From Bdellovibrionota bacterium (lineage in GTDB: Bacteria > Bdellovibrionota_C > UBA2361 > OMII01), in assembly GCA_044356215.1 (NCBI GenBank), contig JBIKWQ010000021.1, positions 1 through 44,857 of the forward strand: a DNA stretch of 44,857 nucleotides, in the 5' to 3' direction. Both the position numbers and the translations under genes were made by a program. The notes under the pieces were generated by a model, which was not told where the DNA came from, did no database searches, and saw nothing but the letters and a program-made list of their open reading frames with translations. This document shows, in pieces, positions 1 to 44,857 of this stretch; the stretch's first letter is position 1; every line of letters begins with the position of its first letter.

Positions 1-1
1 A

Positions 2-91
2 GCCAAAAACAAAGTTGAGCTCCGCTCGAATGTCGGCAAAGTAATGCGAGAATTAAAACACCAGTCCCAGCGTATAGTCTCTTTTTTTTGA
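2..91 (+). pseudogene. Possible 3' end of an IS630-like transposase, truncated by the window start
   Basis: Frame from nt 2 reads AKNKVELRSNVGKVMRELKHQSQRIVSFF*, resembling from memory the IS630 C-terminal 'xxxELxxxVxxxMRxLxxxPxRIxSFF' pattern; only 29 aa visible. Confidence 0.3.
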
Positions 92-104
92 TACAAAAAG
101 TAAA

Positions 105-485
105 CTATCCCACGTTACCTACTATAGAAAGTTTCGGATTGGCCCCAAACGCTTCGATCTCGCCATTGCCTCTTCGCGAGTATAGAGCGTCTAGCGTGCG
201 CTTTAGATCCTCGGGCACTGACTCCGCTTCTGCGCCGCAGAAAGGATAGAGCTGCTGGTCAGCCTGCAGAGCTTTTCCGAACGCTTGGCCCGAGAGCTGT
301 TCACGGATATTAGATTCTAGAAGAGCCAGTGAACCGCGAATTCTATCCGCGTTAACTGACGTTCTCAGCTGCGAACCGGATATCTCCCCATAATCGAATG
401 AGTCCGCTAATTCTACAGAAGCGCCATCCCCAGCTGATTCCGTGCCAGGCCGTCTCGTCCTATTAGAGGAAATTGCACTTACCAT
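105..485 (-). CDS. Hypothetical protein
   Basis: 126-aa ORF with ATG start and AAGGA upstream; no recognisable motif. Confidence 0.5.
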   Translation of the reverse strand: MVSAISSNRTRRPGTESAGDGASVELADSFDYGEISGSQLRTSVNADRIRGSLALLESNIREQLSGQAFGKALQADQQLYPFCGAEAESVPEDLKRTLDALYSRRGNGEIEAFGANPKLSIVGNVG

Positions 486-829
486 GCGCGCTATCCTTAG
501 AGTTGAGTAGCTCCGAGCCTAAAGCGATTTATCCGATCAGGAGAAGCTCTAAGAGATATTACCACACGCTTTCATTTCATAGCAGTTTTTTATGAAGCCA
601 GTGGGGCATAGTGATGGGCGCATTAGAGTCAAACATGCCCGTAAGTAGCGGTGTATTAGGCCGGTGTCAGGAGGGTAACTATTTGAAAGGAAATGAGTTT
701 CGAGGGGCCGGTGTTTTATTTTTTAGTTATATTTTTTGGCCCACATTTCCAGCCACCTAATCTAATCCTTTATATTTATCAGGTCGAAGACTCTTCTGGG
801 GGGAATGGATACCCCTATGAGGCAGTGGA

Positions 830-2728
830 ATGGTCTTTGGCAAGTCACAAGGTAGGTGTTTGGTCGGTGCTCAACGCGCCACTTTCAGCGGTACCTATGC
901 CCATCGTCGTATCGGTAAGATTTTCATTCTAGCCGTCCTCTCCTTACTGATTTGTTTTTGCGTTGAAGTAAAGAGCGCTTACGCGACGCCTGAGACATGG
1001 TTCGCTCCGATTATTACGGCGACCGGTAATACTTCAAGCTCTTTCGGCTCGGCTGTAGCCTGCAGTAGCGAAGTCAGTGGCTTGGGGCACTCTTGGTTCG
1101 CTGTTGGTGCGCCAGACGAGAGTTCGGCGCAGGGGCGTGTGCATATTATGAAGCCCAGCGGAGTTACGCAGGTCTTGCAAGCTCCAACCCCAAACAACAA
1201 CTATAAATTCGGTTCTTTTCTCTCCTTTATAGGCGATATCAACGGAGACTCCTATGAGGATCTAGTTGTTGGTGAGCCAAACAATTCAGGAGTCGCGGGA
1301 AATATCTATGTTTATATAAGCAACGGTAGCAGTGCTACTCCATTCACTTATTGTGGATCCCAGACCGGGGCCGCTTCATTTGGTAGCTCCATACTCGCAA
1401 CCTCGAATCATTTATTAGGCACGGCGGAGATAGTAGTTAGCACTCCCGCGAGCTTCCTTGTTGAGTCATTTGATGTAACGCATAATTTAGGTAGCTGCAA
1501 CATCAACGCGACGGCTACTTATCAATCAACCGGAGCCGCGGCGTCTCGTTACGGACAGAGTATCTCTGAGATCGATGCTGATGTGTCGCCTGCAGTTAAC
1601 ATACAGCTTTTGATAGGTGCCCCGGTTAGTGGCGGAACCTTGTGGCGCGCTCCTGCTTCAGCGGCTCCTGTGGCTGAAATTCTTGGTGTGCCACAGCAAG
1701 GGTTAGCGGTTTCGGTAGCTTCAAAAGCCACTTCGAATCTCTTTGGCTACTTGGCGCCTTATACCGCCTCTCCTGGTAATACAGTTTATGTCGAATCGCA
1801 CGCCGGGGCTGTATTCTCGAATTATTGTGAACTTCCCATAATTATGGATGACCTCCCCGATACAGCATCTCAATCGCTTGCCCACTTAAATCAGATATTT
1901 GGCGCGTTTGTAGGTGTAACCACGGGAGCCACATTCTGTAGCTACAGAGATGAAGCGACAACTGGTGGGTCTGTTGCGCTTTTTGGAGCCGAGGCCTCAA
2001 ATTGTATAACACCTAAGCAGATTAATAACTGCCAGTATGACACGAACCAACTTCAAGGGATCGCTTTAGCGGGGGGTGTGAGTTGTGTTACCACAGGTGG
2101 CGCCAAATTGTTGATGGTCGGATCTCCTGGCTTCGCTGGAAACTCGGGGCGTGTGGATATCTACGCGGAAGGGACTCAATCGAGTGCGGCAACTCCGTGT
2201 CCAACGCCGACGTCCACATTCACACCAACGCCAACATTCACGGCTACACCTACCGACACGCCTTTCAGTGAACCTACCGCAACGGCCGAGCCGGCGGTTG
2301 CTGACACTCTTCTGGCGGTCGATCCGACCACTAGGAATTTGCCTGCACCGGAAGTTGTTATTAAAGGGCGAAATATCACCATGAGCATTCCACCAGCCAC
2401 AAAGGGGCCGGGATTAGTCAGTTTCCTCAGAAAATTTTTCAAACTTACCAGACGGCAAGCTATTGCCGCTGCCGCATCCACAAAGCTAAGAATCATCTGG
2501 ACCGTTAAGCGGGTTGGCGGGACTGTAGTGGCCGCCGCAGAGCAAGAGGCTCTAAGTAGCGACTCTAGAAAGCGCGAGACCCAAACAAAGCGTAGTAAAG
2601 TCGCGCTTCGTAACTTAAGTCCTGGCACATACGCGGCATCATTTAGATTCGTCTTTTATGTGCAGAGCCCGATGAAAACTACGATTATGGGAAAGATGAG
2701 CGCCAAGGCCACCTTTAATGTGCGGTAG
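830..2728 (+). CDS. Secreted FG-GAP (integrin-alpha beta-propeller) repeat protein with Pro/Thr linker
   Basis: Signal-like hydrophobic segment; repeats such as FGSAVA...AVGAP and GDINGDSYEDLVVGEP (Ca-binding DxNxDxYxD); PTPTSTFTPTPT linker; basic C-terminal domain; start uncertain. Confidence 0.8.
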   Translation: MVFGKSQGRCLVGAQRATFSGTYAHRRIGKIFILAVLSLLICFCVEVKSAYATPETWFAPIITATGNTSSSFGSAVACSSEVSGLGHSWFAVGAPDESSAQGRVHIMKPSGVTQVLQAPTPNNNYKFGSFLSFIGDINGDSYEDLVVGEPNNSGVAGNIYVYISNGSSATPFTYCGSQTGAASFGSSILATSNHLLGTAEIVVSTPASFLVESFDVTHNLGSCNINATATYQSTGAAASRYGQSISEIDADVSPAVNIQLLIGAPVSGGTLWRAPASAAPVAEILGVPQQGLAVSVASKATSNLFGYLAPYTASPGNTVYVESHAGAVFSNYCELPIIMDDLPDTASQSLAHLNQIFGAFVGVTTGATFCSYRDEATTGGSVALFGAEASNCITPKQINNCQYDTNQLQGIALAGGVSCVTTGGAKLLMVGSPGFAGNSGRVDIYAEGTQSSAATPCPTPTSTFTPTPTFTATPTDTPFSEPTATAEPAVADTLLAVDPTTRNLPAPEVVIKGRNITMSIPPATKGPGLVSFLRKFFKLTRRQAIAAAASTKLRIIWTVKRVGGTVVAAAEQEALSSDSRKRETQTKRSKVALRNLSPGTYAASFRFVFYVQSPMKTTIMGKMSAKATFNVR

Positions 2729-2757
2729 TATTTTTGCCCCAATATTTTACCAAAGTC

Positions 2758-3453
2758 CTATTTCGTATGGCCGTCGGACTGTCGGCAGTCAAGAGTGTCG
2801 TACTCAAAAATCTCCATAAAGTGACTTAGCATTCGTTCTTTTACACTTTGTACAGGCGGTGCAATTCCAGTCAGCTCTTCTATTGAGGTAACTTTGATCT
2901 CTCCTAATCCACATGGATTAATCGCAGCGAAACGCTCGGAGCAGGTGTCAATATTTAAAGATAGTCCGTGTAGCGTGCACCATCTAGATATCCGCACCCC
3001 ACTAAAAGCGATCTTTGTGTTTTCATCAATCCATACGCCGGTCTTTCCAGGGATTCTTATCCCAGTGACGCCGTAATCGCTTAAAGCTCTTAAGGCCACC
3101 TCCTCCAGTGACCTCATATACCATCCAACATCAGCGCGGTGATGATGCAGGTTGATAATAGGATATAGGACCGCCTGCTCCGGGCCGTGATAGGTGACGC
3201 TCCCTCCACGTTCAACTGACACTACCGGCGTTCCGCTAGCTATAAACTCAGCCTCGCTCTTGAAGAGATGCTCATCGAGAGTTGATGTGCCTCGCGTGTA
3301 CACAGGCTCGTGTGAGCACGCGAGAACCACATCCTCCTGCGTTCCCTCAATCACTTTGCGGTGATAGAAGCGCTGTAGATCTAGCGCCTTGGTGTACTCG
3401 ATCGTTCCGAGATCGTATACCTCCAGGGGATAGTGCCTTTCACCGCTCTCCAC
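2758..3453 (-). CDS. lipB: Lipoyl(octanoyl) transferase
   Basis: HEPVYTRG, RGGSVTYHGPEQAVLYP, KIAFSG, HGLSLN and INPCG motifs; downstream of lpdA. Confidence 0.95.
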   Translation of the reverse strand: MESGERHYPLEVYDLGTIEYTKALDLQRFYHRKVIEGTQEDVVLACSHEPVYTRGTSTLDEHLFKSEAEFIASGTPVVSVERGGSVTYHGPEQAVLYPIINLHHHRADVGWYMRSLEEVALRALSDYGVTGIRIPGKTGVWIDENTKIAFSGVRISRWCTLHGLSLNIDTCSERFAAINPCGLGEIKVTSIEELTGIAPPVQSVKERMLSHFMEIFEYDTLDCRQSDGHTK

Positions 3454-3482
3454 AGATGACGGGTCCTCCGTGTATAATTAGC

Positions 3483-4880
3483 TTAGAAGTTAATCGGTCT
3501 TCCAAGCGCCAAGGCCATCGCCTCCATCACCGACTCAGAGAGAGTTGGATGTGGATGGATGGTATCAACTACACTAGCCGCGATCCCTTCATGCGAGCGG
3601 ATTACAGCGGCCTCGGAAATTAGCTCAGTCGCCTCGGCGTGAATGATATGTACGCCAAGAACCTCGCCAACTTGGTCATCGATGATCACCTTAATAAAGC
3701 CATCCTGCTCGCCGATGGCGATAGCTTTCCCAATAGCTTGGAAAGGGATCTTTCCAACCCTGTATTTAATGCCACGCTCCTTAGCCGCGCGCTCGGTTAA
3801 CCCAACCGAGGCGACCTGTGGCTGACAATATGTACAGCCAGGGATGTTATCGTACTTCATTGGATGCTTGGATTTTCCAGCGGCAAATTCCGCCGCGACG
3901 ATTCCTTCATGGCTAGCCTTGTGAGCTAGAGCTGGTCCGCCCGCCACGTCACCAATCGCATAGTGATGTGGAATGTTGGTGCGCATCAATTCATCGACCT
4001 TGATGAAGCCACGGTTCATCTCGATACCTACCTTCTCTAGGCCGATATTTTCGGTATTAGGCGAGATTCCGATCGCTATTAGACAAGCATCTCCGCTCCA
4101 CTGCTCCTCTGAGGTCTTGCCCTTCAAAGTCGCGGATACGGTTTTGCCAGTTCTCTTGAGGTTCTGCACACCAGTGCCTGTCTTTATTGTCATGCCGTTT
4201 TTGGTGAAGATCTTCTCTAGGGTTTGAGCTACCTCTGTATCCTCTACCGGCAAGATCTGGTCTGCCATCTCGACAACGGTTACTTGAACGCCTAGAGAGT
4301 TAAAGAAATAAGCGAACTCGATACCGATTGCTCCCGCGCCGATAACTAATAACTTAGAGGGAGTGCGCTTATTCTCTAAGATCGTTCGCGATGTGTGAAT
4401 AACCTCTCCGTCGATATCAACTCCGGGGAACTGGCGAGGTCGAGCGCCAGTGGCGATGATGATATCTTTATAGGAATAGGTGGTAGTCTTCTTTGATGAG
4501 TCGGTGACAACGAGGGTGTTGCCCTTCTCAATAACACCGTTGCCCATGATCACCTCGACCTTATTCTTGCGCATAAGGTAGCTGACTCCTCCTGAGAGCT
4601 TGCTCGCAACGTCACGCGAACGGTCGATGATTTTCGGCATGTCAAAGCTTAGCTTGCCTGTCTCAAAGCCGAATGTGCTGGCGTGCTTCATGTCGTTCCA
4701 GAGCTGAGCTGAACGTAATAACGCCTTTGATGGGATGCATCCCCAGTTAAGGCACACGCCACCTAGAGCTTCACGCTCAATGATCGTTACCTGACGACCC
4801 AACTGAGAGGCCCGTATTGCCGCTACATATCCACCAGGTCCAGAACCTAAAATGATAAGATCTTTTGATTGAGTAGCCAT
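3483..4880 (-). CDS. lpdA: Dihydrolipoyl dehydrogenase
   Basis: GSGPGG FAD motif, GGVCLNWGCIPSK redox disulfide, GAGAIG NAD motif, HPHPTLSE catalytic motif. Confidence 0.97.
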   Translation of the reverse strand: MATQSKDLIILGSGPGGYVAAIRASQLGRQVTIIEREALGGVCLNWGCIPSKALLRSAQLWNDMKHASTFGFETGKLSFDMPKIIDRSRDVASKLSGGVSYLMRKNKVEVIMGNGVIEKGNTLVVTDSSKKTTTYSYKDIIIATGARPRQFPGVDIDGEVIHTSRTILENKRTPSKLLVIGAGAIGIEFAYFFNSLGVQVTVVEMADQILPVEDTEVAQTLEKIFTKNGMTIKTGTGVQNLKRTGKTVSATLKGKTSEEQWSGDACLIAIGISPNTENIGLEKVGIEMNRGFIKVDELMRTNIPHHYAIGDVAGGPALAHKASHEGIVAAEFAAGKSKHPMKYDNIPGCTYCQPQVASVGLTERAAKERGIKYRVGKIPFQAIGKAIAIGEQDGFIKVIIDDQVGEVLGVHIIHAEATELISEAAVIRSHEGIAASVVDTIHPHPTLSESVMEAMALALGRPINF

Positions 4881-4976
4881 AGGTTATATCGCTCCAAAAA
4901 AGTAATCAGTCGCGACCCTTTGAGGAGGCTTTGTTGCATCCTCCTCGAGACTCGTCACACAGGTCGCGCTTTCCTG

Positions 4977-5229
4977 AGGAAGGACGGCAAAACCCTCCCT
5001 ACTGCGAAAGCGGATCTTGAGCTGCTCCTCGAATTTTCGAGATGGGAAAAAATCCTCAATGTATCACAGGGGATACACCTCCGGCCTTCGCTAAAGCTAC
5101 GGCCGGCGAGGCTTTTGTCGGACCAGACGTAGCCTTGGCGTAGTCTGGTGCGGTTTTTTCCCATCTCGAAAATCGAATATCAACTCAACCTCCACTTTCT
5201 CGCTACGGGTAGGTTTTGCCGGCCTTCCC
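4977..5229. mobile_element. Palindromic MITE family A, copy 1 (carries a 69-bp nested insert)
   Basis: Ends GGAAGGACGGCAAAACC / GGTTTTGCCGGCCTTCC; homologous to 24695-24878 and 42623-42807; TG and TA flanks. Confidence 0.9.
5080..5148. repeat. 69-bp double-hairpin REP-like element nested in family A copy 1
   Basis: Hairpins CCGGCCTTCGCTAAAGCTACGGCCGG and CCAGACGTAGCCTTGGCGTAGTCTGG; absent from the other two family A copies. Confidence 0.85.
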
Positions 5230-5398
5230 TAAAAACGGCAGTTAAGGAGGACCAAAATGGTGCCGCTGGTTAAAAGCACAAGAGATTTTGAAATTTTCGG
5301 CGCGCAACCCTGGCACCGTCAGAGTGAGCACCGAAAATTCAAAAGCCGCAGTGATTTTAGCCAGATGCGCCGTTTTGGGACCCGCAACTACGTTTTTA
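5230..5398. mobile_element. Palindromic MITE-like element, family B
   Basis: TAAAAACG...CGTTTTTA ends; nested stems AAAATGGTGC/GCGCCGTTTT, CTGGTTAAAA/TTTTAGCCAG, TTTTGAAATTTTCGG/CCGAAAATTCAAAA; shares its TA with family A copy 1. Confidence 0.75.
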
Positions 5399-5415
5399 GG
5401 ATCATAGTTTCACCT

Positions 5416-5501
5416 TAACTACTCACCGGATTTTTTGGATCATACGCGTCTTCTTCCTTGCCAACCCCCTGATCAGGGGTGCTTTTTAGAGCGAGTAGTT
5501 A
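5416..5501. repeat. Short inverted-repeat element
   Basis: TAACTACTC (5416-5424) / GAGTAGTTA (5493-5501) enclosing the perfect palindrome CCCCTGATCAGGGG. Confidence 0.45.
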
Positions 5502-5563
5502 TTTCCGCTTTTTCCTTCAGAAAAAAGCTCGTTATGCCGAAATCAAGGTAGGTGGTAATTGTT

Positions 5564-5726
5564 TAGGGCGTCGCAGTGTTTTTGGTAAGCTGCTGAGACA
5601 ATTAGTAAAATATTTTTTACCACAGAGGACGCAGAGGACACAGAGAAAACCCCATAATTGCCCATAAAATGGCCGTTCTCTGTGTCCTCTGCGTCCTCTG
5701 TGGTGATAAAGAACTGCGACGCCCTA
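5564..5726. mobile_element. MITE family C with 14-bp TIR and 9-bp target-site duplication
   Basis: TAGGGCGTCGCAGT...ACTGCGACGCCCTA; GTAATTGTT on both sides (5555-5563, 5727-5735); internal perfect IR ACCACAGAGGACGCAGAGGACACAGAGAA. Confidence 0.85.
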
Positions 5727-5836
5727 GTAATTGTTTTGGTTAGGATTTAGTTTAGTGGGGAGATTGGGTTCAAGCGATAAATAAACTTCGTTTGATTGTC
5801 GTATCAATTTATCCAAGGTTTTCTCTAGGTGGATCG

Positions 5837-8341
5837 ATGAAGGTAAAAAGGAGCCTAAATTCGTATTTAATCGGCACAAACATTATCCTTGGATTGTTCT
5901 CTTATTGCCTGATCATTTACATAATCGCTCTTCCAACGACCGCGTCTTACTCTTCTCTTCTAATCTCACCACAGCTAGCTTTGGGTCTAATTATGACCCT
6001 CTGCTCGATCTCCTCAGTGACGATGTCGATCTATATTTTGAAGAGAGAGGTTTTAAATCCGATCAGAAATTTAGCTTCCGTGATGAAGACGATCTCGGCG
6101 ACAAGCAATCTGAGTTTGCGTGTCCCAGGCAAGCACTCTGGTGATGTCGCTGATCTCGTGAACGCTATCAACGAGCTACTCGATACTACAGAGGCCGCCT
6201 ATCTCGATATGCTCAAAGCTCGCTTCGAGGTTGAGAGCGCCAACAAGGGCAAATCACTTTTTGTGGCCAAGGTATCACACGAGCTACGCACACCAATTCA
6301 CGGGATCACCGGCATGCTCAGGATCCTGCTAAAGCAAGAGACGGCTCCCGGGAAAAGGCAGTATATCCAGATGGCCCAAGATTCAGCGACATCCCTCCTT
6401 GAGACGATCAACGAGATCCTTGATTTCTCGAAGATGCAGAACGGAGAGCTCTCGCTTGAGAACGAGAGTTTTAGCTTGCGGCAAACAATCCGTTCCACCA
6501 TTGAACATTTAGTCCCACGCTTTGAGGAGAAGCCCGGGCTCACTCTGTGTTGGGATATTCAACCGGATGTTCCGGATCAAGTGATCGGAGACGCCGCGCG
6601 CGTGAGAAATATCTTGGTAAATCTCCTCGGTAACTCGTTTAAATTCAGCGAGAAAGGACACGTGAGGCTCGATGTTAGCACCTGCGCTTTAGCGGATGGA
6701 TCAGGTAGGGGGGTCAAATTTAGTGTTTCAGATACAGGTATAGGTATATCGGCTGGAAAACTAAGCTCAATATTTGATCCATTCACAACGGCAAATGAGG
6801 GGACAGCCCGACTCTACGCTGGGACTGGATTAGGTCTAGCAATCGTCAAACAAATAGCGGAGCGAATGGGCGGCTCGGTTTCCGTGGAATCCAATTTAGG
6901 TGTCGGATCTAACTTCTCCGTCGCAATCCCCTTAAAGATCGACGCCAGTGCGACTCAAACCGCGCCGTTTATCCCGAAACCTAGATCGGTAGCTGTAATC
7001 GCCACGCCTGGAGCCGACCAGGAAACTGTCGCCTCAGGCTTAGAGCGCTTTGGTTGTCATGTGGAAAGCTTATCAATCGAGGACCATTCTAGCTTCGACA
7101 AGCTCGCCCAATCCGGTTCACGATTTGATTTAGTGTACATCATTAAATGCTCAGACATTCTCTTTGACGAATTGACCCCCCTGATGAGAGTTGCGGCCCG
7201 AGATGATCGCTCGGTTATACTTTCCGTGCCGTCATCAGAAATAGCGTCAACCGATCGCTTAGCTCGTGGCGATAGATTCTTTGTGACCCTTAAACCTACC
7301 AGCGCTCTTGATCTTCTTTTAATAGCCGATGGGCAATTAGCCCCAAGCAACTCCACCCCTGAAACAGACGAAGCTACCGAGAAAGCCACTCGCAGGCTTA
7401 ATATACTCATAGCTGATGACGCCAAGACTAATCGAATCATTTTAAAGACACTTCTGGAGGAAGCTGGCCACTCAGTTGATGTTGTTGAGAACGGCCAGCA
7501 ATTACTTGAGCGGATCTCCTTTAAACCTGAACTAATAGCGGAGCAACGACGGTCGTACGATCTTGTGTTAACCGATATTCAAATGCCTGTAATGGACGGG
7601 CTAACAGCCGCTCAAAATTTTAGAGAGATAGAACGCAAATCCAACTCGTCCCACAAGCTACCTATAGTAGCCGTTACCTCCTACGCTTTTCCTGAGGAAT
7701 GCTCAAAGATGTTAGCCTCTGGCATCGATCACATACTGACTAAGCCGATAAATCCCAAACGCTTGACGCGCCTCCTGTCTCAGATCTCATACGACACAGA
7801 GCGCGAAAGCTCTAACGAGTTTAACTACCAAAGTGACAGCGATATAATATCAGAGCTCTGTGAGCTAACTGAGAATCTAGCCCTAAGAGTGAGCGAGCTT
7901 AATACCGAACTCGCCGAAATGATGCCCGCGGAAGCGATCTCGTCAATAGTTGATATTCAGGGGGTCTTTGAAAGGTCTGGTGATTCTCTGAAACGCACAG
8001 GACTAATCCTTTCGGGATTTATGGAATCGTTTAGAGAGCCGCTCAGTTATCTAGAGGAGGCGACCCTACCCGTTAGTGACCAGCAAACTTTTAGGAGGCA
8101 CGCCCATTCTCTTAAAGGATTACTACTTGATATTGGGGCACAAAACGCCGCGAATCTAGCGGCGGAGCTAGAATCAAAAGCTTTAAAGTCGCCTGATACT
8201 ATCACGACTGAAGAGATAACTAAGTTAGGATGCGCGACGCGCGAAGCCGCGACAGTAATAAACGAAATACTAGGCGCCCTACCATCTCTTGAGGTATTCT
8301 CGGCCTTGCCAGCGCTTGATGAGGCGCTGGCGATACATTAA
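5837..8341 (+). CDS. Membrane-bound hybrid sensor histidine kinase (HAMP-HisKA-HATPase-degenerate REC-REC-Hpt)
   Basis: Two TM segments; H-box SHELRTP; N-box NLLGNSFKF; DTGIG and GTGLGL; receiver ADD...LTDIQMPVMDG...KP; Hpt HAHSLKG; ATG 5837 preferred over TTG 5792. Confidence 0.93.
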   Translation: MKVKRSLNSYLIGTNIILGLFSYCLIIYIIALPTTASYSSLLISPQLALGLIMTLCSISSVTMSIYILKREVLNPIRNLASVMKTISATSNLSLRVPGKHSGDVADLVNAINELLDTTEAAYLDMLKARFEVESANKGKSLFVAKVSHELRTPIHGITGMLRILLKQETAPGKRQYIQMAQDSATSLLETINEILDFSKMQNGELSLENESFSLRQTIRSTIEHLVPRFEEKPGLTLCWDIQPDVPDQVIGDAARVRNILVNLLGNSFKFSEKGHVRLDVSTCALADGSGRGVKFSVSDTGIGISAGKLSSIFDPFTTANEGTARLYAGTGLGLAIVKQIAERMGGSVSVESNLGVGSNFSVAIPLKIDASATQTAPFIPKPRSVAVIATPGADQETVASGLERFGCHVESLSIEDHSSFDKLAQSGSRFDLVYIIKCSDILFDELTPLMRVAARDDRSVILSVPSSEIASTDRLARGDRFFVTLKPTSALDLLLIADGQLAPSNSTPETDEATEKATRRLNILIADDAKTNRIILKTLLEEAGHSVDVVENGQQLLERISFKPELIAEQRRSYDLVLTDIQMPVMDGLTAAQNFREIERKSNSSHKLPIVAVTSYAFPEECSKMLASGIDHILTKPINPKRLTRLLSQISYDTERESSNEFNYQSDSDIISELCELTENLALRVSELNTELAEMMPAEAISSIVDIQGVFERSGDSLKRTGLILSGFMESFREPLSYLEEATLPVSDQQTFRRHAHSLKGLLLDIGAQNAANLAAELESKALKSPDTITTEEITKLGCATREAATVINEILGALPSLEVFSALPALDEALAIH

Positions 8342-8362
8342 GGAAGGCCGGCGGCTTTCTAG

Positions 8363-11300
8363 CTAATCCGTCACAAAGCGCGCGCGACTTCCGCGCGACC
8401 CAGGAATCACTTCCAACCTGAACTTAATCATCTCTTTTAGATCCGGCACATGTGAGATAACGCCGACCAATCTTCCTCCACTCCTCAAGTCATGCAGCGC
8501 CTGAAACGCCATCTCTAGCGCCTCTGGATCTAAGGTGCCAAACCCCTCATCGATAAAGATAGTCTCCATCTGGATCCCACCGGCATGCGCCTGAACCGCG
8601 TCAGCTAAACCAAGCGCCAGGGATAATGACGCCAGAAAGCTCTCGCCTCCTGATAATGTAGCCACAGATCTCTTGCTGCCCGAATAATGATCCAGGATCT
8701 CAATTGCCAGACCGCCCTCCTGTCGCCGATCACCTACTTCAACCGAACGGTGCATCTCATAACGACCCCTACTCATCCGCTTCAGGCGCGCCGTCGCGAG
8801 GGATAAAACGTTCTCAAGTCTCGATGCCAAGACATAAGATTGATAAGACATTTTTAGAGCGTTGTCACCTTGAGCCATATTAGAGACTCTTCCAGCGCTA
8901 CTATACTCTTCCTCAACAAGCTTTAGACGCTCTTCTATTTCGCTTAACGCTTTAATTAAATTATCGAGCGTGGATAACTCCCCAGAGACACAAGCCACCT
9001 CCTTAATATTGGACTCCAGATCTCTCTGAAGTTCCTCTAGTCGCATCTTGATCTGCTCAATGTTTGGTCTCTCACCCTCTGGTAAGCTAGCAACAGCTCT
9101 CTCTAATCTGTCATCCGCCGCCGCGCGCTCTTTAGTGTAGATCTCAAGCTCTCTCCGCATCTGATTGAGCTCCTCATAAGTAGCCACTATCATTCTCAAC
9201 TCGTCTCGTGACGCGATGCCACAGGATAGAGACTTCTCAGACAGCTCATGCTCACTCTTTGCTAACTGGGCCTGCTTACTATCCAGAGTCTCTTGAACCT
9301 CACTCTCTATAGCGCTATTGGTCGCCAGCTCCTCATTTACTTGATTCAGCGCGATTTGCGCAGATTTCAACTCATGTTTAGCCGCCTCTATCTTATTTTC
9401 AGTTGATTCCTTAAGTCTCTCGAGCTCGGCTAAGCTACTTATCTCTAGGGGGATCTGTTTTCTTAAGAGATCTATTCGAGTCTGAATTTGCGCCAAGCCA
9501 TTTCGTGCTTTTTCCTCCTCTTTTGCCGCGTTCTCAAGCCGAACTGTCATGGCATTTCGATCGTTTATCAACCGTGATTTTCGATTTTCTAATCCCTCAA
9601 ACTCAGCCTTGGCGTCATTACAGCTCTTCAACTCCCTCTCTTGGGACTCCTTTTGAGCCATTAAATCAACTAAAGATTTCCCGCTACGCTCCTTAAGGGA
9701 ATTAAGCAAGCTCTCTACTTTGCCTTGAATCAAGCTTAACACCCCTTGAGCCTCTAGACGCGCCTTATCTCTCTCGTCTAAGGCGTTGCGCGCGGCATCT
9801 AGGGCATCACGCGCTTTTGACATATCGTCGTCTAATAAAATCTCTCCCTCATAATCCCGTGGAGATGGATGGCTGGTCGAGCCACACACAGGACACGGCT
9901 GGTTAGGCTCCAATGATTTAGCCAGAGCCGCAGCGCGCGAATCCTCCCATATCTGTCGCAACCTCTTTTCGTGAAGTTCAGCTTCCATCACCGCGCGAGC
10001 AGCGCTATCACGAGCACCAGACTCTAGCTCGAAGGCCGCCCTGGCTTTCTCCTCATCTCGTCTCGCCTTCTCAAGAGCCTCAAGATCCTCGATCTCTTTG
10101 GTGATGATCTTTAATTCGTTGGGCAAAGCCTCTAATCTATTTATCTTGGTAGCCAAATCGGCTTCCCTCTTCAATAAATTATCAAGCTCCTCCTTCGCAT
10201 CTTTCTCTCTTCGCCGCAGCTCACTAAGCTCGTCTTTTGTCCAATTCGCCGCTTTGATAGCTCCCTGCAGCTTCTCATTCTCACGCTCCAAGTCATTGAC
10301 CACAGACTCAAGGGCACGGAGCTTGGCCAGCTCGGAATCTAATTCGTTCCTCTCGCTATTCCTTGATTCTTCTCTCTTTAACGCCTGCTCCGCGGATTCC
10401 CGCTTGATTTTAAGCTCACTCAAAACGGCGCTGAGATTAACGCTACGCTGATTAAGTTTAGCGACCTCAGTAGTTAGCTCGCTGAGCGCCGTCTCCATTG
10501 AGATTAACGGAGCGGCTCCCTCATAAAGCCTGACTCGCCGCTCAAGGCCTGATATAACTTCGCGCTGGTTATCCAACTCCTTGACCGCTGCTGCAGCTCT
10601 GTCCCTTTCAGAGAATTTATTATCTATCTCTATCGCCGCAATCTGAATTTGTTTCTGCTTCTCCAGCAGTTTTTGCAGCTCATCTTGTCGCGACTCGGTC
10701 GCCCGCTGAACGATTCTAAGAGAGCTCATTTTTTCTAGCACCTGTTCTTGGCTCTCAACTTTATGCAGCTCTAACTGACCCTCTCTCTTGTCTCTCTCTG
10801 TTTTAATTTCACGCGACAAAGCCGCCGCTCGATCTTTAAGCCGCCACTCGATAGCTCTGTAATCAGCGGCTTGGAAAAGGGTTTCAAGAATCCCCTTGCG
10901 CTCCTTTACATCCGCTAAAAGAAGCCGTCTAAACTGACCCTGTGGAATTACTATCAACTGACGAAACTGCTCGGCGCTAAATCCTAAGATCTCGATTATC
11001 TTCTCGTTTACCGCTCGGGGCTTAGTGGCTAGCACCACACCCTCGGAATCATCAACAACTCCGCTCTGATCCCAAAGAGTCGCTCGGGTTTCAAAACTCC
11101 TAAGTCCCGCCCTTTTTGCTTGCAGTTCCTGCTCGGGGGATCTTCGCACTCGAAAACGTTTAGCCCCTACGCAAAACTCAAATGTAACAGAGGTCTCCTC
11201 GGTTTTATCAGCTAAATGACTCCGTAGCTCAGTAGGCTTACGCTCATCCCCGCTTGATTCCCCGTAAAGCGCGAAGCTCATAGCGTCTAATAGAGTTGAT

Positions 11301-11422
11301 TTACCAGACCCTGTCGGCCCATGAATTAGAAATAATTTTCCATCTCCTAGCTCGGTAAAATCGATCACCTGCTGGTCGGCGTAACAGCTAAACGCGCGCA
11401 TTTCGATCCGAATCGGCCTCAT
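8363..11422 (-). CDS. sbcC: SbcC (Rad50-like) SMC ATPase subunit
   Basis: Walker A GPTGSGKS, Q-loop IPQG, coiled coil with CPVCG zinc hook, LSGGE signature, IFIDEGFG Walker B. Confidence 0.96.
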   Translation of the reverse strand: MRPIRIEMRAFSCYADQQVIDFTELGDGKLFLIHGPTGSGKSTLLDAMSFALYGESSGDERKPTELRSHLADKTEETSVTFEFCVGAKRFRVRRSPEQELQAKRAGLRSFETRATLWDQSGVVDDSEGVVLATKPRAVNEKIIEILGFSAEQFRQLIVIPQGQFRRLLLADVKERKGILETLFQAADYRAIEWRLKDRAAALSREIKTERDKREGQLELHKVESQEQVLEKMSSLRIVQRATESRQDELQKLLEKQKQIQIAAIEIDNKFSERDRAAAAVKELDNQREVISGLERRVRLYEGAAPLISMETALSELTTEVAKLNQRSVNLSAVLSELKIKRESAEQALKREESRNSERNELDSELAKLRALESVVNDLERENEKLQGAIKAANWTKDELSELRRREKDAKEELDNLLKREADLATKINRLEALPNELKIITKEIEDLEALEKARRDEEKARAAFELESGARDSAARAVMEAELHEKRLRQIWEDSRAAALAKSLEPNQPCPVCGSTSHPSPRDYEGEILLDDDMSKARDALDAARNALDERDKARLEAQGVLSLIQGKVESLLNSLKERSGKSLVDLMAQKESQERELKSCNDAKAEFEGLENRKSRLINDRNAMTVRLENAAKEEEKARNGLAQIQTRIDLLRKQIPLEISSLAELERLKESTENKIEAAKHELKSAQIALNQVNEELATNSAIESEVQETLDSKQAQLAKSEHELSEKSLSCGIASRDELRMIVATYEELNQMRRELEIYTKERAAADDRLERAVASLPEGERPNIEQIKMRLEELQRDLESNIKEVACVSGELSTLDNLIKALSEIEERLKLVEEEYSSAGRVSNMAQGDNALKMSYQSYVLASRLENVLSLATARLKRMSRGRYEMHRSVEVGDRRQEGGLAIEILDHYSGSKRSVATLSGGESFLASLSLALGLADAVQAHAGGIQMETIFIDEGFGTLDPEALEMAFQALHDLRSGGRLVGVISHVPDLKEMIKFRLEVIPGSRGSRARFVTD

Positions 11423-12573
11423 TCGCTAATGCCCCCTTTAGCAGACTCTTCAGCTCTCTGGTGCATTGCGGCGTCGAACGCCTTTAAGTGCGCGTCCTCT
11501 GGCTCTTTGTTCGTCACATATTTTAGGAAATCGCCAAAGAGATCTCGTGGACTCTGCCTTAGGTTAACAGAGATAGCGTTTTGCGGGTCTATTAAACTCT
11601 CAATGTTAACGCGGCGCATCTGCAAGATATTTGGATATACCGCTCTGAGTTGTCCCATAGCGTCGATAATCGCGCCTGTGTCCGTAATTTCAGCCAGAAT
11701 ATAGTCCTCTCGATTTAACGCGTCACCTTTAAGGATCTCGGCGAACATCCCTCTCACAATGCGGGCGTCGCGTTTATAAGAGATAGGAATCTCTTCTATG
11801 CTAACTGCACCGTCAGCCGCTAACTCCACCAATGAGAATGACTTCCTGTGCGACACCTCAGAGAACGAATATTTACAAAGAGATCCCGAATAACGAACTC
11901 CATCTCGCGCGATAGCCTGTGGCTCGTGGAGGTGGCCGAGCGCCACGTAGTGAAAGTGATCAAAGATAGCAGCCTGCACCCTACCACTACCTCCAACAGA
12001 GATCGGCCGCTCAGACTCACTCTCACGCCCCCCATCAACAAAGGCGTGCGCCACCGCCACTCTTCTGGCGCCTGGGCGCGTCGCGTCAAGAGCCACTTGG
12101 CAGGCGGCAGCCAGTGCCTCCTGTGGATTTTGAATTGACTCATCACCTAACACCTGACGTGCTACCGCGGTCTCGAGATAGGGAAGCAAAGCAATGTCAA
12201 CCGCGCCATACTTATCCTCTAGACGGACTATCGACGGAGATTTAGTGAACGAGCCACGGATAAATATCCCATTACTCTCAAAGAGACCGGAACCGAAATC
12301 GATTCGCTCTGGAGAATCGTGATTGCCAGCTATGATTAACACAGGCTTTTTAAAGTCTGTGTTTAATCGATTAAGGGTCTGATTGAATAGAGCAACAGAC
12401 TCAACAGGCGGCAAAGCTCGGTCGAATATATCTCCCGCGACGATCAGGCAATCGGGCTTAAGTTCCGCGAGAGCGGCGAAAAGCTGATCAAGAACCAGTG
12501 CCTGGTCCTCAATCATAGAGACACCATGGAGCTGCCTACCAAGGTGCCAGTCTGCTGTGTGGAGGATGCGCAT
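11419..12573 (-). CDS. sbcD: SbcD (Mre11-like) nuclease subunit
   Basis: HTADWHLG, AGDIFD, GNHD and ALGHLH metallophosphoesterase motifs; ATGA overlap with sbcC. Confidence 0.96.
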   Translation of the reverse strand: MRILHTADWHLGRQLHGVSMIEDQALVLDQLFAALAELKPDCLIVAGDIFDRALPPVESVALFNQTLNRLNTDFKKPVLIIAGNHDSPERIDFGSGLFESNGIFIRGSFTKSPSIVRLEDKYGAVDIALLPYLETAVARQVLGDESIQNPQEALAAACQVALDATRPGARRVAVAHAFVDGGRESESERPISVGGSGRVQAAIFDHFHYVALGHLHEPQAIARDGVRYSGSLCKYSFSEVSHRKSFSLVELAADGAVSIEEIPISYKRDARIVRGMFAEILKGDALNREDYILAEITDTGAIIDAMGQLRAVYPNILQMRRVNIESLIDPQNAISVNLRQSPRDLFGDFLKYVTNKEPEDAHLKAFDAAMHQRAEESAKGGISE

Positions 12574-12883
12574 AAAAAGTTACAAATAAGCCATTCGTGA
12601 ACTGACTCGCTTTAAGGTATATCACTAAGGCCATGGGCGGCAACCGATGGAGGGGGATGAGAAGCTAATTTGGTGGGGGTGTGTCATGGGGTGAGACAGT
12701 GGGGCAAGAGAATCTCTCCGACCCTGGTGACAGCCGCCCCGCATAAGGTGATTTGCGTGCCTTATTATGTACTTCTGCTGGGTCCTATTTAGATTTGGCT
12801 GGGGAATGGCCAGCTTGATAATCGCGCAGAAGACCAGGTAACATGGCTTAATTCACAGCCTCATGTTCTAGCGAGATTTTTCT

Positions 12884-14002
12884 ATGGTACGCGACTCTCT
12901 ATCCCCGCTAATCTTTGTCCGGTTATTCTTACTATGCCTAAGCATCCTGCTACACCCTAGCAACCTGCGCGCTCAAAACTCGAACGAGATTAGGATCGGT
13001 GTTATGGCGCCAACTACTGGTGATTACGCGTCCGCTGGCGAGGAGATCCAGCGCGGCATCACTATCGCTCAAGACCAGCTTCGATTAGAGGGTATTCAAA
13101 CTAAGATCTCTTTTGAGAACGCTTGCCTACCGGCGCAAGGAGTAACAGCTCTTAGAAAGATGCTGGACAAAGACAAGATCGAAGCAATCGTGTCTAATTA
13201 CTGCGTAATTACGCTTAATGCGATACTTCCTATAATAGCGAAGAATTCGGTTATTACCTTTCAGAATTCTAGCGTTCCCGAGAAGCTTATCACCTCATCC
13301 CCTTTCACCTACGCCACTTGGCCATCCATAGAGCAAGAGGTAGGGGCGATGATCGCCGCCGCTGGAGATGAGTCGATTAAGCGCCCTGGTCTGATTTACT
13401 TAGAGTCCCCGTGGGGAAGTGGTTACGCCGATGCTTTCCGTGACGCTCTTTCAAATAGAGGAATAAAACCGCTAGTCGATCTATCTCAGGGGTTTGATGT
13501 TCACGATTTTCGCTCGGAGACTACAAGGCTAGCATCAACTAAAAGCTCTATGATACTAGCCGCGCACACAGGGGCCGTGATGGCAAGTTTCTTAAAACAG
13601 GCACGGGTCATGAACATTCAAGGAAGCTCGATCTTTGTGCCAAGCGACAACGATGATCAAGCTATCGTCTCTTCGGCTGGAGTCGCCGCCGAAGGAGTAT
13701 CACTCTTCTCGACCGAGAGCCCAAAGGAGAGTCCCGCGAGATCACGCTACAGATCTGAATACGAGAAGCGTTACAAGAGATCTCCTGATCCCTTAAGTCG
13801 CCACGCCTATGACCAACTAATCCTAACAGCGCGGGCACTCTCAGAGTGCAAGCGAGATATCTCGTGTGCGCGAACTCGTATAGAGGCGACCAGTAATTAC
13901 GATGGTGCTAGCGGCCAGTTCTCGATGACAAGTAAGCGAACTCCCCTGCGACCACTGTATCGCAAGCAGGTGCGTGATGGGGCGTTTAGGTTTGTGGAGT
14001 AA
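12884..14002 (+). CDS. LivJ/K-type (type I) ABC substrate-binding protein
   Basis: Signal peptide; IRIGVMAPTTGDYASAG N-terminal motif; AYD...GASGQFS C-terminal pattern. Confidence 0.85.
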   Translation: MVRDSLSPLIFVRLFLLCLSILLHPSNLRAQNSNEIRIGVMAPTTGDYASAGEEIQRGITIAQDQLRLEGIQTKISFENACLPAQGVTALRKMLDKDKIEAIVSNYCVITLNAILPIIAKNSVITFQNSSVPEKLITSSPFTYATWPSIEQEVGAMIAAAGDESIKRPGLIYLESPWGSGYADAFRDALSNRGIKPLVDLSQGFDVHDFRSETTRLASTKSSMILAAHTGAVMASFLKQARVMNIQGSSIFVPSDNDDQAIVSSAGVAAEGVSLFSTESPKESPARSRYRSEYEKRYKRSPDPLSRHAYDQLILTARALSECKRDISCARTRIEATSNYDGASGQFSMTSKRTPLRPLYRKQVRDGAFRFVE

Positions 14003-14526
14003 TGAGTCCGACTCTCTTGGGCACGAGGAGATTTTAGTATTCTCTTTTCACCGGGACTCTTTCCTTAGTGCCTACCTATGCTTGCTAATATACTGCCAAC
14101 ATTTTTCTGGCGGGCGATTCAGGCCGCCAGGCTGGTCTGACGCTAGTCAGATTGCCAACTAGGAAAATCATCCTATTTTTGCTGTTCTGAATTCAACTCA
14201 AGCCCTTTTAAAGAACTGCGATTGGCCAATAAGATCAAACTTTTAACTCAGGGTGCAAAAAGCAAACGGGACACCAGTGACCTTAATTCAGAGATGAGCA
14301 TGTGCAATTGAGCACTATTCCCTCAAGTAAATAATTGGTGGGAAATGAATATTTTTCTTGCATCCGAGCATCCAACGTAGGTTATTTTTGAGATGTCGAT
14401 AGCACCTGATATCGGCGGCAGTAGTGCCAGCACAAGTTTTATTGTGTTGGCAGAGATGAAAACAGGTGTCCGCAGCAGCGCGCAAGCGCTCTGAACCGCA
14501 GTACGACTACGATAGCTGGAGCGCCT

Positions 14527-17500
14527 ATGAAGACCCCGTGCCTTACCTGCGATAGTACCAGACATTATTTATGTAGATATTTCTGCAGTGTTTTCAAACT
14601 GCGGATGGGGTCTCGATGCCGAAATTCAAGTTATATTCGGACTATAAGCGCGGTATTTGTCGGGCTTTACCTTCTACTGCTCACACCAGTTTCTCGGGCT
14701 GATGTAATCACATCAGATACCATTACCCACTTTTCGCTTTCAGGTAGAACACTGCAAAGCGCCGTCGCCTGCAATGCGCTCCAGGGAACACGTCGGCTCG
14801 GCACTCTCAGGTTCAACTCTGGAGCACCGGCACCCATCGTGCCGGGAGCGCTTTTTTCAGAGCTATCCCCGTCTGCGGCGCAGCAGATTAAGAAGCTTGA
14901 GAATACGATCAGCTCTACGGCGCGACAGGCACGTATCAAAAGGCCCGCTAAAGCCAAGCGGCGATTCATTCAGAGACTTAACCAGGCTCGCGCTGAACTC
15001 GGGAAACTTTCAAATTTAGTTCAGTGGTGCGAAACCTTTGCGCCGATCGTGGCAAATCCTGGCGGACAACGTCCACCGGGACAACCGCCTTATAACGGTT
15101 CACCACGCCCAGCACCACCTTCTAATCCCTCGCCACAGCCTCCAATCCATAACGGAGATGAGTTCCCTCGCGTTGAGGACCTCTTGGGAGATGACTCACA
15201 AGAAGGGCAGTCATTCGAGTGCTCGAGCGTAGTTCAGGGAACGGTCTCAGGTGATACCTCCGCGATCGTGACACTCGGCAACGACGGTTGGCTGCGAAGT
15301 CAGGATTCCGCTTCGGGCACATTTACCTTTACCGATGTACCAGAGGGAACATACCTTCTAACGGCTGAACGTGCCGGCTACTCATTCGGACCTGCACACA
15401 AAGTGGTTGTTCGAGCTGATGGCAATTGTCCAGATATCTCCTTTACGGGCAGAGCACTCAAGACACCAGGAGTATACGCATTCCGGTGGCGCGAGCGCGA
15501 GTTGCTTCGAAGCGGAACAGAACAGGCATCTCTGATTGCAGCCAATACCGCTGACCAACCGCTCGTCGCCAAATCAGCGAGCCTCCTTGACTCAGCCAAT
15601 GACGGCAACCAAATAATCAAAGCAGCATCCAGCCCCGAACTTGAACTTGCTGCTCAATACAAGGTGCGACTCGACTCCAGCGAGCTGACCTGGAGTAACG
15701 AGTATAGTCAGAGGCTGCTTGAGTCATTCAGCGGAATGTGGACCTCCCTGGAGGTAAAACCAAGTGTGTGGACTCTAACAGAGGAGCACCTCAATAAAGA
15801 TATCGAATTTACCGAATCTGACCAGGAAATCCGGGTACGCATCTCGGCCGGAGCGTTTCGATACGCGCAATTAGGCCCTGCCCCACGCCCAGGTGAAAAG
15901 GGGGAGGTCCTTTCATTTAGATTGAGCGCTGCTTTAATCCGTTTTGCCAGCCGAAATGGTCGCAATCGCGGGGTCATTGAGTCCGTGCTGATGAACCAAT
16001 TCGGTGTCTACGTATATGACGATCCGGTAATGGCCGCCGGGCTAGCCGCAACGACGACCAGGGAGAGCACTGCGGCATTCCAGAGGTTCTCCGGGGAGGA
16101 GCTCATCGCCATTACCTCTGCTCTGGCAAATCTTCCGCGAATGAATGCTCTGTTACATCATGCTTTGGCCATTGTGCGACGCGCCAACGGAGTACCGAAT
16201 CCTACTTTGCCGGACTCTCTGGCGGTAATCCCGTATTCAGGACTGCGTAAAAACCAAGCGACTACAATGCCATACCTCGAATACAATCGAGAAGCGTTTA
16301 GAATCGCACAAGACGCCGATTCGATCTTCGAAACCCCAACGTTTAATTCGCTGCATCCATCCCTTGAGCCGCTCCTTCTGGGAACCCTAGCGGCGTACGG
16401 GGAGATCGTTTGGTATCATAGCCCCAGTGGCAGTAGCCTTAGAGAGGAGTGGACAAACCTTGGGGGCTGGGCGGCTAATCTATTCACGCAAGAGTGGACG
16501 TCGACCGATCCAACTCAGGTAGGCTCGATGTTGCCATACGGGGTCCGCCTGTATAGCCCTCAGGGCGACTTTGCGACTTCTCTGGCTCAGTATATCTCGG
16601 CTCCCAACGAACTCGCCTTCAGATCTCCGAGTCGATTCGAATTCATTCGAACAAGGGTAATGCACGGGCTCAGATATGTCCGAACTTTCAGAGATGACCT
16701 GAAGGTTCCGGTGTATAACCTGCGCCCCGATCTCTCACTGCCCGGCAAAGTGAAGGAAGCATCAATAGTGATCAAGGGCGAGCGAAATGAAACTAAGAAG
16801 TACCAGCTCAATATAAAACTGCAAGGAACTGATCCGATGTTACACGGCGCTAACTTCGCAACTGCATGGCTCAGACTAGTACCGAAATCGTCTTCACCTA
16901 CTCCCAAAGGTGAGAGAGATCTGAGGATGCACTTCTATCCCGTTAACCCTGATCCAACGTATGGAGCCTCGCTTGAGCTTGTAGCTAGAGGAGAACTGCC
17001 AAAATTTATCGCCGGCGGTTACTATGAACTGCGGTACATCGGCATTGCAGATATCGTTGGTAATGTTCGATTTCAGTACAACGATGTGGGCCTAGGATTC
17101 TTTGTCGACAATGACGAAACTCCACCGGAGCCAGCAAAGCTTGTGAAAGGAAGCACGACTCTTGCTGTAACCGAGACTGAGGTGGAAGGAGCACGTGTTC
17201 CAGCATTTAAGGTACAGTTCAGGGCTACAAACCCTGAGCGCCTTCTTGGTGTCGGAATTAGCATCGACGGCATGCGGGGAAATACCGTTAATTATGTATC
17301 GAGAAACGCCTGGGACTACGCTGTTGCGGGTGACCAAGTCACGATGACTATACCGGTCTCTCCGCATATTCGTTCGGATGAGTACGGCATAAGCTGGATA
17401 CGACTTCAAAGCGTCGAGGGGGATGAAGTGTTCTATTTCAGCAGGAATATCGAGACAAATGACTCATCGTACGAGTTAATTCCGCTCGTTACCGTGACTA

Positions 17501-17895
17501 ATACAAATGAGGATACTACCAGACCGGTTATAAATCTTAACAGGATTAAGGTAGAAAGCACCCCTGAAAACCCCGAGGCACCAAACGGAGCAACCTCCAT
17601 GGTCGTTACTATGTATGGAAAGGACGAACTAGCTGGTCTAAGCGACTTGATATTCTGCCTGCGAAGTCCTTTGGACCGGGTGTCATGCTACGGCCCTGAG
17701 ATCCGATCCTCTCGTTCGGTTCTCCCGACGGGCACCCCAGACTACGAGGAACTCAAAACCTACATTCGGCTACCAGCTGGCTCAGTAGGAGGAATCTGGG
17801 GTATCGACTACATCTACCTCTTCGACAAGGTAGGTAATCGGGAGGATCACGCACTCTCGGAGATCGTCAAGGTGCCGGTGGAAAACAAGATGTAA
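14527..17895 (+). CDS. Large secreted multidomain protein (Pro-rich linker, carboxypeptidase-regulatory-like beta domain, degenerate zincin-like domain, Ig-like C-terminal domains)
   Basis: 1122-aa ORF; hydrophobic signal ending near VSRA; DSASGTFTFTDVPEGTYLLTAERAGY motif; true start probably downstream of 14527. Confidence 0.7.
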   Translation: MKTPCLTCDSTRHYLCRYFCSVFKLRMGSRCRNSSYIRTISAVFVGLYLLLLTPVSRADVITSDTITHFSLSGRTLQSAVACNALQGTRRLGTLRFNSGAPAPIVPGALFSELSPSAAQQIKKLENTISSTARQARIKRPAKAKRRFIQRLNQARAELGKLSNLVQWCETFAPIVANPGGQRPPGQPPYNGSPRPAPPSNPSPQPPIHNGDEFPRVEDLLGDDSQEGQSFECSSVVQGTVSGDTSAIVTLGNDGWLRSQDSASGTFTFTDVPEGTYLLTAERAGYSFGPAHKVVVRADGNCPDISFTGRALKTPGVYAFRWRERELLRSGTEQASLIAANTADQPLVAKSASLLDSANDGNQIIKAASSPELELAAQYKVRLDSSELTWSNEYSQRLLESFSGMWTSLEVKPSVWTLTEEHLNKDIEFTESDQEIRVRISAGAFRYAQLGPAPRPGEKGEVLSFRLSAALIRFASRNGRNRGVIESVLMNQFGVYVYDDPVMAAGLAATTTRESTAAFQRFSGEELIAITSALANLPRMNALLHHALAIVRRANGVPNPTLPDSLAVIPYSGLRKNQATTMPYLEYNREAFRIAQDADSIFETPTFNSLHPSLEPLLLGTLAAYGEIVWYHSPSGSSLREEWTNLGGWAANLFTQEWTSTDPTQVGSMLPYGVRLYSPQGDFATSLAQYISAPNELAFRSPSRFEFIRTRVMHGLRYVRTFRDDLKVPVYNLRPDLSLPGKVKEASIVIKGERNETKKYQLNIKLQGTDPMLHGANFATAWLRLVPKSSSPTPKGERDLRMHFYPVNPDPTYGASLELVARGELPKFIAGGYYELRYIGIADIVGNVRFQYNDVGLGFFVDNDETPPEPAKLVKGSTTLAVTETEVEGARVPAFKVQFRATNPERLLGVGISIDGMRGNTVNYVSRNAWDYAVAGDQVTMTIPVSPHIRSDEYGISWIRLQSVEGDEVFYFSRNIETNDSSYELIPLVTVTNTNEDTTRPVINLNRIKVESTPENPEAPNGATSMVVTMYGKDELAGLSDLIFCLRSPLDRVSCYGPEIRSSRSVLPTGTPDYEELKTYIRLPAGSVGGIWGIDYIYLFDKVGNREDHALSEIVKVPVENKM

Positions 17896-18016
17896 TAGAG
17901 CCCCTGGTACAGGGTTACTTCTAAGCAAGCGAGGCTAGGCGCTGGCACTGTGCCATTTCAGAGTCCATAACTACCCCTCGCCAGCCTCCCTTTTTTAAAC
18001 CAATACCAGATACAGC

Positions 18017-18053
18017 TTGACATCACTCGGAGATCTGGGGGAAAATTCCGAGT
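18017..18053 (+). promoter_or_regulatory. Sigma70-like promoter with inverted-repeat operator directly before the ATG (likely leaderless)
   Basis: TTGACA 18017-18022; GAAAAT 18041-18046; IR ACTCGGA (18025-18031) / TCCGAGT (18047-18053); no SD. Confidence 0.5.
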
Positions 18054-19241
18054 ATGGTCAAAAGACTTCTCAACCTATCGACTTCACAGAGTTTCTTTCT
18101 ATTTGGCGCTCGTGGTACAGGCAAAACTAGCCTTGTAAAGAGTCATTTCGAGGTCAATCAGCGACCTCAGGAGGTCTTATACCTTGACCTATTAAATCTG
18201 GACCTCGAGGCAAAATATCAACTAGACCCAGAGATGCTCTTCAAGGAGCTATCAGCTCTCTCACCTAAGACTAAGACAGTAATTATCGATGAGATCCAGA
18301 AGGTTCCAAGATTATTAGATGTTATTCACCGCAAGATAGAAGATTCCCATTTAAGGTTTGTATTAACGGGCTCAAGCGCCCGCAAGCTTAAATTAGGCAG
18401 CGCCAATCTGCTGGCCGGGAGAGCGGCCGTATTCAATCTTTTTCCTCTGCTCGCTATCGAGCTGGCGGAGCAATTTGATCTTCAAAGCACTCTGATGTTT
18501 GGCTCTTTGCCCAGAGTCGTTAATTTGGCGGAACCCGTTGAAAAGAAGCGTAGCTTAAGAGCTTACGCCAACACCTATCTTAAAGAGGAAGTTTGGGGAG
18601 AGCAGTTAGTGCGAAAGATCGAACCTTTTCGCCGATTTTTGCAGGTCGCCGCTCAAACTCACGGGCAGACGGTTAACTACATCAAAATATCGAGGGATGT
18701 CGGAGTAGATGACAGCACCGTTCGCTCTTACTACTCGATACTAGAAGATACATTAGTGGGATTTTTTCTCCAGCCCTATGCGGGATCAGAGAGGAAAAAG
18801 CTGCGAAAGTCACCGAAATTCTACCTATTTGATAATGGCGTGAAAAGGGTGCTCGATGGAAGTATCGACTTTGATTTACAGCACGGCTCGTTTGAATATG
18901 GTAATTTATTTGAGCAGCTAGTGATAGTAGAGATTCTTCGACGCATCTCGTATTTGGAGCTCTCCGTTGAGCCTTCATTTTTAGCGACGGAGGGTGGCTC
19001 TGAGATTGATCTTGTCCTGGAGCGCTCCAGTCGCGTCGAAGTGATGATAGAGATAAAATCGGGAAGTAAAATTGATAACAGTGACCTGAGACATATCAAA
19101 GCGCTCGGGCCTGCTTTCAAAGGCGCCAGTTGCTTTTGCTTGTACGGCGGAAGCGTATCCTATCTCGATGGAGAGGTACGGGTAGTACCTTGGCTGGAGG
19201 GAGTTGAGCAGGTTTTGGCGATTATTCAGGGGCGAAGATAG
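18054..19241 (+). CDS. AAA_14 ATPase with DUF4143 and C-terminal PD-(D/E)xK-like domain
   Basis: GARGTGKT, IIDEIQK, LTGSSA, LAGRA, KSPKFYLFDNG, GNLFE and EIDLV...IEIK motifs. Confidence 0.9.
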   Translation: MVKRLLNLSTSQSFFLFGARGTGKTSLVKSHFEVNQRPQEVLYLDLLNLDLEAKYQLDPEMLFKELSALSPKTKTVIIDEIQKVPRLLDVIHRKIEDSHLRFVLTGSSARKLKLGSANLLAGRAAVFNLFPLLAIELAEQFDLQSTLMFGSLPRVVNLAEPVEKKRSLRAYANTYLKEEVWGEQLVRKIEPFRRFLQVAAQTHGQTVNYIKISRDVGVDDSTVRSYYSILEDTLVGFFLQPYAGSERKKLRKSPKFYLFDNGVKRVLDGSIDFDLQHGSFEYGNLFEQLVIVEILRRISYLELSVEPSFLATEGGSEIDLVLERSSRVEVMIEIKSGSKIDNSDLRHIKALGPAFKGASCFCLYGGSVSYLDGEVRVVPWLEGVEQVLAIIQGRR

Positions 19242-19296
19242 GCTAGCTAGGCGCTGGAAGGCTGAACTACTGAAGTAAATCTTAAGTAACTCCGCG

Positions 19297-19348
19297 CCAG
19301 TGTCAATCCGTGCCAGTGTCAATCACACCAGTGTCAATTACCAGTGTC
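19297..19348. repeat. Short direct-repeat cluster, CCAGTGTC(AAT) x4
   Basis: Copies start at 19297, 19313, 19328 and 19341. Confidence 0.8.
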
Positions 19349-19390
19349 CTATAGACACTCATTTCCCCTTAAGCACCTCTGCCTGCTCCC

Positions 19391-20602
19391 CTACACCGCC
19401 CCAAACACCCTCTCAATCTTCTCAAGACCCCAATCAAGGTCAGTCTTGGATATAATCAACGGCGGCGCCAGCCTTATCGTTTGGACATGGGTGTCTTTGC
19501 ACAAGACACCCTCTTTCTTTAGCTTCTTGCAGAAATCCTTCGCTGTTCCCGCGGCTGGATCAATATCGACTCCGATCATTAATCCTCGTCCACGAACCGC
19601 TGTGATGTACTTTGAGTTCATCGCCTTTAGACGCTCTAGCATATAAGCCCCAAGCTCGGCCGAGCGACGCTCAGGTTTCTCCTCGCGAACGATCGCCAAC
19701 ACCTCTCGCGCAATCGCGCATGCGAAGGGATTACCACCTAACGTGCTACCGTGAGTGCCCGGTGTGAGAACTTTCATTATATCGTTGTTGGCTATCACCG
19801 CTGAGATCGGAACAACACCTCCTCCCAAAGACTTGGCCATAAGATACATATCTGGAACAACGCCCTCGTGGTCACACGCGAAGATCTTTCCGGTTCTTCC
19901 AAGCGAAGTCCAGATTTCATCCGCGATCATCAACACATTGTGCTTAGTGCAGCTCTCACGAATGCTCTTTAGGAATCCATCAGGCGGAATAATCACACCA
20001 CCCTCTCCTAATATAGGCTCAACTAAAACCGCCACTGTATTAGGAGTGATCGCCGCCTCTATCGCCTTGGCATCTCCATAAGGAACGACGACGAATCCAG
20101 GCATATAAGGACCGAATCCCTTTCGGCTAAGCTCCGAGGTTGAGAAACTGATGATAGCTGATGTACGGCCGTGAAAATTCCCGCTGGCAACTATTATCTC
20201 AGCTTTCCCGTCCGGAACACCTTTAACTTCGTATCCCCACTTCCTCGAGCACTTAATCGCTGTCTCAACAGCTTCAGCCCCGGTGTTCATCAGGAGCACC
20301 TTCTCTTTCTTAGCGAGCTCACAGATCTCTTTACACAAAAAACCAACATTCTCGGCGTAAAAAGCCCGACTCACCATAGTTAAGGTATCGAGCTGCCTCT
20401 TCGCCGCTTCCACTACTCGTGGATGGCGGTGACCGAAATTAAGCGAGCTGTAGGCACTTAAGAAATCGATGTAGCGCTTTCCTTCTACATCCTCGACCCA
20501 TACCCCTTCGGCTTTTTTAATCACCACTTCAAGAGGCGCGTAATTATTCGCTGAGTACTTTTCGGTTAATTCAATAATCTCTTGTGAGTTCATACGATCC
20601 AT
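19391..20602 (-). CDS. rocD: Ornithine--oxo-acid transaminase
   Basis: ANNYAPL, DFLSAYSSLNFGHRHP, MNTGAEAVETAIK, NFHGRT, PLP Lys in AKSLGGG, PGTHGSTLGGNP, KDTH. Confidence 0.93.
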   Translation of the reverse strand: MDRMNSQEIIELTEKYSANNYAPLEVVIKKAEGVWVEDVEGKRYIDFLSAYSSLNFGHRHPRVVEAAKRQLDTLTMVSRAFYAENVGFLCKEICELAKKEKVLLMNTGAEAVETAIKCSRKWGYEVKGVPDGKAEIIVASGNFHGRTSAIISFSTSELSRKGFGPYMPGFVVVPYGDAKAIEAAITPNTVAVLVEPILGEGGVIIPPDGFLKSIRESCTKHNVLMIADEIWTSLGRTGKIFACDHEGVVPDMYLMAKSLGGGVVPISAVIANNDIMKVLTPGTHGSTLGGNPFACAIAREVLAIVREEKPERRSAELGAYMLERLKAMNSKYITAVRGRGLMIGVDIDPAAGTAKDFCKKLKKEGVLCKDTHVQTIRLAPPLIISKTDLDWGLEKIERVFGAV

Positions 20603-20611
20603 TTGAACAAG

Positions 20612-22009
20612 TTAGAATTTAGCGAACCCTGGAAATCGCGGGAAAGCGATCACATCGCGGATGTTTTGCATACCAGTAATGTACATGAGCAGCCGCTCGA
20701 ATCCTAGACCAAATCCCGAGTGCGGAACTGACCCGAATTTACGAAGCTCCAGATACCACCAGTACGCCGCGGCATCGAGCCCGAACTCATTTATCTTTGA
20801 CAGCAGGACATCGTGACGCTCTTCTCTCTGCGATCCACCGACGATCTCTCCTAATCTCGGCACCAACACATCCATCGCCCGAACTGTCTTACCGTCCTCG
20901 TTTAGGCGCATGTAAAAAGATTTAATATCCTTTGGATAATTCACAACCGTTACTGGCCCTTTCACATGCTCATCGGTCAGAAATCGCTCATGCTCGGATT
21001 GGAGATCAATCCCCCACTTAACAGGATACTCGAAACTCTTACCACTCTTCTCGAGAATTGAGATCGCCTCGGTGTAGTCTAAAGAGGCGAATTTAGCCTC
21101 ACTAACACTCTGTAGGTTCTCTAAGTGCCCGGATTGCACCCACTCCTGAGAAGCTAGGAACTCAAGGTCTTTCGCGCAGGTATTTAGCACCTCTCGGATC
21201 ACCTGCTGCACGCACTCCTGAGCCAACTCCATATTGTCCTCTAGCTCGTAGAAAGCCATCTCAGGCTCAATCATCCAGAATTCAGCTAGGTGACGTGTTG
21301 TATTTGAATTCTCGGCTCGAAATGTAGGTCCAAACGTGTAGATTTTTGAGAGCCCCATCGCACACACCTCACCCTCGAGCTGACCGGAAACTGTCAAACT
21401 AGCTGGCTCTTTGAAGAAATCCTGAGAGTAATCGATCTTGCCATTAATTCGTGGAGGATTCTCTTGATCCAACGTTGAAACGTGAAACATCTCTCCCGCG
21501 CCCTCACAATCCGAAGTGCTAATAATCGGAGTATTAAGATAAAAGAAGCCACGCTCGTTAAAGAATCGATGCACGGCGAAAGCCGCCGCCGACCTCACGC
21601 GCAGTACAGCTCCCATTGTTGCCGTGCGGGGCCTTAAGTGTAACATCTCGCGGAGAAACTCTAAGGTGTGCTGCTTTTTCTGTAGCGGAAACTCCTCTGG
21701 ATCAGCCTCTCCTAAAAGAGCTAACTCCTTTACCTGCATCTCATAACGCTGGCCCTTTCCTGGCGATAGCACCAGCTCTCCAGCGACGCGAATCGACGCT
21801 CCGGTCTGTAATTTCGGCGCGACCTCCGCATATCCGGCTAAATTAGGATCAATCACTAGCTGCAAATGCGCGGCGCACGTCCCGTCACTCAATTCTATAA
21901 AGGAAACTCTCTTAGATTGCCGGTGGGTCTTAATCCATCCTCCAAGCTCAAGGTGCCCTACCTGAACCTTATCCTCAGTAACATCTCGAATTGTTGATAA
22001 TCTGGCCAT
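20612..22009 (-). CDS. asnS: Asparagine--tRNA ligase
   Basis: SDCEGAGE, LTVSGQL, FGPTFRAENSNTTRHLAEFWMIEPE, WGIDLQSEHER, PHSGFGLGFER. Confidence 0.97.
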   Translation of the reverse strand: MARLSTIRDVTEDKVQVGHLELGGWIKTHRQSKRVSFIELSDGTCAAHLQLVIDPNLAGYAEVAPKLQTGASIRVAGELVLSPGKGQRYEMQVKELALLGEADPEEFPLQKKQHTLEFLREMLHLRPRTATMGAVLRVRSAAAFAVHRFFNERGFFYLNTPIISTSDCEGAGEMFHVSTLDQENPPRINGKIDYSQDFFKEPASLTVSGQLEGEVCAMGLSKIYTFGPTFRAENSNTTRHLAEFWMIEPEMAFYELEDNMELAQECVQQVIREVLNTCAKDLEFLASQEWVQSGHLENLQSVSEAKFASLDYTEAISILEKSGKSFEYPVKWGIDLQSEHERFLTDEHVKGPVTVVNYPKDIKSFYMRLNEDGKTVRAMDVLVPRLGEIVGGSQREERHDVLLSKINEFGLDAAAYWWYLELRKFGSVPHSGFGLGFERLLMYITGMQNIRDVIAFPRFPGFAKF

Positions 22010-22166
22010 GAATAAATAACCTCTCTCTGTCAGGTTTTAAAAACTGTTTTTTGAATCCCCTTATGTGCTGTTAATGCTATTTAACAGCTACCAAGACTCT
22101 CCGCGTCTGGGGGCCCTTGATTATACCTCGCAAAACGGATACCGTAACGCCCTATCGCAAACTTAT

Positions 22167-22241
22167 CGGGGTGTAGCTCAGCCCGGCTAGAGCACTAGTT
22201 TTGGGAACTAGGGGTCGGAGGTTCAAATCCTCTCACCCCGA
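22167..22241 (+). tRNA. tRNA-Pro (anticodon TGG); CCA not encoded
   Basis: CGGGGTG/CACCCCG acceptor stem, CTAGT-TTTGGGA-ACTAG anticodon arm, GGAGG-TTCAAAT-CCTCT T arm. Confidence 0.95.
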
Positions 22242-22437
22242 TTTTTTTGTTTGCAGCTCGTTTTTGGCCCTTTTCTAATCGCTAAAAACGCCTCAGGTGC
22301 TGACTTCCACCTGACTTTACACTACATAACACATTAAAAGTAAAAGACTTATTAGCCCTCGATCTTCTGCGCCAGATCTGTATACTAGCGTTCTATTAGG
22401 CTGCTTAATCAAGATCGCTCTGGAGCGAAACAGCAAA

Positions 22438-23064
22438 ATGAACAAGCAACGTGTCATTTCGATTGTGGCCATACTGTGCCTGGCTCAGTTGGCGATAATC
22501 ATCTCAAAGCAGGCAGAGGATAAGAATTCAGAGCTTGGCCGATTAGGAGAGCAGATCTCTCAATCTGCATCCCGGGTTGGAGATCTACTCACACCTTCAC
22601 GTGCGCGCCAGCAAGGCAACGTAATTCCACCGGCAGATACGATTCTAAAAGGTTCTTCAGCAAACGGATCCAAGGACCGCGCGCTACCGCCCAACAAAGC
22701 TTCGCGGCAAGCGCCAACTCGCGACCCATTTGTTCCCTTCTTCTCGGTAAAAGGTGGTCCAAAAGAAACTGACCAAGCTAATCCGCTTACCTCATACGAC
22801 CTATCTGAGCTAAGAGTTGTCGCGATCGTGCAAAGCTCTCAGGGGACAACTTCAGCCTCAGTTGAGACCAAAGACGGCAAGAGCTTTATTGTAAAGAATG
22901 GTACTAAGGTCGGCGCTTACGGAGGAACGGTCTCAAACATCTCGGCAACTACTATTTATATCGAGGAGCCTAGTAGCTCTCTGATTGGAGAGTCAACCAA
23001 AGCCACGCGGGAACTCTCGCTTAAGACCGCACAACTACCGAGTGGAATAGCGAATCAAAAATAG
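22438..23064 (+). CDS. pilP: PilP-like pilus assembly protein
   Basis: N-terminal anchor; RDPFVPF motif followed by PLTSYDLSELRVVAIV...IVKNGTKVG...I PilP beta domain. Confidence 0.7.
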   Translation: MNKQRVISIVAILCLAQLAIIISKQAEDKNSELGRLGEQISQSASRVGDLLTPSRARQQGNVIPPADTILKGSSANGSKDRALPPNKASRQAPTRDPFVPFFSVKGGPKETDQANPLTSYDLSELRVVAIVQSSQGTTSASVETKDGKSFIVKNGTKVGAYGGTVSNISATTIYIEEPSSSLIGESTKATRELSLKTAQLPSGIANQK

Positions 23065-23088
23065 TGCGTAGGTATTCAGTAACGCGCT

Positions 23089-23337
23089 TTATCGCGAACG
23101 CCGATTCATTCTCTCAGCGCAATCATTCCATGGCCCGCTCATACAGTTCATGGAATTGATTCCATCATCGATCACAGCGTGTCTGAATGTATGCGTGCGA
23201 ACCTTAACCCAGGAGCTATCAGCGCGAGGATAAGCGAAAAACCCCACAGCGGCGAAGAGCGCCACGACTCCCAGAGAGGCTCCGATAGCGACGTTTTTAC
23301 GTCTTACAGGTGACGACACACTACGACTAACTTCCAT
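23089..23337 (-). CDS. Small single-TM hypothetical protein
   Basis: 82 aa; GGGGAG SD; one hydrophobic helix; two C-terminal Cys. Confidence 0.55.
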   Translation of the reverse strand: MEVSRSVSSPVRRKNVAIGASLGVVALFAAVGFFAYPRADSSWVKVRTHTFRHAVIDDGINSMNCMSGPWNDCAERMNRRSR

Positions 23338-23571
23338 ACAACTCCCCCCGATTTACTCTGCTAATTTCCATGAAGCCTTAGCGCTTAAGCTGGTACAGAT
23401 TTGCGTAGCTCGGCGAAAATAATGCACAGGCACTATCCACCGTAACTTCACTCAAAACCTAATCAGCGCAGCCGTTTAATCTGGACTTACTAGCTAGTAT
23501 CGCGCGCATGAACCAGGCATACTAACGTGGCAGCAATTTGTGGGCCGGTAGCGCCTATACGAGATTAAACT

Positions 23572-23964
23572 ATGGATAGCTCTCTCCTCGCTTTTCATCA
23601 CGTAGCGATAATCGCCAGCGATTATAATCGCTCGAAAATTTTCTATATGAACGCCCTAGGATTCTCCGTACTGGCCGAAAACTACCGAGAGGATCGTGGG
23701 TCTTATAAATTAGATCTAATTGGGGCTGGTAATATGCGTCTTGAGATATTCTCATTCCCCGATTCTCCGCCGCGTGTGAGTCGCCCCGAGGCGTGCGGAT
23801 TACGACACCTCGCCTTTCGTGTCGCTAATTTAGAGAAAGAGGTCGCCCGACTAAAAGAGCTCGGCGTATCTGTTGAGCCAACGCGAATAGATGAATATAC
23901 CGGAAAAAAATTCGCCTTTTTTGCTGATCCGGATGGATTACCGTTGGAACTCTACGAGGAGTAG
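23572..23964 (+). CDS. gloA2: VOC family glyoxalase-like protein (YaeR type)
   Basis: HHVAIIASDY, SYKLDL, RVSRPEACGLRHLAF, DPDGLPLELYE. Confidence 0.9.
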   Translation: MDSSLLAFHHVAIIASDYNRSKIFYMNALGFSVLAENYREDRGSYKLDLIGAGNMRLEIFSFPDSPPRVSRPEACGLRHLAFRVANLEKEVARLKELGVSVEPTRIDEYTGKKFAFFADPDGLPLELYEE

Positions 23965-24012
23965 GCCTCAGTAATCAGGGGCTTAATTCGCCTCTATAAA
24001 ACAACAGCCGCC

Positions 24013-25050
24013 CTACCACAACAAAGCTAATAACCCGACATACATAATCAGAGTTCCAACAATTCGTCGGCCTCTGTTCTTCTCATTAAACAACTTGCCC
24101 CCAGCAACGACAGTAAAGATCATCGACATACGCATAATCCCAACGACCACATGAGCTGGCAAGGTCGTCAGAGCTACCATCTTCGCCACCATAAATCCGG
24201 TTTCAAAAAAGCCACGTAGAAAAAATGACCCCGCATTTGAGGTCAGATCAACCCTAGCTGAAGGGACACGAAACAGCGCCGGTAACGTAAGGAGTGCGGC
24301 GCATACTGTAACCGAGAACGCCGACGTGACAGCCCCTGCTTGACCGACCGCAAGACGATCAAGCGCGCTGTTGAGCGCGAAGGCCAGAGACCCGATAAGC
24401 GCATAAATCACGGCCACAGGTTGCGCGACTTTTCCCGTTGTCCGGTCGCGTTTCACAAGCACCAAACCTCCCAGGACTATAAGTACAACCCCAAGCACCT
24501 CAGAGCGATGAATTACATCACCTGTGATAAATGGGGAGATGATGGTCAAAAAAAGAGGCGACAACGAGAGCAGTCCGCTTACAAGCGATACATCCCCTTT
24601 TTCAAACGCGCGCATCTTGCACCCCTCAGCGCACACATCCGATATACCACGCATAAACACGAGGGCAAGAAACGTTTGTGAGAGCGAGCCACTAGGGAAG
24701 CGAGGCAAAACCTTCCCGTAGCGAGAAAGTGGAGGTTGAGTTGATATTCGAGTTTCGTGATGAGAAAAAACCGCAGATGTATCCGCTGAGATACATTGAG
24801 GATTTTTTCTCGTCGCGAAATTCGAAGAGCAGCTCAAGATCCGCTTTCGCAGCAGGGAGGGGTTTTGCCTCGCTTCCCTCGGTTCCCCGTACAAGTAAAG
24901 GGCTGCCAAGATTATCGCATAGAACGGCAACGCAAAAAGAAATGAGGCAAAGGTAGAGATATCTGGATTGACCTTACTGGCAACGGATTTGCTCACGAGG
25001 TCTTTTGCAGTGGCCGCGCAGGCGGCTAGTAGGGTAGCTATGATTCCCAT
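24013..25050 (-). CDS. EamA/DMT family transporter with an in-frame 62-aa MITE-derived insert
   Basis: About 10 TM segments in two repeats (AFEKGDVSLVSGLLSLSPLF; LFNEK); 283 aa once the insert is removed. Confidence 0.88.
   Translation of the reverse strand: MGIIATLLAACAATAKDLVSKSVASKVNPDISTFASFLFALPFYAIILAALYLYGEPREARQNPSLLRKRILSCSSNFATRKNPQCISADTSAVFSHHETRISTQPPLSRYGKVLPRFPSGSLSQTFLALVFMRGISDVCAEGCKMRAFEKGDVSLVSGLLSLSPLFLTIISPFITGDVIHRSEVLGVVLIVLGGLVLVKRDRTTGKVAQPVAVIYALIGSLAFALNSALDRLAVGQAGAVTSAFSVTVCAALLTLPALFRVPSARVDLTSNAGSFFLRGFFETGFMVAKMVALTTLPAHVVVGIMRMSMIFTVVAGGKLFNEKNRGRRIVGTLIMYVGLLALLW
24695..24878. mobile_element. Palindromic MITE family A, copy 2 (intragenic, in frame, inverted relative to copies 1 and 3)
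   Basis: GGGAAGCGAGGCAAAACC / GGTTTTGCCTCGCTTCCC TIR; TA and TC flanks; 184 + 2 = 186 nt = 62 codons. Confidence 0.92.
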
Positions 25051-25115
25051 GGGAGATGGACGCTATCATGATCGCATTTTTAATGAAAATAAAGCGGCGC
25101 CAATCTGATTAATCG

Positions 25116-25330
25116 TCAGGATATTAATTCCAACTCTCTCATCCGCCCTGAAATCTGCTCGCGAGCGGATGGGCTTGCGGGCACTAGCGGAAGACGAACC
25201 TGACTCGATCCGAACCCCAATAACTCCGTGCCATATTTAACAGGGGATGGGCTCGTCTCGCAGAAGAGCGCCTCACGAAGCGGTTGTAGCGCTAGGGTTA
25301 TCTGCTGCGCTCTCTGAATATCATCCTTCG
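25116..25330 (-). pseudogene. C-terminal fragment of dihydrodipicolinate synthase (dapA-like)
   Basis: LQPLREALFCETSPSPVKY...VRLPLVP is the DapA C-terminus; the N-terminal ~220 aa are absent. Confidence 0.75.
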
Positions 25331-25680
25331 TGCAATTGGGCGCTGGCCACCACACCTACACTTTCAGCTAATGCTAGATCTTCTCGGTAACGTCGGAGAC
25401 TTTCCCGGTGTATGCACTCCTAATAGCCGCGAACTGTATGAGCTTGCATGCCCAAGCCCGTTGCTGCTTCTTAACGGTGATGGCTCACTTGATCAAAGCC
25501 CTCTTGGCGATCTCGAAACTTAAATTAAAAAACTCCCCCTCCCATATTGTTGACCTACTCGCCAACACAAGGCGCGGACGCCTCTCCTCCCCCGAGCGCC
25601 AGATCCTAGTTGGTCTATTCGGCATGACTCGCGAAAGCATGTGGATTAAGTGGTAGACCCCCACCTAGCGCGCTGTCTGT

Positions 25681-25908
25681 GAGAAGGCTATTGAGAGTTT
25701 ATTTGACGATGACGAGGAAGGTCTAAAACAACTAAACCGAAAGTTATTCGATAAAATTAATTCCAGTGGCAAGCTTTATATGACCCACACAGTGCTATCA
25801 GGACGCTACACCCTGAGGCTCTCGATTGGACAGACAACTACTACAAGAGATCATGTGCGAGTGGCTCTCGAGGAGATCATGAGCGTTGCGAGAGGGGTTA
25901 GGACTTAA
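25681..25908 (+). pseudogene. C-terminal fragment of a group II PLP-dependent (aromatic L-amino acid) decarboxylase
   Basis: LNRKLFDKINSSGKLYMTHTVLSGRYTLRLSIGQTTTTRDHV...*; two in-frame TAG stops just upstream; not in the ORF track. Confidence 0.7.
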
Positions 25909-25918
25909 TTTAGGCCAG

Positions 25919-26014
25919 GCAGAGGACACAGAGACTCTCCATAATTGCCAATAAAATGGCCTATTCCCTGCGTCATCTGCGCCTTCTGTGGTGAAAAAGA
26001 ACTGCGACTCCCTA
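25919..26014. mobile_element. Decayed partial copy of MITE family C (right part)
   Basis: GCAGAGGACACAGAG...CCATAATTGCC-ATAAAATGGCC...CTGTGGTGA-AAAGAACTGCGAC-CCCTA aligns to about 5630-5726. Confidence 0.8.
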
Positions 26015-26092
26015 TCCTAAGCACCAATTTGCTTACCTATTTAGTCCCGCATATACTTCTTAATAGCCGTTAACATATCCTGAGGACCCTAT

Positions 26093-26995
26093 ATGTCAGT
26101 CACATTTAATAACGCATCCGTTGACTTAAGCTCACTTTATTCAGATCCCTCGGCTAATGCTCTTGCTTTGTTTTTTAACTTTGCCAGTGGCAGATGTTAC
26201 CATGCGGCAGATCCTTTACTTGATCAGCTGCAGGTTAATGAACCACAGAAAAGTTGGACCGGCCACTCCTGGGTAACAGTCAACAGATTCGGATTTGAGA
26301 CAGCTTCGCTCGGAACGAATTGGGCCGTGGATTCTTTTGTAAAAACTCTAGATGATAAATCATCTGTGCTGGATATCGGAGCCGGATATGGAGCTATATC
26401 AAAAGCCGCTATCAAGTCTGGAGCCAAAGTCGTCAGCAATGACCTCGCTCTGGAACACTTACTATGGCTGCGGGGTCAAGTAGATGTAGAAGAAAAAACT
26501 CGACTTTATTTAAATACCGGACGTTTCCCAGATCTTGATATTGCGCCTGAATCACTAACTCACATCTCAGCCCATCGTGTCTTTCATTTCCTTTCCGGCT
26601 CGGAACTGGAGCTAGGGTTGGCAAACTGCTTCAAATGGCTTAAGCCTGGCGGAATGTTCTTGGGTGTAGCTATGTCAGCGACACATGTCCGCTTTCGCGA
26701 TGCTTTTTATCCTGAATATGAACAAAGAAAAGATTCGGGAGGGCGCTGGCCAGGTGAGTGGTTAGACGTTGCCACCCACTTACCAGAGCAACTACACGCT
26801 CTGCCCGACAAACTACATGTTTTTACCCCCGATAAACTAGCTGATGAGGTCACAAAGGCGGGTTTCACAATTACTCAATCCAACTTTATTTCCCTACAAC
26901 AGTTTGGAAAGTCTGATGAGGGCAGAGATGGGAAGGAAGCCGTTGGCTTCATCGCCTTCAAGGTCCCTGATCCGGCCGCTTCCACACGTGTATGA
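26093..26995 (+). CDS. Class I SAM-dependent methyltransferase
   Basis: VLDIGAGYG motif I; VFHF; WLKPGG. Confidence 0.88.
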   Translation: MSVTFNNASVDLSSLYSDPSANALALFFNFASGRCYHAADPLLDQLQVNEPQKSWTGHSWVTVNRFGFETASLGTNWAVDSFVKTLDDKSSVLDIGAGYGAISKAAIKSGAKVVSNDLALEHLLWLRGQVDVEEKTRLYLNTGRFPDLDIAPESLTHISAHRVFHFLSGSELELGLANCFKWLKPGGMFLGVAMSATHVRFRDAFYPEYEQRKDSGGRWPGEWLDVATHLPEQLHALPDKLHVFTPDKLADEVTKAGFTITQSNFISLQQFGKSDEGRDGKEAVGFIAFKVPDPAASTRV

Positions 26996-27115
26996 TAGTA
27001 GGAAACGCAGCGATACTATCCGCCAAAAGCGCCGCGAAGGTCGCTTTGTTTATGTGTTGGCACCCAGAAGAATAAGCAACGATAACTAAGAAATCACGCC
27101 ACCCCCTCAGCCCAC

Positions 27116-27412
27116 CTAAACCCCCTGAATCTTAGGCTTGAAGGATACATCCATGCCTAGCTGAGAAAGAATCGTGGTAAGGCTAGATAGGCGCGGGTTG
27201 CCGTCTTTTGAAAGCATATCATATAGATTCTCACGGTTGAGCTCAGTAGCATCAGAGAGGGCCTTCATACCACCCTGAGCTATAGCTACATTTCTGATGC
27301 CCTCCAGAAAAACATCCGGCCCTTCCTCTAAACAAGCTGTTAAATATCCCGCGGCGTATTCGAGATCTTTCAGTTCCTCAATAAGGTACTCATCGTAATC
27401 AACCGTAGTCAT
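27116..27412 (-). CDS. Putative addiction module antidote protein (HTH)
   Basis: YAAGYL...FLEGIRNVAIAQGGMKALSDATELNRENLYDMLSKDGNPRLSSL; ATG 27412 overlaps the toxin 3' end. Confidence 0.9.
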   Translation of the reverse strand: MTTVDYDEYLIEELKDLEYAAGYLTACLEEGPDVFLEGIRNVAIAQGGMKALSDATELNRENLYDMLSKDGNPRLSSLTTILSQLGMDVSFKPKIQGV

Positions 27413-27736
27413 ACGTTTTGTTCCTTTGGTAATCCTTCCAGAATTCTTTTGCTTTTTCGATGTCGCCATCCTGAGAACCCTTATCGCCGCCACAAAGGAG
27501 GATCACAACCGTCCCACCTTCGAGGCCGATATAAACACGATATCCGGGACCAATAAAAAGCCTGAGCTCAGTTACTCCTTCACCCACCGCGCGGTGATCT
27601 CCAAGCTAACACGAGCAATTCGTGCCTCGATTGCTTGTTTCCCTCGAACATCCCGCAGACTTCTCATCCATGTCACAAAAGGACGCTCCCCGCTTTCACG
27701 CTGGTATATCCTTATAGCCCTTCGCAGAACCTCCAT
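27399..27736 (-). pseudogene. RelE/ParE-family addiction module killer protein, frameshifted
   Basis: N-half MEVL...PFVTWMRSLRD...IEARIARVSL in one frame; C-half GDHRAVGEGVTELRLFIGPGYRVY...LLCGGDKGSQ in another; break near 27603. Confidence 0.88.
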
Positions 27737-27746
27737 GTACCTCCAG

Positions 27747-27764
27747 TGTAGGTTAAAACCTACA
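27747..27764. promoter_or_regulatory. Palindromic operator upstream of the TA operon
   Basis: TGTAGGTT-AA-AACCTACA perfect IR immediately 5' of the toxin SD (GGAGG). Confidence 0.7.
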
Positions 27765-27848
27765 TAACCGCAAGACTTTTTCTTTATCCTCCTTAGGCGG
27801 CAATCTACCTCTGCGCGAGCGCAAGCAGATACGCACTTCCCCTCCCCC

Positions 27849-29402
27849 TCACCCCATCTCCCTCCCACCACGAACATACCCAGAGCTCCCATGAATCACG
27901 GACGCTAGCCGATCTAACGAACGATACGAGACAGCCTCCGCTACAACATCTTCTGTAATAGTATCCTGCCCAGCGAGATCAGCGATCGTCGCTGCTACAC
28001 GCAAAACTCTGGTGTAACCCCTAGCACTGATCCCGATCTTTTTAACGGCTTGAGTTAATAAAAGCCTGGCGCCATCTGTTATGACTATTCTTGTTCTTAA
28101 GGCCCCATCACCGAGTTGACTGTTTAATGTGCCCTGACGAGCAATCTGTCTCTCTCTCGCGGCCATAACAGAGCTGACGATATCCGATGAGCTATTTGTG
28201 GTCACAGGTCGCGCCCACACTAAATCATCGACATTCACCGCCTCTAATTCAACGTGCAGATCGATCCGATCAAGAATTGGCTGCGAGAGTCGGGCTAAAT
28301 AATCACGCACCGCGTGGTGCGAGCATCGGCATATTCCCACCCCCGATCCTAATCTTCCGCACGGACACGGATTCATCGCGGCTATCAATTGAAAGCGTGC
28401 TGGGAAACTTACCGAAGCCTTAGCTCTAGCGATCTGTACCCACCCGGTCTCCATCGGTGAACGCAGCGCCTCAACCGCACTCCGTCTAAATTCAGGAAAC
28501 TCATCCAAAAAAAGAACTCCGTGATGCGCCAAGCTCACTTCGCCGGGCCGTGGGCCAGCCCCTCCACCGATCAGACCGGCGTCACTTACCACATAGTGCG
28601 GAGTACGCACGGGGCGAATTCCAGCCAAGACAGAGTCAGTCTCTTGTCCCGCGACTGAATGAATTCGTAAAACTTCAAGCATCTCATCCGACTCAAGCGA
28701 TGGAAGAAGTGTCGCCATCCGCTCAGCTAACATACTCTTACCGCATCCCGGCGGGCCGATCATAAGAAGATTATGACCACCTGCGGCGGAGATAGCTAGC
28801 GCGCGCTTCGCCGCGTGCTGGCCAAGCACATCATCAAGGGTCTTAGATCCAAGTGGTGATACTGGAAGTCTGCGGGGTTGCTGCTCTGGGATCTCAGATC
28901 CCTTCAGCACTCGGATCGCCTGACTCAAGTTATTCACTCCTACAACGGTCACTCCATCAACCACGGCGGCCTCGGCGCCGTCTTGCGCCGGAACCAGAAT
29001 CATCGGCACGCCCTGCTTGACCGCAGCTAACGCGTGAGCAGCGATCCCGGCTGTGTGCTTGATTTCCCCAGATAGGGAGAGCTCGCCGCACGCTGTGACA
29101 TTCCACAAGGCTTCTTGCGGAAGCGCCCCAACAGCGCAAGCAAGCGCTAAGGCGATCGGGAGATCAAAGCAGGCGCTGTCCTTTCGGATCTCCGCCGGGG
29201 CAAGATTGACCAAGATGACTGGGGGGACATCGATGCCGGACATCTCGAGCGCGGATACTATGCGCTCACGAGACTCGCGCACGGCGGCGCCTCCAAGGCC
29301 CAAGATAGAGAACTTCTTCTCCCCCTCTTTCATACTAACTTCGACCTGAACGGGAACCGCCTCAAGCCCGACTATGCAACTGGTTTTAGCTGTAGCAAAC
29401 AT
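27849..29402 (-). CDS. comM: YifB/ComM Mg-chelatase-like AAA+ ATPase
   Basis: VNLAPA, GELSLSG, HNLLMIGPPGCGKSMLA, PGEVSLAHHGVLFLDEFPEF, AAMNPCPCG, DRIDL. Confidence 0.93.
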   Translation of the reverse strand: MFATAKTSCIVGLEAVPVQVEVSMKEGEKKFSILGLGGAAVRESRERIVSALEMSGIDVPPVILVNLAPAEIRKDSACFDLPIALALACAVGALPQEALWNVTACGELSLSGEIKHTAGIAAHALAAVKQGVPMILVPAQDGAEAAVVDGVTVVGVNNLSQAIRVLKGSEIPEQQPRRLPVSPLGSKTLDDVLGQHAAKRALAISAAGGHNLLMIGPPGCGKSMLAERMATLLPSLESDEMLEVLRIHSVAGQETDSVLAGIRPVRTPHYVVSDAGLIGGGAGPRPGEVSLAHHGVLFLDEFPEFRRSAVEALRSPMETGWVQIARAKASVSFPARFQLIAAMNPCPCGRLGSGVGICRCSHHAVRDYLARLSQPILDRIDLHVELEAVNVDDLVWARPVTTNSSSDIVSSVMAARERQIARQGTLNSQLGDGALRTRIVITDGARLLLTQAVKKIGISARGYTRVLRVAATIADLAGQDTITEDVVAEAVSYRSLDRLASVIHGSSGYVRGGREMG

Positions 29403-29515
29403 GCCTTAGTGTTCGGGACAGGAGAGATGAAAGTTGCGTTAGCTGTCATAAAGTAATTACTGAGCAGATTAACTGCAAACATCCGAAAATCCGGTGAGTA
29501 GTCACCGAAGAATGC

Positions 29516-29559
29516 TTGACATTGGTATATTATACTATACCATAGATGTATATTACATG
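29516..29559 (+). promoter_or_regulatory. Sigma70-like promoter with IR operator for the HTH/NTase pair
   Basis: TTGACA 29516-29521; IR TGGTATA (29523-29529) / TATACCA (29536-29542); near-palindrome ATGTATATTACAT over the start. Confidence 0.55.
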
Positions 29560-30129
29560 ATCCATTTTCACCTCCCTTTCGCGTTCCTTCGACGGGCCTC
29601 TGACCTATCTGAGCGCTCTGTCGCTGACGCCGGTAAAATTTCAAGAGGCACCCTGCGACAAGTAGAGCAGCTTGAAATGAGCAACGTGACCGCGAGATCC
29701 TTAAGCCAAGTAGCCGAGCATTTTAACCGAGACGTCGATGTTGTGCTTAGTTGCGCTGAGATCTTCTCAGAGTATTCCAGCGTCGCGCTCTTCTACAAAA
29801 TTGAACGCGATGGCTTCGACTCCTGGGCAACTCATCTATTCGATTTAGTCGATGAATTCCGACGTACCCTTGATACAAGGCTAATACTCTTGTCACCTCC
29901 CAAACAGGCAGACCTCAAGTTGGTAGCTTTAGTCGCCTCGACCGTAAAGGCATTGTGTGATGAAGTAGAGATAGCCGCGCCTAGTTGGGCCCGTAAGAGA
30001 TATTATTTACCCGTACCGTGGTTTGTCTCTGAAATGAACTCTCTTAAAGCCAGCGCTTTACTTGAATCACCGCTTCCTTATCGCGCTAACAATATATTCG
30101 TGCTCAACAATTTTTTGGAGCGCGCTTAA
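29557..30129 (+). CDS. XRE-like HTH protein with C-terminal domain (putative antitoxin)
   Basis: LRRASDLSERSVADAGKISRGTLRQVE HTH; C-terminal PSWA...LPVPWF...SPLPYRANNIF; ATG 29557 preferred over GTG 29494. Confidence 0.75.
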   Translation: MIHFHLPFAFLRRASDLSERSVADAGKISRGTLRQVEQLEMSNVTARSLSQVAEHFNRDVDVVLSCAEIFSEYSSVALFYKIERDGFDSWATHLFDLVDEFRRTLDTRLILLSPPKQADLKLVALVASTVKALCDEVEIAAPSWARKRYYLPVPWFVSEMNSLKASALLESPLPYRANNIFVLNNFLERA

Positions 30130-30130
30130 C

Positions 30131-30640
30131 ATGCTAAGCAAGAAACGTATAACGGAACTATTTGAGCAGCTAAACGAATTGTTGAGAATTCGCGGCGAGA
30201 TCGGCGAAGTCGGGATCGTTGGCGGTGCCGTCATGTGCCTAGTATATAACGCCCGCGCCGCTACTAAGGATGTTGATGGGATATTTGAGCCAGCATCGAT
30301 CATACGAAACCTGGCGAAGCAAATAGCGGAGAGCGAGTCGCTGCCTCCTGATTGGCTTAATGACTCCGCGAAGGGGTATATCATGCCAGGGTTCGCGAAG
30401 CAGGAAGTTCTAGCTTTCTCAAATCTTAGAATCTGGGCACCCGAACCCCGCTACATGCTAGCCATGAAGTGTATCAGCGCTAGATGGGACTCGTCAGATC
30501 GCAAAGATGTTCTCTTTTTGCTCAAATTACTGGGACTCAAGCGCCCCTCAGATGTTTTTAAAATAATCGAATCATACTACCCAAAGAATCGCATTCCCCC
30601 TAAAACCCAGTTCTTGATCGAAGAGCTACTGGAACGATAA
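30131..30640 (+). CDS. DUF6036-like nucleotidyltransferase (putative toxin)
   Basis: IVGGAVM...RAATKDVD pol-beta motif; DWLND; LAMK...R..D..D; starts 1 nt after the partner's stop codon. Confidence 0.8.
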   Translation: MLSKKRITELFEQLNELLRIRGEIGEVGIVGGAVMCLVYNARAATKDVDGIFEPASIIRNLAKQIAESESLPPDWLNDSAKGYIMPGFAKQEVLAFSNLRIWAPEPRYMLAMKCISARWDSSDRKDVLFLLKLLGLKRPSDVFKIIESYYPKNRIPPKTQFLIEELLER

Positions 30641-30658
30641 CCCCCTCTCTTAACCCTG

Positions 30659-31038
30659 ACTATTACCCACATCCTCGGTGATAAGTCTTCACAGAGAGTG
30701 TTCAGGACAATAAGTAGGTAAAGCTCTTTCCCAGCTCGCCGTTCTCATTTACTCTTTGTAAAAAAATGAGCAATTCTTTAATCCTAAACAGTTTTTTCAC
30801 AGCTAGGCCAGCGAAGGGAAGGTATAAGCCGCACCGTCAGTATCCCCCCCTCTGACCGTTCTCGCTGGCCTCTTTGTTTAAATTAAAACCTCAGCGGATC
30901 CTTTTTGTACAAAGAGAGCGGCGAGGGAAAAGAGAGGGGAAGTATAAAAGAGGTTGAGTCCTGCCTGGCAGGACTGAACTAAATCCAAGATTATTACCAA
31001 TGCATCTTCCCTCTCAGCTACCACTTGTGGGTAATAGT
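30659..31038 (+). other. ~380-nt imperfect hairpin (large MITE or structured ncRNA)
   Basis: 13-bp terminal IR ACTATTACCCACA/TGTGGGTAATAGT plus at least seven nested stems. Confidence 0.65.
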
Positions 31039-31144
31039 GAGCCCCTAACTCGGTACGACTCCTGCTAAGTATCCTGCAGTCACTGAACTGCTTACTAAAA
31101 TCAACTGGTTAAGTTGCCCCTAAACGGCAGCTATTTCCCTCACT

Positions 31145-31969
31145 ATGGCCGAAGATTCCGCACTACTACTGGCGCAGAGAGAGACGTGGCAAAAGATGCC
31201 CGCCGAGGAGCAACGCGAGCTATTAGAGCTAGCTCACGGCAAGGGTCTTGAGGTCTGCTTTCTAACCGCCGTATTCGCCGCCACCTGCGCATACGGACTT
31301 AAACTTCCCTGGATCCTGATCGGACTGGCGCTGCTGCTACCGGTTCTGTATCAGGTAGTCATCACACGGATATGGCACGAGGTTAAACCACAGTTAATCG
31401 CCAGATATCTAGTCGCCAGCAAAACAGCGGCTAAATACGCTGAGTTTCTTCACGCGCCTGAGAGAGAGCTCAAATTAATCTTTCGCGGCTCAGCTCGCCA
31501 CGATATCGATGATTTCCACAGAGATCCTAACGATGAATTTGCCGCGGAACACGCTCAAGAGGTCGCGAATGAAGAGGGAAAAGCAAAGGACGTTTGGATA
31601 AGCATATTCCCTCAATCGTTAATAATCTTCTCTGAAAATACAGGTGGCGCTAAACTTGAATTCGCAGGCTCACTCATCAACAATTTGTCGATCACTTTAG
31701 AGATCCCTGAGGGCCCCGAGGCTAAAGAATCGCCCCAAATACTCGTGATAGAGTCGCGATCTAACAGCGGAGAAAGAACTAAATGGGTGATATCAAGTAG
31801 ACAGCAATCAGCATTAATCGCCTGCGAGAGAAAATTTAGGTTCTTTGTCCAGAGAGAACTCGCCAGGAAAACCGAACAAGCAGCTACTCCACCTCAGCAG
31901 CAAGTCTCTCATGCCCCCTTTGCAGCGAAGCGTTTAGGCGCTAACCTTGGCATAGGGTCTAATCACTAG
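31145..31969 (+). CDS. Hypothetical membrane protein (2 TM plus soluble domain)
   Basis: 274-aa ORF with two hydrophobic helices at about aa 37-72. Confidence 0.7.
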   Translation: MAEDSALLLAQRETWQKMPAEEQRELLELAHGKGLEVCFLTAVFAATCAYGLKLPWILIGLALLLPVLYQVVITRIWHEVKPQLIARYLVASKTAAKYAEFLHAPERELKLIFRGSARHDIDDFHRDPNDEFAAEHAQEVANEEGKAKDVWISIFPQSLIIFSENTGGAKLEFAGSLINNLSITLEIPEGPEAKESPQILVIESRSNSGERTKWVISSRQQSALIACERKFRFFVQRELARKTEQAATPPQQQVSHAPFAAKRLGANLGIGSNH

Positions 31970-31980
31970 TCTGTACAATT

Positions 31981-33156
31981 ATGATAGTTTCTAAAGCTTT
32001 ACAAACTCTTGCGCTCGCAATCGCTGGCGCTCTGCTATTATCAACAAACTCCTACGCGCAGGCCAAGAAGGCGCCGTTTGCTGGTGGCCCCAAAACGGTC
32101 TCATCCAAAGAGAACGTTACTGTTTTAATCGATCGCGAAATAACCGACGGAAAGAGCTATATCGTTTTAAAGATTACTGTACCCGCAGACTCTAAAGTAA
32201 ACTCATTCACATTAAGCGATCCTCCCCGAGTTGTAGTTGATTTTGAAGGTGCCTCTGTCAAGAAAAGCGAGGATCTTACAGCGCCTGAGAATGACGTTAT
32301 CAAACAGATCCGCATTGGCGCGCATCCCGCGAAGATCCGCTTTGTGCTAGATATGAAACGTGCATCAGCTCCGGAATACGATTGGAAAGCGGGCAAGCGC
32401 CAAGCTGTGCTTAAATTTGTAGAGGGCGCGGCTGACACAGCAGCGGCACCAGCCCCAGCAGCCGCGGCGACAAAACCAGCTACAGCATCACCCGCGGCCG
32501 CCCTGCCAACTCAGCCACCGGCCTCAACTACGGCGGCTCCATCTGTAGTAACGACCCAGGCAGCTCCGACACATACTCATACTACCATACCCACCGCCGC
32601 GCCGACGTTGTCACCAACTCCACAACCGAGTTCGAGCCCAACACCACTACCAGCGGCGACCAAGGCCACGTTATCCGATCTCGAACCGACGGCTAAACCT
32701 GAGGTAGTGGCCGCCGCTGGAGTAGCGGCAGGTGCCGCCGCAGCAGCAGCCGCTGTAGCCCCTAAAGATGCGACTGGATCAGCCAGTACAGACCTCGGAG
32801 ACATTGAGAAAGGCCCAAGACAACCGCCAGTTGCCACCACCTACAAAATTAAGGGATATAAATTTGAATACCTGCCCAACAAGACTCCGGTAGTCAAGAT
32901 CCTCCTTAATAAACCCACAGCGCAGGCTCAGATCAGTAAGGTTGATGAAGAGACCTACAAAGTGGAGATTAAAGATTGCGGCCTTGAGAATGAGGATCTA
33001 GAGCTTCCTCAGTTTCCGCCTCACGATTTCCTCGGGTTTGTCATGGTCATCTCTGAGCTAGTCGGTAAGAACACAGAGATCAGCATAAGCGTTGAGGAGG
33101 GAACCGTTTTAGGAACCTCAGTTCATGAGAACGAGATCTGGATTAAGAAGCCTTAG
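31981..33156 (+). CDS. Secreted AMIN-domain protein with Ala/Pro/Thr linker
   Basis: Signal peptide (AQA); FTLSDPPRVVVDF...IKQIRIGAHPAKIRFVLD AMIN motif. Confidence 0.82.
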   Translation: MIVSKALQTLALAIAGALLLSTNSYAQAKKAPFAGGPKTVSSKENVTVLIDREITDGKSYIVLKITVPADSKVNSFTLSDPPRVVVDFEGASVKKSEDLTAPENDVIKQIRIGAHPAKIRFVLDMKRASAPEYDWKAGKRQAVLKFVEGAADTAAAPAPAAAATKPATASPAAALPTQPPASTTAAPSVVTTQAAPTHTHTTIPTAAPTLSPTPQPSSSPTPLPAATKATLSDLEPTAKPEVVAAAGVAAGAAAAAAAVAPKDATGSASTDLGDIEKGPRQPPVATTYKIKGYKFEYLPNKTPVVKILLNKPTAQAQISKVDEETYKVEIKDCGLENEDLELPQFPPHDFLGFVMVISELVGKNTEISISVEEGTVLGTSVHENEIWIKKP

Positions 33157-33158
33157 CG

Positions 33159-34058
33159 TTAGATTTCGCCGCTTTTTAGAATTATCCTCTCGGCAAGAGC
33201 AGCGGAGCCAATAATCGCTGAACGCGATCCCAATCCCGGTGCCACAATAAATGAGTCGATGTCATCTCCCAACATCGGGTGACTTATGTATCCGGCTATC
33301 ATCTTCTTAACCTCTGAGCGTATCTTTGGAAAAAGAAACTGCCCCTCCATCACACCACCACCTAAGATTATCTTCCTCGGAGAAAGAGCGTAGATTGTGT
33401 TGGCTAAAGCCATCGCTATATAACGTGCCTCAAGGTCCCATGCGGGATGTTCTGGTGGCAACTCTTCAGCTTTTTTCCCCCAACGTTTTTCAATAGCCGG
33501 GCCGTTCGCCAATCCCTCAAAGCAATCTCCGTGTGACGGACACGCGCCAGGAAAAGGATCAACACTTCTATCGTGTGGAATACACATGTGCCCCATCTCA
33601 GGATGCGACAATCCATGAAGAAGTCGTCCATCGACCATACCACCACCACCGATGCCGGTACCTATCGTAAAATATACGAAGGTGTTAACTCCTACAGCGG
33701 CCCCCGCTACGTGCTCACCGAGAGCCGCGCCGTTTACATCTGTATCGATCGCCAGAGGTATACCTAGAACTCTCAGATACCCCAATAGGTCGCAGTGTCT
33801 CCAAGCGATCTTGGGAGTCTCTGTTATGTGGCCATAGAAGCGCGACGTAGGATCTAGATCAACTGGACCGAAAGTACTTACCCCTAAGGAAACGAGCTCC
33901 TCTGAGCCATCGCGAAAAAAATCGAGGACTGATTTCAACGTCTCTTCAGGTATCGTCGTGGGTATACGAGCTTGGCGCAGGATATTTCGGTTGGCGTCGA
34001 CCGTCGCGCATATAAATTTGGTTCCCCCTGCCTCGATCGCTCCAAATGCTCTTTTCAT
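33159..34058 (-). CDS. ROK family fructokinase
   Basis: IEAGGTKF, TPK..W, DTDVNGAA, TIGTGIGGG, HPEMGH...CPSHGDCFEGLA zinc motif. Confidence 0.92.
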   Translation of the reverse strand: MKRAFGAIEAGGTKFICATVDANRNILRQARIPTTIPEETLKSVLDFFRDGSEELVSLGVSTFGPVDLDPTSRFYGHITETPKIAWRHCDLLGYLRVLGIPLAIDTDVNGAALGEHVAGAAVGVNTFVYFTIGTGIGGGGMVDGRLLHGLSHPEMGHMCIPHDRSVDPFPGACPSHGDCFEGLANGPAIEKRWGKKAEELPPEHPAWDLEARYIAMALANTIYALSPRKIILGGGVMEGQFLFPKIRSEVKKMIAGYISHPMLGDDIDSFIVAPGLGSRSAIIGSAALAERIILKSGEI

Positions 34059-34211
34059 ATCAAAACACCCTCAATACGTAGCCTTATACAGCGATTAATA
34101 CCATAACACATTGAAATTACGTGACTACTCAGCAAATTATCCTAGATTCGGCAGTTAAGGAGGATGACTACAAGAGGTAGCAACTCATTACCAGCTAGCG
34201 CTAACAGGACC

Positions 34212-34243
34212 TAACCTGGTAAAATCAGGGGGAAACCAGGTTA
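34212..34243. promoter_or_regulatory. Inverted repeat in a divergent promoter region
   Basis: TAACCTGGT-N14-ACCAGGTTA between the ROK and VirD4-like genes. Confidence 0.35.
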
Positions 34244-34331
34244 ACTTCGCGCTAATTTTAACCTTAGCGCACGCCGATACGGATCTTCATCATAACCATT
34301 TGGGTTTAGGGGATAAATCGCTTTCTGAATT

Positions 34332-36779
34332 ATGCTACGCGTCTTAGAGCTACTTCTACTTAATTTCGTCGACTGGTTCTACCAACTCAACTGGATAGTT
34401 GGATTACTGACCCTTGGCGTGGGCGCGGCCGCGTGCTTCATGTATCAGTTCGTTATAGCTGGGACAACAACTCTGGTCCGTAATTTCATACCTGGATTAG
34501 TTGGACTCCTACTCCTAATCGCTGAGGTGTTGCACGTCGCAGATCCAGAGAGGGTCTTAAGAATTGTTGAGAAGATAATTTACTCCTTAACAACTCCTCA
34601 TGAGGGCATCGCGCCGATCCCAGTTATCGAGCCTCTTCTGACAGCTCTTATAGCACCAGCTGAAATTCGTTTCCCTCTCGAGGAGGCTTTATTCGTGGCT
34701 CTGTTTGGCTATCTCGGCCTGGTCGTCAATTACAGCTTACAGGAGTACCGCAAAACAGGTGTCGTTCTCGGTGAAATGTCCCTTAGAGCTATTTTCAAGG
34801 GAAAGGCGCGGCGTCCGCAACGATCGAAAAGTAACGAATTAGGTTCTGGAGATCTCGCTAACACCGAGCAGATCGCGCAATGGACCAGACCGTCCGGCGA
34901 ACCAGCCGACACAATATTGTACGTGAGCGATCTTCGTGGCAGTGAGGGAACGGCCTTCCAATCAGCTAAACTCGTTATTCCGCGCGGCGAACGTAATAGG
35001 CACGTGTTGATCGTGGCGAAGACCGGAGGTGGTAAGACCAGCCGCTTCATTCTTCCTATCCTTTACGGCGATTGCCTCGATCCAGTTAGGTCAACGATCG
35101 TTATCGACTCCAAACCTGAGATGTGGCGCCAACTCGCTGCGATGACCAGGAAATATAACCCCGAGAAGAGCATCCTTCTTTTCAATCCACTAGACCGCGC
35201 TCGCTCTCTTAGCTGGAATATTCTCGGCAAAATTGACGATGACACCGATTGTAAATTAATCGCCCAAACGATCATATCAGCGACGGACGTACCTGAAGCG
35301 AAATCAGATACCCCATTCTTCCGCAATAACGCCCTGGCGATCTTAAACTCAATAATGGTTGGTCTCTTGCATGATGATAACGAGGTCCTCTCAATGCCTC
35401 GCATTCACGAAATCGTGCAATCAGGTATGAAGCCACTGTGCGAATGGCTCGAGGCTCATCCTGCTGCTCTGCGCAACACCCGCACGTTCGTTGAACTTGT
35501 TCGTTCAGGCTCACAAAACGCCGATACGATCATGTCTGAGTTAGGTATGCGTTTGTCGGCTTGGGACCTCACCGCGATCCGAGCCACAACATCTCTGATG
35601 GAACTTGACGTTGAGGACCTCATACAGAGGCCAACTCTATTCATCGTGGAGCTTCGTGAGTCCGAGTTGGAGATGTTACGCCCGATGGCTAACGTGATCG
35701 TGGTTGAGATCCTACGGTTCTTGACCAAGAGAGCGGAGCAGTGTCCAGGCGTGCGTCTTCCTAGACCTGTAGGATTAGTAATCGACGAGTTCGCGAGCGC
35801 TCTCGGACGACTCCCTGATATTCACGTTAAGTTAAACACTCTACGCTCTCGAAACGTAAGTATCGTCGCGGCGATCCAATCAACGGCGCAGGTTAAAGCT
35901 AACTATCAAGACGATTCTGACTCGGTGTTAGCGGGATTCAGCACAAAGATCTTCCTACCACCTCTAGATCTGGTCGACGCTGAATGGGCCTCGAAAGAAA
36001 GCGGACAGATGACGATCCGCTTCCAGACGCAGTCAACCGGCGCTAATAGGAAGATGATCGAGATCTTCGCTAGCCGTAACGACAGCACCCAGGAACAGGT
36101 ACAACAACGCGCTGTGTTAACACCGGACGAGATCGGAAGGCCGACAGATAACATCAGCACATTCTTCATGCCCAACACCCCTGTTTTTCAGGGGCACCTG
36201 ATTCCGTTCTTTAAAATCCCTGAGATGCTCAAGCGTCTTCAGGAGTTTGACTCAGAGGAGAAAGAGTTAAAACTCCGGACATCCCCTATTGAATATGAGG
36301 ATAAAGCCCCAGTAGCGGCCGCGGCTGGTGGCGGAGGTGGTGGAAATAGTGGTGGCAACTCAAACAATGGACTCCCACCAGGAATAACAAATACAGCGGG
36401 TTGGTCGGCGGAACAAATTGACAAGAAGCTTGCTGAGGTTAAAAAAGTTCTCGACTGGGAAAACACGACCGGCAGCGCTAGAAAGTGGTGGGAAGCATTC
36501 GAGAATGAGAACAAAACAAGGATGCCTCTCGTTCTTCGATTAGCCGAGGAGCTTCAGGTGCGAAAGGCTACTGTAACTGAATTCTTCCTCGCTTATGTTT
36601 ACAGCAATACTGACAATATTCAGGCTAACTTAAGCTATCTCGACTACACCAGGCTTAAGAAAGAAGAGGAGAAGAAGAAGAAAGAGGCCGCTGCAAAGGC
36701 ACTTCAGGGAAGTAGCTCTACCGCGACCGCGGCTACTGCTAGTCAAGCTACAGCAGCACCCTCGGGTGGAGGCAGGTAA
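34332..36779 (+). CDS. VirD4/TraG-like type IV coupling protein with extra C-terminal domain
   Basis: N-terminal TMs; RHVLIVAKTGGGKT Walker A; IDSKPE; FNP...SLSWN; LVIDEF Walker B; RSRNVSIVAAIQSTAQ; RAVLTPDEI. Confidence 0.85.
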   Translation: MLRVLELLLLNFVDWFYQLNWIVGLLTLGVGAAACFMYQFVIAGTTTLVRNFIPGLVGLLLLIAEVLHVADPERVLRIVEKIIYSLTTPHEGIAPIPVIEPLLTALIAPAEIRFPLEEALFVALFGYLGLVVNYSLQEYRKTGVVLGEMSLRAIFKGKARRPQRSKSNELGSGDLANTEQIAQWTRPSGEPADTILYVSDLRGSEGTAFQSAKLVIPRGERNRHVLIVAKTGGGKTSRFILPILYGDCLDPVRSTIVIDSKPEMWRQLAAMTRKYNPEKSILLFNPLDRARSLSWNILGKIDDDTDCKLIAQTIISATDVPEAKSDTPFFRNNALAILNSIMVGLLHDDNEVLSMPRIHEIVQSGMKPLCEWLEAHPAALRNTRTFVELVRSGSQNADTIMSELGMRLSAWDLTAIRATTSLMELDVEDLIQRPTLFIVELRESELEMLRPMANVIVVEILRFLTKRAEQCPGVRLPRPVGLVIDEFASALGRLPDIHVKLNTLRSRNVSIVAAIQSTAQVKANYQDDSDSVLAGFSTKIFLPPLDLVDAEWASKESGQMTIRFQTQSTGANRKMIEIFASRNDSTQEQVQQRAVLTPDEIGRPTDNISTFFMPNTPVFQGHLIPFFKIPEMLKRLQEFDSEEKELKLRTSPIEYEDKAPVAAAAGGGGGGNSGGNSNNGLPPGITNTAGWSAEQIDKKLAEVKKVLDWENTTGSARKWWEAFENENKTRMPLVLRLAEELQVRKATVTEFFLAYVYSNTDNIQANLSYLDYTRLKKEEEKKKKEAAAKALQGSSSTATAATASQATAAPSGGGR

Positions 36780-36795
36780 GCGACCTCCGTTCGTA

Positions 36796-37503
36796 CTACC
36801 ACTCTGTTACGACAGAGAAGAACATAGCATTTACCCAACGCTCATCGTTTCCGAATCGCTTGGCGTGTTCGCCCAAATAGCCAATTTCATAGCGGTCTCG
36901 TCCGCTAGACCAAAAGGGACCGGCAAAAATTCTGTTCCGATCATATCCAGAGGTTGGACCTCCGGAGGTATCGCCGATGTGAATCATTACCTCATTAAAT
37001 ACGGCGAGCCCGATCCTTCTATCACTATTAAGAGGGACATTAATCTTAATTTGGAAGCGCGACCTGTTTGCGATGCCCCCTAGGCCCTCTATAAAGCGTT
37101 GCTCTTGTCGGAATCTATATTGAGAATCAAAACGTCGTCCGCTCTGAGAGAACGACAATCCCTGCCAGCTCCTGTGCTCATCCCTGAATATAGAGCGGTA
37201 CTCGGCATCATACAGAAATGGTGTCCAGGCGTATCCTAGAGAGGCCTCCCAGTCAGCCCCCAGCCTTCTGTTTAACGCCCCACGAATTTGCGCTGTCGAC
37301 ACTCGTTTAAGCTCATCTCCAAGCCGAGGTTGCGTCTCCAGGTAAAGGGTGTATGTCTTATTTTTGTCCAGCGCGATTTTAGTAGCTAGCACTGCCCAGA
37401 GTTCGGTATCGGTTGGCGTAGCGCTCAGATGCGAGGAGATGATCATGGTGAGCAACGCCCATCGCCAGACTCTCGATACTCTGGCACGGTTGAGTAATTT
37501 CAT
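36796..37503 (-). CDS. DUF2490 family outer-membrane beta-barrel protein
   Basis: Signal peptide; EHRSWQ, RFRQEQRF, NRSRF, NEV and YDRNRIFAG motifs; terminal aromatic residue. Confidence 0.82.
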   Translation of the reverse strand: MKLLNRARVSRVWRWALLTMIISSHLSATPTDTELWAVLATKIALDKNKTYTLYLETQPRLGDELKRVSTAQIRGALNRRLGADWEASLGYAWTPFLYDAEYRSIFRDEHRSWQGLSFSQSGRRFDSQYRFRQEQRFIEGLGGIANRSRFQIKINVPLNSDRRIGLAVFNEVMIHIGDTSGGPTSGYDRNRIFAGPFWSSGRDRYEIGYLGEHAKRFGNDERWVNAMFFSVVTEW

Positions 37504-37729
37504 CCTCTTAGATATTCCAGCTAGCTCTTTAGGCTTGCGTAACTACTCACAGGATTTTTTAGATCATTACAGTCATTACATCGCTAAACGGGCAATTTTC
37601 GTCCATTTTCTCTACTGATTAGTTGCATACTAGCTAGGATGGACCCCAAGAGCCCGCTCGAAAATGTCTTGAATCACCTCTCGCGTCCCTAGGATGGTCA
37701 TTAGGCCGATCCTAAGCTAGTATCCGCTC

Positions 37730-38728
37730 ATGGAATCTCCTGGCATAGTCAAACTAATTGGCCACCAACCTCAAAGAGAAGCTCTAGCCGATCTAGTTAA
37801 TCAGGATAGATTGCCGAGCTCGCTTCTTTTCGGCGGTGCTGCCGGAATAGGCAAAAGACTTGTCGCGCTAGAGTTAGCCCGTCAACTTCTGTGTCTAACT
37901 GATGGCGCTGGAAGCATTCCTCCTCAGGGCGGCTGCGGGGAGTGCCAGGCTTGCCGTTTAATCCGGGCCGGAAATCATCCCGATCTCCGCCTTATTGAAT
38001 GCGGCGCGGAAGATGCCTCAGTCGATCAGTTAAGAGCGACCTTAGATAAACTCAGTCTCAAGCCATTTATCAGCAAAAGAAAGGTGACCATACTAAACGA
38101 CGCCGATGAGGTCTCTATAGTTGGCGCTAATATCCTTTTAAAGAGTTTAGAGGAGCCTCGCCCTGAAAATTTCTTTATCCTCATCGCTACAACTTCATCA
38201 CGTCTTCCGCAGACTGTCCTCTCACGATGCCAGAGATGGTTCTTTGATCGGCTCTCAAATGAGTCACTACACGAAATTTTAATGGCGAGAGGCGCGGGCG
38301 CTGAGGAGCTGGCTCTTATCCCTCTAGCTGACGGATCTTGCGCCGAGCTTCAATCTATCCGGGCTACGGGCGCTTTAGGAGATGACGTACGTCAGGCTTT
38401 AGACGCCGCTTGGCGTGGCGATATAGCACGGATAACGAAAACGGCCCAGGAATGGGGCGCCGATAAGAATAACATCAGGCAGAGGCTAACTTTGCTGAGG
38501 GCGTCAATTCGCGAGAGGCTTGTTAACTCTGGGACTAATTCATCCGCAGCAGCTGTTTGGGCGCACGGGCTGCAGAACGCGATCGACGCCGAGTATCTGT
38601 GCGTGGATCGGCACGTTAATCCCACTTTGACTATCCTGGAGGTCCTAAAGAGCTGCAACCAAGGCTTGGCGATTAATTACCAAATAACTCCGAATTTCCG
38701 CGCTCCGATTTGGGAGAGAATCGGATAG
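37730..38728 (+). CDS. holB: DNA polymerase III delta' subunit
   Basis: LLFGGAAGIGK, C...CGECQAC, HPD, ANILLKSLEEP, TVLSRC. Confidence 0.92.
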   Translation: MESPGIVKLIGHQPQREALADLVNQDRLPSSLLFGGAAGIGKRLVALELARQLLCLTDGAGSIPPQGGCGECQACRLIRAGNHPDLRLIECGAEDASVDQLRATLDKLSLKPFISKRKVTILNDADEVSIVGANILLKSLEEPRPENFFILIATTSSRLPQTVLSRCQRWFFDRLSNESLHEILMARGAGAEELALIPLADGSCAELQSIRATGALGDDVRQALDAAWRGDIARITKTAQEWGADKNNIRQRLTLLRASIRERLVNSGTNSSAAAVWAHGLQNAIDAEYLCVDRHVNPTLTILEVLKSCNQGLAINYQITPNFRAPIWERIG

Positions 38729-38835
38729 GCTAACTACTCAGCATCTTCTGTAGCGATAACGTCAGCCCCCACCAACAGGAGCAAAGCGTGGCGGAGATTG
38801 CGAAAGCCCCATTTTTTAGCTACTCTGCCGACATT

Positions 38836-39264
38836 ATGGAATCAGACATCAAGCCACAATCAAACGCGGCAGAAGCCGTAAAATCCCAATTAACACAGCC
38901 AGTACAGGTCGCTCCTGTCGCTACTACTAGCGAAGAGATAGATATTGAGACCTTCGCTAAGATCAAATTTCGTATCGCCACTATTGAGAAGGTTGAGGCG
39001 GTTCCAAAATCAAAAAAGCTATACCAAATACAACTAGATTTAGGAGAGATCGGAAAGCGGCAAATAGTCTCAGGCATAGCTCAGTTCTATACACCTGAAG
39101 AGCTTGTTGGTAAGCAGATAGTAATTGTGGCGAACCTAAAGCCAGCTAAACTCATGGGAGTTGAGAGTCACGGGATGTTATTAGCGGCATCGACTGATGG
39201 AGACCAACAGCTAGCGATTTTAACACCAGACAAGCCAATAGCCGCTGGTTCTAAAGTTCGCTAG
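38836..39264 (+). CDS. metG: Stand-alone methionyl-tRNA synthetase C-terminal tRNA-binding domain (Trbp111-like)
   Basis: IDIETFAK...KKL...DLG...RQIVSGIAQFY...NLKPAKLMGVESHGMLLAA; located between holB and tatD. Confidence 0.85.
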   Translation: MESDIKPQSNAAEAVKSQLTQPVQVAPVATTSEEIDIETFAKIKFRIATIEKVEAVPKSKKLYQIQLDLGEIGKRQIVSGIAQFYTPEELVGKQIVIVANLKPAKLMGVESHGMLLAASTDGDQQLAILTPDKPIAAGSKVR

Positions 39265-39276
39265 TTTAACTTACCT

Positions 39277-40056
39277 ATGCCGTTCGAGGTCATCGACACC
39301 CACTGTCACCTTGACTCAGAGCCGTTTAATGACGACTTAGACCAGGTTATAGAGCGCGCGGTCGCCGCCGGTGTTACTAAGATGATCACCATCGGCACTG
39401 GATCAGGTTTGGCTGGCGCCTCTCGCGCTATCAATATCGCTAACAGATACCCGATGGTTTGGGCTACCGTTGGAGTGCATCCTCACAACGCTAGTGCCGA
39501 CTTAGATCTACAACCCCTTGAACAGCTAGCGAATCACCCCAAGGTTGTAGCGATAGGAGAGACCGGGCTTGATTTCTATCGGGATTGGGCTCCTGCCGAT
39601 GCTCAGTACGAAGTTTTTAAGGCCCAGATCGCTGTCGCCCGCCGGGTTAAGAAGCCACTAGTAATTCACTCTAGAAATGCCGGCGCCCAGTCGCTCGATA
39701 CTCTGATGCGAGAGTCAGCGGGAGATGTTGGTGGTGTATTTCACTGTTTCTCTGAGGACGTTAATTTCGCTGCCAGATTAAGGGATATCAATTTCCTAGT
39801 GTCGTTCCCAGGTCAGCTCACGTTTAAAAAAGCTCATGAAGTTAGAGCTATATGCAAAGATATACCTCTGGAGCAGATTATGGTGGAAACAGACTCACCG
39901 TATCTCGCTCCCGAGCCTTATCGAGGAAAGAGGTGTGAGCCGGCATTTGTCGTGGAAACACTAAAGGTTTTGGCTTCGGTTAAGGGCTTGCCTATCGAGC
40001 AGGTGGCGGCGATAACAGTAGAGAACTCATTAAGGCTCTTCTCAGGGATCAAGTGA
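39277..40056 (+). CDS. tatD: TatD family DNase
   Basis: DTHCH, GVHPH, AIGETGLD, IHSR, VFHCFS, ETDSPYLAP. Confidence 0.95.
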   Translation: MPFEVIDTHCHLDSEPFNDDLDQVIERAVAAGVTKMITIGTGSGLAGASRAINIANRYPMVWATVGVHPHNASADLDLQPLEQLANHPKVVAIGETGLDFYRDWAPADAQYEVFKAQIAVARRVKKPLVIHSRNAGAQSLDTLMRESAGDVGGVFHCFSEDVNFAARLRDINFLVSFPGQLTFKKAHEVRAICKDIPLEQIMVETDSPYLAPEPYRGKRCEPAFVVETLKVLASVKGLPIEQVAAITVENSLRLFSGIK

Positions 40057-40057
40057 T

Positions 40058-40834
40058 ATGTCTCGATATTCCCAAATCACCGTCAAGGTAGAAGACTCCG
40101 TAGCGAATGTTACTATAAATCGTCCGCAAGCTAGAAACGCGCTGAACGCGCAAGCGATCCAAGAGCTAACAAACGCCTTCACTAGTTTAGGCTCGGATAC
40201 CTCAGTAAAGGCAGTGCTTCTGCGCGCCGCTGGCAACGAGGCTTTTTGTGCCGGGGCGGATCTGCGAGAGCTTAAAAGCAATTCATCGCCCGACTCTCGT
40301 AGAGTCTTTTTTGAGTCGATCGCTAATTTAGTCAGATCAATCGAGAGCTGCCCGGTGCCTGTTGTAGCTGCGGTGTGCGGCTTCGCGCTGGCTGGGGGCC
40401 TCGGCTTAATCGCAGCGTCAGATATCGTAATAGCCGCTGATAACGCAATATTCGGCCTTCCTGAGGTAGGGGTAGGTTTAGCACCGTTAGTCGTCAGCGC
40501 GCCACTTACCTACTCTATGAACCAACGTGGCCTCGCTTATCTAGCTCTGACAGGCGAACAGATCAGCGCCGAAGATGCTCTTCGCTTTGGACTTGTAACC
40601 AAAGTAGTAAAGCTAGATCAGATCATCGATCAGGCCCAGAAGACCTGTCAGGCTATCGCGAAGAAAGGTCCATCCGCGGTACGACAGACAAAGATAGCAC
40701 TGCGTGACGCGCGACTAAGCGAAGAACTAGATTTTATCTATCAAATGGCTGATCGCAGCGCTCTAGTAAGCTTGTCGGATGAGGCTAATGAGGGGATGTC
40801 GGCTTTCTCGGAGAAACGAGCTCCTAAATGGTAA
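40058..40834 (+). CDS. Enoyl-CoA hydratase/isomerase family protein
   Basis: INRPQARNALN, AFCAGADL, GFALAGGLGL, FGLPEVGVG. Confidence 0.92.
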   Translation: MSRYSQITVKVEDSVANVTINRPQARNALNAQAIQELTNAFTSLGSDTSVKAVLLRAAGNEAFCAGADLRELKSNSSPDSRRVFFESIANLVRSIESCPVPVVAAVCGFALAGGLGLIAASDIVIAADNAIFGLPEVGVGLAPLVVSAPLTYSMNQRGLAYLALTGEQISAEDALRFGLVTKVVKLDQIIDQAQKTCQAIAKKGPSAVRQTKIALRDARLSEELDFIYQMADRSALVSLSDEANEGMSAFSEKRAPKW

Positions 40835-40858
40835 TTTAGGATTTTACGTAGGTGAATT

Positions 40859-41689
40859 ATGCGCTTTGGCGATTACTCAGTTAGATTAATACTTTTTGGA
40901 ACCTTCCGATTAGACGGCGGGAGTATGTTTGGATCAGTGCCAAAAAACATCTGGAGTAAGAGTATCGCTGCGGACTCAGATAACTGCATACCTTTGGCTT
41001 GCCGTTCCCTTCTTCTGGAGAACGATGAACGAAAAATATTGATAGATGTGGGGGCTGGCGACAAGTGGAGTGACAAGCTACGCCAGATCTATGCTGTGGA
41101 GCTGGCCCATCACTCAACGCTGGGTTTTAAGCGGGATGAAATCACCGATGTTGTATTAACTCACCTTCATTTTGATCACGCTGGTGGTATCACGTACCTC
41201 GCTCCAAACGGCGAGCTTAAACTCACGTATCCAAACGCCCAAATTCATCTACAGACCGCTAATTGGGAGCGCGCCTTAAATCCAACACCTAAAGACCGCG
41301 CTAGCTATCTTCCTGAGAGCATAGATCCTCTTAAATCGGCCAATTTAAATCTCTGTGATGGAACGCTAGAGGTTCTACCAAACCTTTATGTGCACCGTGT
41401 TGATGGACATACGCCAGGCCAACAATGGATTGAGATCGGTGACGCGCAAGACCCGAATAGTCCTAAGCTATTCTTTCCGACCGACTTGATACCAACCAGG
41501 CACCATGTTTCGATCCCCTTTCACATGGGCTATGACGTCTGCGCTGATACTATTATGAGGGAGAAATTGGCGTTTCTTGAGCGCGCGGAGGCCCTGAACG
41601 CCACTGTGTGCTTTCAACACGATATCGATGTTTCTTTAGTTAAAATTAGACGTAACGACAAAGGCGGCTTCGCGGCGGTTGAAATATAG
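40859..41689 (+). CDS. MBL-fold metallo-hydrolase (YtnP-like)
   Basis: LDGGSMFGSVPK, THLHFDHAGG, GHTPG, MGYD. Confidence 0.92.
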   Translation: MRFGDYSVRLILFGTFRLDGGSMFGSVPKNIWSKSIAADSDNCIPLACRSLLLENDERKILIDVGAGDKWSDKLRQIYAVELAHHSTLGFKRDEITDVVLTHLHFDHAGGITYLAPNGELKLTYPNAQIHLQTANWERALNPTPKDRASYLPESIDPLKSANLNLCDGTLEVLPNLYVHRVDGHTPGQQWIEIGDAQDPNSPKLFFPTDLIPTRHHVSIPFHMGYDVCADTIMREKLAFLERAEALNATVCFQHDIDVSLVKIRRNDKGGFAAVEI

Positions 41690-41750
41690 AATCCACCTCC
41701 CATTCCGTAGCATCCTAAATATCCGTATAACCGGTCTTACGGCATCCCAA

Positions 41751-42362
41751 ATGAGAACCATTTCAAGATTGATAAAATCACTTCATCTACAAGCGATCTT
41801 TGTCGCTTCCCTAGTTGCTAGCTGCGGCGGGGGCGGGGGCGGGGGCGGCGGTGGTAGCGACTCAAATTATGCCGGTAATATCGCCATAGATATAGAGCGT
41901 GATCACATTGACTCGGGAGATCTCAACAATATCAATATTGAAGTTGTTGGTCTTAATCCAGATGGATCAATCCTAAAGATTAGACTCTCGAAATCTCTTA
42001 GCCTAGTGCGCGGTACGCCTCTACTATTCGCGGGAAGAGATGAGGAGCGACAGATCTCGGTGGATGAGAAAGTGAGCACTGAAAATGAAAACTTCTTAGT
42101 ATTTTTTCTTTATCCACAAGACGCAATTAATGGCGATTTTGTGTCGTTATCTTTTAAAGTCAAAGGGATGTCCGCGGATAAGCGCGGATTTATCGAAGTT
42201 GATCTAGACAATAACGATCCTAGCGTCTCTGATAAAAGCGAATTCGATCCTAACGCGCCACGGTTTACAGCGAAGGAGCGTAGAAGTATCTATGTTGATA
42301 CTGATACCTCTGAGCCAACTCCGACACCTACGCCGTCTGGGACTGAGACGCCCAGCAATTAG
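41751..42362 (+). CDS. Lipoprotein with poly-Gly tether and Pro/Thr tail
   Basis: Lipobox VASC followed by a Gly run; ATG 41751 preferred over TTG 41679. Confidence 0.75.
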   Translation: MRTISRLIKSLHLQAIFVASLVASCGGGGGGGGGGSDSNYAGNIAIDIERDHIDSGDLNNINIEVVGLNPDGSILKIRLSKSLSLVRGTPLLFAGRDEERQISVDEKVSTENENFLVFFLYPQDAINGDFVSLSFKVKGMSADKRGFIEVDLDNNDPSVSDKSEFDPNAPRFTAKERRSIYVDTDTSEPTPTPTPSGTETPSN

Positions 42363-42574
42363 CCGCTTTGGTCCGAAGGAATTACTTCGCCCGCTGGAAT
42401 TACCATTTGCCATTCCCAGTTTTTCCACTGCGGAAATATGTAGACACGCAAGTCCTCCCCTACTACTCTGTTACTGACCTGCTCTCTCCAGCTTGGCCAG
42501 CTAGTGTTGTAAACATGAGTGGTATCTTCTTCTCTCGCGTCTATAGCGGTTTTGCTTATCGGAATTAACTTCAT
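42359..42574 (-). CDS. Small hypothetical protein
   Basis: 71-aa ATG ORF filling the gap; stop overlaps the convergent gene's stop. Confidence 0.35.
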   Translation of the reverse strand: MKLIPISKTAIDAREEDTTHVYNTSWPSWREQVSNRVVGEDLRVYIFPQWKNWEWQMVIPAGEVIPSDQSG

Positions 42575-42622
42575 GGATCTATCGCCGCTTAGTCATGCCT
42601 CAAGATAATAGTGTCCACGTTA

Positions 42623-42807
42623 GGGAAGGCCGGCAAAACCCCTCCCTACTGCGAAAGCGGATCTTGAGGTGCTCTTCGAGTTTTCGAGATGGGAAAAAAT
42701 CCTCAATGTATCACAGGGGATACACTTGCGGTTTTTTCCCATCTCAAAAATCGAATATCAACTCAACCTCCACTTTCTCGTTACGGGTAGGTTTTGCCGG
42801 CCTTCCT
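42623..42807. mobile_element. Palindromic MITE family A, copy 3 (intergenic, 185 bp)
   Basis: TA-GGGAAGGCCGGCAAAACC...GGTTTTGCCGGCCTTCCT-TA. Confidence 0.92.
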
Positions 42808-42904
42808 TAGCTTCTGACAATTACTTTAGGCTGACTCATCGAGCCGCAGCTCCTAATGAGCCTCTAGTGTGGCATTCTAAACAATCGGGAGCTATCATGA
42901 CGGC

Positions 42905-43759
42905 ATGCCGCCTATATCATTCACCAGATCGCACATCACATTCGCCACCAACCACTCCAAGTCTGTGGCCGCAAGGGACACGTTTAAGGAGATTCTCAGC
43001 TCCGAGGTCACGGAACTAACTATCGACTCGGATCGTCTTGGAACATTCTCTGGCGAGGTTGAGAGACCTGGCTCTATGCTAGACGCACTTAGGAGCAAGG
43101 TAGCCCTGGCGCGGGAGTTAACGCGCGAAAGATTTATACTAGCTAGTGAGGGAAGTTTTAGCTCGGCCGGCGGCTTTGGCCTAATTGTCCAAAATATTGA
43201 GCTATTAATGCTAAGCGATCTAGTCACAGGAGCTGAGATTGTGGAGCAAAGAGTCACATATGAAACTAACTACGCCACGGAGTTTATCAAGAACTTAAGT
43301 GACTTGGAGAAGTTTTTAGTTCGCATATCTTTTGGTACTCACGCCTTGGTTTTATATCCTGATAAGGTTTCACCTAAACAACACGTATCAAAAGGCATCG
43401 TTGACCTAGCGCAGGCGCGGAAAATTTTAGAGGATTACATAAGGCTATCACCTACTCATTCCGTCATGGCGATGAGCGATATGCGAGCCCACGTTAACCC
43501 GACCCGTATGACGGCCATAAGAGAGTGTTGTAAGTTGCTTGCTAGGCGGCTGGCTAATCAATGTCCAGCGTGTGGAAGCGGCGGATTTGGTATAGTAGCG
43601 ACAGTTCCGGGACTTCCCTGCGAGGATTGCGGCGCCCCTACCAGTTTAGCTTTAGCGGAGAAGCATGCTTGCCCCTTCTGCTCCGTCACTGAGGAATATC
43701 CAAGGCAGGATGGCAGGAAATACGCGGAAGCATCTTCTTGTCAGTGGTGTAATCCATAA
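42905..43759 (+). CDS. DUF6671 family protein with Cys-rich C-terminus
   Basis: ATNHSK, DSDRLGTFSGEVER, ASEGSF, DMRAHVNPTRM, CPACG...GLPCEDC...C..CNP. Confidence 0.8.
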   Translation: MPPISFTRSHITFATNHSKSVAARDTFKEILSSEVTELTIDSDRLGTFSGEVERPGSMLDALRSKVALARELTRERFILASEGSFSSAGGFGLIVQNIELLMLSDLVTGAEIVEQRVTYETNYATEFIKNLSDLEKFLVRISFGTHALVLYPDKVSPKQHVSKGIVDLAQARKILEDYIRLSPTHSVMAMSDMRAHVNPTRMTAIRECCKLLARRLANQCPACGSGGFGIVATVPGLPCEDCGAPTSLALAEKHACPFCSVTEEYPRQDGRKYAEASSCQWCNP

Positions 43760-43771
43760 TTTACGGACTTA

Positions 43772-44473
43772 ATGAGTATGCTATCCATTTTATGTAAGTT
43801 AACTATATTTTTGGGCCTATTTCTCGCACTTTTTCCATCATGCCAAGCCCAGCAAACAGACTTTCAAAGCTGGACCATGGTAAGCGGCACAGTCAACATC
43901 GATCCCAACAATAAATTTTTCGCCTATATGGAGGCCCAACCGCGAATCGGAGATGACATCTCTCGATTAGAGCGCCTGCTTATCAGACCTGCTCTTGGAT
44001 ATAACTTAAGTCCTAATCTCGCTTTGGTTATTGGTTACGCTTGGACGCCGACTTTTAGCAACGCGTCTTATGACCGGGATTTCCGAAACGAGAACCGAAT
44101 CTGGCAGCAGCTTCAATATAGGCATGACCTGTGGGGACTAAAGTGGCAGCACAGACTTAGGCAGGAGCAGAGAATCATCCAGGATGCGCCAGGTACATCA
44201 AATAGAACTCGTTATCAACTTAGGGGGAGCTATGGATTAGCCCCTGATAGCTCGTATGGACTAACAGGATACAATGAGGTCTTCGCTACGGAAAATGGTA
44301 CACGTAGAGGGTTTATCGGCGGCTTCGACCGCAATAGAGCTTTCTTTGGCCCCTATCTAGTATCCGGACCGGGCCGTTACGAAATCGGGTATCTTGGAGA
44401 GTATGCACGCCAATTCGGAAAAGACTCGCGAATGATCAATGCAATCATGCTTAGCGCCCAGTATACTTTTTAG
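43772..44473 (+). CDS. DUF2490 family outer-membrane beta-barrel protein (paralog of 36796-37503)
   Basis: QPRIGD, GYAWTP, ENRIWQ, RLRQEQR, FDRNRAFFGP, RYEIGYLGE; terminal Phe. Confidence 0.82.
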   Translation: MSMLSILCKLTIFLGLFLALFPSCQAQQTDFQSWTMVSGTVNIDPNNKFFAYMEAQPRIGDDISRLERLLIRPALGYNLSPNLALVIGYAWTPTFSNASYDRDFRNENRIWQQLQYRHDLWGLKWQHRLRQEQRIIQDAPGTSNRTRYQLRGSYGLAPDSSYGLTGYNEVFATENGTRRGFIGGFDRNRAFFGPYLVSGPGRYEIGYLGEYARQFGKDSRMINAIMLSAQYTF

Positions 44474-44502
44474 GGGTTCTTGCTGGATTATTTGAGAGAG
44501 AA

Positions 44503-44578
44503 TGGTGGGCGCTGCAGGGATCGAACCTACGACATTCAGCTTGTAAGGCTGACGCTCTACCAACTGAGCTAAGCGCCC
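44503..44578 (-). tRNA. tRNA-Val (anticodon TAC), CCA encoded
   Basis: GGGCGCT/AGCGCCC acceptor stem, TCAGC-CTTACAA-GCTGA anticodon arm, GTAGG-TTCGATC-CCTGC T arm, ACCA end. Confidence 0.96.
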
Positions 44579-44857
44579 GAAATCTTGTTCGTCATTCAAC
44601 CCATTCGGGAGAGCTGAATGTCGTTTTGGTCTCAATGCTCGCTAGCTCGCATTGAGCGTTTGTTAGGCGGCTACTACGGTCCTTCGCTTCGCTACGTACC
44701 GTCTAAGCCACCTCATTCAGCTTGTAAGGCTGACGCCCCTCACACCCTAAAACACGGGCAACTGAGCTAAGCGCCCGAAATCTTGTTCGTCATTCAACCC
44801 ATTCGGGAGAGCTGAATGTCGTTTTGGTCTCAATGCTCGCTAGCTCGCATTGAGCGT
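44533..44857 (-). repeat. 198-bp-period repeat containing a degenerate 5' half of tRNA-Val
   Basis: 44561-44659 is identical to 44759-44857; anticodon arm 44533-44555 is repeated at 44714-44736. Confidence 0.85.

Follow-up and report, generated by a model that had tools for sequence, protein, structure and literature searches.

A gene for an EamA transporter in the window (the whole stretch of DNA analysed here, 44,857 nt) contains a palindromic repeat that lengthens the reading frame and leaves it open. This locus raises the questions of what kind of element can enter a protein-coding gene in this way, whether its ability to be read through is a property of the whole repeat family, and whether the transporter is still made. 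Palindromic elements lying in frame within genes are familiar from Rickettsia as a textbook curiosity (Rickettsia palindromic elements, RPEs), and to our knowledge their origin is unexplained. The original prediction for this locus, made from the sequence alone, placed it in a comparable system outside Rickettsia, with an apparently uncharacterised family that would be tolerated in genes in either orientation and would create new protein sequence.

The transporter gene and its insertion

The features of the locus are as follows.

24013..25050, minus strand: host gene, ten-helix EamA/DMT transporter (open reading frame, Pfam, AlphaFold model and orthologues)
24696..24877, unstranded: element body, 182 nt, near-perfect palindrome; with the target duplications it encodes residues 58–119 on the minus strand
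24692..24695, unstranded: copy of the target-site duplication (CTAG) that lies downstream in the gene sense (flanking tetramers)
24878..24881, unstranded: other copy of the target duplication, changed to CTCG; CCG for CCT on the gene strand, silent in Pro57 (the empty site is CCTAGT in metagenome contig L063)
24696..24712, plus strand: left terminal inverted repeat, GGAAGCGAGGCAAAACC (copy alignment)
24861..24877, minus strand: right terminal inverted repeat, reverse-complementary to the left one (copy alignment)
24712..24714, minus strand: codon AAG (Lys113), which is TAG in standard copies and CAG in the copies on contigs C9, C18 and C32 (alignment and translations)
24815..24820, unstranded: site of a 1-nt deletion relative to standard copies (alignments), giving 186 rather than 187 nt and switching the reading path between two frames of the element

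The host open reading frame encodes 345 aa, or 283 aa once the insert is subtracted, and EamA orthologues are 272–288 aa long. It matched the Pfam EamA profile in two stretches at 73.4 bits (cut-off 28.2; 2.9e-20), and both the two EamA repeats and the ten transmembrane helices that characterise EamA/DMT proteins were found, in the Pfam match and in the structural model, respectively. The public gene call on this contig (P0019) comprises only the last 200 residues of the protein, from Met146.

The element entered the coding region of the loop that connects helices 2 and 3. The sequence at 24693–24880 is as originally described, namely a palindromic element inserted in frame, and the 62 residues that it encodes (residues 58–119, with 11 K/R and 3 D/E, net charge +8) are exactly those quoted. 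The duplication was described as a dinucleotide; it is actually 4 bp long (YTAR), which leaves the added total of 186 nt, or 62 codons, unchanged, and the whole feature with both duplications occupies 24692–24881. A TA duplication of the IS630 or mariner type was rejected because the alignment of copies shows the 4-bp YTAR. The arms of the palindrome (24694–24783 and 24790–24879) are 90 nt long and 76% complementary, and the folded RNA of the element has a predicted energy of −102.4 kcal/mol (z = −11.4), with none of 200 shuffled sequences being as stable.

Such a strong hairpin, together with the fact that exact excision would restore the gene, could be taken to indicate that the insert, like an intron or an intein, is excised at the RNA or protein level, leaving a mature protein of 283 aa. 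However, the insert matched no self-splicing intron or intein family in Rfam at the gathering score or in Pfam. The Rfam hits consisted only of sub-threshold look-alikes of plant microRNA hairpins (e.g., MIR9486, with 45.5 bits where the gathering score is 100), the Pfam scan of residues 58–119 returned no domain, and the ends of the insert are transposon ends with a target duplication rather than splice sites. Removal of the insert is therefore highly improbable.

In an AlphaFold model of the filled protein, built with 14 orthologues, the transporter core was kept, with ten helices at pLDDT values mostly > 90 (mean 81.6, pTM 0.77); residues 58–120 had pLDDT values of 33–54, except for a weak helix at residues 64–78. 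The insert has no predicted fold, and the model is silent on whether the protein works. The predicted product is a normal ten-helix transporter with a basic, unstructured loop of 62 residues.

A search of 31 related genomes gave 15 EamA loci, of which 14 cover the site (L035 ends before it), and the 62-aa segment was absent from all 14. The closest orthologue in a genome (L032; 85–89% identical) reads YGE-PGSTLSQ at the site, and two empty alleles of 283 aa read ...LYLYGEPSGSLSQTF and ...GEPSGSLSQTF... (P0001) and ...GEPIGSLSRAF... (P0002). In three longer EamA relatives (P0014, P0016 and P0025), the extra length was found only at the N-terminus. A metagenome scan added three contigs with an uninterrupted EamA gene of 849 nt (283 codons). 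Metagenome contig L063, 93–96% identical to the window, reads GAA CCT AGT GGC TCG at the site and hence has the intact CTAG expected of an empty target. The 14 orthologues, P0001 and L063 all agree with the claim that a normal 283-aa EamA is obtained when the element is removed. A second of the three metagenome contigs, L064, shares 99.0% identity with the window across 1670 nt upstream of the site, and 92.3% downstream.

The filled site was checked by placing contigs of four lake-water runs (X1–X4, perhaps from one sampling campaign and one of them perhaps the source of the assembly) on positions 24300–25200. The left junction was covered at 0 mismatches by a contig spanning 24300–24733 in X1, X2 and X3 and 24532–24733 in X4, and the right junction by a contig spanning 24850–25200 in X1 and X2. 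Exact X4 unitigs covered 24722–24775 and 24753–24851, the latter including a base peculiar to this copy as well as the 1-nt deletion. No contig in X1–X4 joined the two flanks directly, as an empty site would, a result to be read with the reservation that contigs can hide minor alleles, and none spanned the whole repeat. The filled EamA site is real and is present in several samples.

An assembly artefact, in which a repeat copy was wrongly joined into the EamA gene, might be suspected in a genome in which many contigs end in the repeat and at least three copies (C49, C54 and C16:76943) have unmatched duplications that suggest swapped flanks. At the EamA locus, however, both flanks come from the same gene, both junctions were recovered without mismatch in independent runs, and the interior haplotype (deletion plus copy-specific base) was matched exactly by an X4 unitig, so that a false join is barely credible here.

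An IS5-type MITE family and its reading frames

A census with nhmmer and a profile of the copies in this genome (G000; 3.24 Mb in 131 contigs) identified 54 complete copies, 30 of a short and 24 of a long form; a further 62 hits were partial and mostly located at contig ends. The body of the short form is 182–183 nt long, and that of the long form is approximately 250 nt, with about 70 extra bases in the centre. The copies begin and end with GGAAG(G/C)..GGCAAAACC. The flanking tetramer was CTAG, CTAA, TTAG or TTAA (YTAR) at 96 of the 108 ends of the 54 copies, and the two flanking tetramers were identical in 35/54 copies. Two further copies in the window represent the two forms.

42621..42809, minus strand: standard short copy, adding 187 nt, between the open reading frames at 41679–42362 and 42905–43759
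4977..5231, minus strand: copy of the long form, its centre enlarged by about 70 nt, between the divergent open reading frames at 3483–4880 (minus) and 5792–8341 (plus)

Terminal inverted repeats of 17 nt, a target duplication, empty sites (known for the EamA gene, a lipoprotein gene and the orthologue in this genome of protein P0121, both described below) and many copies without a transposase of their own identify the element as a non-autonomous DNA transposon, i.e., a MITE. The start of the terminal repeat, GGAAGG, presumably resembles that of IS5. The terminal repeats and the 4-bp YTAR duplications together indicate a MITE of the IS5 type, and the family is thus not uncharacterised in kind. 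In PMC5009759, YTAR is given as the target duplicated by IS5. The duplication and the mostly intergenic position of the insertions are shared with insertion sequences of the IS5 family and with MITEs that descend from these; the difference is that no IS5-type transposase with these MITE ends was found.

The search for such a parent covered this genome and its genus. No full-length insertion sequence combining the MITE ends with an IS5-type DDE transposase was found in G000, which, as for the genus-wide search below, is a weak absence in view of the poor assembly of repeats in these genomes. Its single PF01609 gene belongs to an element with different ends, searches with the PF13586 and PF13359 profiles yielded nothing in this genome, and PF13340 detected a DUF4096 remnant fused into a 458-codon frame on contig C64, with no MITE ends nearby. 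A genus-wide search returned 30 PF01609 loci from 35 genomes, G000 included. Only one of these, L100, had paired MITE-type ends, but it was rejected as the parent, as the enclosed insertion sequence has its own, different inner ends. In genome G011, the PF01609 element of G000 is found nested within a unit whose borders are MITE-type repeats. We infer that the element was moved by an IS5-type transposase supplied in trans. Of 18 other genomes sampled from the genus, 13 contained the element; among 12 genomes belonging to other families of the order, it was present, weakly, in a single one. Exact 21-mer matches to it among genome contigs were limited to three stretches in two MAG records.

Most copies could not be read through. 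The remark that an intergenic copy is 1 nt longer than the EamA copy proved correct and describes the rule, since 23/30 short copies add 187 nt. The added length was a multiple of three in 19/54 copies, and only 3/54, namely the EamA copy (C84:24693), C18:468 and C9:42987, were both a multiple of three in length and free of stops across duplication, element and duplication. Each of these three was open in a single one of the six combinations of orientation and phase, which contradicts the proposed tolerance in either orientation. The opposite-strand frame that had been reported to be open does exist inside the element; however, it follows directly on an in-frame TAG or TAA of the duplication (TAG in the EamA copy), and the other two phases contain stops. 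The element is thus unreadable in the opposite orientation, because the TAR stop of the duplication precedes the open frame. At least one stop-free frame was present inside 27 of the 30 short copies, and no open frame was found in 22 of the 24 long copies.

The three compatible copies share a 1-nt deletion (TTCGAA-TTTCG; other copies have an extra A behind 24817) and several derived bases. All three have also lost the internal TAG, which reads CAG in C9 and C18 and AAG in the EamA copy; the copy on C32 has CAG at this position but lacks the deletion. Because the enabling changes are common to copies at other loci, both predate the insertion into the EamA gene rather than being later repairs. 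Compatibility with genes, proposed as a property of the family, was found in these three of the 54 complete copies, and the copy alignments point to an RPE-like sublineage, not an RPE-like family.

Copies inside genes

Six copies in this genome are intragenic. The expectation that such copies would generally be stop-free multiples of three held for two, in the EamA gene and a lipoprotein gene, and failed for the other four, which break genes and represent three events. The copy at C16:73572 adds 188 nt and splits a Peripla_BP_6 gene, the downstream piece of which starts at profile position 166 of 343; the frame has 242 codons, compared with 366–428 in orthologues. At C54:14143, a Polysacc_synt gene is interrupted at position 166 of the 274-position profile (284 codons vs. 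355–420 in orthologues), and at C49:13742 the break in a DUF4269 gene falls at profile position 89 out of 151. What is presumably the missing C-terminal part of the DUF4269 protein, judged by the C-terminal pattern of the family, follows the copy at C16:76943 on another contig. Both junctions have the same unusual duplication, CTTG, and we read the two copies as halves of one insertion, with flanks exchanged in the course of recombination between the copies or of assembly. Two other copies (C48:13298 and C51:16087), at which excision would leave spanning frames, were not accepted as intragenic, as these frames had no Pfam or other gene support.

The second in-frame copy, C18:468, is of the long form and adds 279 nt to the signal-peptide region of a lipoprotein gene, directly behind codon 5, so that the protein reads MQKSF, followed by 93 codons of insert and then RGYLSLLVTSGLLFAGC. 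None of the seven lipoprotein orthologues examined had the insert, and all of them start with an ordinary short lipoprotein signal peptide. The third compatible copy, C9:42987, is intergenic. Hence, 2/3 compatible copies lie within genes, compared with 4/51 of the others (hypergeometric tail of approximately 0.03, a post hoc value from small counts).

Further cases came from a protein search in which the 62 residues were compared with longer proteins, where 15 candidates yielded five matches. Two of these, a lytic transglycosylase (P0121) and a glycosyltransferase (P0110), come from other genomes. P0121, a 420-aa protein with a C-terminal SLT domain, carries in a linker an insert that is 94% identical to that of EamA and is bordered on both sides by Pro-Lys from the duplication; its orthologue in G000 (61% identical, 357 codons) is without the insert. 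In P0110, a 518-aa glycosyltransferase, two tandem copies stand between the initial MPK and KRILILHP; the orthologue of P0110 in G000 aligns only from residue 120. The remaining three matches were short and domain-less. The claim that the element creates new protein sequence is thus borne out by the same peptide in frame in three genes besides EamA. All four in-frame cases have the same orientation and phase, (P)(K/R/S)-EARQNPSLLRK...LPRFP, and their locations are confined to loops, linkers and N-terminal regions.

Among 35 genomes of the genus, in which five candidates were examined, no further in-frame intragenic case was found. The five were a 188-codon frame that looks non-genic (G011:C63), two copies located 19 and 11 codons upstream of the start of the downstream gene (G037:C153 and G041:C188, respectively) and two short frames (G042:C10 and G017:C100). 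Three other copies (G009:C156, G003:C180 and G018:C126) had stops or short frames. The census of in-frame cases is biased downward, because the gene caller reduced even the EamA protein to its last 200 residues.

RPEs (Ogata et al. 2000, 2002) are summarised in the review PMC10969869 as palindromic repeats located in frame inside unrelated genes. The present element resembles them in that a palindrome of approximately 150–190 bp adds a peptide in loops or surface regions and leaves the host frame open. It differs in that only a three-copy sublineage of a 54-copy family codes through, whereas standard copies break genes; in the clear terminal inverted repeats and YTAR duplications of the MITE; and in the host, which is a freshwater member of Bdellovibrionota. 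Intragenic RPEs are regularly in frame and stop-free, and the two in-frame and four disruptive copies in G000 do not follow this pattern. A family-wide RPE-like system, in which the element is made for genes, fits either orientation and is always a stop-free multiple of three, could draw on the four in-frame cases and on the stop-free frame within 27/30 short copies. We consider it very unlikely, given the 187 nt added by 23/30 short copies, the 3/54 copies that can be read through and then in one orientation and phase only, the 22/24 long copies with no open frame, the four disruptive intragenic copies and the lack of a further in-frame case in the 35 genus genomes.

The same review (PMC10969869) describes in-frame fusions by intragenic MITEs as ‘not unusual’, with RPEs as the extreme case, and names ERIC, large BOX, QMITE1 of Coxiella and MITEs of Anabaena as examples. 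The occasional in-frame fusion of a MITE frame with a host gene is shared with these elements; the difference is that here the two mutations that made the cassette can be read from sister copies. An in-frame MITE in a transporter is thus a known kind of event, and what is new is the visible step from a frame-breaking to a frame-preserving element.

Tolerated passenger or young pseudogene

The best explanation as a whole, to which we assign a probability of roughly 0.6, is an IS5-type MITE with a stop-free sublineage in multiples of three, a survival filter and a translated passenger insert. The loss of one base gave an addition of 186 nt (62 codons) in place of 187, and with the change of the internal TAG to CAG or AAG one of the six combinations of orientation and phase became stop-free. 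A transposase acting in trans would have inserted such a MITE at CTAG within the codons for the helix 2–3 loop of EamA. Survival would then depend on the copy: standard copies would break the genes they enter, and stop-free copies of the right length and phase could persist where they fall in loops, linkers or N-terminal tails. We infer a filter of this kind, which lets only stop-free copies in multiples of three persist in genes, and the EamA insert is probably a passenger with no function of its own.

The principal alternative is that the insertion killed the EamA gene, through wrong topology or an unstable mRNA, and that the frame is open simply for lack of time. The EamA copy is 97% identical to its sister copy, the empty allele is 99% identical upstream, and the insertion is young. 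Because of this youth, the intact EamA frame downstream of the insert says little about selection. The truncated gene call (P0019) and the other copies in G000 that clearly disrupt genes also fit a dead gene, as does the charge of the insert. In 15 aligned sequences, K/R residues averaged 1.1, 1.9, 3.7, 3.4 and 3.5 in loops 1–2, 3–4, 5–6, 7–8 and 9–10 and 0.07, 0.5, 1.1 and 0 in loops 2–3, 4–5, 6–7 and 8–9, with mean sums per family member of 13.6 for the odd-numbered and 1.7 for the even-numbered loops (n = 15). Loops rich in K/R are expected on the cytoplasmic side under the positive-inside rule. From these counts and that rule, the helix 2–3 loop should face outward, and the 11 added K/R in it (net charge +8) could disturb the insertion of EamA into the membrane. 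In typical EamA proteins with ten helices the orientation is the reverse of this, and the rule constrains long loops less strictly. The very stable hairpin within the EamA mRNA (−102 kcal/mol) could, in turn, reduce expression.

Two observations speak against decay of this kind. The filled allele was assembled in four lake runs with no empty joint, a weak argument as minor alleles can hide. In addition, four independent genes carry the insert in the sole open phase and always in loops, linkers or N-terminal tails, which fits a tolerance filter better than random decay. We therefore regard a young pseudogene as possible but rather doubtful, and lean towards an EamA protein that is still made and at least partly working over a young dead gene.

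A more far-reaching version of the passenger reading is that the two-mutation sublineage behaves like RPEs, spreads between species of one freshwater genus of Bdellovibrionota and persists, translated, in the loops, linkers and N-terminal tails of four working proteins. We advance this version tentatively, as its odds fall somewhat short of even. In-frame insertions of this type are under-counted in protein databases, because gene callers truncated the EamA protein to 200 aa. The filled and empty alleles of the four genes form natural pairs that can be compared for expression, membrane topology and activity. The locus suggests a plausible route by which a gene-breaking MITE could become a gene-borne cassette once a single base is deleted and a single stop codon lost. 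If the more far-reaching version is true, these copies would offer a glimpse, in nature, of how palindromic elements come to invade proteins.

MITE copies within and beside other genes

In the genome holding the window (G000), MITE copies of family A were located at the following genes.

C18:468-762 (locus L096), a long-form copy placed in frame behind the fifth codon of a lipoprotein gene, to which it adds 279 nt
C49:13352-13930 (locus L020), the Pfam-supported N-terminal part of a DUF4269 gene with an adjoining copy
C16:76720-77131 (locus L009), the presumed C-terminal part of a DUF4269 gene with an adjoining copy

The lipoprotein gene looks like that of an efflux adaptor, and its product lacks approximately 70-100 His-rich residues that follow the lipobox in orthologues. 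Close to where the C18 element ends there is a TTG that could provide a new start leading to a normal signal peptide (MPRSPRGYLSLLVTSGLLFAGC).

The two parts of the DUF4269 gene lie on separate contigs, the assignment of the C16 piece as the C-terminal part being putative. A MITE copy adjoins each part and both junctions have the identical, unusual duplication CTTG, which points either to recombination among the MITE copies or to the assembler having produced a chimeric join. A third CTTG end was found at the MITE copy at C54:14143.

Related ends and transposase-related loci

Allowing up to three mismatches, the two 17-nt end motifs had 104 more matches in G000 outside the family A copies, including numerous solo ends and some pairs separated by only ca. 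30-46 nt. Examples are as follows.

C5:76484-76529
C34:49702-49746
C46:9710-9755
C127:4568-4613
C55:25275-25304

The same ends appear to be common to additional, smaller element families in this genome. Two loci contain transposase or transposase-like sequence.

G011 (another genome of the same genus), C374:7461-11090 (L100), positions 1196-2704, a 1.3-kb IS in a unit with MITE-type ends
G000, C64:2907-4280 (locus L167), a 458-codon open frame with a DUF4096 piece at its end

The IS in L100 encodes a 397-aa PF01609 transposase and has inverted ends of its own. The surrounding unit is bordered by ends of the MITE type, outside which lie CTAG and TTAA. It was rejected as the parent element, being a nested insertion within that unit. 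DUF4096 is the N-terminal domain of IS5-type transposases, and the C64 frame looks like a transposase remnant joined to an unrelated gene.

Other repeats in the window

44503-44578, minus strand, tRNA-Val (TAC)
44561-44659 and 44759-44857, perfect 99-nt direct repeat, copies 198 nt apart
5676-5726 and 25964-26014, 51-nt direct repeat, 86% identical (TTCTCTGTGTCCTCTGCG...)

The 99-nt repeat overlaps the 5' part of the tRNA gene and extends to the window end; together (44503-44857) they probably represent a tandem tRNA array truncated by the contig end. The 51-nt repeat, whose copies each lie upstream of an ORF, is a second repeat family unrelated to the MITE.

The EamA insertion site and its gene call

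In the closest contig with an empty EamA site, the metagenome contig L064, identity to window positions 22500-26600 was 99.0% 5' of the insertion point and only 92.3% 3' of it, a drop suggesting that recombination had its breakpoint at this site or close by. The public gene call P0019 (24013-24615) is confined to the C-terminal 200 residues of the transporter, starting from Met146. In-frame MITE insertions such as that in the EamA gene therefore escape protein databases.

Follow-up and report, generated by a model that had tools for sequence, protein, structure and literature searches.

The short element at positions 42,624–42,806 of the window (the whole 44,857-nucleotide stretch of DNA analyzed here) is, as judged from its ends and flanks, a MITE of the DDE type, namely a non-autonomous derivative of the IS5 group. 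Its two arms carry paired base changes that preserve a long hairpin. The most probable explanation, to which we assign a probability of roughly 0.6, is that the MITE is mobilized by an IS5 transposase, that copying between the arms is the main source of the paired changes, and that a filter inferred from the strand bias acts on one strand. A DDE transposase of the IS5 group would recognize the GGAAGNNNGGCAAAAC ends, move the MITE in trans, and duplicate a 4-bp YTAR target. The arms would behave as long imperfect inverted repeats, which are re-matched at unconstrained positions mainly by arm-to-arm copying; such template switching or conversion would give rise to multi-base "compensatory" changes in a single step. 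In the interior, a second and weaker force would favor the spread of variants compatible with G–U or G–T pairing on the minus strand. The property filtered would be the strand-unequal stability of the fold, in that either the minus strand is kept folded or the transcribed plus strand is kept imperfect.

Structure of the element and its copies in the window

Copy 3 (42,624–42,806, plus strand) is a 183-nt MITE of subfamily A, which is characterized by GCC ends, and forms one long imperfect hairpin. The target-site duplication TTAG is found on both sides of it (42,620–42,623 and 42,807–42,810, plus strand). Its left 17-bp terminal inverted repeat (TIR; 42,624–42,640, plus strand) matches the left end of IS5 deletion derivatives of the same genome exactly, and the right TIR covers 42,790–42,806 on the minus strand. 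The earlier note on this DNA had recognized a real element, but its range of 42,621–42,809 takes in three nucleotides of the 4-bp duplication on each side. Copy 2 (182 nt; 24,696–24,877, minus strand) belongs to subfamily B (CGA ends) and lies in frame inside a gene encoding an EamA-family transporter. Its flanks, CGAG and CTAG, represent an imperfect duplication, and its CGA end shares a 16-nt identity with the right end of the intact IS5 described below. Copy 1 (4,978–5,228, plus strand; flanks CTGA/CTAA), located between divergent genes, is a composite of a subfamily A MITE and a nested palindromic unit (5,079–5,148, plus strand), which adds a net 69 nt. Three full copies and a remnant had been claimed for the window. 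The three copies are there, one of them being the composite copy 1, but no remnant was found, and a search allowing up to two mismatches revealed no element ends in the window besides those of copies 1 to 3.

The paired differences described earlier between copies 3 and 2 are all present, in the TIRs (GGAAG-GCC-GGC/GCC-GGC-CTTCC in copy 3, GGAAG-CGA-GGC/GCC-TCG-CTTCC in copy 2) as well as in the inner stem, where GGGAAAAAA/TTTTTTCCC of copy 3 is replaced by GAGAAAAAA/TTTTTTCTC in copy 2. The identity of the two copies, estimated by eye at about 85–90%, was measured as 87.3% over 189 nt. With a size of 182–184 nt, the element is too small for a transposase gene. A promoter and terminator scan gave no promoter-like or terminator-like sites inside copy 3, and Rfam at the gathering score gave no match to the element, the matches in the window being two tRNAs only.

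A clean empty site was not found for copy 3. Two read runs connect a flank with the end of the element, and in one a strain contig skips 42,551–42,838 (288 nt, corresponding to the MITE and 101 additional nt). The extra DNA around copy 3 contains a weak inverted repeat (approximately 42,591–42,606 and 42,824–42,838), so that copy 3 may itself lie within a further small element. At the contig end (44,503–44,857), a tRNA-Val was observed together with a partial copy of it and a perfect direct repeat (99 nt, with the units 198 nt apart), which may mark an integration site or an assembly overlap.

Copy number, distribution, and insertion sites

The source genome (3.24 Mb) is assembled in 131 contigs, many of which break at repeats. 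A profile search yielded 139 non-overlapping matches. Sorting by hand gave 30 simple and about 25 composite copies that are complete, besides numerous fragments located where contigs end. In an alignment that included the flanks, each of the 30 complete simple copies starts with GGAAG and ends with CTTCC. The prediction of many copies genome-wide was correct, the left-end 24-mer being present 61 times in exact form. Among 34 other genomes of the genus, 13 contain this 24-mer exactly, as opposed to none of 89 genomes outside the genus, and BLAST (E ≤ 0.001) gave matches to the element, some of them weak, in 27 of the 34. The four read runs that held the element best were lake-water metagenomes. 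In the source genome, the family is thus present as dispersed copies of a mobile element, with an empty site known for copy 2.

This site lies in the EamA-family transporter gene (24,013–25,050, minus strand), whose ortholog in genome G004 (86% identical) is missing exactly the 186 nt of copy 2; copy 2 is therefore a 62-codon in-frame insertion. Among 35 copies of the source genome examined, it is the only clean in-frame insertion. A family built to stay in frame, in the manner of the Rickettsia palindromic elements (RPEs), was rejected because simple subfamily A copies add 187 nt. Two copies interrupt a Polysacc_synt gene (L013, 1025–1831) and a DUF4269 gene (L012, 1162–1743) out of frame, the ORFs continuing through the element. 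The stop codons of several adjoining genes fall within the YTAR duplication (L016, 1553 and 1737; L009, 1663; L022, 1733), so that an insertion at such a position leaves the gene intact.

A unit of the type nested in copy 1 was found at the same interior site in all 19 aligned composite copies of the source genome, which include subfamilies A and B. Either the unit was passed between the subfamilies by recombination, or it repeatedly targets that site. One copy (L032, 1546–2016; G000:C48) contains three different nested palindromic inserts, so that other small repeats have used the MITE as a landing pad. Another family of palindromic repeats is located at 5,613–5,726 and 25,964–26,014 of the window and is also nested in the MITE at L032.

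Target-site duplications and the putative IS5 partner

The element had been described as unlike ordinary DDE MITEs. Its direct 4-bp YTAR duplications and its ends, which match those of a DDE element of the IS5 group, speak against this description. The flanking 4-mers are identical in 20 of the 30 simple copies (CTAA in seven, TTAA in six, TTAG in four, and CTAG in three cases) and imperfect in the other 10; for composite copies of the source genome, identical flanks were counted in 13 out of 19. Eleven of the 20 identical flanks are non-palindromic (the seven CTAA and four TTAG), and these are direct repeats in every case and inverted in none, which identifies the flanks as target duplications and not as an extension of the hairpin. 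The IS5 element of E. coli has a 4-bp YTAR target, and the YTAR targets of the element are the same as those of MITEPsy1. A non-DDE element, either of the REPIN/HUH type or RNA-mobilized, that merely resembles IS5 at its ends would be in accordance with the long hairpin and with the REP-like units nested in many copies. The probability of such an origin is practically negligible, since it is contradicted by the direct 4-bp duplications and by the identity of 16–17 nt with IS5 ends. An assignment to the RAYT-linked REP/REPIN class (HUH) was likewise rejected; in place of the short tagged palindromes of this class, which lack IS-type TIRs, we find TIRs of the IS5 kind and duplications of 4 bp.

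Using an IS5 fragment of the source genome as query, we could detect an intact IS of 1209 nt with CTAG flanks on a metagenome contig of 1218 nt (L135). Its 322-aa ORF scored 286 bits on the NCBIfam model transpos_IS5_4 (NF033581, cut-off 140) and 103 bits on Pfam DDE_Tnp_1, and the predicted transposase is 49–51% identical to three relatives from Pseudomonas and Xanthomonas. The right end of this IS is identical to the subfamily B end (16 of 16 nt), and a right end of the B type also lies 3' of transposase pieces in three of eight aligned loci of relatives. The source genome contains a deleted IS5 with both ends, TTAG/TTAG flanks, the same TIR core, and a broken transposase start. Another IS5 deletion derivative in this genome begins with the exact subfamily A (GCC) end. 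The question raised earlier, whether each TIR variant occurs on an autonomous IS, can thus largely be answered with yes: both variants are found on IS5 ends, but GCC was seen only on left-end deletion derivatives.

An intact cognate transposase was not found among the contigs of the source genome, which contain just two broken pieces. Transposase pieces (E ≤ 1e-10) were detected in 8 of the 34 genus genomes, all eight of which also have element matches (one of them weak), and in none of the seven genus genomes that do not carry the element. Since kin are non-independent, this co-occurrence within the genus is only consistent with a partner link. Beyond approximately 17 bp, the MITE interior resembles the intact IS weakly, and it was not established that the arms of the MITE stem from this IS as the direct parent. 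Two other searches for a partner gave no candidate. The single DDE_Tnp_1 match found in the source genome was rejected because its 20-bp inverted repeats are unrelated, and nine DUF772 loci of relatives, searched for inverted ends at seed 10, did not have the TIR pair of the element. The DDE element at L041 (603–2514; G000:C82), which has 20-bp inverted repeats and is unrelated to the family, lies directly 3' of two small ORFs that resemble IS66 genes. Other short families as well as collapsed forms of 20–26 nt in the source genome (L042–L054) carry the same IS5 end with different interiors, and some of these short forms keep intact flanking 4-mers. The ends and duplications make it highly probable that the MITE is moved by an IS5 transposase.

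The IS5 ends also bear on the meaning of the paired TIR changes. These ends are non-complementary at positions 4–8 and still carry perfect duplications (L135 and the deleted IS5 of the source genome), and a MITE copy with GCC on the left and CGA on the right (C60b) has a perfect duplication, too. Positions 6–8 are therefore a tolerated spacer, and their pairing is unnecessary for insertion. Because both TIR variants are found on IS5 ends, the TIR changes are no proof that folding is needed.

Covariation in the hairpin and probable copying between the arms

The hairpin is far more stable than expected by chance, with z-scores of −11.5 to −13.7 across copies, and none of 200 shuffles folded as well. 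In the source genome alone, the covariation term was just −0.36 kcal/mol and rested on two or three subfamilies; hence, a genus-wide alignment was built. It comprised 54 copies from 15 genomes, namely 5 of the 30 copies of the source genome, spanning the subfamilies, and 49 near-full-length BLAST matches. Not included were three copies lengthened by inner inserts, three divergent rows, and one edge-cut copy. With the 77-pair structure taken from copy 3, 88.4% of the cells are paired; for the 17-bp TIR helix, the proportion is 93%. Two-sided changes were found in 30 of the 77 pairs and 172 cells, compared to 20 pairs and 64 cells in shuffles (0 of 500), which take no account of relatedness; slid controls gave 24–43 two-sided cells, where the cells count sequences and not events. 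The covariation expected by the earlier note is therefore strong in the interior when examined across the genus. The inner five-base stem, for example, exists in the matched versions GAGAT/ATCTC, ATGGT/ACCAT, GCGAT/ATCGC, AGCGC/GCGCT, and GTGAC/GTCAC, and copy G004a has a paired one-base insertion in both arms. Unpaired and internal-loop positions near the stems are conserved in sequence.

Intra-element conversion, which had been named as an alternative to a functional fold, is directly supported by a copy of the source genome with two left arms (L028, 1604–1866; G000:C58). Its interior is inverted, and the switch is located at the shared inner stem. Two further copies of this genome are A/B mosaics. 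The two-left-arm and mosaic copies could be assembly chimeras instead of products of arm exchange. The change from GCC to CGA, which consists of neighboring transversions in both arms, and the paired insertion of G004a have no G–U route, and the account of Monttinen and Loytynoja (PMC8794818) describes template switching as able to yield multi-base compensatory changes. Conversion within the element probably generates most of the two-sided changes. Mismatches located only a few bases from two-sided changes stay unhomogenized across the genus, so that copying would need very short tracts, or these bases are under separate selection. In some columns, a series of G–C, G–U, and A–U with few other pair types was found (e.g., 31/15/8 with none), which is the expectation of plain structural selection and counts against copying. 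Neutral copying alone predicts no strand bias.

Strand bias and orientation relative to host genes

G–U pairs were tallied by hand on the 77 pairs of the 54 copies and on their reverse complements. In the interior, 178 G–U cells were counted for the minus strand versus 62 for the plus strand (five columns without a Watson–Crick majority were left out). The TIR helix displayed no bias (26 minus, 23 plus) and serves as an internal control for the biased interior. Ten interior Watson–Crick columns have at least six G–U cells on the minus strand and none on the plus strand, a threshold set post hoc; when the consensus wobble columns are added, the ratio is 12 minus versus 2 plus (sign test by hand at the post hoc threshold, p ~0.013). 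G–U pairs had been proposed to occur on one strand only, which applies as a strong bias toward the minus strand but not in the absolute sense, because the plus strand has two consensus wobble columns as well. The covariation score was 0.190 for minus and 0.134 for plus. In RNA folding, the minus strand was the more stable one in both copies tested (−108.5 vs. −98.6 and −112.8 vs. −88.4 kcal/mol). G–T is also tolerated in DNA hairpins, and RNA and single-stranded DNA are thus indistinguishable from the wobble bias. Transcription-linked deamination was rejected as the cause of the bias, since it would be expected to place G–T on the mostly non-template plus strand, opposite to what was observed.

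The idea of the earlier note, when joined to an IS5 enzyme, is that the IS5 MITE needs the fold of its minus strand, as single-stranded DNA or as RNA, to propagate, in which case the covariation would be the outcome of stepwise structural selection. The higher covariation score and better folding of the minus strand, the ten one-sided columns, and the conserved internal-loop positions would all agree with such a requirement. We nevertheless consider it unlikely. DDE transposases work on double-stranded ends, the non-complementary IS5 ends and the GCC/CGA mosaic copy have perfect duplications, and other short families combine the same ends with different interiors. Moreover, copy 3 contains neither a promoter-like nor a terminator-like site, and the bias was counted in sequences with a threshold of six chosen afterward. 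It is distinctly doubtful that the success of this DDE (IS5) MITE lineage depends on one particular strand, which would have to adopt a long hairpin whose internal loops are fixed. In this case, the hairpin might, for example, unite both ends while the DNA is single-stranded at replication forks, the element being too short for them to meet by looping. If true, insertions would be oriented relative to host genes, and a class of transposons assumed to use double-stranded DNA would include a single-strand step. At the other extreme, the hairpin might be under no structural selection at all, with arm copying and founder effects in a few amplified subfamilies producing the covariation and chance producing the G–U bias. 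The small covariation term in the source genome and the neglect of relatedness in the shuffle control point in this direction, but a bias that extends over 10 separate columns in 15 genomes and yet is absent from the TIRs makes it very improbable.

The orientation of the copies relative to host genes was analyzed for 35 copies of the source genome. Judged from ORF lists, a host transcript would contain the plus strand of 16 and the minus strand of 4 of them; of the others, 5 lie between convergent genes, 9 lie between divergent genes, and 1 is ambiguous (two-sided binomial p ~0.012, a rough, post hoc calculation by hand for one genome). The better-folding strand would thus mostly be absent from mRNA. 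This orientation counts against a stabilizing mRNA hairpin; it agrees with a host filter that acts against the stronger hairpin, or with an insertion step that is itself biased in orientation. Host selection on transcripts, by which copies persist where the mRNA strand forms the weaker hairpin, would cause the plus strand to gather A–C and pyrimidine mismatches, with the G–U pairs of the minus strand as their mirror image. The ratio of 16 to 4 is in line with it, and MITE hairpins are known to be cut by RNase III and RNase E (PMC10969869). As the full explanation it is improbable, given that the gene calls were raw ORFs of at least 120 aa, some of them several hundred nucleotides from the copy and all from one genome, that the two-sided changes are not explained by transcript selection alone, and that the RNA read data consist of one contig in one RNA run (share 0.05) without strand information. 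The preferred reading, IS5 mobilization combined with arm copying, includes a filter on one strand as its second and weaker component.

Comparison with known elements

The closest counterpart with respect to mobilization is MITEPsy1 of Pseudomonas syringae pv. phaseolicola, which is associated with ISPsy2 of the IS5 family and whose movement in vivo has been demonstrated (PMC3189936). Both elements are gene-less, have IS5-like GGAAGG ends and a TIR in common with an IS5, insert in coding sequences, and are flanked by 4-nt duplications, CTAG or YTAA in the case of MITEPsy1 (PMC3189936). However, MITEPsy1 measures 100 nt with imperfect 18-nt ends, and the passages of the account consulted mention neither a long hairpin nor covariation (PMC3189936). 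The element described here has 182–184 nt, is paired over its full length, and is predicted to move on the basis of its sequence. With respect to structure, it resembles bcr1 of the Bacillus cereus group, a mobile repeat of comparable length that is flanked by direct repeats and keeps its structure through compensatory base-pair changes (PMC3184786). According to the same source, bcr1 differs in its 5-bp direct repeats, its cruciform-like fold of two stems, and its transcription (PMC3184786); the present element, known from its sequence, forms a single hairpin and has an identified IS5 partner. The MITE Nezha of Anabaena and Nostoc is similar in its stable predicted fold, in the existence of empty and filled sites, and in having TIRs in common with an IS found only in another genome (PMC3184786). 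Its partner is a different IS (ISNpu3), and the part of the account consulted contains no mention of covariation or strand bias (PMC3184786).

Copy 2 in the EamA gene is reminiscent of the RPEs, which are palindromic elements residing in frame in host genes (PMC10969869). In-frame insertion is common in RPEs (PMC10969869), in contrast to the one clean case among 35 copies and the two out-of-frame cases reported here. Stable stem-loops and in-frame fusions are described as usual traits of MITEs (PMC10969869). No report of an IS5 MITE with strand-biased covariation was found in the literature searched, which excluded most subscription papers. The element is of a known kind, since IS5-linked MITEs and structure-conserving repeats have both been described; new are the intact partner IS5, the measured extent of the covariation and of its bias toward one strand, and the skewed orientation of the copies.

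Taken alone, covariation within mobile DNA that is palindromic does not constitute evidence of a functional RNA. The value of the family is that of a test case, in which a candidate intact transposase is available together with dozens of copies spread over several genomes within a genus, and in which the TIR helix provides the internal control for strand effects. An old question thereby becomes testable, namely, whether the hairpins of bacterial MITEs are a by-product of arm copying, the result of a filter on host mRNA, or a part of transposition.
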